From assembly GCA_947632375.1 (NCBI GenBank), contig CANRPF010000006.1:1-52965 (forward strand): a DNA stretch of 52,965 nt, written 5' to 3'. Of the stretch, positions 1 through 52,965 are shown in pieces. Source of the stretch: an uncultured Bacilli bacterium. Its GTDB lineage: Bacteria > Bacillota_I > Bacilli_A > RF39 > UBA660. Positions within the stretch are counted from its first letter, which is position 1. Each line of letters begins with the position of its first letter. The position numbers were made by a program, and so were the translations under genes. Below the pieces are notes generated by a model that was not told the origin of the DNA, ran no database searches, and worked only from the letters and a program-made list of their open reading frames with translations.

Positions 1-1781
1 CCCACAGAGGACGGCGGGTCAGAGATGCCAGAACAAAATACTCCAGCAAAAGTGGATCGTCCCCAATCCCCACCAAAATTACCATAACACACAGCGCTGT
101 TATTAAACCAAAATCCGTCCGCCTCGTATGTAGATGATGTACCATACCCCTTAACTGGCACTCTCCCCCAAGGCGTTACCTTCATTGTGCTTATATAACT
201 TGCTGTTACTGCCGACTGCCCAGAAGGTGTCGATTCTTGTAATGTGATATAACCGGTTCCGTCAAGGTTATAGCCAGATGTAGAACTTCCATCATGAGTC
301 CCCCATGTCAGTTTGACTTTCTGGGTACCGTGATAATCAATCCATCCGGCTGTCCGTCGCCACAGATTACCCCATGGGTTCTCCATGCCGAAGACCTTGA
401 CGCCAGATACTTGGTCATTGCTCCCCCAGAATAGCCCTTTCTTATCCATCGTCCCTTGGCCAATAGCACCATTATTTCCTGTGCGACAGTATCCTGCACC
501 ATATTTGATTTGAGTATTGGTAGACTTAGCCATCAAAACCAAAAGATCCTGAACCAAGAATTTATCAGCAACTACTTCTATGTAGTACCCATCACCATTA
601 GCCTTTGCTAAATTGATTTGTGCTGTTGTATCAGTATTCACGTAATTTGTCCTCCCGGAAATAGTCCGTAGCCTTGTCCCATCCGACGAACCAAAATATA
701 TAGGTGTGTAAAAGTGATCTATTTGGTTATCATCCTGGTCATAGTTGCACCAGCAATCAAAACCATCCAGACCTATATCACAACACCTGAATTTATATGT
801 ATCTTCCGTTTCCTCGCGGCTCGTGAAAATCTTGCCCCATTGCATCATAGCATTGCCTGCGAAATTTATATCTGCCACGCTGGAAGACTGCCCATCTATC
901 TTTTTGGTGTAGTCATTTGGATCTAGCTCTTCCATAACTACACCCGCATAAGATACCATCGTCGGTTTAGGCATAAACTTTTCGCCTGGTGCAAAATCCC
1001 AGCCCCCGTAAACAAATTTACCTCCGGCAAAATCCATATAGGCAGGCGCAAAATCAGTATTATCTACACCTGTAGGATAGGACACCCTGGCATCAGGGTC
1101 GGGCTCAGAGGAGATTAAATCAAATCCGTAATAATACTCAGATTTTAGTTCAATTTCTTCTCCCTTTTCAGATATATTAACTGTTTTTCCACCTATATCC
1201 CATTCACCAACATCATCTAATTCAAGATAAGCACTTAAATCTTCTCCAATAGTAACTTGAACATTTTTACTACCTTTTTTAGCTGTTATTGTTTTACCAA
1301 TAACCTCAGATGCTTTAAATGTTATTACTATTTTAGCATTATCATTTGGTGTTACACTAGCTCTATACGACTTATCCCTATTATAAACATCATGGTCTGA
1401 ATAGGAATAAGCCGCATAGTAATATGTTATATCATTTTTACAAATATCTTCATAAGCTGTAGTTTTATATTTACTAAAATCTTCTCTAGGAAGATTCAAA
1501 GCTACAACTGCTTCGTTATCATTTTCATTTATTGGATAACTACCCTCTTTTCTCAAAAGTAGCACCCCAGCAGCTCGACAGAGTTCTTGACCATCAATAA
1601 CAGTATCATTAGGGCCTTCAATATAAATTCTATTCTTACCATTTGAAGGAGTAACCCTAAATAACTTAGGTGGTAAAGGCGGAATTCCAACCTCATTTCC
1701 TCCATTACCTCCGGTTCCCGCGTTTTTAATTAGCTTGCCAACTTCATCTATCGTATACTGCGCAGCTACAAAATCACTCAT
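1..1781 (-). CDS. Tail fibre / receptor-binding protein (partial; the stop codon lies beyond the window start)
   Basis: Uninterrupted minus-strand frame from the ATG at 1781-1779 to the window edge, about 590 codons. The ATG overlaps the TGA of the upstream gene. Gly/Ser/Thr/Asn/Tyr/Trp-rich composition typical of fibre proteins. Last gene of a minus-strand operon with a repeat-containing fibre-like protein. Absent from the ORF track only because no stop is reached inside the window. Confidence 0.55.
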   Translation of the reverse strand, partial: MSDFVAAQYTIDEVGKLIKNAGTGGNGGNEVGIPPLPPKLFRVTPSNGKNRIYIEGPNDTVIDGQELCRAAGVLLLRKEGSYPINENDNEAVVALNLPREDFSKYKTTAYEDICKNDITYYYAAYSYSDHDVYNRDKSYRASVTPNDNAKIVITFKASEVIGKTITAKKGSKNVQVTIGEDLSAYLELDDVGEWDIGGKTVNISEKGEEIELKSEYYYGFDLISSEPDPDARVSYPTGVDNTDFAPAYMDFAGGKFVYGGWDFAPGEKFMPKPTMVSYAGVVMEELDPNDYTKKIDGQSSSVADINFAGNAMMQWGKIFTSREETEDTYKFRCCDIGLDGFDCWCNYDQDDNQIDHFYTPIYFGSSDGTRLRTISGRTNYVNTDTTAQINLAKANGDGYYIEVVADKFLVQDLLVLMAKSTNTQIKYGAGYCRTGNNGAIGQGTMDKKGLFWGSNDQVSGVKVFGMENPWGNLWRRTAGWIDYHGTQKVKLTWGTHDGSSTSGYNLDGTGYITLQESTPSGQSAVTASYISTMKVTPWGRVPVKGYGTSSTYEADGFWFNNSAVCYGNFGGDWGRSTFAGVFCSGISDPPSSV

Positions 1782-2214
1782 GTTCTATCTCATATGCCTC
1801 CGTTATTTTCTTATTACCAGACTCGTCTTGTGGTTCTATCGTAGTAGTTTTAACGTAGGTAACACCGTTACCATTTTTATGTTGTATTCTCTCTGTAATT
1901 ATTTCTGCACCTTCTACATCTAAGGTCATTTGCTTTGTTGTTGTCACAATAGCATCTTCTGTTTCAGTCACAATAGTTCCATCCTCTTGGAAAGTTGTAA
2001 CTTGATTTACTAAACCATAACGTTTTTGAAAGTTTATTTCTTCTTGCTCTTGCATATAGGTCTGCATAGCCTTATTTTGTTCGTCTAAATATTCTTTCAA
2101 CGTTTGATTTTTTGTACCTTCTGCACTACTATATTTATAATAAATAGCTGCTACGTGAGAAATAGCAAAACCTTTGACACCATTTAATTTCAACCATAAC
2201 TTATTTGTTGCCAT
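1774..2214 (-). CDS. Hypothetical virion or tail-associated protein
   Basis: 146 aa ORF translationally coupled to the fibre gene (ATGA overlap). Lies in the minus-strand tail-fibre operon. Confidence 0.45.
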   Translation of the reverse strand: MATNKLWLKLNGVKGFAISHVAAIYYKYSSAEGTKNQTLKEYLDEQNKAMQTYMQEQEEINFQKRYGLVNQVTTFQEDGTIVTETEDAIVTTTKQMTLDVEGAEIITERIQHKNGNGVTYVKTTTIEPQDESGNKKITEAYEIEHE

Positions 2215-2221
2215 TTATTAC

Positions 2222-2701
2222 TCACGCCCCGTCCTCAGTTACTGTAGTTTTTATAATAAGAGTTGGTTCTTCAACAGTAATAGATAGCGCGTCAATTTTA
2301 GCTTTTGTATCATTTACTTTTTTAGCAAATTCTTCAGCTAACTTTTCTTCAGTTACAGCACCATCTTTTATCTTTTCAGTTGTAACTGAATCATTAGCTA
2401 GCTCATTCTCGCCAACTTCGCCATCTTTTATTTTATCTCCAGTAATTGCATCATTTTGTATCTTGCTTTCAGTTACCGAATTTTCTGCTAACCTACTTTC
2501 AGTGACTGCACTATCTTTTATTTTACTTTCAGTTATAGAATCTTCAGCTAACTTTTCTTCAGTTACAGCACCATCTTTTATCTTTTCAGTTGTAACTGAA
2601 TCATTAGCTAACTTTTGTGTGGTTACTGCCTCATCTTTCAACTCTCTAGTTCCAACTGAATTAGGGCCAAGAGGAATAACACTTCCGTAAAAACTTGCCA
2701 T
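2222..2701 (-). CDS. Tail-fibre-like protein with hendecapeptide tandem repeats (SVTTEKIKDGAVTEEKLAEDS-type)
   Basis: 159 aa with about eight 11-residue repeats (xAVTxxKIKDGxVTxxKLAxxS), as seen in N-terminal stalks of phage fibre proteins. The DNA shows a 33-nt periodicity plus a 70-bp exact duplication. The plus-strand ORF 2205-2690 is its shadow. Confidence 0.5.
   Translation of the reverse strand: MASFYGSVIPLGPNSVGTRELKDEAVTTQKLANDSVTTEKIKDGAVTEEKLAEDSITESKIKDSAVTESRLAENSVTESKIQNDAITGDKIKDGEVGENELANDSVTTEKIKDGAVTEEKLAEEFAKKVNDTKAKIDALSITVEEPTLIIKTTVTEDGA
2351..2610. repeat. 70-bp exact direct repeat (2351-2420 and 2541-2610) embedded in a 33-nt periodic tandem repeat array
   Basis: tcttcagctaacttttcttcagttacagcaccatcttttatcttttcagttgtaactgaatcattagcta occurs twice. 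Encodes the duplicated ANDSVTTEKIKDGAVTEEKLAE block of the fibre-like protein (minus strand). Confidence 0.8.
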
Positions 2702-2715
2702 TTTATTATATCTCC

Positions 2716-2994
2716 TTAATATACAAAGTCAACAATGGCTTTCGTTGTCTCCTTAAACTTTAAACTTGTTATAGGAACAATACAATCTAATTCATAAACA
2801 CCAGTCTTACCTATTGTAATTTCTTGGTCATTTAATATTATTACCGTTCCTTCAGGAGCTTGAATGCCAATTTTTAGTAAAGTAGGTCTTTCACTGTCGT
2901 ATTTCTTAGTTTTTTCCCTAATTTCATTATCTAACAAGTCTTTGTCTTTGTCAAAAGAACCAGATACCTGTCCAACACGTCCATTCAAAATCAT
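2716..2994 (-). CDS. Hypothetical protein, first gene of the minus-strand fibre operon
   Basis: 92 aa ORF immediately downstream (minus sense) of the divergent promoter region 2995-3121. Confidence 0.4.
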   Translation of the reverse strand: MILNGRVGQVSGSFDKDKDLLDNEIREKTKKYDSERPTLLKIGIQAPEGTVIILNDQEITIGKTGVYELDCIVPITSLKFKETTKAIVDFVY

Positions 2995-3067
2995 ATTACC
3001 GTACCTCCTATATGTAATATAAAAATTTTAGCAATCTATTTGAATAGTTCTGTCCTATTGATGTAAA

Positions 3068-3096
3068 TTGATTTTTAATAAAAATTTTGATATAAT
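3068..3096 (+). promoter_or_regulatory. Sigma-A-like promoter TTGATT-17-TGaTATAAT (drives the phosphatase operon); divergent from the minus-strand fibre operon
   Basis: -35 at 3068-3073, extended -10 at 3088-3096, RBS aaggt before ATG 3122. Confidence 0.6.
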
Positions 3097-3121
3097 ATAC
3101 TTATAGAAAGAAGGTATAAAT

Positions 3122-3871
3122 ATGAATAAGCATTATTGTTGCACAGATTTACATGGAATGTTAGACCTTTGGTTACAAATTGCTAGATATTGTGATAAAA
3201 CAGATACAATTTACTTTCTAGGCGATGCAATAGATAGAGGTAAAGATGGTATGGCTGTTATGAAAAATCTTCTTCTTGACTCAAGAGTGATATATCTAAA
3301 AGGTAATCATGAAGATTTAATGGCAGATGCGGTTGCCGAGGTGTTAGGCGCTAGTTACCTTGATATATTTCATACATGGATGTACAATGGAGCGCAGGAT
3401 ACCTGGAAAGATTTATCACAATATGCAGATGGTAGTAAAGAATGGTTTATGAATAAAATACTAGCCATGCCAGACAATGAAGTATATATCAATCCTAAAG
3501 GACAACATATCTTTCTTTCTCATGCTGGAACCGCACTTGACTACGAACCATATGAGTTATTATACGCGGAAAAGGAAGGTAATAGATACCTATGGGATAG
3601 ATTTCATATTAACAAACCGTGGCCAAAGGATAAAAAATATAAAGATTGGTATGTCGTACATGGACACTCTCCAGTCCAATATGTTACTAGAAGATATGAT
3701 TTACCTTTACAATTAGACGAAGAAATGAGACCTTTAATAATTGAATATGCAAATGGTCACAAATTTGACCTAGATTTAGGTTCATTTGATTCAAAGGTTG
3801 TTGCATTATTTGACCTAGATGAATTAAAAGTTACTAAATATTTTTATATGAAGGACGATGTTGATGAATAA
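3122..3871 (+). CDS. Ser/Thr protein phosphatase-like metallophosphoesterase (PPP / lambda-PPase family)
   Basis: Motifs DLHG, GDAIDRG and GNHE in canonical order and spacing. RBS aaggt upstream. Confidence 0.75.
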   Translation: MNKHYCCTDLHGMLDLWLQIARYCDKTDTIYFLGDAIDRGKDGMAVMKNLLLDSRVIYLKGNHEDLMADAVAEVLGASYLDIFHTWMYNGAQDTWKDLSQYADGSKEWFMNKILAMPDNEVYINPKGQHIFLSHAGTALDYEPYELLYAEKEGNRYLWDRFHINKPWPKDKKYKDWYVVHGHSPVQYVTRRYDLPLQLDEEMRPLIIEYANGHKFDLDLGSFDSKVVALFDLDELKVTKYFYMKDDVDE

Positions 3872-4904
3872 GAAAGAAATTTTAGATAGATTACAAGAAC
3901 ATTATGAATATGCTATTCAATGTGGTTATGATGAAGAACATATCCTAGGTGTATTCTTGTATGGTAGTCAAAATTATGGAACTGCTAATGCAGATTCAGA
4001 TATTGATAGTAAGTTAATTTTGCTACCTTCATTTGAACAATTATGTTTAAGTCCAGAAATGGTATCAAAAGAACTACATTATAAAGATGAACATATTGAG
4101 GTTAAAGATATTCGATTAATGCGGCAAATGTGGATGAAACAAAATATTAACTTCATTGAAATTCTATTTACTGAATATTATATTTTAAATCCAAAATATG
4201 AAAAGTTATTTAATCAATATTTTGTAGAGAATAGAGAAACTATTGCACATTTTGATAGAAATAAAACTTTAGTTAGTATTTCTTCTCAGCTATTAAATAC
4301 CTTAGACCAAGGTATGGGTGACAATAAAAAACTATATAATTCATGGAGATTATATTACTTCCTAGAAAAATATATTGCTGGAGAACCTTATGAAAAATGC
4401 TTAAAACCAATAGGAAAAGAACTTGCTTTCTTAATGTCTCTTAGAAATAATGCTAATGATATGTGCTTTGATAAAGAAAAAGCAGTTGTTAGTGGATACG
4501 ACTTGAAATATAAAACACGGAAGCTCGTTGAAGACAACAATAACCTAGACTCACCTGAACATGAAGCGGCGACCGCGGTTTTAAATCAGGGAGTAATTGA
4601 AATTTTAAAGCAATCATTTGTAGAAGATTTATCACAATCTACCATGTCTAAAGCAGACTTTATGAAACAACTCACCAATGCTGAAGAACGTGCTTACTAT
4701 TCTATTGTAAAGAACATTGGGGCTGAAGGTAATATTACTATTAGCAAGCTCGTGGAACAAAATAGCATCAGCCGCCCCGTATATAATAACTTAATTAACA
4801 AAATGAAAGAACATAATATTGCAAAAGTTTCTAATCAAGGAGTTAAAGGAACTTACATTAAAATCACTCAGCCTGAATTGAAAGCAGAAGCTATTGATTT
4901 TTAA
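3858..4904 (+). CDS. Pol-beta-superfamily nucleotidyltransferase with C-terminal winged-helix domain
   Basis: N-terminal motif YGSQNYGTANADSDIDS, a GS-x3-GT-x4-SD[IV]D nucleotidyltransferase signature. Helical middle region and C-terminal HTH-like segment. Confidence 0.55.
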   Translation: MLMNKKEILDRLQEHYEYAIQCGYDEEHILGVFLYGSQNYGTANADSDIDSKLILLPSFEQLCLSPEMVSKELHYKDEHIEVKDIRLMRQMWMKQNINFIEILFTEYYILNPKYEKLFNQYFVENRETIAHFDRNKTLVSISSQLLNTLDQGMGDNKKLYNSWRLYYFLEKYIAGEPYEKCLKPIGKELAFLMSLRNNANDMCFDKEKAVVSGYDLKYKTRKLVEDNNNLDSPEHEAATAVLNQGVIEILKQSFVEDLSQSTMSKADFMKQLTNAEERAYYSIVKNIGAEGNITISKLVEQNSISRPVYNNLINKMKEHNIAKVSNQGVKGTYIKITQPELKAEAIDF

Positions 4905-4922
4905 TAAAAATTATTATATAAT
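4895..4922 (+). promoter_or_regulatory. Promoter TTGATT-16-TATAAT upstream of the flotillin gene
   Basis: Hexamers at 4895-4900 and 4917-4922. Confidence 0.5.
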
Positions 4923-4966
4923 TATTATATGAACAATGAAAATTAAATAAAAGGAGAAAAATTATT

Positions 4967-6514
4967 ATGGTAGAACAGATTTTGAAGCCTATCATCCCTA
5001 TTGTCTCAATTATCCTCATGATTGTAATTATTGCTGCACTTATTATTGTAGTAGCAAAAACAATGTATCGTAAGGTTCCGCCTAATCAGGCTATGATTGT
5101 AACTGGCGGTCCAGGTGGAAGTAAGACAGTAGTTGGACGAGGATGTTTCATTATTCCTATCTTGCAGCGTGTAGACTTCCTATCTCTTGAAAATATTCAG
5201 TCAGACTTTACATCAAGAGATGAAATTCCCACTAAAGATGCTATTAACGTGTTAGTAGATGCTGTTGCCAACGTATCAGTCTCCAAAGACCCAGAAGTAA
5301 TGAAGATTGCGGCTTCCAAATTCGTTGGATATAAGCCAGATAAGATTCGTGAAATTATTACTCCTGTGCTAGAAGGCAACATTCGTGAAATTATTTCTCA
5401 GACAACTTTGAAAGAGTTGATTCAGGGAGATAAAAAGATGTTTGCTGAGAAGGTTATTGATAATGTAACTCCAAACCTTCGTGATATGGGTCTTGAGTTG
5501 ACTACATTCAATATCCAGAACTTCAAGGATAAGAATGGTGTTATTGATAACCTAGGTCTTGAAAACACAGTGCAGATTAGTAAGGATGCCGCAATCTCTA
5601 AGGCTAACGCAGAAAAAGAAATCGCGGTGGCCCAGGCTGAAGCTGCACAGACCGCGAATGAGGCAAAAGTAAAGGCTGACACTGAAATTGCCAAGAAGCA
5701 GAATGAGTTAGCCATTCAGAAAGCTGAGTTGAAGAAATCTGCTGATACTAAGAAAGCTGAGGCGGATGCCGCATACAAGATTCAGGAAGAGGAACAGCGT
5801 AAGTCTATCGAAATTGCTGAGGCTAATGCTAATCTGGCTCGACAGGAAAAGGAAATCGAGTTGAAAGAGCGTGAAGTTGCTATCAAAGAGAGAACTTTGG
5901 AAGCAACTGTTAAGAAGGAAGCAGAGGCTCAGAAGTATGCTGCACAGCAAGTCGCCGATGCAAAGTTGTATACAACTCAGAAACAGTCTGAAGCTGACCT
6001 ATTTGAGCGCGCTAAGAAGGCTGAAGCTGAACAAATTGAAGCCGAGAGACATGCTGAAGCTACTAAGGTTGAGGCAGAAGCAAGACGAATTGCCGCTGAG
6101 CATGAGGCCGCAGGTATTAAGGCTAAGGGTGAAGCTGAGGCTTCTGCTATTCAGGCAAAAGCTGTTGCTGAGGCTGAAGGTATCTTGAAGAAAGCTGAAG
6201 CTATGAAGCAGTATGGCGACGCCGCTAGAGAAAATATGCAGTTGGAAGCTATTAAAGTATTCTTCCAGCAGTTGCCTGCAATCGCCAATGCCGCTCGTCA
6301 GGCATATACCAACGTCGATAAGATTTATATGTATGGTGGGGAAAGTTCTAAACTCACAGAAGATGTCACTAAAAATATTGTCCAGTTATCTGAAGGGCTA
6401 TCCAATAGCATGGGTATCGACTTGAAGGGTCTTCTTTCAGGCGTGCTTGGAGCCAAGCTGGTCGGTGGAAAAGATGTCACTGTTAATGTTGAACCAGCAG
6501 GTTCAGAGTATTAA
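4967..6514 (+). CDS. Flotillin-like SPFH / band-7 protein (FloT/YqiK family)
   Basis: N-terminal transmembrane helix, SPFH core (NQAMIVTGGPGG...), then a long Ala/Glu/Lys-rich coiled-coil 'flotillin' domain. Own promoter, strong RBS aaggag, own terminator. Codon usage is less AT-skewed than neighbouring genes. Confidence 0.8.
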   Translation: MVEQILKPIIPIVSIILMIVIIAALIIVVAKTMYRKVPPNQAMIVTGGPGGSKTVVGRGCFIIPILQRVDFLSLENIQSDFTSRDEIPTKDAINVLVDAVANVSVSKDPEVMKIAASKFVGYKPDKIREIITPVLEGNIREIISQTTLKELIQGDKKMFAEKVIDNVTPNLRDMGLELTTFNIQNFKDKNGVIDNLGLENTVQISKDAAISKANAEKEIAVAQAEAAQTANEAKVKADTEIAKKQNELAIQKAELKKSADTKKAEADAAYKIQEEEQRKSIEIAEANANLARQEKEIELKEREVAIKERTLEATVKKEAEAQKYAAQQVADAKLYTTQKQSEADLFERAKKAEAEQIEAERHAEATKVEAEARRIAAEHEAAGIKAKGEAEASAIQAKAVAEAEGILKKAEAMKQYGDAARENMQLEAIKVFFQQLPAIANAARQAYTNVDKIYMYGGESSKLTEDVTKNIVQLSEGLSNSMGIDLKGLLSGVLGAKLVGGKDVTVNVEPAGSEY

Positions 6515-6518
6515 GATG

Positions 6519-6552
6519 AAAGGCTGAGTTAAATACTCAGCCTTTATTTTTA
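6519..6552 (+). terminator. Intrinsic terminator after the flotillin gene
   Basis: aggctgagt / actcagcct stem, 5-nt loop, T-tract. Confidence 0.7.
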
Positions 6553-6571
6553 TTAAAATTTATGATATAAT
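6543..6571 (+). promoter_or_regulatory. Repeated-family promoter (tttatt-17-TGaTATAAT)
   Basis: Member of the recurring motif TTATTAAAATTTATGATATAATAT directly after terminator 6519-6552. Confidence 0.5.
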
Positions 6572-6602
6572 ATTTATATAAGAAATAAGAAGGTGATTTG
6601 AA

Positions 6603-6740
6603 ATGAAGAAAATATTGGCAACTATTATTATTATATGCGGGCTGGTAGTCACAGGCGCCTTAGTTCTCAATATACCGCTACAGTCAAGGAGATACATAGG
6701 TTACACAGTCGCGGGTCCCGCAAATGCAGAAAGGAAATAA
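6603..6740 (+). CDS. Small membrane protein (45 aa)
   Basis: RBS gaaggtg; hydrophobic N-terminus (MKKILATIIIICGLVVTGALVL). Sits directly downstream of the flotillin gene. Confidence 0.3.
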   Translation: MKKILATIIIICGLVVTGALVLNIPLQSRRYIGYTVAGPANAERK

Positions 6741-6741
6741 A

Positions 6742-6939
6742 ATGTTAAAAGAGGTTAAAGTAACAGTAAAATATCCATTTCCGCAAATTGATTCACAAGA
6801 TTTTTACACTTATGTTCCAGAAGAAGAATTGAATGATCTTGATTCTGCTGTAACATGTGATGTTATAGATTTTTTATTAGAGGAAATTTCTTTTTCTTGT
6901 GAACTTACTGGTGAAGAAATGGAGGATGAAGAAGATTAA
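6742..6939 (+). CDS. Small highly acidic protein (65 aa)
   Basis: ATG 6742 preceded by aaaggaaa. C-terminal half is EELNDLDSAVTCDVIDFLLEEISFSCELTGEEMEDEED. Confidence 0.35.
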   Translation: MLKEVKVTVKYPFPQIDSQDFYTYVPEEELNDLDSAVTCDVIDFLLEEISFSCELTGEEMEDEED

Positions 6940-7107
6940 ATGCAAAGAGTAATTTTTGTTAAAAAAGATGATATTTATGAATTAAATAAGCGTTTAGCTG
7001 ATGGGTGGAGAGTGCAACAGATTTATCCAATTACAGCCCATCCTTGTGGGACCTCTTATGATAGTGGTTTCTATGGCGCATATATTGTAATTGAAATGTG
7101 TAGTTAA
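6940..7107 (+). CDS. Hypothetical small protein (55 aa)
   Basis: ATG immediately follows the TAA of the upstream ORF. Below the ORF-track size cutoff. Confidence 0.3.
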   Translation: MQRVIFVKKDDIYELNKRLADGWRVQQIYPITAHPCGTSYDSGFYGAYIVIEMCS

Positions 7108-7136
7108 TTGATTTTAAATAAAATTTATGTTATAAT
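7108..7136 (+). promoter_or_regulatory. Promoter TTGATT-17-TGtTATAAT for the MVP-homologue gene
   Basis: -35 at 7108-7113, -10 at 7131-7136, RBS aggaga at 7155-7160. Confidence 0.6.
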
Positions 7137-7171
7137 ATTTATGAAAATAATTAAAGGAGAATTTGTGTTAT

Positions 7172-25204: not shown

Positions 25205-27542
25205 TATTAAAAATGAATTAGGAACAAATTTTATAGAATATGCTGTTGCAGTTAATACAGACAGATCTATTCCCGATGCCAAATGTGGTCTTAAACCTGT
25301 AGCAAAAAGAATACTTTGGTCATCTTTTGAAGAAGGAAGAACTTCAAATAGGCCTCATGTTAAATCAGCTAGGATTGTTGGTGATGTTATGGGTAAGTAT
25401 CATCCACATGGAGACTCATCTATATATGGCGCAATGGTTAGATTGTCACAGCCATGGGTTATGCGTTATCCATTGATAGATTGGCATGGTAATAATGGTA
25501 ATATTGCAGGTGATGGTCCCGCTGCACAACGTTATACAGAATCAAGACTTGCAAAGATTGCTGAGGATGGATTATTAGCTGGTATTAAAAAACGTAATAT
25601 TGAATTTATGCCAAATTATTCTGAAGATGCTGAAGAGCCTGTCACGCTTCCATCCATCTTTCCAAATCTCCTGTGTAATCCAAATAGCGGTATTGGCGTC
25701 GCAATGGCATGCAGCTGGTTACCTCATAACTTAAAAGAAGTTGCAAATGCAATATTTGATTATATAGATGGTAAAGAACCGATGTTACCTGGACCAGACT
25801 TTCCAACAGGAGGAATCATTATAAATAAAAATGATATTCCAAATATTATTAAAACTGGTCATGGTAGTGTAAAAGTAAGAGGAAAATATAAAATAGAGAA
25901 ACAAAATATTGTATTTTATGAGATTCCTTATGGGACTAGCATTGAAGGATTATTAACAGAGATCGCAGAAGTCTGTGGCGGAGATAAAAAAGAGATTGAT
26001 GGTGTTATAGAAGTAAGAGATGAAAGTAATAAGAAAGGATTAAGAATTGTTATTCAATGTGCGAAGGACGTTAATCCTGATTCAATAGCAAATCAGCTAT
26101 TTATGAAAACTAATTTGCAAACATCTATTTCTTATAATCAAGTAGCATTAGTTGATAAGACACCAACCGAATTAAATCTTAATGATTGTATTAAGATTTA
26201 TCTTACTCATAACCAAGATTGTTTGATTAAGGAAACTCAATATGACCTCGAAAAAGCGGAAGCCCGAAAAGAAATTGTTGATGGATTATTAAGGGCTTTG
26301 TTGTCTATTGATGAAATTATTGCTTTCATTAAGGCAAGTGAATCATCAACAGCAGCAAAAGAGGGATTGATTAAAAAATATGGTTTTACGGAAAATCAAG
26401 CAAAAGCAATTTTAGCTATGAGATTATCAAGTCTTGCTAAACTAGAGAGTGTTGAATTAAACAATGAAAAAGCAGAACTTGAGAATAATATTGAAGAATG
26501 GAGTAAAATAATTGTTGATTCTGAAAAACAAATAGCAATTATTAAAGAAAGATTAACTTCTATTGTAAAAAAATATGGTGATGATAGAAGAACAGAATTA
26601 GCCCAAATTGAGATACCAAAAGAAGAAAAAGCTGTTAAAGCTATTATACCAGAAGATGTCGTTATAATATTTTCACAAACTGGAGATATTAAAAGAGTCT
26701 CTAAAAAGAGCTTTAAGGTACAACGTAAAAATGGTAAAGGAGTAAAAAGCGTTGATGAAGCTATCTTGACAACAATCTCTACAAATACTGTGGATACTTT
26801 AATGTTATTTACTTCAAAAGGAAGAATGTTTAGATTGTTTGTAGATGATGTTCCTGTTGGTACAAATGTATCAAAAGGAGTAAAAGTAAATACTTTAATT
26901 GATTTAGACAATGATGAAAAAGTAATTGCTTTAACTTCTTTATATAAAGATAGCAACGCTGAATATGTTATATTCTTTACAAAAAATGGTTTAATTAAAA
27001 AGACTAAATTGGAAGAATATACAAAGTTAAAGAAAAGTACGGGAGTAATTGCGATTAATCTAAAAGATGGAGATTCATTAGCTAATGTAACATTCTTAAA
27101 TGATGAAGAAGTAATAGTGGTAACAAAGCAAGGTATGTCTATCCACTTTCCAACAAATGATATATCTCCAATAGGAAGGGTAACTGCGGGAGTCCGGTCA
27201 ATAAAGCTTGAACCGGAAGACGAAGTAATTATTGGCTTACCTATTCATAAGAATAGTGACACTCTATCATTATTTACAACTAATGGATATGCTAAAAAGA
27301 TTTCACTTGAAGATTGTCCATTCCAGTTGAGAGCAGGAAAAGGTGTATGTGCTTATAAAGTAAATCAAACTATTGGTAATGTAGTTGGCGCTGCTATGAT
27401 TGATAATAATGATGATATATTATTAGTTGGATTACCGAACTCAATTTGTGTGTCAGCGACAGATGTTCCAATTATGAGCAGAATAAGTAATGGAAATATT
27501 ATAATAAAGAATAGTAAAATAACATCAGTTGTCAAGTTATAA
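25194..27542 (+). CDS. Type IIA topoisomerase DNA breakage-reunion subunit (GyrA/ParC or T4 gp52-like)
   Basis: LKPVAKRILW, HPHGDSSIY and the active-site Tyr motif PAAQRYTESRL. C-terminal beta-pinwheel-like repeats. Confidence 0.85.
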   Translation: MQNDIKNELGTNFIEYAVAVNTDRSIPDAKCGLKPVAKRILWSSFEEGRTSNRPHVKSARIVGDVMGKYHPHGDSSIYGAMVRLSQPWVMRYPLIDWHGNNGNIAGDGPAAQRYTESRLAKIAEDGLLAGIKKRNIEFMPNYSEDAEEPVTLPSIFPNLLCNPNSGIGVAMACSWLPHNLKEVANAIFDYIDGKEPMLPGPDFPTGGIIINKNDIPNIIKTGHGSVKVRGKYKIEKQNIVFYEIPYGTSIEGLLTEIAEVCGGDKKEIDGVIEVRDESNKKGLRIVIQCAKDVNPDSIANQLFMKTNLQTSISYNQVALVDKTPTELNLNDCIKIYLTHNQDCLIKETQYDLEKAEARKEIVDGLLRALLSIDEIIAFIKASESSTAAKEGLIKKYGFTENQAKAILAMRLSSLAKLESVELNNEKAELENNIEEWSKIIVDSEKQIAIIKERLTSIVKKYGDDRRTELAQIEIPKEEKAVKAIIPEDVVIIFSQTGDIKRVSKKSFKVQRKNGKGVKSVDEAILTTISTNTVDTLMLFTSKGRMFRLFVDDVPVGTNVSKGVKVNTLIDLDNDEKVIALTSLYKDSNAEYVIFFTKNGLIKKTKLEEYTKLKKSTGVIAINLKDGDSLANVTFLNDEEVIVVTKQGMSIHFPTNDISPIGRVTAGVRSIKLEPEDEVIIGLPIHKNSDTLSLFTTNGYAKKISLEDCPFQLRAGKGVCAYKVNQTIGNVVGAAMIDNNDDILLVGLPNSICVSATDVPIMSRISNGNIIIKNSKITSVVKL

Positions 27543-27556
27543 TACTTGACAACTGG
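27527..27556. repeat. Perfect 12-bp inverted repeat CAGTTGTCAAGT-TATAAT-ACTTGACAACTG
   Basis: Arms at 27527-27538 and 27545-27556. Overlaps the stop codon of the topoisomerase A-subunit gene and the -35 hexamer of the next promoter. Confidence 0.8.
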
Positions 27557-27574
27557 TTAAATTTGAGGTATAAT
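27547..27574 (+). promoter_or_regulatory. Promoter TTGACA-16-TATAAT; the -35 lies inside a 12-bp perfect inverted repeat
   Basis: Consensus hexamers. Downstream ATG at 27579 implies a leaderless transcript. Confidence 0.6.
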
Positions 27575-27578
27575 ATAA

Positions 27579-27821
27579 ATGGACAAAAAGAAATATAAAA
27601 TAAAAGTACCAGTAGGTTGGATAATGGGTTATTTAAGGTATGGCCATTTTGAAGGCATTGTAGAATTGACAGATAAAACTGTTGAAGCAATAAATAGTGG
27701 TAGTGTATTTGTAAAGGATTTTTGTAGAGAATATTTAGATTTAGTTGTTGATGACTATAGAGTAGAGGATTATGGCGATATAGGAGATATAGAGTTGGAG
27801 GAGATAAAAGATGTTCGATAA
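27579..27821 (+). CDS. Hypothetical protein (probably leaderless mRNA)
   Basis: The ATG lies 5 nt after the -10 hexamer of the TTGACA-16-TATAAT promoter. No RBS is possible. Confidence 0.3.
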   Translation: MDKKKYKIKVPVGWIMGYLRYGHFEGIVELTDKTVEAINSGSVFVKDFCREYLDLVVDDYRVEDYGDIGDIELEEIKDVR

Positions 27822-28926
27822 AGCAAAAATTGAGGAATTATATCCTGAAGCAGTAATGATTCCAGCTATGAAAATTCATGCAAGTACAGATTCTCAATTA
27901 AGAGCAGCTTGTGATAGTGGAGATTATTTTGGCCAGCTTAAAAAAGATGGATACTGGTATCAATTTGAAAAACATGAACATTATTCTTATCTCTTTTCTC
28001 GTAGCACAAGTAAAAAGACTGGCTTACAAGCAGAGAAACTAGCCAATGTACCACATATCGCGGAGGCTTTATCAGTTTTACCTAAAGATACTATTCTTGT
28101 GGGTGAAATCTACTATCCTGGCGGCAGCTCAAAGACAACCACTGAGATTATGGGATGTCTACCAGCTAGAGCTGTGGAGCGTCAAGCGGGTTCCCGCGGT
28201 TTGATTCATTATTATCTTCATGATATTTTAATGTATGATGGAGTTAATTTAGTTGATAATCAAGTAGGAAATGAATTGCGTTATAAAATTCTTGAAAAGG
28301 TATTCCACCTTTATTCTCTTGATAAGTATGACTTCTTAGAATTAGCAGAAGTATGGTATGATGATTTATATGCTAAAGTTGGTGATGCTCTAGCTTCTGG
28401 TGAAGAAGGTATGGTTATTAAAAAGAAAACTGGATTATATGAACCAGATAAAAGACCAGACACTAATCTTAAAGCTAAAAAAGTAGATTTTGCAGATGTG
28501 GTTATTATTGGTTTTGAAGAACCAACAAAAGAATATTATGGAAAAGAAATAGAATCTTGGCAATATTGGATTTGTGTAGACCCTGCTAATCCTATTAGAT
28601 TTGAAGGTAATGGTTATGAAGGTTATCTCAATGGAGAATTATATCCAGCAACAAAACCATATTATATGGGTTGGTATAATTCTCGCATTAGAATAGGTGC
28701 ATATGATAATAATGGAAATATGCACGAAATTGGTATTATTCATTCTGGCATTTCTGATGAAATGAAAAAGGATATGAGTGAACATCCAGATAAATATTTG
28801 AATCATGTTTGTTCTATTCAAATGATGGAGAAGGATTCTATTGCTAAAACAATTAGGCATGGTTTTTATAAACATATGCGTGATGATAAAGATGCTAGTG
28901 AGTGTAAATTGAGTGAAATTTTTTGA
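27811..28926 (+). CDS. ATP-dependent DNA ligase
   Basis: Motif I LKKDGYW (KxDG). Motif EGMVIKK. C-terminal OB-like region. Confidence 0.8.
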   Translation: MFDKAKIEELYPEAVMIPAMKIHASTDSQLRAACDSGDYFGQLKKDGYWYQFEKHEHYSYLFSRSTSKKTGLQAEKLANVPHIAEALSVLPKDTILVGEIYYPGGSSKTTTEIMGCLPARAVERQAGSRGLIHYYLHDILMYDGVNLVDNQVGNELRYKILEKVFHLYSLDKYDFLELAEVWYDDLYAKVGDALASGEEGMVIKKKTGLYEPDKRPDTNLKAKKVDFADVVIIGFEEPTKEYYGKEIESWQYWICVDPANPIRFEGNGYEGYLNGELYPATKPYYMGWYNSRIRIGAYDNNGNMHEIGIIHSGISDEMKKDMSEHPDKYLNHVCSIQMMEKDSIAKTIRHGFYKHMRDDKDASECKLSEIF

Positions 28927-28951
28927 CTATTTTGAAAATTTTTGATATAAT
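28923..28951 (+). promoter_or_regulatory. Promoter TTGACT-17-TGaTATAAT (leaderless gene 28958)
   Basis: Hexamers at 28923-28928 and 28946-28951. Confidence 0.6.
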
Positions 28952-28957
28952 AGTCAT

Positions 28958-29149
28958 ATGAAAAATAAACATAGAACTTTTATAAGAAAAAAAGCTCTAC
29001 AAATAGTAGAGCTGGAACAAGAGATACTTTTGGGCAAAAATGTTCAAGAGAATAAGCAGAAAATTCAATATATTATGTCCACCCTTTCAATAGAAGATAT
29101 GTTTCTATTAGATGATTATATTAGTAGAAATAAACTGTTGACTAGATAA
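28958..29149 (+). CDS. Hypothetical protein (probably leaderless mRNA)
   Basis: The ATG lies 7 nt after the -10 of the TTGACT-17-TGaTATAAT promoter at 28923-28951. Confidence 0.3.
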   Translation: MKNKHRTFIRKKALQIVELEQEILLGKNVQENKQKIQYIMSTLSIEDMFLLDDYISRNKLLTR

Positions 29150-29166
29150 AAAATTTTTGATATAAT
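29138..29166 (+). promoter_or_regulatory. Promoter TTGACT-17-TGaTATAAT for the small winged-helix gene
   Basis: Hexamers at 29138-29143 and 29161-29166. Confidence 0.6.
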
Positions 29167-29213
29167 ATATGTATAAAATAAAATAAATAAATTTATAAGG
29201 AGATTAGATTATT

Positions 29214-29495
29214 ATGGCAGTTTTAAAAGAGAATAGCCGCAAGGTATTTGATTATGTAAAGAGTTTGGGTCCAGATGACCACGTAACAGCAGCAGATATT
29301 GCTGAAGCAACTGGATTGGAAACAAAGCAGGTTAATGGTATTGTAACTTCAGCTTTCCAGAGAAAGGGTTTGATGGAGAGAGTTCCCGCTGAGATTCAGC
29401 TTGAAGATGGAACACATAAGCCTGTTAAATTCATTAAGATGACAGCTGCTGGTATGGCTTTCGACCCAGATGCTGAGCCTGAAAAAGCAGAGTAA
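29214..29495 (+). CDS. Small winged-helix DNA-binding protein, likely highly expressed
   Basis: 93 aa. ADIAEATGLETKQVNGIVTS helix-turn-helix. Own promoter, strong RBS taaggag and own terminator. Noticeably less AT-biased codon usage. Confidence 0.4.
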   Translation: MAVLKENSRKVFDYVKSLGPDDHVTAADIAEATGLETKQVNGIVTSAFQRKGLMERVPAEIQLEDGTHKPVKFIKMTAAGMAFDPDAEPEKAE

Positions 29496-29508
29496 TATAG
29501 ATTATTAT

Positions 29509-29546
29509 GGGTTAAGTTAATTGATAACTTAACCCTATTTTTTTAA
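29509..29546 (+). terminator. Intrinsic terminator
   Basis: gggttaagtt ... aacttaaccc 10-bp stem then T8. Confidence 0.7.
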
Positions 29547-29562
29547 CTGAAAGGGTGAGATA

Positions 29563-30522
29563 ATGAATCTTATAACTCTTTTTGGTATTATTCTTTTAGG
29601 CTTTGGTATACTACTTATTATTATCAGTATAAAATATATAAATAAAGCCCAAAATATGATAAATACCAAAGAACAAAATTTACAAAAAGAAAGAGAAGAA
29701 AAAAGACAATTACAGAGTGAAATTTCTATTCTTTTACAAAATAAAACTGAGTTAATTGAAAGTATAAATGCTAATAGAAAAAAGAATGAAGAAGAATATG
29801 AAAATTCTAAAAAAATCATTTCTGAACAAATAAATTTTTATAGAGAAAATGCTCAAAATGCAAGCATTGCTTATATAGAAAATCTTGAAAAAGAATACAC
29901 AAAAGCTGAACAAAAATATTTGCAGCGTAAACAAGAACTTATTGCTAAACAAGAGCAAATAGAAAAAGATATAGAAGACGCGGGCGCCAGGTTTATGGCG
30001 CTTAAGAGCAAGATAAATGCTGCCACTGAGGCGCAGCTCCGCGAACGCGAAAAAGAAGAAAAATTAGATTTTTATAAATTGTCTGTTTCTTCTATTGATT
30101 TAGATGATATACAAAAACTAGAATCTGTAAAACTAATGTTACATAATCCAGTTATATTAAGTAAGTTAATATGGTCTACGTACTTTCAAAAACAAACTAC
30201 TGAAATGTGTAATAGGATTCTAGGTTCAAATAAAATATGTGGTATTTATAAAATAACTAATATTAAAACACATCAATGTTATGTTGGACAAAGTGTTGAT
30301 GTAGCACAGAGATGGAAAGACCATTGTAAATGTGGATTAGGTATAGAGGCTTCTGCTACAAATAAATTATATAATGCTATGCAAAAAGATGGTATATGGA
30401 ACTTTACTTTTGAATTATTGGAAGAATGTCCACGAGAGCAATTAAATGAAGCTGAAAAACGATGGATTGAGATTTATAAGGCAAGTGAGTTAGGATATAA
30501 TAGTACCATAGGAAATAAATAA
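29563..30522 (+). CDS. Membrane-anchored coiled-coil protein with C-terminal GIY-YIG-superfamily (T5orf172-like) nuclease domain; DUF4041-like architecture
   Basis: N-terminal TM helix, about 170 aa coiled coil, then GIYKITNIKTHQCYVGQSVDVAQRW ... RWIEIYKASELGYN. Confidence 0.6.
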   Translation: MNLITLFGIILLGFGILLIIISIKYINKAQNMINTKEQNLQKEREEKRQLQSEISILLQNKTELIESINANRKKNEEEYENSKKIISEQINFYRENAQNASIAYIENLEKEYTKAEQKYLQRKQELIAKQEQIEKDIEDAGARFMALKSKINAATEAQLREREKEEKLDFYKLSVSSIDLDDIQKLESVKLMLHNPVILSKLIWSTYFQKQTTEMCNRILGSNKICGIYKITNIKTHQCYVGQSVDVAQRWKDHCKCGLGIEASATNKLYNAMQKDGIWNFTFELLEECPREQLNEAEKRWIEIYKASELGYNSTIGNK

Positions 30523-30534
30523 GGAGATAAAAGG

Positions 30535-31341
30535 ATGAAATTTGGAAACACTAAAGTTTATAATTTTGAAGGTGCATTTCATGGAATGAGGAATCCAATG
30601 AATAGCTGGGATAAATCAGATAGTGTTTTTGGTATTATCAATACAGATTATGATGAATATTCCTGGGATGTTTTGGAAGCGTGGATAAAAAGAAACCATT
30701 CAGAAATTGAAGATATTGAAGAAGCTGATATAAAATATCCAGAAGAAGTAAATTATATTGATGAATGGTTAATGAAAAATGGTATTTTACGTGAGTCAGA
30801 AGATGATTATTTAGCTGATGTAGCATTTATTGGTCCAGCTGATATGGAACTTGCACAACGTCTAGTGCGTTCAGGACCTGAACACCGCAAGTTTTTACGT
30901 CAAATTATGGTTTCTGTTGATATTACTGCTCCGCTCTATTGGTGGAAAGAGTTTGATACTTATAAAGTTGGAACAACAGCTAATAGTACATCAACTATGC
31001 ATAAACTAGCTTCTACCCCTATTACTATTGATTGTTTTGAAACTGATGATATGATTGAAAATAATCTATTAGAAGATTTTGTTCCTTTATTAGAAAAAGT
31101 AAGAACTCTTTATAATACTACAAAAGATAAAAAATATTGGAAAGAATTAGTTAGAGCGCTTCCTGAATCTTGGTTACAAACACGTACAGTTACAATGAAC
31201 TATGAAAATATTTTATCTATTTGCAATCAAAGATGTGGTCATAAATTAACAGAATGGCAAGCATTTATCACTTGGGCTAAAGAACTTCCATATGCCAAAT
31301 CTTTAATATTCTATAATGAAAATGATACAATAACATCATAA
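30535..31341 (+). CDS. Hypothetical protein (weak ThyX-like block)
   Basis: 268 aa. Segment EHRKFLRQIMVSVDITAPLYWWKEF loosely resembles the ThyX FEH...APIFVARQW region but lacks the RHR/SxRY signature. Confidence 0.3.
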   Translation: MKFGNTKVYNFEGAFHGMRNPMNSWDKSDSVFGIINTDYDEYSWDVLEAWIKRNHSEIEDIEEADIKYPEEVNYIDEWLMKNGILRESEDDYLADVAFIGPADMELAQRLVRSGPEHRKFLRQIMVSVDITAPLYWWKEFDTYKVGTTANSTSTMHKLASTPITIDCFETDDMIENNLLEDFVPLLEKVRTLYNTTKDKKYWKELVRALPESWLQTRTVTMNYENILSICNQRCGHKLTEWQAFITWAKELPYAKSLIFYNENDTITS

Positions 31342-31369
31342 AACATAATAAACTTAAATGCAATTTTAC

Positions 31370-31397
31370 TTGATTTTACTAAATAATTATGATATAA
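31370..31397 (+). promoter_or_regulatory. Promoter TTGATT-16-TGaTATAAT
   Basis: Upstream of the MarR-like gene. Confidence 0.5.
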
Positions 31398-31430
31398 TAT
31401 AAGTATAATAATAAAGGATAGGTAAAATCA

Positions 31431-31811
31431 ATGACAAATAAAGAAGCATTTATTAAAATTGTTCAAAATGAAATTTTTGATAGACCAGATATTTATGTAG
31501 AAAATTATGAAGAAGAATTTGAATTAGCCCTAAGTTATTTTAATAATTTGAAAAATAGCAAAGCCAAAGAATTACCAATTATAACAGAAAATGGAAAAAA
31601 GGTTTTATCTTTTATGCAAGGGAATAAAGACAAATATAATAATATTTTTAAAGCAAAAGATATAGCAGAAGGATTATTTATTTCTTCCCACTCTGTTTCT
31701 GGGTCAATGAAGAAACTTATTACAGAAGGCTTTGTTAATAAAATTGGCCAAGAGCCAGTTACATATTGTATTACAAATAAAGGTTTAGAAATGCAATTAG
31801 ATGAAATTTGA
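31431..31811 (+). CDS. MarR-like winged-helix transcription regulator
   Basis: 126 aa. AKDIAEGLFISSHSVSGSMKKLITEGFV is a recognition-helix-like segment. Confidence 0.4.
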   Translation: MTNKEAFIKIVQNEIFDRPDIYVENYEEEFELALSYFNNLKNSKAKELPIITENGKKVLSFMQGNKDKYNNIFKAKDIAEGLFISSHSVSGSMKKLITEGFVNKIGQEPVTYCITNKGLEMQLDEI

Positions 31812-31836
31812 CACGTTTAAAAAATTATGATATAAT
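31808..31836 (+). promoter_or_regulatory. Promoter TTGACA-17-TGaTATAAT for the SSB/Sak4 operon
   Basis: Consensus -35 overlapping the stop of the upstream gene. Confidence 0.6.
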
Positions 31837-31881
31837 TATTTTATAATAAAGTTGAGAACAAATTATATAAGGAGAATTTAT

Positions 31882-32847
31882 ATGCGCAAGAATACGAATA
31901 CAGAACATATTGAAGGTAGAATTTATGAACATAATTTAGTAGTTAAAACAGTGCAAAATCAGAAGTCAGATAACTTTGGTAAAGAATTTATCTCAGGAAC
32001 TATTGATGTTGCAACTGATGAAGAAGGATTAAATGTTCTCCAGGTTCATTTTACATATGTGACTCCAACTACAAAAGCGGGCGGAGTAAATAATACTTAT
32101 AATGCATTAAAGAAAATTATTAACGAAGGACAAAGTTGGATTACAAGTGGCAAAGATGCAGCAACAAAGGTTAAGATTGATACTGCTCTTGCTTTGAATG
32201 ATTTCTATGCACAAGATGATACATTGGTGTCAGTAAAGCGTAATGAAGGTGGTTTTGTTACACTTGTTAATGATTTATCACAGGATTTAAATGAGAGAAA
32301 TAAATTCACTACAGATATGGTTATTACAAATGTAACAATGATTGAAGCGGATGAAGAAAAGCATATTGATGAGGCTTATATGTCTGTAAGAGGTGCAGTA
32401 TTTAACTTCAGAAATGATATTTTACCTGTTGAATTTGTTGTTCGCAATCCTGCTGGTATGAAATATTTTGATAATCTTGATGCTAGTCCATCTAATCCAG
32501 TATATACAAAGGTTTGGGGTAGAATTATGTGTACTACAACAGAAATCCAAAGCATGGAAGAATCTGCTTTTGGCGAAAGTGTAGTGCATACCACTTCAAG
32601 AAAAGCAAAAGAATGGGTTATTACAGGTGCAGCTAAAAATCCGTATGAATTTGGTGAAGATAATGTTTTAACTGCGGATGAATTAACGAAAGCTATGCAG
32701 AACAGAGAAGTAAGATTAGCAGAAATTAAAAAGAATAGTGATGAATATAAAGCTGCTCGTGCTGCTAATGTAGATTCTGCTTTCTCTGCTGGGAATGTGA
32801 TGAATATTCCTGGAGTGCAGGCACCAACTGGAGGATGGAATTTCTAA
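31882..32847 (+). CDS. Putative phage ssDNA-binding protein (DUF2815-like), partner of Sak4-type ATPase
   Basis: Strong RBS aaggag. Relatively GC-rich codon usage. Immediately upstream of a Sak4-like gene, the usual SSB-Sak4 pairing in Firmicute phages. No diagnostic motif identified. Confidence 0.35.
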   Translation: MRKNTNTEHIEGRIYEHNLVVKTVQNQKSDNFGKEFISGTIDVATDEEGLNVLQVHFTYVTPTTKAGGVNNTYNALKKIINEGQSWITSGKDAATKVKIDTALALNDFYAQDDTLVSVKRNEGGFVTLVNDLSQDLNERNKFTTDMVITNVTMIEADEEKHIDEAYMSVRGAVFNFRNDILPVEFVVRNPAGMKYFDNLDASPSNPVYTKVWGRIMCTTTEIQSMEESAFGESVVHTTSRKAKEWVITGAAKNPYEFGEDNVLTADELTKAMQNREVRLAEIKKNSDEYKAARAANVDSAFSAGNVMNIPGVQAPTGGWNF

Positions 32848-32850
32848 TAC

Positions 32851-32887
32851 ATATGTAAGGGAGCTTTCTCCCTTACATACTTTTATA
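32851..32887 (+). terminator. Intrinsic terminator after the SSB-like gene
   Basis: atgtaagggag-cttt-ctcccttacat stem then T-tract. Confidence 0.65.
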
Positions 32888-32899
32888 AGGAGATAAAGT

Positions 32900-33925
32900 A
32901 TGTTAGATTTATTAAGTATTCAACCACATCAAGTAAGTCGAGACCTAAGAGGATATTCAGTTTTTTTCTATGGTGAGCCTAAATCTGGTAAAACAACTAT
33001 TGCAACTAAATTTCCTAGACATGTATTGTTAGCTTTTGAAAAAGGTTATAATGCAATTCCAGGTGCTATGGCTATGCCAATTAACTCATGGGCTGAATTT
33101 AAGAAAGTATTAAAACAATTAAAAGATGAAGCAGTAAAAGAAAAATTTGAAACAGTCATTATTGATACAGTAGATATTGCTTATGATTTATGTGAAAAAT
33201 ATGTATGTGCTAATGCTAAAAGACCAGATGGTGGCTTTGGTGTAGACGCGATTGGAGATATTCCATTTGGTAAAGGCTATACATTAGTAGCTAAAGAGTT
33301 TGATGAATGTTTAAGAAGCATTGTACAAATGGATTATGGCTTGGTTTTAATTAGTCACGCAGTTGATAAAACATTTACAGATGAGCAAGGACATGAATTT
33401 AATCAGATTGTTCCTACATTAGGCAGCAAACCTCGTAATATTGTTTCAAGAATGTGCGATATTATTGCATATTCAAGGGCAGTCCAAGATGCAGAAGGTA
33501 ATGTATCTACAAAACTCTTTATGCGAGGTACACCGCGTTATGTAGCCGGCAGCCGCTTTAAATATACACCAGATTGTATTAACTTTACATATAATGATTT
33601 GGTTAAAGCTATTGGTGATGCTATTGATAAGCAAATGGCAGAAGATGGACAAGAATATTTTACTGACCAGCATAGTAATTTATATTCAAATGTTGTAGAA
33701 TTAAATTTTGATGAATTATTAAATGAGTTTAATAATCTTGTATCTGATTTAACATCAAAAATAGACGATGACACTTTTAAAGAGTTCTGGTCGCCGCGTA
33801 TTACTCAAATTATTGAGAGATATTTAGGTAAAGGGCAAAAAGTAAATAATATTTCAAGAGAACAAACAGAGGCTCTTGACTTAATTGTTTCAGATTTTAA
33901 AGAACTAATAAAGAATAATTTATAA
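32900..33925 (+). CDS. Sak4-like RecA-fold ATPase (AAA_24 family), single-strand annealing / recombination
   Basis: Walker A GEPKSGKTT near the N-terminus. Walker B VIIDTVD. Overall organisation of phage Sak4 proteins. Confidence 0.7.
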   Translation: MLDLLSIQPHQVSRDLRGYSVFFYGEPKSGKTTIATKFPRHVLLAFEKGYNAIPGAMAMPINSWAEFKKVLKQLKDEAVKEKFETVIIDTVDIAYDLCEKYVCANAKRPDGGFGVDAIGDIPFGKGYTLVAKEFDECLRSIVQMDYGLVLISHAVDKTFTDEQGHEFNQIVPTLGSKPRNIVSRMCDIIAYSRAVQDAEGNVSTKLFMRGTPRYVAGSRFKYTPDCINFTYNDLVKAIGDAIDKQMAEDGQEYFTDQHSNLYSNVVELNFDELLNEFNNLVSDLTSKIDDDTFKEFWSPRITQIIERYLGKGQKVNNISREQTEALDLIVSDFKELIKNNL

Positions 33926-33930
33926 TAATA

Positions 33931-33970
33931 ATGGGGCGTGATTGTTTATCACGTCCCATGTTGATTTTAT
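33931..33970 (+). terminator. Intrinsic terminator after the Sak4-like gene
   Basis: atggggcgtgat ... atcacgtcccat 12-bp stem (one wobble) then GTTGATTTTATT. Confidence 0.65.
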
Positions 33971-33989
33971 TAAAAAAATATGATATAAT
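33961..33989 (+). promoter_or_regulatory. Promoter TTGATT-17-TGaTATAAT for the helicase-primase operon
   Basis: Directly after terminator 33931-33970. Confidence 0.55.
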
Positions 33990-34026
33990 ATTAGTATAGA
34001 TTTTAAATAAATTAGAGGAGTTTTAA

Positions 34027-34545
34027 ATGGCTCACGTTGTAAAATGTAAAGTATGTGGTCAACAATTTGATAGGGATAAAATTCCTTGTATTGCAGTTTC
34101 AGCTAAACGATATGCACATATTAAATGTGCAACAGAAGCTGGACTAAGTGGCCAAAAAATTGAGCCACCTGAAAAAGATAAAGACTTAATTGCTCTTGAA
34201 GATTATATAATGAAATTATTTAATGAAGATTATATAAATGCAAGAATAAAAAAACAAATTAAAGAATATAAAGAAGAATATAACTTTTCTTATAGTGGAA
34301 TACTTAAAACTTTAATTTATTTTTTTGAAATTAGAGGTAATTCAATAGACAAAGCCAATGGTGGTATTGGCATTGTTCCATACATATATAAGGAAGCAAA
34401 TCAATATTATTATAATTTATATTTAGCTAAAATAGCAAACGAACAAAAGGATATAAGTGTATACAAACCAAAAGTAAAATATATTGAAATTGCTCCACCA
34501 AAAGTAGAAAAAAGAAAAATAAGACTATTTAATTTTGATGAATAG
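34027..34545 (+). CDS. Hypothetical zinc-binding protein, possible helicase loader / replisome organiser
   Basis: N-terminal CKVCG...C zinc ribbon. Sits directly upstream of the DnaB-like helicase gene. Confidence 0.3.
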   Translation: MAHVVKCKVCGQQFDRDKIPCIAVSAKRYAHIKCATEAGLSGQKIEPPEKDKDLIALEDYIMKLFNEDYINARIKKQIKEYKEEYNFSYSGILKTLIYFFEIRGNSIDKANGGIGIVPYIYKEANQYYYNLYLAKIANEQKDISVYKPKVKYIEIAPPKVEKRKIRLFNFDE

Positions 34546-34556
34546 AGGTTAAATGT

Positions 34557-36092
34557 ATGGGTAAATATGTAGATACTTCTGCTATTATTCAAGTGATAGG
34601 AAATATATATAATAATCCTAGTATACTTGATATGGAAGATAAATACCATTTTTATGAAGAAGACTTTCCAGAAGAATTTCATCGAGTTCTTTTTGGTTCT
34701 ATATATAATTTACATGCTTTAGGAGCAAAAGAAATCAATGTAAATACTATTGAAGATTATTTGCAGCAAAGGCCAAAACATTTGGCTATATATGAATCTC
34801 ATAAAGGTGCAGATTATCTTACTAAAATTAGTAATAATGTACAATATGCAGCTTTTGATTATTATTATCAAAGAATGAAAAAAATGACTTTATTGAGAAT
34901 GTATAATCAACAAGCTGGATTAGACTTAAAATGGTTATATGATATTGATAATATATTTGATGTAAAGAAACGTCAAGCACAAGAAGATTGGTTTGATAAT
35001 ACTCCAATAGAAGTAATAGCAGACACAATCGACCAAAGAATTTCAGATATAAGAATTAAATATGTTGATAATACTGATACTGAAATTATAAGCGCGGGAA
35101 CTGGAGCTGAAGAGCTCCTAGAGCAACTTAAACAGCGCCCAGAGATTGGTTATCCGCTATATGGGCCCCTGGTCAATACGATAACACGCGGTGCCCGCCT
35201 TAAAAAGTTTTATTTGCGGTCCGCGGCGACTGGTGTTGGTAAAACTAGGTCAATGATTGCAGATGCTTGTTCTATTGCTTGTGATGAAATTTTTGATAAA
35301 GAGCAAGGTATTTGGGTTAATAATGGGACAAAAGAACCAACCTTATTTATTGCCACAGAACAAGAATTAGATGAAGTACAAACTATGATGATAGCTTTCT
35401 TATCTAATGTTAATGAAGACCATATAGTTATGGGTAATTATTATGCAGGAGAGTGGGAAAGAGTTATCTATGCTGCTCAATTATTAAAAAAATGTCCAAT
35501 ATATACAATTAGATTAAAAGATTTTTCATTACAAGATATAGAGAATACAGTAAAACACAGTATTAGAGACCATGAGACAAGATATATTTTCTTTGATTAC
35601 TTACACTCTAGTATGAAAATTCTTGAAGAAGTGTCTTCAAAGGCTAAGGTTAAAGGATTAAGAGAAGATAATGTTTTGTTTATGATTTCAACCAGATTGA
35701 AAGATATTTGTAATGAATATGGAGTTTTTGTTATGACTGCAACACAGTTAAATGCAGAATATAAGACAGCTCAGCAATATGACCAAAATCTTTTAAGAGG
35801 TGCTAAATCTATTGCTGATAAAATTGATGTTGGTATGATTATGCTTGAAGTTAGTCAAGATGATAGAGCTGCACTTGAAGAGATTATTAAACAAGGTTTC
35901 GAGATGCCAACTATTAAAATTTCTGTTTATAAAAATAGACGAGGAAGATATAAAGATATTTTAATGTGGTGCAGAGAAGACCGTGGAACTTGCAAGATAG
36001 AACCAATATTTGTTACTGATTATCAATATGAACTTGTTGCTATTGAAGATTTAAGAATTAAAATTAAAGAAGAATCAGCATTTGAGGAATAG
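34557..36092 (+). CDS. Replicative DNA helicase, DnaB family
   Basis: C-terminal RecA-like domain with Walker A AATGVGKT. DnaB-type N-terminal domain. 511 aa. Confidence 0.8.
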   Translation: MGKYVDTSAIIQVIGNIYNNPSILDMEDKYHFYEEDFPEEFHRVLFGSIYNLHALGAKEINVNTIEDYLQQRPKHLAIYESHKGADYLTKISNNVQYAAFDYYYQRMKKMTLLRMYNQQAGLDLKWLYDIDNIFDVKKRQAQEDWFDNTPIEVIADTIDQRISDIRIKYVDNTDTEIISAGTGAEELLEQLKQRPEIGYPLYGPLVNTITRGARLKKFYLRSAATGVGKTRSMIADACSIACDEIFDKEQGIWVNNGTKEPTLFIATEQELDEVQTMMIAFLSNVNEDHIVMGNYYAGEWERVIYAAQLLKKCPIYTIRLKDFSLQDIENTVKHSIRDHETRYIFFDYLHSSMKILEEVSSKAKVKGLREDNVLFMISTRLKDICNEYGVFVMTATQLNAEYKTAQQYDQNLLRGAKSIADKIDVGMIMLEVSQDDRAALEEIIKQGFEMPTIKISVYKNRRGRYKDILMWCREDRGTCKIEPIFVTDYQYELVAIEDLRIKIKEESAFEE

Positions 36093-36094
36093 AT

Positions 36095-36232
36095 ATGAAA
36101 TGTTATAGAAATGGTGGATGCGGTCCATATGAAATGTATAGTTGCCATGAATGTCCTTGTAGTAAGAAGGAATATTTATTAAAAAGGTTAAAAGAGGAAA
36201 TTAAATATAAGAAAAAATGTACAAAGAATTAA
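36095..36232 (+). CDS. Small Cys-rich peptide (45 aa)
   Basis: MKCYRNGGCGPYEMYSCHECPCSKK... Start overlaps the DnaB stop. Confidence 0.25.
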   Translation: MKCYRNGGCGPYEMYSCHECPCSKKEYLLKRLKEEIKYKKKCTKN

Positions 36233-36361
36233 AGGAATTATGGGACTGGTTGGGTTTTTGTGTTTGGGTCGGTAATTGGAGGAAAGCAAGTGAAACTTCT
36301 AATAAAATAGATGAAATTGCAAAGAACCATAAAATTGCAAATTTCTTTGCTATGATGTTTC

Positions 36362-37486
36362 ATGCGTTTTAATAATATGTATAATAAAGATAAAATAAAA
36401 AATTCTTTAACTCTTGAACAAGTATATGAATTTGTAGTTGACTTAGGCGGAGAACCAATTATAAAGGAAAATTATTTTATTTCTAGGACGATATGTCATA
36501 ATCCACCTGGGTTTGGTTCATATAAATTATATTATTATAATAATACAAAATTGTTTAAATGTTTTACTGATTGTGGAGATAGTTTTGATATATTTCAATT
36601 AGTATGTAAAGTAAAAAATCAAACTATTGAGGATAAAACTGCACAATGGCAATTAAATAATGCTATTATGTATGTTGCAAGATATTTTGGATTTTCAAAT
36701 GAAAACTTTGATTTTTCAAATAATAAAGATAATCTTCACGATTGGGAAATTTTAAATAAATATGATGAAAATAACTTAGTTAAACAACAACAAATTATTG
36801 ACTTAAAAGTTTTTGATAAAAATATTTTAAAATATTTACCGCATCCAAATATTACTCCATGGGAGCTAGAGGGCATAGATGATAAAGTAATGTGTGAACA
36901 TGATATTGCTTATAATCCAATTTCTCAAAGTATTATTATACCACATTATGATATTAACAATAATTTAATTGGAATTAGAGAGAGAACTTTAGTAAAAGAA
37001 CAAGAACAATATGGTAAGTATAGACCTGCTATTTTAAATAGACAAATGTATAACCATCCTTTAAGTTTTAATTTATATAATTTAAACAATAGTAAAGATA
37101 ATATTAAGATAATAAAAAAAGCCATTGTATTTGAAGGTGAAAAATCACCTTTACTTTATGCAAGTTATTTTGGAAGTGATAGAGATATAAGTGTAGCTTG
37201 CTGCGGAAGTTCGCTTATTTGGTATCAAGTTCAACTTTTATTATCTTTAGGTGTTGAAGAAATTATTGTTGCGTTTGATAAACAATTTCAAGCGATTGGT
37301 GATAATGAATTTAAAAGATGGATAAAAAAATTAACTGATATTTATAAAAAATATAGTAGTTTTGTAACAATTAGTTTTATGTTTGATAAATGGAATTTAT
37401 TAGATTATAAAATGAGTCCAATAGATAATGGCAAAGAGACATTTATAGAATTATATAATAGACGTTTTTCATTGGAGGAGAATTGA
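36362..37486 (+). CDS. DNA primase (DnaG-like zinc-binding domain + TOPRIM-like core)
   Basis: CHNP...FKCFTDCGDSFDIFQL zinc-finger block. Adjacent to the replicative helicase. Confidence 0.6.
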   Translation: MRFNNMYNKDKIKNSLTLEQVYEFVVDLGGEPIIKENYFISRTICHNPPGFGSYKLYYYNNTKLFKCFTDCGDSFDIFQLVCKVKNQTIEDKTAQWQLNNAIMYVARYFGFSNENFDFSNNKDNLHDWEILNKYDENNLVKQQQIIDLKVFDKNILKYLPHPNITPWELEGIDDKVMCEHDIAYNPISQSIIIPHYDINNNLIGIRERTLVKEQEQYGKYRPAILNRQMYNHPLSFNLYNLNNSKDNIKIIKKAIVFEGEKSPLLYASYFGSDRDISVACCGSSLIWYQVQLLLSLGVEEIIVAFDKQFQAIGDNEFKRWIKKLTDIYKKYSSFVTISFMFDKWNLLDYKMSPIDNGKETFIELYNRRFSLEEN

Positions 37487-37487
37487 T

Positions 37488-37670
37488 ATGATAGAAATAT
37501 TACGTGAAGGACCTGGATTAAGACAGGTAACATGCTCAAATTGTCAATCTTTATTGCAGTATGATGAAAGATTTGATACAAAGGAAAAAGAAGAATTTAA
37601 AAAAATTATTGAATATATAATTTGTCCAGTGTGTAAAACAAAAACTGTTGTAAGATGGAGAAAAAAATAA
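37488..37670 (+). CDS. Zinc-ribbon protein
   Basis: 60 aa with CSNCQ ... CPVCK. Confidence 0.3.
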   Translation: MIEILREGPGLRQVTCSNCQSLLQYDERFDTKEKEEFKKIIEYIICPVCKTKTVVRWRKK

Positions 37671-39431
37671 ATGAAGTATAAACTAATTAAACCTATCAAC
37701 AAAGATTATACTGCGCTAGAACAGGTACTTACTAATAGAGGAATTGCATTAGAAGAAATTCCTCATTATTGTAATACAACAGATGAAGATATAAACTCTC
37801 CATTATTATTTGGAGAAGAGGTAATGAAAAACGCGGCGACCGCGCTCGTAGGATGCATTGGGGCTAACCAAAATGCAGCAATTATCGTAGATGCCGATTG
37901 TGATGGATTTACATCATCTGCACTTTTAATTAACTATCTTTATAATATATGGCCAACTTGGGTAGATAATCATTTAACTTGGTACTTGCATGATGGTAAA
38001 CAACATGGTTTAAGTGATTATTGCGATCTCTTAGAACAATCACATTATAATCTAGTAATAATTCCGGACGCTGGGTCCAATGACTACACCTACCACGAAC
38101 GTTTAAGTGCCATTGGGACAAAAATAATTATTCTTGACCATCACGAGGCGGACGAAATATCGCCCTACGCGATAGTAATAAATAACCAACTCTCTGATTA
38201 TCCTAATAAACAGCTCTCAGGTGTCGGTGTCACATGGCAATTTTGTAGATATATAGATAGTTTATTAGGCAAGAATTATGCAGACCAATACCTTGATTTG
38301 GTCGCACTTGGACTAACCGCAGATATGCAATCTATGTTGTCATTAGAAACCAAGCATCTGATTAATAAAGGCTTTGAGCCAGATAATATTCATAATCCAT
38401 TTATTTATAATATGTGGCAAAAGAATAAATTTAAGTTAGGTGAACACATTACTTCATGGGGCGCCGCGTTCTATATTGCTCCCTTTGTTAATGCTATTGT
38501 TCGTAGCGGAACTCAAGAGGAAAAAGAAATAATTTTTAAATCAATGTTACAAAAAGAAGCCTTTAAGATGATATTATCTAACAAACGAGGTCATAAACTT
38601 GGAGAACAGGAACAATTAGTAGAACAAGCTATGAGAGTCTGTACTAATGTAAAAAATAGACAAACAAAAGCACAAGATGCTGGAATGGAATTTCTTGAAA
38701 ATAAAATAGAAGAAGAACATCTATTAAATAATAAAGTATTATTATTCTTGTTAGAACCTGGGCAGGTAGATAAAAATATTGCAGGATTGATTGCAAATAA
38801 ATTTATGGCTAAATATCAACGACCATGTTGTATTTTAACAAGAGTAGACGATGTAGAAATATCATATCAAGGTTCTGCTCGCGGATGCGATAAAGTTGGA
38901 GTAACTGAATTTAAAGATATATGCGCGGGAACTGGTCTACCAACCTTTACAGCTGGCCATCAGGGCGCCTTTGGCCTAGGTCTCCGCGCTGATGATATTT
39001 CTAATTTTTTACAAGCAACAAATAAAGCATTGAAAAATATGTCAGAAGAAGCATTATATTATGTTGACTATATTTATGATGGCACAAATGTTAATGCTGA
39101 GAATATTCTTGATATAGCTGATATGGATGCTTATTGGGGTAAAGATATAGATGAATCATTAGTAGCTATAAAGAATTTAAAAGTTACTAAAGATATGGTT
39201 ACACTGATGTCACCAGATAAAACTCCTACATTAAAAATAACTTTACCAAATAGAATTGCTATTATTAAATTTGGCTCAAGTCAAGAAGAATATGATAAAA
39301 TTGCTACTGATGGATATGTTACTCTTGATATAGTTGGTAAATGTAATAGGAATGAATGGAATGGATGGGTAACTCCACAGATTCTCATTGAAGATTATGA
39401 AATTATTGATTCATGTAAATATTACTTTTAA
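37671..39431 (+). CDS. DHH-family phosphoesterase, RecJ-like ssDNA exonuclease
   Basis: DHH motifs: IIVDADCDGFTS, LVIIPDAGS and ILDHHEAD. Confidence 0.75.
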   Translation: MKYKLIKPINKDYTALEQVLTNRGIALEEIPHYCNTTDEDINSPLLFGEEVMKNAATALVGCIGANQNAAIIVDADCDGFTSSALLINYLYNIWPTWVDNHLTWYLHDGKQHGLSDYCDLLEQSHYNLVIIPDAGSNDYTYHERLSAIGTKIIILDHHEADEISPYAIVINNQLSDYPNKQLSGVGVTWQFCRYIDSLLGKNYADQYLDLVALGLTADMQSMLSLETKHLINKGFEPDNIHNPFIYNMWQKNKFKLGEHITSWGAAFYIAPFVNAIVRSGTQEEKEIIFKSMLQKEAFKMILSNKRGHKLGEQEQLVEQAMRVCTNVKNRQTKAQDAGMEFLENKIEEEHLLNNKVLLFLLEPGQVDKNIAGLIANKFMAKYQRPCCILTRVDDVEISYQGSARGCDKVGVTEFKDICAGTGLPTFTAGHQGAFGLGLRADDISNFLQATNKALKNMSEEALYYVDYIYDGTNVNAENILDIADMDAYWGKDIDESLVAIKNLKVTKDMVTLMSPDKTPTLKITLPNRIAIIKFGSSQEEYDKIATDGYVTLDIVGKCNRNEWNGWVTPQILIEDYEIIDSCKYYF

Positions 39432-39490
39432 CTTGGTTGGATGGCTCTTGGTTATATCCTAAAACAATCTGGCTTTTGGAAATTTTTCAT

Positions 39491-39519
39491 TTGATTTTTT
39501 ATATAAATTATGATATAAT
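39491..39519 (+). promoter_or_regulatory. Promoter TTGATT-17-TGaTATAAT
   Basis: Upstream of the S24-peptidase-like / Dda-helicase operon. Confidence 0.55.
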
Positions 39520-39539
39520 TTATATAGATAAGGAGAATA

Positions 39540-39857
39540 ATGATGTATAAAGGAAAAGAAGATTTAAATGCAGCTATACATTTACAAAATGGAGAAGAAT
39601 GTATACTTATTGGATACGGCCAATCTATGACGCCTATTATTAAATCTGGTCAATCAGTAAGAGTAATTCCAGTAACAAAAGACACAGAATTAGAAAAAGA
39701 TGATATAGTATTTTGTAAAGTAAATAGACATTTTTATATACATAAAATATCGGCTATTAAAAATAACAATTCATATCAAATATCTAATAATCATGGTCAT
39801 ATCAATGGTTGGATTAGTAGAAAACAAATATATGGAAAAGTTATTGAAATATTATAA
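39540..39857 (+). CDS. S24 (LexA/UmuD-like) peptidase-domain protein
   Basis: GQSMTPIIKSGQSVRV (Ser nucleophile) and downstream Lys in CKVNRHFYIHKI. 105 aa, catalytic domain only. Confidence 0.45.
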   Translation: MMYKGKEDLNAAIHLQNGEECILIGYGQSMTPIIKSGQSVRVIPVTKDTELEKDDIVFCKVNRHFYIHKISAIKNNNSYQISNNHGHINGWISRKQIYGKVIEIL

Positions 39858-39872
39858 AGGAGCAGTATATAA

Positions 39873-41057
39873 ATGATATTAACTTCAAAACAAGAGCAAG
39901 GATTAAATATAGTTTTAAATAAATATAAAAACCATGAAAAATATGCAGTAATTGCAGGATATGCTGGTACTGGCAAGAGTACATTAGTAAAATTTATTAT
40001 TTCTGCACTACTACAAGATAATGATATAGAAGAAAAAGATATAGTATTTGCAACCTATACGGGTAAGGCTGCACAAGTTTTAATTAACAAAGGTAACAAA
40101 AATTCCATGACTTTACATAAATTACTTTATGACTCATTTCCTAAACCAGATGGGTCTTTTTTCCGTAAACCAAAACCAGAAATAGGGTATAAAATTGTTG
40201 TAGTTGATGAAGTATCAATGGCACCAAAAACTTTAATAGATTTACTTTTTTCACATAATACTTTTGTTATTTGTCTTGGCGACCCATTTCAGTTACCTCC
40301 AATAGATGATAAAGAGGATAATCATTTACTTGACCATCCAGATATTTTTCTTGATGAAATTATGCGTCAAGCTAAAGAATCTGAAATTATTCAACTAACA
40401 ATGAAAATTAGAACTGGAGAACCTATTTCTTATTTTACTGGTAGGGAAGTGCAAATTATTCCTAAAAAGAGTATCGTTGCTGGTATGATGGTTTGGGCAG
40501 ACCAAATTCTAGTAGCAAAAAATGAGACTAGAAATGCTATGAATCAAACTATGCGGCATTTGCTTAATAAGAATGAACCAATGCCAATGGAGGGCGACAA
40601 AGTTATTTGTTTAAGAAATTATTGGGATATAACTTCAGATGAAAATAATAGTTTAATCAATGGTACAATAGGTTATCTTAATAATAAATTTGAAACAGTG
40701 CATTATCTTCCAAAGTGGGCTGGCGGTGGCAATATAGATGTAACTATTGCAAAATTTATTACAGATACTAATGATGATTTTAATACATTAGAAATGGATA
40801 CCAAGATGATTATGACTGGCGAAAAATGTGTAGATAATAAAATTGCTTATAGATTAAATGTTAATCCAAAAACTAAAGCAATAGTACCTTTAGAATTTAC
40901 ATATGGATATGCAATTACATGTCATAAAGCACAAGGTTCAGAATGGAATAAAGTTTTAGTATTTGAAGAAAACTTCCCATTTAACAGAGAAGAACATGCT
41001 CGTTGGCTCTACACTGCCTGTACAAGAGCATCAGAAAAATTAGTCTTATTAAGATAG
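39873..41057 (+). CDS. SF1B DNA helicase, Dda/RecD-like
   Basis: Walker A GYAGTGKSTL. TYTGKAAQVL. C-terminal YAITCHKAQGSEW motif. Confidence 0.75.
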   Translation: MILTSKQEQGLNIVLNKYKNHEKYAVIAGYAGTGKSTLVKFIISALLQDNDIEEKDIVFATYTGKAAQVLINKGNKNSMTLHKLLYDSFPKPDGSFFRKPKPEIGYKIVVVDEVSMAPKTLIDLLFSHNTFVICLGDPFQLPPIDDKEDNHLLDHPDIFLDEIMRQAKESEIIQLTMKIRTGEPISYFTGREVQIIPKKSIVAGMMVWADQILVAKNETRNAMNQTMRHLLNKNEPMPMEGDKVICLRNYWDITSDENNSLINGTIGYLNNKFETVHYLPKWAGGGNIDVTIAKFITDTNDDFNTLEMDTKMIMTGEKCVDNKIAYRLNVNPKTKAIVPLEFTYGYAITCHKAQGSEWNKVLVFEENFPFNREEHARWLYTACTRASEKLVLLR

Positions 41058-41066
41058 GAGTTAGAC

Positions 41067-41255
41067 ATGTGTGATTATTGTGAAGGAGCAAAACCTTTAA
41101 TCTTAGGTAAAACAAATGATTATGGAATAGCAATATTACATCCAAATAGATTAAATGCTTATGGATATGATGTTGATGGTCCTAAATCTAATGGATTAAT
41201 AGTTAAAATAAATTATTGTCCAATGTGCGGGAGAAAACTAGATGGAACAATATAA
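41067..41255 (+). CDS. Small zinc-ribbon protein
   Basis: 62 aa with CDYCEG ... CPMCG. Confidence 0.3.
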   Translation: MCDYCEGAKPLILGKTNDYGIAILHPNRLNAYGYDVDGPKSNGLIVKINYCPMCGRKLDGTI

Positions 41256-41424
41256 TAATTGGTATGATTTTTGCGATGCTAACAAAGATGAAAAAGAAAA
41301 ATTTATCAGCAAACAAATAAAACTATCTTTGAATGTAGTAAAAACAGAACCTAGAATCTTGGAAGAATTTAAAAAGTCTATTTTATACCAAAAGAACAAG
41401 TCGCCTAATGTAGAAAGAAGGTGA
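41242..41424 (+). CDS. Hypothetical protein
   Basis: 60 aa ORF overlapping the upstream gene. Confidence 0.25.
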   Translation: MEQYNNWYDFCDANKDEKEKFISKQIKLSLNVVKTEPRILEEFKKSILYQKNKSPNVERR

Positions 41425-41479
41425 TAATATTAAACTCAGAACTAGCTATTTTTACCAGATTCGTAATTTTAAAAGAAAT

Positions 41480-41908
41480 ATGATTCCAATATCAACAGCT
41501 ATTTGGGACCCAAAATGGTATCATAATTTTACAGGTAACTATAATTATATATTTAAAGACAAAAGAGGAATAGTCAATGGTATTAGATACTTACCTATAA
41601 TAGAATGCGGGAAGGCCGCTCAAAGCTGCAAAGGTCCAGAACATTGTAGTTTTCAACCGGAACCCGCATGTCCTTTTTTAAGTAGTTATAGACAAAATCT
41701 TGAACAATTAGATTTTAATAATCTTTTATCTGACTTTTCTTCTCTTGCTGAAAAATATAAAGAAGCAGAGAGTATAGATGAAGAAATAATAATGGTTTTA
41801 ATTGTTTATGAAACTCCTAAAAATTCTTGTAGTGAGAGAGTAGCTTTAATAGATTATTTTAACTCGCATGGAGTTGAGTGTGAAGAATTGGTTTATCCAA
41901 TCACTTGA
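41480..41908 (+). CDS. Hypothetical protein
   Basis: 142 aa ORF with Cys cluster CGKAAQSCKGPEHC. Confidence 0.3.
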   Translation: MIPISTAIWDPKWYHNFTGNYNYIFKDKRGIVNGIRYLPIIECGKAAQSCKGPEHCSFQPEPACPFLSSYRQNLEQLDFNNLLSDFSSLAEKYKEAESIDEEIIMVLIVYETPKNSCSERVALIDYFNSHGVECEELVYPIT

Positions 41909-41933
41909 CTTTTGATTTAAAATATGTTATAAT
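41905..41933 (+). promoter_or_regulatory. Promoter TTGACT-17-TGtTATAAT upstream of the second homing-endonuclease-like gene and the polymerase
   Basis: Hexamers at 41905-41910 and 41928-41933. Confidence 0.55.
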
Positions 41934-42074
41934 ATAAATAGATTAAAAAAGTGAGCATTTTTATTGATACGCATACAAACTATATAAAAATATGAAAAAA
42001 TTTTGGACGAAGTTTAATAAAGTTCCTGTGAGTATTTTTAAATATAATATCAAAATAAGAAAAGGGGCTTTATT

Positions 42075-42980
42075 ATGAAATTGATTGATTTAACAGGGCA
42101 AAGATTTGGCAAGCTAGTTGTTTTAGAAAGAGACACTTCAAAGACTAATGGCACCTATTGGTTATGTAAATGTGATTGTGGAAAAATTATTTCAGCAAGA
42201 AAAGACCAATTAACTAGGTTAAAAAATCCTAAGCGTAGTTGTGGATGTGATTTAGCAGAAAAAACATCATTGGTTCATGTAAAAGATGAAACAGGAAAAA
42301 GATATGGAAAATTAACTGTGTTATATAGAACAGAAGATTTGCGCAAAGGAGAAGCAAGATGGCATTGTAGATGTGATTGTGGTAATGAATGTGATGTTAG
42401 CGGTGTTCATCTTAGAAATGGTTCTGTTCAATCTTGCGGGTGCAAAAGATATGAAAGTCATAATGGTATAGATGAAACAGGTAAAAAGTATGGAAAATTA
42501 ACTGTGTTATATCGTAGTAAAAATATAGATAGTTCACATATTTTTTGGCATTGTAAATGTGATTGTGGTAATGAATGCGATGTTAATGGTTCTTATTTAA
42601 GAGCTGGTATTAGTACAAATTGTGGCTGTGAAAGAAGTGTTGGTGAACATAAAATTGCGAAAATACTTAAAGAAAATAATATACGTTTTAAACGAGAATA
42701 TACTTTTCCTGACTTATTGGGTGATGGTAGAGGAAGGTTAAGATTTGATTTTGGAATTTTAAATGAAAAAGATGAATTATTATATTTAATAGAATATGAT
42801 GGTATTCAACATTTTGAACCAAATTGTTTTGGCTATAATGAAGAAAACTTTAATATTCTAAAAAAATATGATAAAATAAAAGATGAATACTGTAAAAAGA
42901 ATAATATTTATTTAATAAGAGTGCCATACACAAAACTTAAAGATTTAAGCCTCAATGACTTAATAAGAAAGGAGGATTGA
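42075..42980 (+). CDS. Homing-endonuclease-like protein, paralogue with three zinc-ribbon DNA-binding repeats + restriction-endonuclease-like C-terminal domain
   Basis: Three copies of the GxR[FY]GKLxVL.R...W.C.CDCG......L..G...SCGC unit. C-terminal LIEYDGIQHF ... IYLIRVPY is the same as 14796-15524. Repeats 2 and 3 are near-identical at the DNA level. Confidence 0.5.
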   Translation: MKLIDLTGQRFGKLVVLERDTSKTNGTYWLCKCDCGKIISARKDQLTRLKNPKRSCGCDLAEKTSLVHVKDETGKRYGKLTVLYRTEDLRKGEARWHCRCDCGNECDVSGVHLRNGSVQSCGCKRYESHNGIDETGKKYGKLTVLYRSKNIDSSHIFWHCKCDCGNECDVNGSYLRAGISTNCGCERSVGEHKIAKILKENNIRFKREYTFPDLLGDGRGRLRFDFGILNEKDELLYLIEYDGIQHFEPNCFGYNEENFNILKKYDKIKDEYCKKNNIYLIRVPYTKLKDLSLNDLIRKED

Positions 42981-43028
42981 TAAATAATGATAATGAGTAG
43001 ATTTGAAATACATTCACATACTCATTAT

Positions 43029-43049
43029 TCTTAGGTATCTAACCTAAGA
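43029..43049 (+). other. 8-bp stem / 5-nt loop hairpin containing an in-frame TAG at the start of the Pol III alpha PHP domain (candidate recoding / bypass element)
   Basis: tcttaggt-atcta-acctaaga. TAG at 43032-43034. A UCU codon precedes the stop and an identical UCU (43038-43040) lies in the loop. Confidence 0.6.
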
Positions 43050-43106
43050 TTATTAGATTGCATAAATCGTCCAAAAGATTTAATCAATAGAGCGATAGAT
43101 TTAGGA

Positions 43107-46100
43107 TTGGCAGGAATCACAATAACCGACCACGAATGTTTAAGTTCACACATGGAAGTAAATAAATATGCTCAAGAAATAAGTAAAGAACATCCTGATT
43201 TTAAAATTGCATTAGGTAATGAAATTTATTTATGTGGCGATAGAGAAAGTGGACAAAAATATTTTCACTTTATTTTAATTGCAAAAAATAAAGATGGACA
43301 TAGAGCATTAAGAGAACTATCTTCAAGAGCATGGATGAACTCATATTGGGACCGCGGAATGGAGCGTGTGGTTACTACATACTCAGATTTACAGGAGATT
43401 ATAAGTAAGTATCCTGGTAGTATTATAGCGACGACCGCATGTTTAGGTGGAGAATTAAGTACAATGACTTTAAGATTAGTTGAAAGTCGTAATCTCCATG
43501 ATATTGATGGCGAAAGAATGATGCAAGACAGAATAGCAAATTTTGTCTTGTTTTGTAAGAATATATTTGGTGAAGATTTTTATATTGAATGTGCGCCAGG
43601 TTTAAGTAAAGAACAAATTGCAGTTAATAAACAATTAGTTTCTATTGCACAATGCTTTAATGTAAAGATGGTAGTAGGAACTGACGCTCACTATTTAAAA
43701 AAAGAAGATAGATTTGTTCATAAAGCATATTTAAACTCAAAAGGTGGAGAAAGAGAAGTTGATGATTTTTATGAGTATGCTTATTTGCAAACTCAAGATG
43801 AAGTTATCAATTATTTGAGTCAAAGTATTCCAAATGAAATTGAACAAATGTTCAAGAATAGTTTGGAAATTTATGATAAGATAGAAAATTATTCGCTTGA
43901 ACATAAGCAAACTATTCCACAAGTTGAAGTAAAGGATTATCCAAAAAATTCTTGGTGGGGAGTAAATAATCCAGACGCAGATGAAATGTCAAATTATCCA
44001 ATATTAAAATCAATGTTTGTTTCAGATGATAAAGTTGAAAGATATTGGGTGAATCAATGTTGGGAATCACTTGAAAAAATAAAGGGTTCTTGGCGAGATA
44101 ATTTGAATTATGTAGCAAGATTGGAAGAAGAGGCTGATACAAAGAGGGTTATTGGAGAAAAATTGGAAACTAATATGTTTAGTTATCCAGTAACACTCCA
44201 GCACTATGTAGATTTATTTTGGAATTGTGGTAGCATTGTAGGCGCAGGCCGCGGTTCAAGTTGCTCAGGATTGAATCATTACTTATTAGGAATTACACAA
44301 CTTGACCCACTTCAATGGGACCTTCCATTCTGGAGATATTTGAATAAAGAAAGAATTGAACTTGGTGATATTGATTTGGATTTATGTCCATCAAGACGTC
44401 CAACAATTCTTAAAGAAATTAAAAAAGAGAGAGGTCAAAAGTTTAAATTAGATATAGATGATTTATCAAGAAAAAATCTTGGCTGTACATTGATTGCTAC
44501 TTTTGGTACAGAAGGAACTCGTTCTGCAATTTTAACTGCATGTCGTGGTTATAGAAGTGAAGAATATCCTGATGGTATTGATGTTGATACAGCTCAGTAT
44601 ATGTCATCATTGATTCCTTCTGAGCGAGGATTCTTGTGGCCATTAAATGATGTTGTAAATGGTAATAAAGATAAAGATAGACGTCCAATTAGTGCGTTTA
44701 TCAATGAAGTTAATCAGTATGAAGGATTGTTAAATATTATGTTAGCAATCGAAGGCTTGATTAACAAGAGAAGTAGTCATGCTTCTGGTGTTATCTTGTT
44801 TGATGAAGACCCATATGAATTTGGTTGTTTTATGAAAACTCCAAAAGGAGAAATTATAACACAATATGATTTACATATGTGTGAAGCAGCGGGTATGACA
44901 AAATATGACTTCTTAGTAACAGAGTTTCAGGATAAATTAAGAGAATGTATTAGATTGTTACAAGAATATAATGAAATTGACTCAAAGCTATCATTGAGAG
45001 AAGTATATAATTTATATTTTCATCCAAATGTTTTACCTATTGAAGACAAAAATATATGGAAGGTATTACATGATAATAGTGTATTAAATATCTTTCAGTT
45101 TGATTCAGCTGTTGGAAGCCAGGCAGCTAAAAAGATTAAACCATCAAATATTCTTGAAATGGCAGATGCGAACGGACTTATGAGATTGATGACAAGTGAA
45201 AAAGGTCAAGAATCACCAATGGAGAAGTATGTAAGATTTAAAAATAATATAAGTCTGTGGTATAACGAAATGCGGACGGCCGGTCTTTCCGCCGATGAAC
45301 AGCATACATTAGAGCCATACTTCTTGAAATCATATGGAGTGCCACCAAGCCAGGAACAGCTAATGATGATGTTAATGGATGAAAATATTTGTGGTTTTAC
45401 TCTCGCAGAAGCGAACGCCGCGCGTAAAATTGTCGGTAAAAAGCAAATGTCTAAGATTCCAGAATTAAAACAACAAGTTTTGGATAAAGCAAAAAGTGAA
45501 CACCTTGGACATTATGTATGGGAGCATGGTATTGGACCTCAGATGGGATATAGCTTTAGTATTATTCATGCTTTAGCATATAGCTTTATTGGTTTTCAAG
45601 GTATGTTTATAGCAACTCATTGGAATCCTATCTATTGGAATACAGCTTGTTTAATTGTTAATAGTGGTTCTCTTGAAGATGATGACGATGTAGAATATGA
45701 AATAATTGAAGATGATGATGGAGAAAGTGTTAAGAAAAAAGAAAAAGGAACAGATTATGCGAAAGTGGCTAAAGCTCTTGGTGATATTATCTCTCATGGT
45801 ATTCATATTTCATTAGTAGATATAAATAAGTCAAATTATAGTTTTGAACCAGATGTTGCAAATAATCAAATTTTGTTTGGTATGAAAGCATTAAGTAATG
45901 TTGGCGCGCCAATTATTGATATGATTATTGCAAATAGACCATATAAGAGTTTTAAAGATTTTTTAAATAAATGTCCATTAAATAAAACAGCGATGATTTC
46001 TTTAATTAAAGCTGGAGCATTTGATAATTTAGAGACAGAATGGGCAGAGGAACTTCATGTTCATCCTCGTATTTTAATAATGACATATTATTTATCATTA

Positions 46101-46991
46101 AATTGTGATGCAAAGAAAAGATTAACATTACAAAATTTTAATGGGTTAATGCAAAAGAGTTTGATACCAGAATCTTTAAGTTTCCAAAAAGAAGTATTTA
46201 TCTTTAATAAGCTATTGAAAGCTGAAAAGAAAGTTGGTAAATATTATGTATTTGACCAGTCTTGTGAAGATTTTTATTCAGATAATTTTGATACAAATAA
46301 ATTAAATGTAATAAATGGTATAACTTGTATTCTTCAAACAGATTGGGATAAAATATATCAAAGTGTAATGGATGATGCAAGAGAATGGCTAAAACAGAAT
46401 CAAGATGAAGTATTAAGTGAATTTAACCAGGTCTTATTCTTAGAAACCTGGATAAAATACGCTTCAGGCAGCATTTCCGCGTGGGAAATGGAGAGTTTAT
46501 GTTTTTATTATAATGAACATGAATTGGCTCACGTTAATAAAAATAAATATGGTATTAGTAATTTCTTTACTATGCCAGAACAGCCAGAAGTAGAATATTT
46601 CTTCAAAAGAAATGGTAAAGATATTCCAATATATAAAACACATAAAATTATTGGAACTGTTATTAGTAAGAATGATACTCGTTCATCAATTACATTGTTG
46701 ACAACAGATGGTGTTGTTGATGTGAAGTTTACAAAAGAATATTTTGCGATGTTTAATCGTCAAATATCTGAAGTTCAAGAAGATGGAACTAAAAAAGTAA
46801 AGGAAAAAGGCTGGTTTACAAGAGGAACAAAAGTATTATGCACTGGTTTTAGAAGAGAAGATACTTTTGTAGCAAAAACATATAAAAGAACCGCGTCACA
46901 TCAATTATATAAAATCACAGATGTTGATAAAGATGGAAATATTACATTGATTCATGAGCGATATGGTGCAGAAAAGAATGAAAAAGAATGA
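43107..46991 (+). CDS. DNA polymerase III alpha subunit (DnaE/PolC family). The coding sequence probably begins at ATG 42987 but is interrupted by an in-frame TAG at 43032-43034
   Basis: PHP domain (ITITDHE), GAGRGSSCSGLNHYLLGITQLDPL and LGDIDLDLC blocks typical of Pol III alpha. The same frame upstream encodes MIMSRFEIHSHTHYS-TAG-VSNLRLLDC, the canonical HxH..YSLLDG start of the PHP domain. The 43107 TTG start is the track's minimal call. Confidence 0.85.
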   Translation: MAGITITDHECLSSHMEVNKYAQEISKEHPDFKIALGNEIYLCGDRESGQKYFHFILIAKNKDGHRALRELSSRAWMNSYWDRGMERVVTTYSDLQEIISKYPGSIIATTACLGGELSTMTLRLVESRNLHDIDGERMMQDRIANFVLFCKNIFGEDFYIECAPGLSKEQIAVNKQLVSIAQCFNVKMVVGTDAHYLKKEDRFVHKAYLNSKGGEREVDDFYEYAYLQTQDEVINYLSQSIPNEIEQMFKNSLEIYDKIENYSLEHKQTIPQVEVKDYPKNSWWGVNNPDADEMSNYPILKSMFVSDDKVERYWVNQCWESLEKIKGSWRDNLNYVARLEEEADTKRVIGEKLETNMFSYPVTLQHYVDLFWNCGSIVGAGRGSSCSGLNHYLLGITQLDPLQWDLPFWRYLNKERIELGDIDLDLCPSRRPTILKEIKKERGQKFKLDIDDLSRKNLGCTLIATFGTEGTRSAILTACRGYRSEEYPDGIDVDTAQYMSSLIPSERGFLWPLNDVVNGNKDKDRRPISAFINEVNQYEGLLNIMLAIEGLINKRSSHASGVILFDEDPYEFGCFMKTPKGEIITQYDLHMCEAAGMTKYDFLVTEFQDKLRECIRLLQEYNEIDSKLSLREVYNLYFHPNVLPIEDKNIWKVLHDNSVLNIFQFDSAVGSQAAKKIKPSNILEMADANGLMRLMTSEKGQESPMEKYVRFKNNISLWYNEMRTAGLSADEQHTLEPYFLKSYGVPPSQEQLMMMLMDENICGFTLAEANAARKIVGKKQMSKIPELKQQVLDKAKSEHLGHYVWEHGIGPQMGYSFSIIHALAYSFIGFQGMFIATHWNPIYWNTACLIVNSGSLEDDDDVEYEIIEDDDGESVKKKEKGTDYAKVAKALGDIISHGIHISLVDINKSNYSFEPDVANNQILFGMKALSNVGAPIIDMIIANRPYKSFKDFLNKCPLNKTAMISLIKAGAFDNLETEWAEELHVHPRILIMTYYLSLNCDAKKRLTLQNFNGLMQKSLIPESLSFQKEVFIFNKLLKAEKKVGKYYVFDQSCEDFYSDNFDTNKLNVINGITCILQTDWDKIYQSVMDDAREWLKQNQDEVLSEFNQVLFLETWIKYASGSISAWEMESLCFYYNEHELAHVNKNKYGISNFFTMPEQPEVEYFFKRNGKDIPIYKTHKIIGTVISKNDTRSSITLLTTDGVVDVKFTKEYFAMFNRQISEVQEDGTKKVKEKGWFTRGTKVLCTGFRREDTFVAKTYKRTASHQLYKITDVDKDGNITLIHERYGAEKNEKE

Positions 46992-47070
46992 AATAAAAAC
47001 ATGGAATCCTAATAAAGAAGCAACATTTAAAATAGATAATGCAACAATAAATTGGGAGTTTTTAAAAAGA

Positions 47071-47640
47071 ATGAGCAAAAAATATAAAATTATTGCTCTT
47101 TTTGGTAAATCTGGGGCAGGTAAAGATACCATTCAAAAGTGGATGGTTACTAACCTGCCCAATATGAAAGGCATGGTTAATTATACTACAAGACCAAAAA
47201 GAGATTATGAACAAGAGGGCATAGATTATCATTTTATTAGTAATACAGAATTTGCAGAAAAAGTCCTTGACGGCAGTATGTTAGAAGCTACAGAATTTAA
47301 TCATTGGTTTTATGGTGCTGCTATTGATGAATTAGATATTGATAAAATCAATGTTGGAGTTTTTAATGTTTATGGTATTCAGGGATTACTACAAGATAAT
47401 AGATTGGATGTACTTCCAGTATATATAGATTGTTATGATAAAATAAGACTATTGCGTGACATAAACAGAGAAAACAATCCAGATTGTTATGAAATTTGCA
47501 GAAGATATTTAGCAGATGAAAAAGATTTTGATAAAATTGACTTTGAATATGCAACATATTTAAACAATGATAATAATGCTATATACTTTAATATTCATAA
47601 AATTCCTCAAGTAGCTAGTTTTATAGAAGGCCAAGAATAG
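47071..47640 (+). CDS. gmk: Guanylate kinase
   Basis: P-loop GKSGAGKDT. TTRPKRDYEQEGIDYHFIS guanylate-kinase signature. ATG 47071 is preferred over the track start, which overlaps the polymerase gene. Confidence 0.65.
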   Translation: MSKKYKIIALFGKSGAGKDTIQKWMVTNLPNMKGMVNYTTRPKRDYEQEGIDYHFISNTEFAEKVLDGSMLEATEFNHWFYGAAIDELDIDKINVGVFNVYGIQGLLQDNRLDVLPVYIDCYDKIRLLRDINRENNPDCYEICRRYLADEKDFDKIDFEYATYLNNDNNAIYFNIHKIPQVASFIEGQE

Positions 47641-47708
47641 ATAATATTATTGTAATAAAATTCATATTTATTACAACCTTAAAATATTTATATAATTAGG
47701 AGGATAAT

Positions 47709-49949
47709 ATGAAAATACAAATTATGAAACGTGATGGTCGAATTGTTCCTTTTGACCAAAACAAAATTATTGATGCAGTTTTGGCAGCATTTAAAGAAGT
47801 TGATGGAGATTTAACTGATTATGCTTATGCGAAAGCAGGAAATATAGCAGATTATATTCAGTTAATTGCAGAAGAACAAAATGACCATTGTTTAAATATT
47901 GAACAAATTCAAGACTTAGTTGAAAAAGGGCTAATGTCAACAAAAAGAAAAGATGTAGCGCGTGCATATATTACATATAGAAATGAACGTACTGCTGAAC
48001 GAAATAGAAAAAATTCTTTAATAAAAACTGTTTCAGAAAAATTAACAGCATCAAATGTGCAGAATCAAAATGCCAACATTGATGAACATTCTTTTGGTGG
48101 TCGTATGGGTGAAGCTAATGAAGCTTTAACTAAACAATATGCACTAGATTATTGTGTGTCTCAGAAAGCTAGAGAAAATCATTTAAATAATCGTATTTAT
48201 ATTCATGACCTTGGGGCATATGCAGTTGGTATGCACAACTGTTTATCAGTACCTTTTGACAAAATATTAGCACAAGGTTTTAACACAAGACAAACTGATG
48301 TACGACCAGCAAACTCAATCAACACAGCATTTCAATTAGTTGCAGTTATTTTTCAATTACAATCACTACAACAATTTGGTGGCGTCTCCGCGACGCACCT
48401 AGATTGGACTATGGTTCCATATGTTCGTAAGAGTTTTTACAAGCACTTTAAAGAAGGTTGTACTTACTTATATGAAGAACCAATAGAGATTGAACCATTT
48501 GATGATATGACAAAAATTTCAATAGAAGCAGATGATTATAAATACTTTGCTAAAGCATATAAATATGCTATGGATATGACTCAAAAAGAATTAGACCAGG
48601 CTGTTGAAGGAATGTATCATAATCTAAATACATTACAAAGCAGGTCTGGAAACCAGTTGCCTTTTACTTCTATTAACTATGGTACTTGTACTTTAGCTGA
48701 AGGTAGAATGGTAATTAAAGCATTACTTGAAGGCAGTATCCGTGGCGTCGGTAAGTTACATAAAACTTCTATTTTCCCTTGTGGAATTTTCCAATATATG
48801 AAGGGTGTTAATGATAGACCTGGAACACCAAATTACGATATGTATAGACTAGCTCTTGAATCAACAGCAAAAAGATTATATCCAAATTATGCTAATGTTG
48901 ATTGGAGCGGGAACGCCGGTTATGACTGCAATGACCCAGCTACATACTTCAGTACAATGGGATGCAGAACTGCCAATGGTTGGGATATAAATGGAATGGG
49001 CCAGACTAAAGACGGACGAGGAAATATCTGCCCTGTTACCATTATTCTTCCTACTATTGCTATGGAATCTAAAGAAATTCTTGACCACGGAGACGGTTTT
49101 GTAAATACAGAAGAAGGTAAAACACAATTACAAGATTACTTTTTAAGAAATTTAGACAAAGCTATTTATGATGCTAAAGATATGTTATTAGAGCGATTTG
49201 AATGGATTTGTTCTCAATCGCCAGAGTCCGCAAAATTTATGTATGAAAATGGAACCATGGCAGGATATATTCCAGAAGAAGGAATTAGGTCGGCTTTAAA
49301 ACATGGTACTTTAGCTATTGGTCAATTAGGCTTGGCTGAAACATTACAAATTCTGATTGGATGTGACCATACTGAAGAAGAGGGTATGAAATTAGCTAAA
49401 CGAATAGAGCAATTATTTAAAGATAGATGTGCAGAATTTAAACAGCAATATCAATTAAACTTTGGTGTATATTATACTCCTGCGGAAAATTTGTGCTACA
49501 CAGCTATGAAGAAATTTAAAGAAAAATATGGAGTAATTAAAGACGTATCTGATAAAGAGTTCTTCACTAATTCAATGCACGTACCAGTATGGAAACAAAT
49601 AAGTCCATTTGAAAAGATTGATATTGAATCTCAATTAACTGGATATTCAAGTGCAGGTTGTATTACTTATGTTGAACTTGATGGTGGCGTCCGCAAAAAC
49701 ATTGATGCTCTTGAAACTATTGTAAATTACGCTATGGACCATGATATTCCATACTTTGCAATCAATGTTCCAAATGATACTTGTCTTGAGTGTGGATTTA
49801 CTGGAGAATTTAATGATAAGTGTCCTATTTGTGGAAGTAATAATATTTCACGTCTTCGCCGTGTAACTGGATATTTAACTGGCAATTATACAACAGCATT
49901 TAATTGGGGCAAACAAAAAGAAACTGAAATGAGAGTGAAACATCAGTGA
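47709..49949 (+). CDS. nrdD: Anaerobic ribonucleoside-triphosphate reductase (class III RNR)
   Basis: N-terminal ATP-cone (VIKRDGRIVPFD). C-terminal zinc ribbon CLECG...CPICG. Glycyl-radical motif RRVTGYL. Confidence 0.9.
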   Translation: MKIQIMKRDGRIVPFDQNKIIDAVLAAFKEVDGDLTDYAYAKAGNIADYIQLIAEEQNDHCLNIEQIQDLVEKGLMSTKRKDVARAYITYRNERTAERNRKNSLIKTVSEKLTASNVQNQNANIDEHSFGGRMGEANEALTKQYALDYCVSQKARENHLNNRIYIHDLGAYAVGMHNCLSVPFDKILAQGFNTRQTDVRPANSINTAFQLVAVIFQLQSLQQFGGVSATHLDWTMVPYVRKSFYKHFKEGCTYLYEEPIEIEPFDDMTKISIEADDYKYFAKAYKYAMDMTQKELDQAVEGMYHNLNTLQSRSGNQLPFTSINYGTCTLAEGRMVIKALLEGSIRGVGKLHKTSIFPCGIFQYMKGVNDRPGTPNYDMYRLALESTAKRLYPNYANVDWSGNAGYDCNDPATYFSTMGCRTANGWDINGMGQTKDGRGNICPVTIILPTIAMESKEILDHGDGFVNTEEGKTQLQDYFLRNLDKAIYDAKDMLLERFEWICSQSPESAKFMYENGTMAGYIPEEGIRSALKHGTLAIGQLGLAETLQILIGCDHTEEEGMKLAKRIEQLFKDRCAEFKQQYQLNFGVYYTPAENLCYTAMKKFKEKYGVIKDVSDKEFFTNSMHVPVWKQISPFEKIDIESQLTGYSSAGCITYVELDGGVRKNIDALETIVNYAMDHDIPYFAINVPNDTCLECGFTGEFNDKCPICGSNNISRLRRVTGYLTGNYTTAFNWGKQKETEMRVKHQ

Positions 49950-50482
49950 GAATTTCAGGACTTATAAAAAATGATGTTGTTAATGGTATAGACGTATGCG
50001 TTTCCCTTTGGACTCAAGGTTGCCCCTTCCACTGTCCACATTGTCATAATCCACAGACATGGGATTTTAATGGTGGATACATTGTAAATAATCTAAAGGA
50101 TACTATTATAAAAGCTATTAGTGCTAATGGTGTTAATCGAAACTTTTCTATTCTGGGTGGAGAACCTCTCTGCCCAGAAAATATAGAAATGGTTAAAGAA
50201 ATATTATTAACAGTAAAAACTGTATATCCAAATATAAAAACATTTATATGGACTGGATATACATTAGAAGAATTGCAAAGACTCCGTAAAAATAATAAAA
50301 ATTTAGATATTATCTTATCTACATCTGATTTCTTAATTGATGGATTATTTATTCAAGAGCAAAAAGATTATACATTATGGCTACGTGGAAGTAAAAATCA
50401 AAATGTATATCACTTGACAGAAGATAAGAAATATGTTAAAATAGATAAAAATGATAATGGAGAATATATTACTTATGAGTGA
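49946..50482 (+). CDS. nrdG: Anaerobic RNR activating protein (radical SAM)
   Basis: CPFHCPHC radical-SAM cysteine cluster. Translationally coupled to nrdD. Confidence 0.85.
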   Translation: MRISGLIKNDVVNGIDVCVSLWTQGCPFHCPHCHNPQTWDFNGGYIVNNLKDTIIKAISANGVNRNFSILGGEPLCPENIEMVKEILLTVKTVYPNIKTFIWTGYTLEELQRLRKNNKNLDIILSTSDFLIDGLFIQEQKDYTLWLRGSKNQNVYHLTEDKKYVKIDKNDNGEYITYE

Positions 50483-50858
50483 AATGGAACTAGGTAATTT
50501 ATATAATGTAAATAAAACTATAAATCTTCAACAAAAAATATTAACTAACACTGAATTAAAAGCCGCATTAAGAAAAGTTAAACATTTTTTTGTTGATAAT
50601 TCAGATAAATATTTTATGTTATTGTGTAGAGAAAGATATGATTATACTTTATTTCATTTCTTGAATAAAGGAGATATTACTCTGCAACAAAGTATTAAAG
50701 ACATAAAAGAATGCTTATTAAATCGTGGTCAAGTAATTTCAATCGAGCCAGCAACAGAAATGAATGGATATGAAATTTGGCTTAAAGTAGATGATGAAGC
50801 ATTTGCTTATTATTTATTTCCTTATGATTTAGGTGTTCTTGAGGAAGGTGTAGTATGA
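50475..50858 (+). CDS. Hypothetical protein
   Basis: ATG 50475 with GGAG 12 nt upstream. Overlaps the nrdG stop. Confidence 0.3.
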   Translation: MSEMELGNLYNVNKTINLQQKILTNTELKAALRKVKHFFVDNSDKYFMLLCRERYDYTLFHFLNKGDITLQQSIKDIKECLLNRGQVISIEPATEMNGYEIWLKVDDEAFAYYLFPYDLGVLEEGVV

Positions 50859-51115
50859 AAAAAATTGTAGGAGTATTACGTCCATTTGATAGACGGCAAA
50901 ATTTCTATGTTTATGAAGATGGTAATAGAATAGATAAGATTTCTGTAACTCTTGAAGAAATGAATGAAAGTCTTTTTGCATTAGCTCAAAAGCATGATAT
51001 AATGCGAATTGATTTATCTGGGCCAAAACAATATGCTAGGGGCTTAGCTAAAAAACTTCAAGAAGATGAAATAATTAAATATAATAGAGCATTTTTAGAA
51101 ATTAACATTATTTAA
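50855..51115 (+). CDS. Hypothetical protein
   Basis: 86 aa. ATGA coupling. Confidence 0.3.
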   Translation: MKKIVGVLRPFDRRQNFYVYEDGNRIDKISVTLEEMNESLFALAQKHDIMRIDLSGPKQYARGLAKKLQEDEIIKYNRAFLEINII

Positions 51116-51126
51116 GGAGAAAATAA

Positions 51127-51372
51127 ATGTCTAAATATTTAGTAGCAACAACAGAAACATATAGAGTTGATAGTGAAGATGAAGCTAAGCAGCTTATTGA
51201 AGAAGCAAAAAATGAATCATTAAGTAATTTAACTAAGTATTCTTGTGTATATAAGGAACAAAAGTTAAAAGGTGAGGTGGTTCAAAGTTGGTATAGAGTT
51301 ACTTTAAATAAGTCTTTTAATATTGAAAAAGAACCAGAGGAGGATATTACGATTACTTATGGAAGAAATTAA
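51127..51372 (+). CDS. Hypothetical protein
   Basis: 81 aa. RBS aaggagaaaa. Confidence 0.3.
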
Positions 51373-51790
51373 AGTAAAATATCTTAATGATAAAGTAGAA
51401 CGTATTAAACCAATTTGTAATGGAGACTGGATTGATTTGAGGGCGGCAACCAGTATACATTTAACTAAAGGAGAATGCGCGCTTATTCCTCTCGGTGTAG
51501 CTATGCAGCTCCCCGCTGGATATGAGGCTATCCTAGCTCCAAGAAGTTCTTCATTTAAAAAATGGGGTATTATTCAAACAAATTCTATTGGAGTAATTGA
51601 TGAATCCTATAATGGAGATAACGACCAGTGGTTAATGTCAGTAATTGCAACAAGAGATGCAGATATTGAATTAAATGACAGAGTATGCCAGTTTAGAATT
51701 ATTAAACATCAGCCTGAAATCGCTTTTGTTGAAGTAACAACACTTGGCAATGAAGACCGCGGAGGCTTCGGTTCAACCGGCACAAAGTGA
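51359..51790 (+). CDS. dut: dUTP diphosphatase (dUTPase)
   Basis: Motifs [21 protein letters not shown] and C-terminal RGGFGSTG (motif V). ATG 51359 with RBS gaggagga. Confidence 0.8.
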
Positions 51791-51803
51791 GGTATATGTA
51801 ATT

Positions 51804-52115
51804 ATGAATGATGCTAATGTAGTTCAATACGATGGTATAGATGTAGTAAGTGACCATGATATATTACAACAACAAGAATTTGAGTTTTTAGATTCTATTG
51901 AAGATTTAGAAACATATCTTCAAGAAGCGAATTGGTCGATTCATGAAATAATGAATCAAATTGATAATAACTGCGGACCTTCTTATACAAAAGAATCTAG
52001 TATTTTTAATTGCATTACCGCAGACGATTTTATTAGTTATTTAAGAAAAAGATATAAAGGTAAATATGAACCTTATTATTATATGGAGTGTCGATTAAAA
52101 CAAGTAACTGAGTAG
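51804..52115 (+). CDS. Hypothetical protein
   Basis: 103 aa from ATG 51804. Followed by terminator 52113-52148. Confidence 0.3.
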   Translation: MNDANVVQYDGIDVVSDHDILQQQEFEFLDSIEDLETYLQEANWSIHEIMNQIDNNCGPSYTKESSIFNCITADDFISYLRKRYKGKYEPYYYMECRLKQVTE

Positions 52116-52148
52116 GATGTAGAAATACATCCTACTTTTTTATTTTAT
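52113..52148 (+). terminator. Intrinsic terminator
   Basis: gtaggatgt-agaaat-acatcctac stem then TTTTTTATTTT. Confidence 0.7.
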
Positions 52149-52155
52149 ATGAATC

Positions 52156-52184
52156 TTGACAATATAAAAAATTTTTGATATAAT
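52156..52184 (+). promoter_or_regulatory. Promoter TTGACA-17-TGaTATAAT for the resolvase gene
   Basis: Consensus hexamers. RBS aaggagg before ATG 52215. Confidence 0.6.
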
Positions 52185-52214
52185 CTAGGTATAAGTAAGG
52201 AGGAATTTAGTTAT

Positions 52215-52712
52215 ATGAATATATTAGCAATAGATGCAAGTACAAAAAGCAGTGGATGGGCTGTCTTTGAGGATACTAGATTACTAGATTATGGATGTAT
52301 ACAGTCGGCATCCGCAGATTTAATTAAACGTATCTATATCATGAAAGATGGAATTGAAAAAATATTAAATAAATATAAAATTGATAAAATTATATTAGAA
52401 GAAGTAAGACCAGAACAGGGCCTACAAAATTTAAAAACACATAAAGCATTATTATACCTTCAGGCTGCTATTGCTTTTTTAGTGCATGAAAAATTTAATA
52501 AGATAAATATAGAATATGTTTACCCTAATGAATGGCGTAAGGCTTGTGGGATTAAGACCGGAAGAGGAGTTAGACGAGAAAGTCTAAAACCTTTAGATAT
52601 AGCTTTTGTGAAAAATACTTATAATATTATTGTTAATGATGATGTAGCAGATGCAATAGGAATAGGACATGCCTATGTTAATACTATTAACAATGAAATA
52701 AATTGGGAATAA
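52215..52712 (+). CDS. RuvC-family Holliday-junction resolvase (phage-type)
   Basis: LAIDASTKSSGWAVFED (catalytic Asp loop). C-terminal DVADAIGIGHAY. Confidence 0.75.
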   Translation: MNILAIDASTKSSGWAVFEDTRLLDYGCIQSASADLIKRIYIMKDGIEKILNKYKIDKIILEEVRPEQGLQNLKTHKALLYLQAAIAFLVHEKFNKINIEYVYPNEWRKACGIKTGRGVRRESLKPLDIAFVKNTYNIIVNDDVADAIGIGHAYVNTINNEINWE

Positions 52713-52745
52713 AAAAGAGGGAGCCTTTTAGGCTCCCTTTAATTT
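52709..52745. terminator. Bidirectional intrinsic terminator between convergent genes
   Basis: A-tract, agggagcc-tttta-ggctccct stem, T-tract. Serves plus-strand gene 52215-52712 and minus-strand gene 52728-52965. Confidence 0.65.

Positions 52746-52965: not shown

Follow-up and report, generated by a model that had tools for sequence, protein, structure and literature searches.

We analysed a gene at positions 4967-6514 of the window, by which we mean the whole 52,965-nucleotide stretch of DNA under study, together with the genes and predicted signals around it (Table 1). The original prediction had taken this gene for a phage-encoded flotillin, and the phage setting was borne out by the genes for DNA polymerase, topoisomerase II, NrdD, RecJ, RNA ligase and PhoH that the window carries. 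A megablast search of positions 4000-10000 against INPHARED phages gave zero matches, and nothing was found by Rfam on positions 1-12000 or by a tRNA scan.

Table 1. Genes, protein regions and predicted signals at the flotillin-MVP locus, in window positions
Feature	Positions	Strand	Basis or remark
Sigma-70/SigA-type promoter-like site TTGATT-17-TATAAT, 5' of flotillin	4894..4922	+	Consensus match
Flotillin cassette: promoter, RBS, CDS, terminator, downstream promoter-like site	4905..6602	+	Stretch missing from the syntenic locus L212
Shine-Dalgarno-like AAAGGAGA	4950..4957	+	Ends 9 nt ahead of the flotillin ATG; read from sequence
Flotillin gene (FloT/YqiK-type)	4967..6514	+	ATG start, 515 aa; Pfam, NCBIfam, PDB and Foldseek matches
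N-terminal hydrophobic membrane anchor, residues ~2-33	4970..5065	+	Kyte-Doolittle; predicted helix 2-33
SPFH/Band_7 domain, residues 36-217	5072..5617	+	Pfam PF01145, E 2.4e-22
A/E/K-rich long helical (coiled-coil) region, residues 218-420	5618..6226	+	Composition, predicted helices
Intrinsic-terminator-like hairpin (11 bp stem) and T-run, 3' of flotillin	6519..6555	+	Sequence match
Promoter-like site, extended -10 TGATATAAT, weak -35, 5' of p45	6543..6571	+	Read from sequence
p45, 45-aa hydrophobic peptide ORF	6603..6740	+	Kyte-Doolittle 2.85; not a flotillin partner
p71, 71-aa acidic ORF	6724..6939	+	Window-specific
p55, 55-aa ORF	6940..7107	+	Common to L212, tblastn 75% identity
Promoter-like site TTGATT-17-TATAAT with TG, 5' of MVP	7108..7136	+	Consensus match
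Major-vault-protein (MVP) homologue, 854 aa	7172..9736	+	Own transcription unit; Pfam, PDB; 88% identical to P0121
Terminator-like hairpin and T-run, 3' of MVP	9739..9764	+	Sequence match

The flotillin protein and its cassette

The predicted architecture of a membrane anchor, an SPFH core and a long EA-rich coiled coil was confirmed by matches to Band_7, to the FloT profile and to human flotillins. A strongly hydrophobic stretch at residues ~2-33, whose Kyte-Doolittle maximum over 19 residues is 3.5, is predicted to serve as an N-terminal anchor. Pfam Band_7 (PF01145) covered residues 36-217 with profile positions 2-176 of 176 at 80.3 bits, far above its cut-off of 23.6, which upheld the membership in the SPFH family, while Pfam Flot (PF15975), present in most homologues of 69% identity or more, scored 24.7 bits at residues 390-456, slightly below its cut-off of 27. 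The NCBIfam FloT profile (NF058507) aligned from position 4 to 475 of 477 with residues 15-493 (E 1.8e-75), and its score of 254.8 bits lies under the cut-off of 700 for equivalogs of B. subtilis FloT. Judged by these profiles, the protein is a member of the flotillin family and not a FloT equivalog.

Alanine (26%), glutamate (18%) and lysine (14%) together make up 58% of residues 218-420, which are predicted to form a single long helix, and the secondary structure of the AlphaFold model gave helices at 202-360 and 369-448. Composition and predicted helices agree with the FloT profile and the PDB alignments on a C-terminal coiled coil as found in the flotillin family. Human flotillin-1/2 chains in the PDB matched from residue 36 to 333-343 (E ~4e-48), and the best Foldseek matches of the model were flotillin complex chains (9l3g and 9bq2). 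Confidence in the model, which was built from a shallow alignment and used for secondary structure alone, is low (mean pLDDT 62), so the fold search gives little beyond sequence homology. [quoted passage not shown] Given the homology to flotillin-1/2 and the top fold matches, the phage protein very probably assembles into an SPFH cage attached to the membrane.

The promoters and terminators in Table 1 were assigned by consensus matching and are predicted elements. They were found for both flotillin and MVP, for each of which a strong promoter and a terminator of its own had been proposed, but they are not distinctive: exact TTGAYW-N17-TATAAT sites occur 14 times in the window, every one on the + strand, and a strong promoter was therefore ruled out as a mark of the two genes. 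The site at 6543-6571 is part of a repeated terminator-promoter module that is 91% identical to positions 13776-13842 of L212. The GC-shifted codon usage thought to be shared by both genes was strong in flotillin (GC 42.6%, GC3 0.372, against a mean GC3 of 0.20 and an sd of 0.06 for the genes of the window) but only mild in MVP (GC3 0.265). The GC of the flotillin gene is intermediate between phage and host, Blautia loci having ~44% GC.

The nearest relative, L212, is syntenic with the window, and its MVP is 88% identical. By blastn, window positions 2951-4928 aligned with positions 4529-6513 of L212, and positions 6595-6751 with 6480-6629. L212 keeps the metallophosphatase, the nucleotidyltransferase, p45, a frameshifted-looking copy of p55 and MVP, and a single nucleotide separates the nucleotidyltransferase stop from the p45 start. 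No flotillin was detected in L212 by tblastn from -6.8 to +10 kb around MVP. The cassette difference reflects either a gain in the window or a loss in L212, and the two are near-isogenic natural variants with and without the cassette, which makes them a tractable system.

Flotillin had been placed two genes upstream of MVP. Because the ORFs at 6603-6740, 6724-6939 and 6940-7107 intervene, MVP is the fourth ORF downstream of flotillin. None of the three small products had a Pfam match. A p71 homologue was found in no fetched locus and is missing from L212, and p45 and p55 recurred among the fetched loci only in the flotillin-less L212, where the sole p45 homologue (62% identity) directly follows the nucleotidyltransferase gene. 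SPFH and NfeD genes are known as pairs, e.g., QmcA-YbbJ, YqiK-YqiJ and FloT-YuaF, and p45, which is indeed a hydrophobic, membrane-type ORF, had been noted to occupy the position of the NfeD partner. Since p45 exists in L212 without flotillin, we ruled it out as an NfeD stand-in. No NfeD gene adjoins the window flotillin, none was seen among the neighbours tested of the other phage flotillins, and none was found beside the closest bacterial flotillins, for which some neighbour clusters were inspected by eye. The flotillin gene has no conserved gene partner, and its neighbours vary between phage clades. In clade C, a 244-aa protein with a membrane helix and a coiled coil is encoded 3' of flotillin; it was considered as PspA-like and dropped, as it had no Pfam match.

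Co-occurrence of flotillin and MVP

The MVP homologue proved to be genuine. Its product matched MVP_shoulder (E 3.2e-20) and Vault_3 (31.1 bits, cut-off 28.8) and was colinear with rat and human MVP (457-811 to 456-801, E 7e-12), so that shoulder, vault repeat and cap-helix were all recognised at the sequence level in the order of eukaryotic MVP. It belongs to the set of gut Caudoviricetes MVPs described by Santos et al. (bioRxiv 10.1101/2023.11.10.566534). Flotillin is mentioned 0 times in that preprint, and here we report a flotillin-MVP co-location that is partial and non-obligatory. In agreement with the original prediction, an SPFH-like nature of the MVP shoulder is accepted (PMC13347060); profile-profile comparison of flotillin with MVP showed no similarity (hhalign probability 5%). 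Among phages, MVP is highly conserved, with a mean column identity of 67%.

We examined 203 viral locus groups, with 10-kb flanks and listings of up to 80 loci, and found flotillin in 117 of them; both genes were present in at least 40 groups, flotillin alone in 77 and MVP alone in 55, the two one-gene classes being upper bounds. MVP lay within 10 kb in 7 of the 80 flotillin loci listed, a count that is too low because several clades have MVP 9-13 kb upstream, past the 10-kb flank. Co-occurrence was therefore refined with three further scans, one anchored on metallophosphatase, one by MVP alignment and one for a DNA motif, and by matching names. In the 40 groups with both genes, which span several flotillin clades, the two were on the same contig and strand at a distance of 0.4-13.7 kb and in either order. 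L001 has the two side by side with a gap of ~0.4 kb, L091, L113 and L121 have them close together, and in L213 they were separated by DUF7192 and AAA_5 ATPase genes. The metallophosphatase-anchored sample had 24 loci with both genes, 21 with flotillin only, 10 with MVP only and 25 with neither (odds ratio 2.9, p = 0.04, with no correction for phylogeny), and several of its flotillin-only loci carried MVP farther off on the same contig. Since co-occurrence was above chance in this sample, there is room for some functional link. A scan anchored on RNA ligase yielded just 10 loci, which was not enough to tabulate.

The shared contig in at least 40 groups thus agrees with the expectation that flotillin and MVP co-occur, but a motif-bearing MVP was missing from at least 48 of the 80 flotillin-bearing viral contigs listed. 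Among the matches listed, the flotillins of clades B and C were absent from the MVP listings. In complete phage records, either gene is seen in the absence of the other: Vibrio phage KIT04, csAssE-Sib and MT835492 gave a flotillin match and none for MVP, and megaphage records of 462-735 kb gave the reverse. The MVP loci of the L081, L082, L120 and L124 groups have metallophosphatase or nucleotidyltransferase neighbours without flotillin. Co-occurrence is partial and non-obligate, and the proposed two-gene module did not hold up, given the flotillin-less L212, the partial co-residence, the variable spacing and the separate transcription units.

Spread, bacterial relatives and selection

Flotillin homologues were found on at least 80 IMG/VR viral contigs, mostly of 100-200 kb, at 44-81% identity. 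Bacterial relatives from Bacterium 1XD42-54, Blautia and Lachnospiraceae MAGs (L132-L136 and L139) were 67-73% identical; their neighbours are tRNA, MFS, cupin, alcohol dehydrogenase, ABC permease, GlcNAc epimerase and rhamnosidase genes, and no phage genes were found around them. The closest non-phage homologues are chromosomal flotillins of Blautia/Lachnospiraceae. Identity to the Blautia flotillins was 85-86% in the SPFH domain and 75-82% in the coiled coil, and the C-terminal 95 residues were 51-56% identical to Blautia compared with 72-75% among the phage sisters. The ~85% SPFH identity hints at the host of this uncultured phage group. The Blautia/Lachnospiraceae flotillins (PF01145 + PF15975) share length and part order with the window flotillin and, like it, stand alone without an NfeD neighbour. 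In contrast to theirs, the window gene lies in a lytic-type large phage, under the phage-wide consensus promoter and with a terminator of its own, and it differs in its intermediate GC and its diverged C-terminal 95 residues.

In the flotillin tree, phage and bacterial sequences interleave, and phage monophyly was recovered in 0 of 200 bootstraps. The window clade grouped with the Blautia clade at 58% NJ bootstrap and L042 with Erysipelotrichales at 84%, and the L030 flotillin is ~86% like Lachnospiraceae genes. These relationships suggest that flotillin was captured recurrently, and the exchange may have run from host to phage or from phage to host. The dN/dS was 0.11 against L001 and 0.11-0.12 against the phage sisters, with dS > 1 between phage copies; as dS was saturated between the window and L002 and between the window and the Blautia flotillins, dN/dS was limited to the other pairs. 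There are also many invariant columns among 21 diverse phage copies. The flotillin gene is under purifying selection.

Phage SPFH proteins have been noted before, as Band_7 ORFs in the T4-like phages 44RR, Aeh1 and RB43 (PMC1524935) and as an SPFH lipoprotein of phage GIB1 (PMC13239085). Those proteins are short SPFH lipoproteins, and the match of the window flotillin to PHROG 200 was weak (E 4.5e-10); the 'flotillin family protein' of Vibrio phage KIT04 (LC487410) aligns to 54% of the query at 26% identity. Phage flotillin annotations therefore exist already (KIT04, csAssE-Sib, PHROG 200), and the window flotillin differs from the earlier phage SPFH proteins in being full-length and very close to that of its probable host.

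Cyanophage psbA and the lambdoid morons are familiar cases of auxiliary genes or morons of host origin that bring a promoter and a terminator with them. The window flotillin resembles them as a host-like gene in a self-contained transcription unit that varies in presence among close relatives and is under purifying selection, but it encodes a membrane scaffold and not a metabolic enzyme or toxin.

Possible roles of the phage flotillin

With moderate confidence, we regard the window flotillin as a host-derived, selected auxiliary gene whose product would form, or become part of, flotillin domes in the membrane of the infected cell, independently of MVP. A full-length flotillin would have been exchanged between large (~100-200 kb) gut/rumen phages and Firmicutes hosts and resides here, as a self-contained cassette of host-type promoter, RBS, CDS and intrinsic terminator, in a variable early-gene arm, where host RNA polymerase would transcribe it soon after infection. 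The N-terminal helix would put the protein into the cytoplasmic membrane, and the long A/E-rich helices would drive its oligomerisation into SPFH domes, either by itself or together with the host flotillin, to which it is very similar. Such domes, acting without an NfeD-type partner, may sustain or re-shape the microdomain organisation and fluidity of the membrane during takeover of the cell. The role of bacterial flotillins is still debated. That of SPFH genes in phages has been described as unclear (PMC13239085). Flotillin was apparently taken up several times and is under purifying selection, which implies that manipulating membrane microdomains pays in infection.

A more specific account of why it pays, compatible with such domes, is that flotillin stabilises the membrane or sequesters membrane proteins and thereby blunts membrane-targeting abortive-infection effectors or premature lysis. 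It would fit the islands in which flotillin is found across clades, as these abound in genes of the repair or counter-defence type, namely PARG, Thg1-like enzyme, RNA ligase, an AAA_33 kinase with metallophosphatase, HD, NAD synthase and PhoH, and in Vibrio phage KIT04 flotillin and an RNA ligase gene are 1.4 kb apart. In B. subtilis, moreover, infection by phage turns out differently through the action of DynA, a host membrane-remodelling protein genetically linked to flotillin (PMC8844932). The argument is one of guilt by association, however, and the island may simply be the hyperplastic early region of the phage. The counter-measure against host defence that had been suggested for this gene gained no direct support, as PADLOC-DB 2.0 gave no flotillin or MVP match at E <= 0.001 and a literature search found no link of flotillin to defence or anti-defence; as a proposal drawn from gene context, we consider it unlikely. 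Alternatively, the phage protein could co-assemble with host flotillin and, instead of supplementing it, act as a dominant modifier of dome closure or client binding, e.g., of FtsH-type proteases. SPFH cages do enclose FtsH in HflK/C structures (9cz2 and 7vhq were among the fold matches), and the C-terminal 95 residues have diverged strongly beside an SPFH domain and a coiled coil that are Blautia-like, yet bacterial flotillins, too, are least conserved in this tail, and such interference seems to us improbable. The raised GC3 and the presence/absence polymorphism relative to L212 could also mark a neutral passenger, i.e., recently acquired host DNA with no phage role. This is very improbable and was already disfavoured by a dN/dS of ~0.11 with dS > 1 between phage copies, by retention, at 44-81% identity, in more than 100 different groups of phage loci, by a phage-type promoter and terminator of its own, and by recurrent captures.

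The pairing put forward by the original prediction, in which flotillin and MVP work together as two cage formers of the SPFH superfamily, draws on the co-location in 40 viral locus groups across several flotillin clades, the adjacency in L001 and proximity in L091, L113 and L121, the positive association in the metallophosphatase-anchored sample together with the more distant MVP genes of its flotillin-only loci, and the SPFH-like MVP shoulder. We nevertheless find it hardly probable. L212 and the L081, L082, L120 and L124 groups have MVP without flotillin, in L212 even with conserved flanks; most of the flotillin contigs listed are without a motif-bearing MVP, clades B and C being outside the MVP listings; and megaphages with MVP alone stand beside KIT04, csAssE-Sib and MT835492 with flotillin alone. 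Moreover, flotillin and MVP are transcription units of their own and have unrelated genes in between, their profiles show no similarity, and their histories differ, MVP being conserved among phages and flotillin exchanged with bacteria. For phages with both genes, one could picture a membrane-anchored flotillin dome that docks or nucleates an MVP shell, e.g., a half-vault, to give a phage-built, membrane-associated compartment during infection, a picture to which we give slightly less credence still. The pattern is one of repeated capture of host flotillin into the same early-gene region, with a sizeable subset keeping MVP within a few kilobases. This neighbourhood is not an obligate module, which matters when phage vault function is inferred from gene context.

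Phage context and identity of the flotillin gene

The window, with a GC content of 32%, comes from a large phage of virulent type. Its plus-strand genes encode an RNA ligase, PhoH, an endolysin, topoisomerase II subunits, a DnaB-like helicase, RecJ, a Dda-like helicase, a 1294-aa DNA polymerase and NrdD, and a tRNA scan of the window found no tRNA genes. The rightward gene arm begins about 3.0 kb into the window. The long minus-strand ORF at the left end is richer in GC (about 45%) than the window as a whole (32%); at this position relatives carry large minus-strand genes adjoining an XkdX-like gene, and the ORF probably encodes a tail-fibre or receptor-binding protein of atypical composition.

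Features of the left part of the window (p45, p71 and p55 are small ORFs; MVP, major-vault-protein homologue)
Feature	Position	Strand	Remarks
Long ORF	1-1783 (leftmost 1.8 kb)	-	3′ part, at least 594 aa, continues past window start
NinI-like metallophosphatase	3122-3871		5′ of flotillin
Pol-beta-type nucleotidyltransferase	3858-4904		5′ of flotillin
Flotillin	4967-6514	+	515 aa
p45	6603-6740		between flotillin and MVP
p71	6724-6939		between flotillin and MVP
p55	6940-7107		between flotillin and MVP
MVP	7172-9736		854 aa; MVP_shoulder E 3e-20; Vault_3 over its cut-off
HD	10008-10460		3′ of MVP
PARG	10899-11681		3′ of MVP
Thg1-like enzyme	11665-12504		3′ of MVP
Second metallophosphatase (Metallophos)	12606-13454		3′ of MVP
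RNA ligase	13470-14714		3′ of MVP
Kinase + phosphatase	about 16606-17650		
Terminator-promoter modules	6519-6585, 9739-9795, 12515-12585, 15539-15570		between cassettes

The flotillin ORF lies exactly where the original prediction had placed it, and the family assignment made there was borne out by profile searches. Residues 36-217 matched Pfam Band_7/SPFH (E 2.4e-22), residues 390-456 matched Pfam Flot just below threshold (24.7 bits, cut-off 27), and the NCBIfam FloT profile aligned end to end (residues 15-493 to 4-475 of 477, E 1.8e-75), with a score of 254.8 bits that is far under the equivalog cut-off of 700. The N-terminus is strongly hydrophobic (Kyte-Doolittle 3.5), a stretch of about 200 residues is 58% Ala+Glu+Lys, and the sequence matches solved human flotillin-1/2 chains (E about 4e-48). 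An AlphaFold model built on a shallow alignment was of low confidence (pLDDT 62); its helix at 2-33, alpha/beta domain at 41-180 and helices at 202-360 and 369-448 agree, at that low confidence, with the expected flotillin architecture. When this low-confidence model was used as the query, the best Foldseek matches were flotillin complexes (9l3g, 9bq2), with prohibitin, HflK/C, QmcA-YbbJ and stomatin ranking next. Taken together, the domains, the FloT profile, the human flotillin match and the fold matches indicate that the gene is a real flotillin.

The MVP is colinear with rat and human MVP over residues 457-811. Directly 3′ of it, 10008-17650 holds a series of RNA-repair and ADP-ribose-removal genes; for several of them the Pfam label was assigned through the syntenic counterpart in L212 or L213. 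This island is likely a counter-defence region, for tRNA repair after anticodon nuclease attack and for reversal of ADP-ribosylation.

Relatives, origin and a phage lacking the cassette

With 21 diverse aligned phage flotillins as the query, a one-genome-per-species scan gave more than 586 relatives. Of the top 80, five were phage contigs binned into MAGs (L140, L142, L143, L182, L210), and phage genes were not seen with the remaining bacterial relatives among these 80. The top bacterial relatives are chromosomal and 67-73% identical to the window protein; an isolate relative, in Bacterium 1XD42-54, lies on a 717-kb scaffold beside tRNAs, an MFS transporter, a cupin and an alcohol dehydrogenase, and relatives in Blautia/Lachnospiraceae MAGs neighbour ABC permease, GlcNAc 2-epimerase and rhamnosidase genes.

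Identity to the Blautia flotillins falls from 85-86% in the SPFH domain (36-217) to 75-82% in the coiled coil (218-420) and 51-56% in the C-terminal tail (421-515); the corresponding values for the sister phages L001/L002 are 81-83%, 83% and 72-75%. The SPFH part (5072-5617) is nearer the Blautia chromosomal flotillins and the tail (6227-6511) nearer the sister phages, a mosaic in the sequence that suggests intragenic recombination or domain-specific constraint.

In a 99-sequence neighbour-joining tree, phage and bacterial flotillins interleave, and monophyly of the phage flotillins was recovered in 0 of 200 bootstraps. The window protein groups with L001 and L002 (bootstrap 99%), this clade with the Blautia clade (58%), and L042 with Erysipelotrichales (84%), while the flotillin of phage L030 is about 86% like Lachnospiraceae genes. 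The interleaving indicates that transfer between phages and hosts occurred more than once. The flotillin gene has a GC content of 42.6%, between the 32% of the phage and the roughly 44% of the Blautia loci; dN/dS between phage copies is 0.11-0.12 (dS >1), indicating that the gene is kept by selection. The early arm of the phage carries, in a self-contained cassette, a complete flotillin that is under selection and closely resembles that of a probable host lineage. In L030 (IMGVR_UViG_3300045988_126982, 10001-11473), the flotillin occupies the c18-c19 site, where clade C holds a far more divergent copy, and appears to stem from a recent capture or replacement of its own.

The nearest relative, the Logan contig L212, is syntenic with the window at about 78-83% DNA identity, and its MVP is 88% identical. 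Window 2951-4928 corresponds to L212 4529-6513 and window 6595-6751 to L212 6480-6629, and one base separates the nucleotidyltransferase stop codon from the p45 start codon there. These alignment gaps and the 1-base junction indicate that window 4905-6602, comprising promoter, flotillin, terminator and the next promoter, is missing from L212, and no flotillin was found in the 19 kb of it examined. The L212 homologue of p55 (6634-6777) appears to lack 1 nt close to its 5′ end when compared with the window copy, perhaps through an assembly error or because the ORF is decaying; no gene is called at L212 6486-6851 in that assembly.

Linkage of flotillin to MVP and neighbouring elements

Pattern scans of IMG/VR placed flotillin relatives (44-81% identity) on at least 80 viral contigs, mostly of 100-200 kb, and MVP relatives on 51. 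Within a 10-kb flank, MVP was near flotillin in 7/80 and flotillin near MVP in 15/51. These first counts were too low because, as a metallophosphatase-anchored scan revealed, MVP lies 9-13 kb upstream of flotillin in several clades, in the order MVP, about 8 kb of other genes, metallophosphatase, AAA_33 kinase, Metallophos_2 protein, flotillin. Further MVP scans used a diverse MVP alignment (137 matches) and a stringent DNA motif encoding the invariant HHAIAIPxGEGRY (108 matches), and loci were merged by sequence overlap and contig name. Both genes occurred in 40 locus groups, on the same strand in every one, with MVP offset from flotillin, mid-gene to mid-gene, by +2.4 to +6.2, -4.6 to -5.3 or -8.8 to -13.7 kb; within the flanks at hand, 77 groups held flotillin only and 55 MVP only.

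The original prediction of a paired module was therefore not upheld: the two genes do co-occur, but only partially and at variable distance and order, and L212 has MVP without flotillin. By name, 117 distinct MVP contigs were recognized out of at most 137 matches, and only 12 of the 80 flotillin contigs were among them, so that at least 48 of the 80 lack a motif-bearing MVP. Neither of the two largest flotillin clades, B (L014-L027) and C (L042-L078, on contigs of about 160 kb), is present in any MVP list. Among phage records, the megaphages LR756500, LR756501 and LR756503 (462-735 kb) have an MVP (37-39% identity) and no flotillin match, and Vibrio phage KIT04, csAssE-Sib and MT835492 have a flotillin and no MVP match. 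In other relatives, such as L213, unrelated genes (DUF7192, AAA_5 ATPase) lie between the two, and profile-profile comparison of the two families showed no similarity (probability 5%). Favouring a connection, the metallophosphatase-anchored sample gave a positive association (odds ratio 2.9, p = 0.04, uncorrected for shared ancestry). An obligate pair is excluded, since the nearest relative and many contigs carry one gene without the other. We read flotillin and MVP as frequent residents of one phage family's hyperplastic early region with independent gain and loss, and they may cooperate in phages that have both. Mean column identity among phages is 67% for MVP versus 52% for flotillin, and none of the best 120 MVP relatives is on a contig longer than about 151 kb, indicating an evolutionary mode unlike that of flotillin. 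The megaphage MVPs, unannotated in 'uncultured phage' records (LR756500.1 20928-23372, LR756501.1, LR756503.1 17368-19599; >90% coverage), indicate that phage MVPs extend well past the gut phage family of about 140 kb.

As predicted, both flotillin and MVP are preceded by a promoter-like TTGATT-17-TATAAT site and followed by a hairpin/T-run terminator, which makes them, if anything, separate transcription units. This promoter is no special mark of the two genes: its exact type occurs 14 times across the window, always on the plus strand, and, as read from sequence, is the phage's general host-type promoter. The GC-shifted codon usage claimed for both is clear in flotillin, whose GC3 of 0.372 is the highest among sizeable window genes (mean 0.20, sd 0.06), and only mild in MVP (0.265). 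Modules of terminator hairpin, T-run and consensus promoter repeat between cassettes, the one 3′ of flotillin being 91% identical to L212 13776-13842, at another position; such modules could be recombination substrates that shuffle cassettes. Promoter-stem-loop repeats resembling them occur in T4-like phages.

The suggestion that p45 substitutes for NfeD was rejected, as its homologue sits in the flotillin-less L212, the only compared locus with homologues of p45 and p55. For p71 none was found in any compared locus, and none of the three small ORFs has a Pfam match. Genes beside flotillin vary by clade, and those profiled are not NfeD; the nearest bacterial flotillins are likewise standalone with no NfeD neighbour, some neighbour clusters having been inspected by eye only. 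An NfeD-like partner is neither present nor expected in this flotillin lineage. In clade C, flotillin is always followed by a 244-aa protein that combines an N-terminal membrane helix with a long coiled coil (L042 11476-12210, about 26 loci); this protein has no Pfam match and is a possible clade-specific flotillin partner.

Proposed role and known phage flotillins

In B. subtilis, FloA/FloT have membrane fluidity and scaffold roles (PMC7360373, PMC3892786), and flotillin and other SPFH complexes form dome structures (PMC11260169, PMC13000311, PMC12624060). We propose that host RNA polymerase would transcribe the phage gene from its consensus promoter and that the N-terminal helix would hold the product in the cytoplasmic membrane, where the long helices would make it assemble into SPFH domes. 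Host flotillin could be incorporated into these as well, since the assembly regions are 75-86% identical. The domes may then sustain or re-tune membrane microdomains and fluidity during takeover. The phage might benefit through membrane integrity and energy supply, through the timing of lysis or, attractively, through protection from membrane-acting defences; the last is favoured, by association only, by the recurrent neighbours of RNA-repair/counter-defence type (PARG, Thg1, RNA ligase, kinase/phosphatase pair, NAD synthase). Directly 5′ of flotillin, other clades carry an NAD synthase (L042 8830-9600, clade C) or a DUF2828/DUF7788/VWA protein (L008 8371-9870). NAD synthase and DUF2828-type genes are elsewhere linked to countering NAD-depleting defences and to RNA-binding Ro-like systems.

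SPFH genes have been noted in T4-like phages since 2006 (PMC1524935) and later in Xanthomonas phage X1 (PMC13384950) and in phage GIB1; why GIB1 has one 'remains unclear', according to its authors (PMC13239085). A 2023 preprint on phage MVPs does not mention flotillin in its text, and we found no paper that deals with phage flotillin function or connects flotillin with phage defence, a role that the original prediction had raised. The gene is not a new kind of system; what appears to be new is how close it is to Blautia flotillin, its repeated exchange with hosts and its partial, non-obligate linkage to phage MVP. It represents a solid, widespread, selected, host-like membrane scaffold in phages, with a natural variant pair with and without the cassette. 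JGI labels some of the present homologues 'flotillin', and the cultured Vibrio phage KIT04, a T5-like member of the Demerecviridae, has an annotated 'flotillin family protein' of 473 aa (L488, LC487410.1 27313-28734) 1.4 kb from an RNA ligase, which makes KIT04 a tractable system for phage flotillin function.

What the first reader, a model, noticed from the sequence alone, without database searches (positions are those of the whole stretch)
43029..43110. In-frame UAG inside a hairpin at the start of the Pol III alpha PHP domain: possible short translational bypass or read-through
The ORF starting at ATG 42987 encodes MIMSRFEIHSHTHYS, the canonical HxH...YS beginning of the PHP domain. It then meets TAG at 43032-43034 and continues in the same frame with VSNLRLLDC...ITITDHE, where the canonical sequence is YSLLDG. 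Relative to the canonical alignment HTHYS-LLDC, the 18 nt taggtatctaacctaaga form an insertion. That insertion builds an 8-bp stem / 5-nt loop hairpin, tcttaggt-atcta-acctaaga. The codon before the stop is UCU, and a matching UCU sits in the hairpin loop 6 nt downstream. This is the T4 gene-60 bypass arrangement (take-off codon, UAG, hairpin, matching landing codon) in miniature. Hopping from UCU 43029-43031 to UCU 43038-43040 would yield ...HTHYSNLRLLDC... Other possibilities are stop read-through, a TTG restart at 43107 that would lose the first His-His metal ligands, or a genuine disruption.
Basis: seen in the sequence. Interest (0 to 1): 0.75.

Follow-up and report, generated by a model that had tools for sequence, protein, structure and literature searches.

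The report
Stop-hop insert beside homing endonuclease gene
A phage DNA polymerase gene carries a 9-base insert with a stop codon right after codon 15; it came in with a neighbouring selfish nuclease gene, and ribosomes most likely skip it, which would be a first natural example of a very short translational hop.

Summary
ATG 42987 opens MIMSRFEIHSHTHYS, TAG lies at 43032-34, and the same frame runs on to 46991 as Pol III alpha. The 8-bp hairpin exists.

More than 150 homologues read HTHYSNLRLLDC, so the extra DNA is 9 nt (tag gta tct), not 18. A UCU-to-UCU hop restores the family sequence exactly.

Relatives carry a series of inserts at this codon: UCU UAG UCU, UCU UAG N UCU, UCC UGA/UAA UG UCU, UCU UAG GUG UCA and UCC UAA CC. 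These are 5 to 9 nt long and fall in all three frames. All but the 5-nt form have a serine take-off codon, a stop, and a serine landing codon before Asn. The closest cassette relative has a 7-nt insert, which read-through cannot rescue.

The insert travels with a Vsr/EDxHD-like homing endonuclease gene (42075-42980). That gene sits in a roughly 1.05-kb cassette that duplicated the polymerase 5' end; the old copy has decayed.

A second, HNH endonuclease sits two codons downstream in other phages, paired with a CUU UGA +1 shift site.

Best reading: the insert protects the cassette from its own nuclease and is crossed by a short stop-hop, like T4 mobA/gene 60 in miniature. No experiment supports this yet. 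The hairpin is not conserved.

The parts
41905..41933 (+). Promoter-like site TTGACT-17-(TG)TATAAT. It is the original polymerase promoter and now lies upstream of the remnant, the endonuclease gene and the polymerase.
   Evidence: Best site in the scan, 11 of 12 matches with TG. It aligns with the promoter in front of the uninterrupted polymerase gene of L200.
41951..41994 (+). Decayed remnant of the old polymerase 5' end (GTG..., VSIFIDTHTNYIKI*). It forms the left homology arm and left junction of the cassette.
   Evidence: It aligns with intact or less decayed left copies in other loci: L172 VDRFEIHSHTHYSNIR, L235 MMRFESHSHTHYSNFR, L079 and L004. In all of them it is followed by the same leader, aaaaaattttggac.
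41995..42074 (+). Leader of the endonuclease gene (aaaaaattttggacg...tttttaaatataatatcaa).
   Evidence: The leader is conserved in L079, L004, L072, L146, L172 and L235. It also precedes the second endonuclease gene of the window at about 14713-14771.
42075..42980 (+). Free-standing homing endonuclease gene of 301 aa. It has three CxCxCG zinc-ribbon repeats and a C-terminal Vsr/EDxHD-like nuclease domain.
42970..42976 (+). Shine-Dalgarno sequence aggagga for the functional polymerase start.
   Evidence: It lies 10 nt upstream of ATG 42987.
42987..43031 (+). Polymerase ORF part 1: 15 codons, MIMSRFEIHSHTHYS, carrying the His-x-His motif of the PHP domain.
   Evidence: The peptide is kept intact in every insert-bearing relative, and differences are mostly synonymous (9 synonymous to 0 non-synonymous in the A4 and A5 pairs), while the left copy decays.
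43029..43031 (+). Proposed take-off codon UCU (Ser15).
   Evidence: The take-off codon is UCU or UCC in all type-A variants. These two codons occupy the site in only 9 of 96 distinct canonical genes.
43032..43037 (+). Untranslated gap: UAG stop (43032-34) plus GUA.
   Evidence: Homologues lack these bases. The gap is 3, 4, 5 or 6 nt long in related cassettes.
43038..43040 (+). Proposed landing codon UCU. Decoding would resume at AAC 43041.
   Evidence: A Ser codon (UCU or UCA) directly precedes the Asn codon in all variants except two imperfect ones, A5 (ACC) and L232 (UUU).
43029..43049 (+). Hairpin of 8 bp with a 5-nt loop. The 5' arm holds the take-off codon, UAG and GU. The landing codon lies in the loop.
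   Evidence: MFE -9.5 kcal/mol, z = -2.2. A 6-bp version exists in L002. It is absent in L004, L072, L149 and L079 and, from their sequences, in L171 and L235.
43041..46991 (+). Polymerase ORF part 2 (NLRLLDCINRPK... to the stop TGA): the rest of the PHP domain, then the polymerase, finger and HhH domains.
   Evidence: Nucleotide identity to the uninterrupted gene of L200 is 79% from 43056 onward.

Best explanation
The TAG belongs to a 9-nt micro-insert (tag gta tct) in the functional 5' end of a phage Pol III alpha gene. The insert is part of a mobile cassette of about 1.05 kb (41995-43049). The cassette has four parts: a leader, a Vsr/EDxHD-like homing endonuclease gene (42075-42980), a new ribosome-binding site with a duplicated copy of polymerase codons 1-15, and the insert.

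The old polymerase start lies to the left of the cassette and is decaying (41951-41994).

Inferred logic. The endonuclease targets the conserved ...HTHYS NLR LLD... coding DNA of cassette-free polymerase genes. The duplicated right-hand copy would recreate that target, so it carries an insert that breaks it. This gives self-immunity, as the 50-nt gap of T4 gene 60 does for MobA.

Inferred translation. The ribosome decodes 15 codons and stalls with peptidyl-tRNA-Ser on UCU 43029-31 and UAG in the A site. The tRNA unpairs, the mRNA slips 9 nt, and the tRNA re-pairs with UCU 43038-40. Decoding resumes at AAC 43041 and gives the canonical ...HTHYSNLRLLDC... polymerase as one chain. The local hairpin may help in this particular variant.

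What is shown: the sequence, the insert relative to homologues, the variant series, the cassette anatomy, the nuclease fold, and standard use of TAG as a stop in this window.

What is inferred: the nuclease's target, the immunity function, and the hop with its efficiency.
For: 1. The hop product equals the family consensus. 151 of 167 loci in the first survey, and most of 35 further loci, read H.H..YSN.R LLD in one frame.

2. Inserts at the same codon form a series:
- UCU UAG UCU (L172, 6 nt).
- UCU UAG A/U/C UCU (L004; L002, L003 and L236-241; L235; 7 nt) and UCU UAA C UCU (L228, 7 nt).
- UCC UGA UG UCU or UCA (L072, L074, L146, L149; 8 nt) and UCC UAA UG UCU (L169, 8 nt).
- UCU UAG GUA UCU (window and L001) and UCU UAG GUG UCA (L171), both 9 nt.
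- UCC UAA CC AAC (L079, L083, L242, L243; 5 nt).
Gap length varies freely in all three frames, while both flanks stay in their own frames.

3. The closest cassette relative is L235. Its endonuclease is 89% identical and the locus is collinear at 80% nucleotide identity. It has a 7-nt insert, so it needs a frame change.

4. The open frame after the landing codon is 410-1316 codons long, or runs until an intron, a TGA-Trp codon or the locus end, in every variant.

5. The 15-codon upstream part keeps its start, HxH, Y and S in all variants. Codon differences are 9 synonymous to 0 non-synonymous in the A4 and A5 pairs. The duplicate left copy in the same genomes decays.

6. An endonuclease of this family lies directly upstream (under 100 nt) only in insert-bearing loci. 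It is intact, recoded, pseudogenised or reduced to a remnant in different loci, and some loci keep the insert after losing it.

7. L200 shows the empty site next to the window's filled site.

9. Convergence. A different HNH endonuclease, inserted two codons further on, always comes with a 1-nt insert that creates CUU UGA, a prfB-like +1 site. This is seen in 21 IMG/VR loci with very diverged polymerases and in others.

10. The window uses the standard code. Of 55 tiled ORFs, 31 end in TAA, 17 in TGA and 7 in TAG, including the helicase gene 2 kb upstream. There is no tRNA gene in the window.

11. [quoted passage not shown] L006 has UCC CGG UCU, and CGG is the rarest Arg codon in the window at 0.75 per 1000.
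Against: - There are no protein or reporter data, and the hop efficiency is unknown.
- This variant is in frame, so UAG read-through would also give a full-length protein with three extra residues.
- The two 9-nt variants differ only at third codon positions (GUA/GUG, UCU/UCA). That is what translation of the insert would also predict.
- The hairpin is only modestly better than shuffles and is not conserved.
- The nascent chain has 15 residues, too short for a gene 60-type tunnel signal.
- Matching Ser codons could partly be a by-product of how the insert arose, for example a duplication during break repair.
- In the 8-nt variants the insert creates UGAUG or UAAUG, with the AUG in the polymerase frame, and L171 has UAG GUG. 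Termination followed by re-initiation is therefore a live alternative for those variants.
- The A4 phages read TGA as Trp, so their 'stop' may not be one.
- Two variants have imperfect landing codons: ACC in A5 and UUU in L232.
- Only 53 kb of a genome of probably about 135 kb was seen, so a suppressor tRNA elsewhere cannot be excluded.
Confidence: 0.6

Rival explanations
1. Stop-codon read-through. UAG 43032-34 is decoded as an amino acid by a suppressor tRNA encoded elsewhere in the phage genome, or by near-cognate decoding. The polymerase would then carry three extra residues (Ser-X-Val-Ser) between the HxH motif and NLRLLD.
For: The 9-nt insert is in frame. The only other 9-nt variant, L171, differs by GUA to GUG and UCU to UCA, both synonymous if translated. 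Some relatives of this phage group do reassign stops: TAG to Gln in the A5 phages and TGA to Trp in the A4 phages. Only 53 kb of the genome was searched for tRNAs.
Against: TAG ends 7 of 55 ORFs here, including the neighbouring helicase, whose length matches its homologues. No other long ORF is broken by TAG. The closest cassette relative, L235, and most sister variants are out of frame, so read-through cannot serve them. The TAG-reassigned A5 phages use TAA, not TAG, in their insert. No homologue has three extra residues at this point; one (L006) has two, encoded by a rare CGG plus UCU.
Confidence: 0.15
2. No recoding. The 15-codon ORF simply terminates. The working polymerase is made from a downstream start (TTG 43107 or ATG at Met55), or by re-initiation just after the stop. 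It would lack the first His-x-His strand of the PHP domain, or receive it in trans as a small peptide (a split gene).
For: Gene callers chose such starts (P0001 begins at Met55). The 8-nt variants create UGAUG or UAAUG with the AUG in the polymerase frame, and L171 has GUG directly after UAG. These are classic coupling arrangements. Homing endonuclease insertions are known to split genes, such as T4 gene 39/60 and nrdA.
Against: In the window the codon after UAG is GUA, not a start. The next in-frame starts lie 25 and 44 codons downstream, have no SD, and would delete HxH and the conserved LLD. Variants L172, L004, L002, L235, L236, L228 and A5 have no start codon at the junction. The upstream 15 codons are kept under purifying selection while the duplicate left copy decays.
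Confidence: 0.12
3. The gene is dead or the sequence is wrong: a recent nonsense insertion in a defective phage, or an assembly artefact.
For: L001 has low coverage (2.5x) and itself carries a 1-nt indel further into the gene. Metagenomic assemblies do contain errors.
Against: The identical insert occurs in an independent sample whose sequence differs at 24 other positions. 1316 stop-free codons follow the insert in DNA of 32% G+C. The same kind of insert recurs in many diverged lineages and samples, up to 9 contigs for a single variant. It is tied to a specific neighbouring gene.
Confidence: 0.05
4. The insert is crossed by a different mechanism in each length class: +1 frameshifting at UCU UAG for the 7-nt forms, a -1 or +2 shift for the 5- and 8-nt forms, and read-through for the 6- and 9-nt forms. 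Each would add one to three residues rather than hopping.
For: The neighbouring type-B cassettes clearly use a stop-stimulated +1 site, CUU UGA. So shift-prone stops are in use in this gene.
Against: It needs three or four unrelated mechanisms for homologous cassettes. tRNA-Ser re-pairs poorly at +1 (CUU) or -1. It does not explain why a Ser codon always directly precedes the Asn codon, or why the take-off codon is always UCY.
Confidence: 0.08

Closest known systems
T4 gene 60 translational bypass with the mobA homing endonuclease cassette (Bonocora et al. 2011 as summarised in PMC5009743; Manning and Atkins 2022, bioRxiv 10.1101/2022.08.31.505936; Agirrezabala et al. 2017, PMC5462505)
   Same: - A free-standing homing endonuclease gene lies directly upstream of the interrupted coding sequence.
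- An insert near the 5' end of an essential, highly conserved replication gene starts with a stop codon right after the take-off codon.
- Take-off and landing codons match or are related by wobble.
- The stop varies (UAG, UGA, UAA) or is replaced by a rare sense codon in some homologues.
- The insert persists after the endonuclease gene is pseudogenised or lost.
- There is a hairpin around the take-off codon (in this window only).
- The presumed role is protection of the element's own target.
   Different: - The gap is 3-6 nt (insert of 5-9 nt) rather than 50 nt.
- Take-off is at codon 15, so there is no room for the tunnel-filling nascent-peptide signal.
- There are no conserved 5' or 3' stem-loops and no conserved internal SD.
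- The gene differs: Pol III alpha rather than topoisomerase.
- The nuclease family differs: Vsr/EDxHD-like with zinc-ribbon repeats, rather than the MobA family.
- The cassette duplicates the gene's 5' end and supplies a new start, rather than splitting the gene into two proteins.
- There is no sequence homology to the gene 60 cassette.
[quoted passage not shown] 1987, as described in PMC5009743)
   Same: Relative L172 (UCU UAG UCU) has exactly this arrangement. The window's variant is the same with three more bases in the gap. A slow-to-decode A site and P-site re-pairing are the proposed basis.
   Different: Those were engineered constructs. The 2016 review states that no natural occurrences of in-frame stop hopping were known. 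Here the arrangement is natural, lies in an essential gene, and is conserved across lineages.
byp elements of Magnusiomyces capitatus mitochondria (Lang et al. 2014, as summarised in PMC5009743)
   Same: Short mobile nucleotide inserts in coding sequences are 'corrected' during translation by hopping between matched or near-matched codons, with some tolerance for imperfect landing codons.
   Different: The byps are 27-55 nt long, mitochondrial, numerous per genome, use an unassigned A-site codon, and have no associated endonuclease gene. That description of the byps is from my own knowledge of the work and was not tested here.
prfB (RF2) programmed +1 frameshift at CUU UGA (established knowledge; reviewed in PMC5009743)
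   Same: The type-B relatives have the same shift heptamer, CUU UGA Y. The same outcome is expected: Leu, then a +1 slip to UUU, then Asp.
   Different: There is no SD-like stimulator 3 nt upstream (the upstream sequence is AAU CUU CGU UUA). There is no autoregulatory logic. The site is associated with an HNH homing endonuclease. This applies to relatives, not to the window's own site.
I-Bth0305I and the EDxHD / Vsr-like homing endonucleases (PDB 3r3p)
   Different: I-Bth0305I is intron-encoded. This enzyme is free-standing, has three CxCxCG zinc-ribbon repeats at its N-terminus, and shows no significant sequence-level match to any PDB entry.

Membership tests
Gene 60-type programmed translational bypass | Matched (or wobble-related) take-off and landing codons for one peptidyl-tRNA | tested here: met
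   UCU 43029-31 and UCU 43038-40. Relatives show UCU/UCU, UCC/UCU, UCC/UCA and UCU/UCA. Two variants are imperfect: UCC/ACC and UCU/UUU.
Gene 60-type programmed translational bypass | Stop or slow-to-decode codon in the A site at take-off | tested here: met
   UAG in the window. Relatives have UAA or UGA, and L006 has the rare CGG. Caveat: the A4 phages read TGA as Trp.
Gene 60-type programmed translational bypass | A gap that is not decoded, so its length is free of the triplet constraint while both flanks stay in frame | tested here: met
   Inserts of 5, 6, 7, 8 and 9 nt occur in homologous cassettes. The flanks are conserved in their own frames.
Gene 60-type programmed translational bypass | mRNA hairpin around the take-off codon and stop | tested here: inconclusive
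   Present in the window (8 bp, -9.5 kcal/mol, z = -2.2) and as 6 bp in L002. Absent in the other variants.
Gene 60-type programmed translational bypass | Nascent-peptide signal in the exit tunnel (residues about 14-29 of a 46-residue chain) | tested here: not met
   Only 15 residues have been made at take-off. This peptide is simply the conserved PHP N-terminus that all homologues share.
Gene 60-type programmed translational bypass | 50-nt gap with 5' and 3' stem-loops and an SD-like element before the landing site; homology to the gene 60 cassette | tested here: not met
   The gap is 6 nt. AGGU occurs in the gap only in the two 9-nt variants. The gene differs and there is no similarity to gene 60.
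Gene 60-type programmed translational bypass | One polypeptide made from the two ORFs | not testable with these tools
   Needs mass spectrometry or a reporter assay.
Homing endonuclease cassette with a self-immunity insert (mobA/gene 60 logic) | Endonuclease gene adjacent to the insert, polymorphic in presence between related genomes at one fixed site | tested here: met
   Filled site in the window and empty site in L200. An endonuclease of this family lies within 100 nt upstream only in insert-bearing loci. Decay and loss series are seen.
Homing endonuclease cassette with a self-immunity insert (mobA/gene 60 logic) | The enzyme cuts insert-free alleles, and the insert blocks cutting of its own allele | not testable with these tools
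   Inferred from position only. In each of two unrelated cassettes the insert lies 3-9 nt from the cassette's left junction.
EDxHD / Vsr-like homing endonucleases | Vsr-like nuclease fold with conserved acidic and His residues | tested here: met
Stop-codon reassignment (TAG read as Gln throughout the phage) | Many genes carry in-frame TAG; TAG is rarely a terminator; a suppressor tRNA is present | tested here: not met
   7 of 55 ORFs end in TAG and no other ORF is broken by it. No tRNA gene lies in the 53 kb; the rest of the genome was not seen.
prfB-type +1 frameshift (applies to type-B relatives, not to the window) | CUU UGA shift site with an SD-like stimulator 3 nt upstream | tested here: inconclusive
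   The shift site is present and conserved in 21 IMG/VR loci and others. No SD-like element lies upstream (AAU CUU CGU UUA).

The most novel reading that the evidence does not exclude
Gut phages of Bacillota carry at least two unrelated homing endonuclease cassettes in the first 20 codons of their Pol III alpha gene. Each protects its own target with a micro-insert that cannot be decoded normally and that the ribosome removes. For one cassette the removal is a 5-9-nt 'stop-hop' between serine codons. For the other it is a prfB-like +1 shift.

These would be the first natural, selected short stop-hops. It would be only the second class of endonuclease-plus-bypass cassette after T4 mobA/gene 60. 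It would show that hopping needs neither a long gap nor a nascent-peptide signal.
Probability: 0.5. Interest if true: 0.85.

Novelty: new variant of a known kind. Interest (0 to 1): 0.8.

Why it matters
- Programmed bypassing has rested on one phage example (gene 60 and its homologues, called 'unique' in 2022) and on one yeast mitochondrion.
- Short stop-hops were known only from engineered constructs. A natural series with the gap length 'titrated' from 3 to 6 nt in all three frames, sitting in an essential polymerase, gives a ready-made mutational series. It can be used to ask what a ribosome needs in order to hop when no tunnel signal is present.
- Translational recoding here looks like a general answer to a conflict: a selfish nuclease must spare its own copy of a target whose protein sequence cannot change. 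Two nucleases reached it by two routes within 6 codons of each other.
- There is a practical consequence. Gene callers mis-start or mis-frame these polymerase genes (P0001, P0044, P0108) and so drop the metal-binding HxH motif.

Tried and rejected
- Megablast of 42000-47000 against GenBank phages found no match. The best tblastn hits are about 42% identical (Enterococcus and SPbeta-group phages) and give no close annotated relative.
- tRNA scan of the window: none. Rfam at gathering thresholds over the whole window: none.
- I asked whether the motif alone is significant. It is not: 436 'codon, stop, 0-3 nt, same codon' sites occur in the window.
- I tested the hairpin as a conserved signal and rejected it, because the sister variants lack it.
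- I tested whole-phage TAG reassignment and rejected it for this window, although it is real in some relatives.
- PDB sequence searches with the endonuclease, as a single sequence and as a profile, gave nothing credible. NCBIfam gave nothing for it.
- Single-sequence AF2 was useless (pLDDT 33). The model became usable only with an alignment.
The TAC-start pattern returned two false positives, L197 and L198, which are canonical genes read out of frame. Two of the 23 type-B pattern hits, L174 and L181, are not polymerase genes.
- Literature searches found no report of hops or frameshifts in phage Pol III alpha genes, and none of natural stop-hops. The library does not hold most subscription-journal papers.
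Full report
**1. The observation**

A strong Shine-Dalgarno (aggagga, 42970-76) precedes ATG 42987. Fifteen codons encode MIMSRFEIHSHTHYS. TAG lies at 43032-34. The same frame continues as VSNLRLLDCINRPK...ITITDHE and stays open to TGA 46989-91.

With the nine bases removed, the product is a 1331-residue Pol III alpha with PHP, polymerase, finger and HhH domains.

The hairpin tcttaggt/atcta/acctaaga (43029-49) folds at -9.5 kcal/mol. Its z-score is -2.2, and 9 of 200 dinucleotide shuffles fold as well.

The bare arrangement 'codon, stop, 0-3 nt, same codon' is common. It occurs 436 times in the window, 13 of them ahead of long open frames. By itself it proves nothing.

The TAG is not an assembly slip. 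An independent ENA contig (L001) differs from the window at 24 of 1838 positions and has the identical tct tag gta tct.

**2. What is extra**

A search of 5.8 billion proteins gave more than 1600 relatives. The best 120 almost all begin M..RFE.HSHT.YSN[LI]RLLD[CS]IN[RK]PK.

I fetched 160 related loci from IMG/VR and metagenomes, and 35 from MAG collections. In the first survey, 151 of 167 loci read H.H..YSN.R-LLD in one frame.

Against this family the window has 9 extra bases, not 18. 'NLR' is native to the family. A hop from UCU 43029-31 to UCU 43038-40 recreates the consensus exactly.

The closest polymerase is L200 (84% amino-acid identity in the N-terminal part; a 139.6-kb contig from a rabbit-gut bin). 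It has no insert.

**3. A series of inserts at the same codon**

The non-canonical loci all deviate at the same place.

| Insert | Sequence | Loci |
|---|---|---|
| 5 nt | UCC UAA CC AAC | L079, L083, L242, L243; 7 contigs for one endonuclease cluster |
| 6 nt | UCU UAG UCU | L172 |
| 6 nt, in frame, no stop | UCC CGG UCU | L006 |
| 7 nt | UCU UAG A UCU | L004 |
| 7 nt | UCU UAG U UCU | L002, L003, and L236-241 from at least six sequencing runs |
| 7 nt | UCU UAG C UCU | L235 |
| 7 nt | UCU UAA C UCU | L228 |
| 8 nt | UCC UGA UG UCU or UCA | L072, L074, L146, L149 |
| 8 nt | UCC UAA UG UCU | L169 |
| 9 nt | UCU UAG GUA UCU | window, L001 |
| 9 nt | UCU UAG GUG UCA | L171 |

- In L006 the codon after the take-off is CGG, the rarest Arg codon in this window at 0.75 per 1000.
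- The common design is a serine take-off codon (always UCU or UCC), then a stop of any of the three kinds, then 0-3 further bases, then a serine codon directly before the Asn codon. The 5-nt form departs from it: its landing triplet is ACC.
- UCU and UCC occupy this serine position in only 9 of 96 distinct canonical genes.
- The frame after the landing codon stays open for 410-1316 codons, or until an intron, a TGA-Trp codon or the end of the locus.
- The 5-, 7- and 8-nt forms change frame. Read-through cannot rescue them. A hop rescues all of them and gives the canonical protein each time.
- The window's nearest cassette relative is L235 (endonuclease 89% identical; locus collinear at 80% nucleotide identity). 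It has a 7-nt insert.
- So homologous cassettes differ by indels that are not multiples of three inside the gap. That is what an undecoded gap predicts.

**4. The upstream 15 codons are under selection**

In every insert-bearing locus the short upstream ORF keeps its SD, its start, His-x-His, Tyr and Ser. Between diverged members of one variant class the differences are synonymous: 9 synonymous to 0 non-synonymous codons in the A4 and A5 pairs. The few replacements elsewhere fall at positions that also vary in canonical genes.

The same genomes hold an internal control, described in the next section.

**5. The cassette**

ORF 42075-42980 ends 6 nt before the polymerase ATG.

- It matches PHROGs annotated as HNH, homing or intron-encoded nuclease (E down to 9e-48).
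- It has three CxCxCG zinc-ribbon repeats.
- With an alignment of 43 homologues it gives an AF2 model of pLDDT 86.

To the left of this gene lies a second, decaying copy of the polymerase 5' end. It is intact in L172 (VDRFEIHSHTHYSNIR) and L235 (MMRFESHSHTHYSNFR). It is recognisable in L079, L004 and L002. It is eroded in L072 and L146, and in the window, where 41951-41994 reads VSIFIDTHTNYIKI*. In every case it is followed at the same point, after the N-[LI]-R codons, by the same leader, aaaaaattttggac.

L200 aligns with the window up to 41957 and again from 43056. Only 85 nt lie between these blocks in L200, against 1099 nt in the window. This is an empty site next to a filled site.

The element therefore consists of the old 5' remnant, the leader, the endonuclease gene, a new SD with codons 1-15, and the insert. 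It spans about 1.05 kb (41995-43049) and is driven by the old promoter at 41905-33.

An endonuclease of this family lies within 100 nt upstream of the polymerase only in insert-bearing loci. Across loci it is:
- intact (window, L004, L172, L235, L236-241);
- interrupted by reassigned stops (L072, L146, L242);
- reduced to a 3' remnant (L002, L149);
- or gone while the insert remains (L169, L171, L228).

This is the same decay series described for MobA and gene 60.

**6. A second, convergent cassette**

A different endonuclease (Pfam HNH) sits in the same kind of arrangement. Its left junction lies after the LLD codons. Its functional copy carries a single extra T two codons downstream of the type-A site...CGU UUA CUU U GAY. 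This creates CUU UGA, the shift site of prfB.

A pattern scan found this site in 21 IMG/VR loci whose polymerase N-termini are very diverged (DKDFVHLHVHSEYSNIRLL, MRSYFNCHSHTMYSNLRLL, DMMRFCPHAHTEMSNFRLL and others). All keep HxH in the upstream frame. About half have the HNH gene directly upstream. Two more such loci are in MAGs.

One HNH-bearing lineage (L073) and a sister locus with the same polymerase sequence (L069) show no frame break. Instead they have a compensated -1/+1 indel pair that turns DSINKI into DSIIKI.

So two unrelated nucleases, at two neighbouring insertion points, each come with a small frame-breaking change a few bases from the junction. This supports the view that the changes serve the nuclease (target immunity) and that translation has to cope with them.

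**7. The genetic code**

The window behaves as standard code. Of 55 tiled ORFs, 31 end in TAA, 17 in TGA and 7 in TAG. The helicase gene 2 kb upstream ends in TAG, and its length matches its homologues. No long ORF is fragmented, and there is no tRNA gene.

Some relatives are recoded:
- The A4 phages have TGA at conserved Trp positions in both the endonuclease and the polymerase.
- The A5 phages have five in-frame TAGs in the endonuclease, which the source translated as Gln, and none in 810 polymerase codons. They use TAA in the insert.

**8. Mechanism, and what remains uncertain**

The most economical mechanism for the window is a stop-hop. Peptidyl-tRNA-Ser sits on UCU with UAG in the A site. 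It unpairs, the mRNA moves 9 nt, and the tRNA re-pairs on UCU. Decoding resumes at AAC 43041.

This is an inference. Points against it, or still open:
- The window's variant is in frame, so read-through would also give a full-length enzyme.
- The two 9-nt variants differ only at third codon positions.
- The hairpin is not conserved.
- Fifteen residues cannot provide a tunnel signal of the gene 60 type.
- The 8-nt variants create UGAUG or UAAUG with the AUG in the polymerase frame, and L171 has UAG GUG. Termination followed by re-initiation is possible there, though not in the window (GUA) or in most other variants.
- The matched serine codons may partly reflect how the insert arose.
- Both 9-nt variants place AGGU(A/G), an SD-like tetramer, one base before the landing codon. 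I could not test whether this matters.

**9. Comparison with what is known**

The closest system is T4 gene 60 with mobA. Shared features are:
- an endonuclease directly upstream;
- an insert near the 5' end of a conserved replication gene;
- a stop directly after the take-off codon;
- matched take-off and landing codons;
- a stop that varies or is replaced by a 'hungry' codon in homologues;
- survival of the insert after the endonuclease is lost.

It is not a member of that family. The gene differs, the nuclease fold differs, the gap is 3-6 nt rather than 50, there is no nascent-peptide signal, and the gene's 5' end is duplicated rather than the gene being split.

In form it equals the synthetic 'stop-hops' of Weiss et al. 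The 2016 review says no natural occurrences were known, and the 2022 preprint still calls the gene 60 cassette unique. My literature searches found no report of this polymerase system, within the limits of the library.

**10. Verdict**

- Confidence that the 9 nt is a cassette-linked insert in a functional gene is high, about 0.9.
- Confidence that it is crossed by a UCU-to-UCU hop is about 0.6.

Noticed in passing
window 14772-15524 (leader about 14713-14771): A second homing endonuclease gene of the same family (250 aa; PHROG 374/559/9084). It has the same leader motif (aaaaaaattggac...ttaatatataatatcaa) and is inserted right after the RNA ligase gene 13470-14714. I saw no duplicated gene end or insert next to it in a quick look.
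   Followed up: partly
L002 5369-6473, L004 2351-3407, L006 4366-5757, L234 4351-5323 (relatives); compare window 44310-44420: Most relatives' polymerase ORFs break at about residue 445, after ...LPFWR (continuing LELLRNSLPA) or after ...ELG (continuing SLQLMLPSCK). A GIY-YIG or NUMOD3 ORF lies in the gap. These look like intron-type insertions at two sites. The window's gene is uninterrupted there.
   Followed up: partly
L072 2115, 2316, 2502 and polymerase residue about 526; L149 polymerase residue about 170; L146 endonuclease gene: The phages with the UCC UGA UG UCU insert have in-frame TGA at conserved Trp positions in both the endonuclease and the polymerase. They appear to read TGA as Trp, so the 'stop' in their insert may not act as a stop.
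   Followed up: partly
L242 2501-3400 (also L243, L079): The phages with the UCC UAA CC insert have five in-frame TAG codons in the endonuclease gene, which the depositor's gene call translated as Gln. There are none in 810 codons of the polymerase. Only the selfish gene carries reassigned codons in this stretch.
   Followed up: partly
L072, L146, L149 at 2990-3000; L169 5590-5600; L171 3356-3364: The 8-nt inserts create UGAUG or UAAUG with the AUG in the polymerase frame (AUG UCU AAU...), and L171 has UAG GUG. These are stop-start overlaps that could support re-initiation instead of hopping.
   Followed up: partly
L073 and L069, polymerase codons after LLD: In L073 an HNH endonuclease gene lies directly upstream, yet the polymerase frame is unbroken. 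A -1/+1 indel pair (ATAATAAAAATT in place of ATTAATAAAATT) changes the nearly invariant DSINKI to DSIIKI. This may be another way to spoil the target. L069 carries the same polymerase sequence, but no endonuclease match was found directly upstream of it.
   Followed up: no
L005, L086, L107, L150 and L173-L195, just 5' of the +1 site: The 15 nt before the extra T (AAU CUU CGU UUA CUU) are identical in four diverged loci (L005, L086, L107, L150), although these codons vary freely in canonical genes. The L173-L195 loci were found with a pattern that fixes CGU UUA CUU, so they cannot test this. The cause is either a short co-conversion tract or a stimulatory sequence.
   Followed up: no
L078, about 2979-2990: A single locus has TAG in place of the Glu codon (M A K R F * V H S H). 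This could be TAG-to-Gln use, an error, or a nonsense allele.
   Followed up: no
L232 1-22: A contig starts inside a 7-nt variant, UCU UAA A UUU AAU, whose 'landing' codon is UUU rather than UCU. This is either a decaying copy or a tolerated mismatch.
   Followed up: no
L001, about 1690 (corresponds to window about 44170): The independent 98.6%-identical contig has a 1-nt indel that breaks the polymerase frame after ...GEKLET. Coverage is 2.5x, so it is probably an assembly error.
   Followed up: partly
window 43033-43036; L171 3357-3361: Both 9-nt variants carry an SD-like AGGU(A/G) inside the gap, one base before the landing codon. The shorter variants lack it.
   Followed up: no
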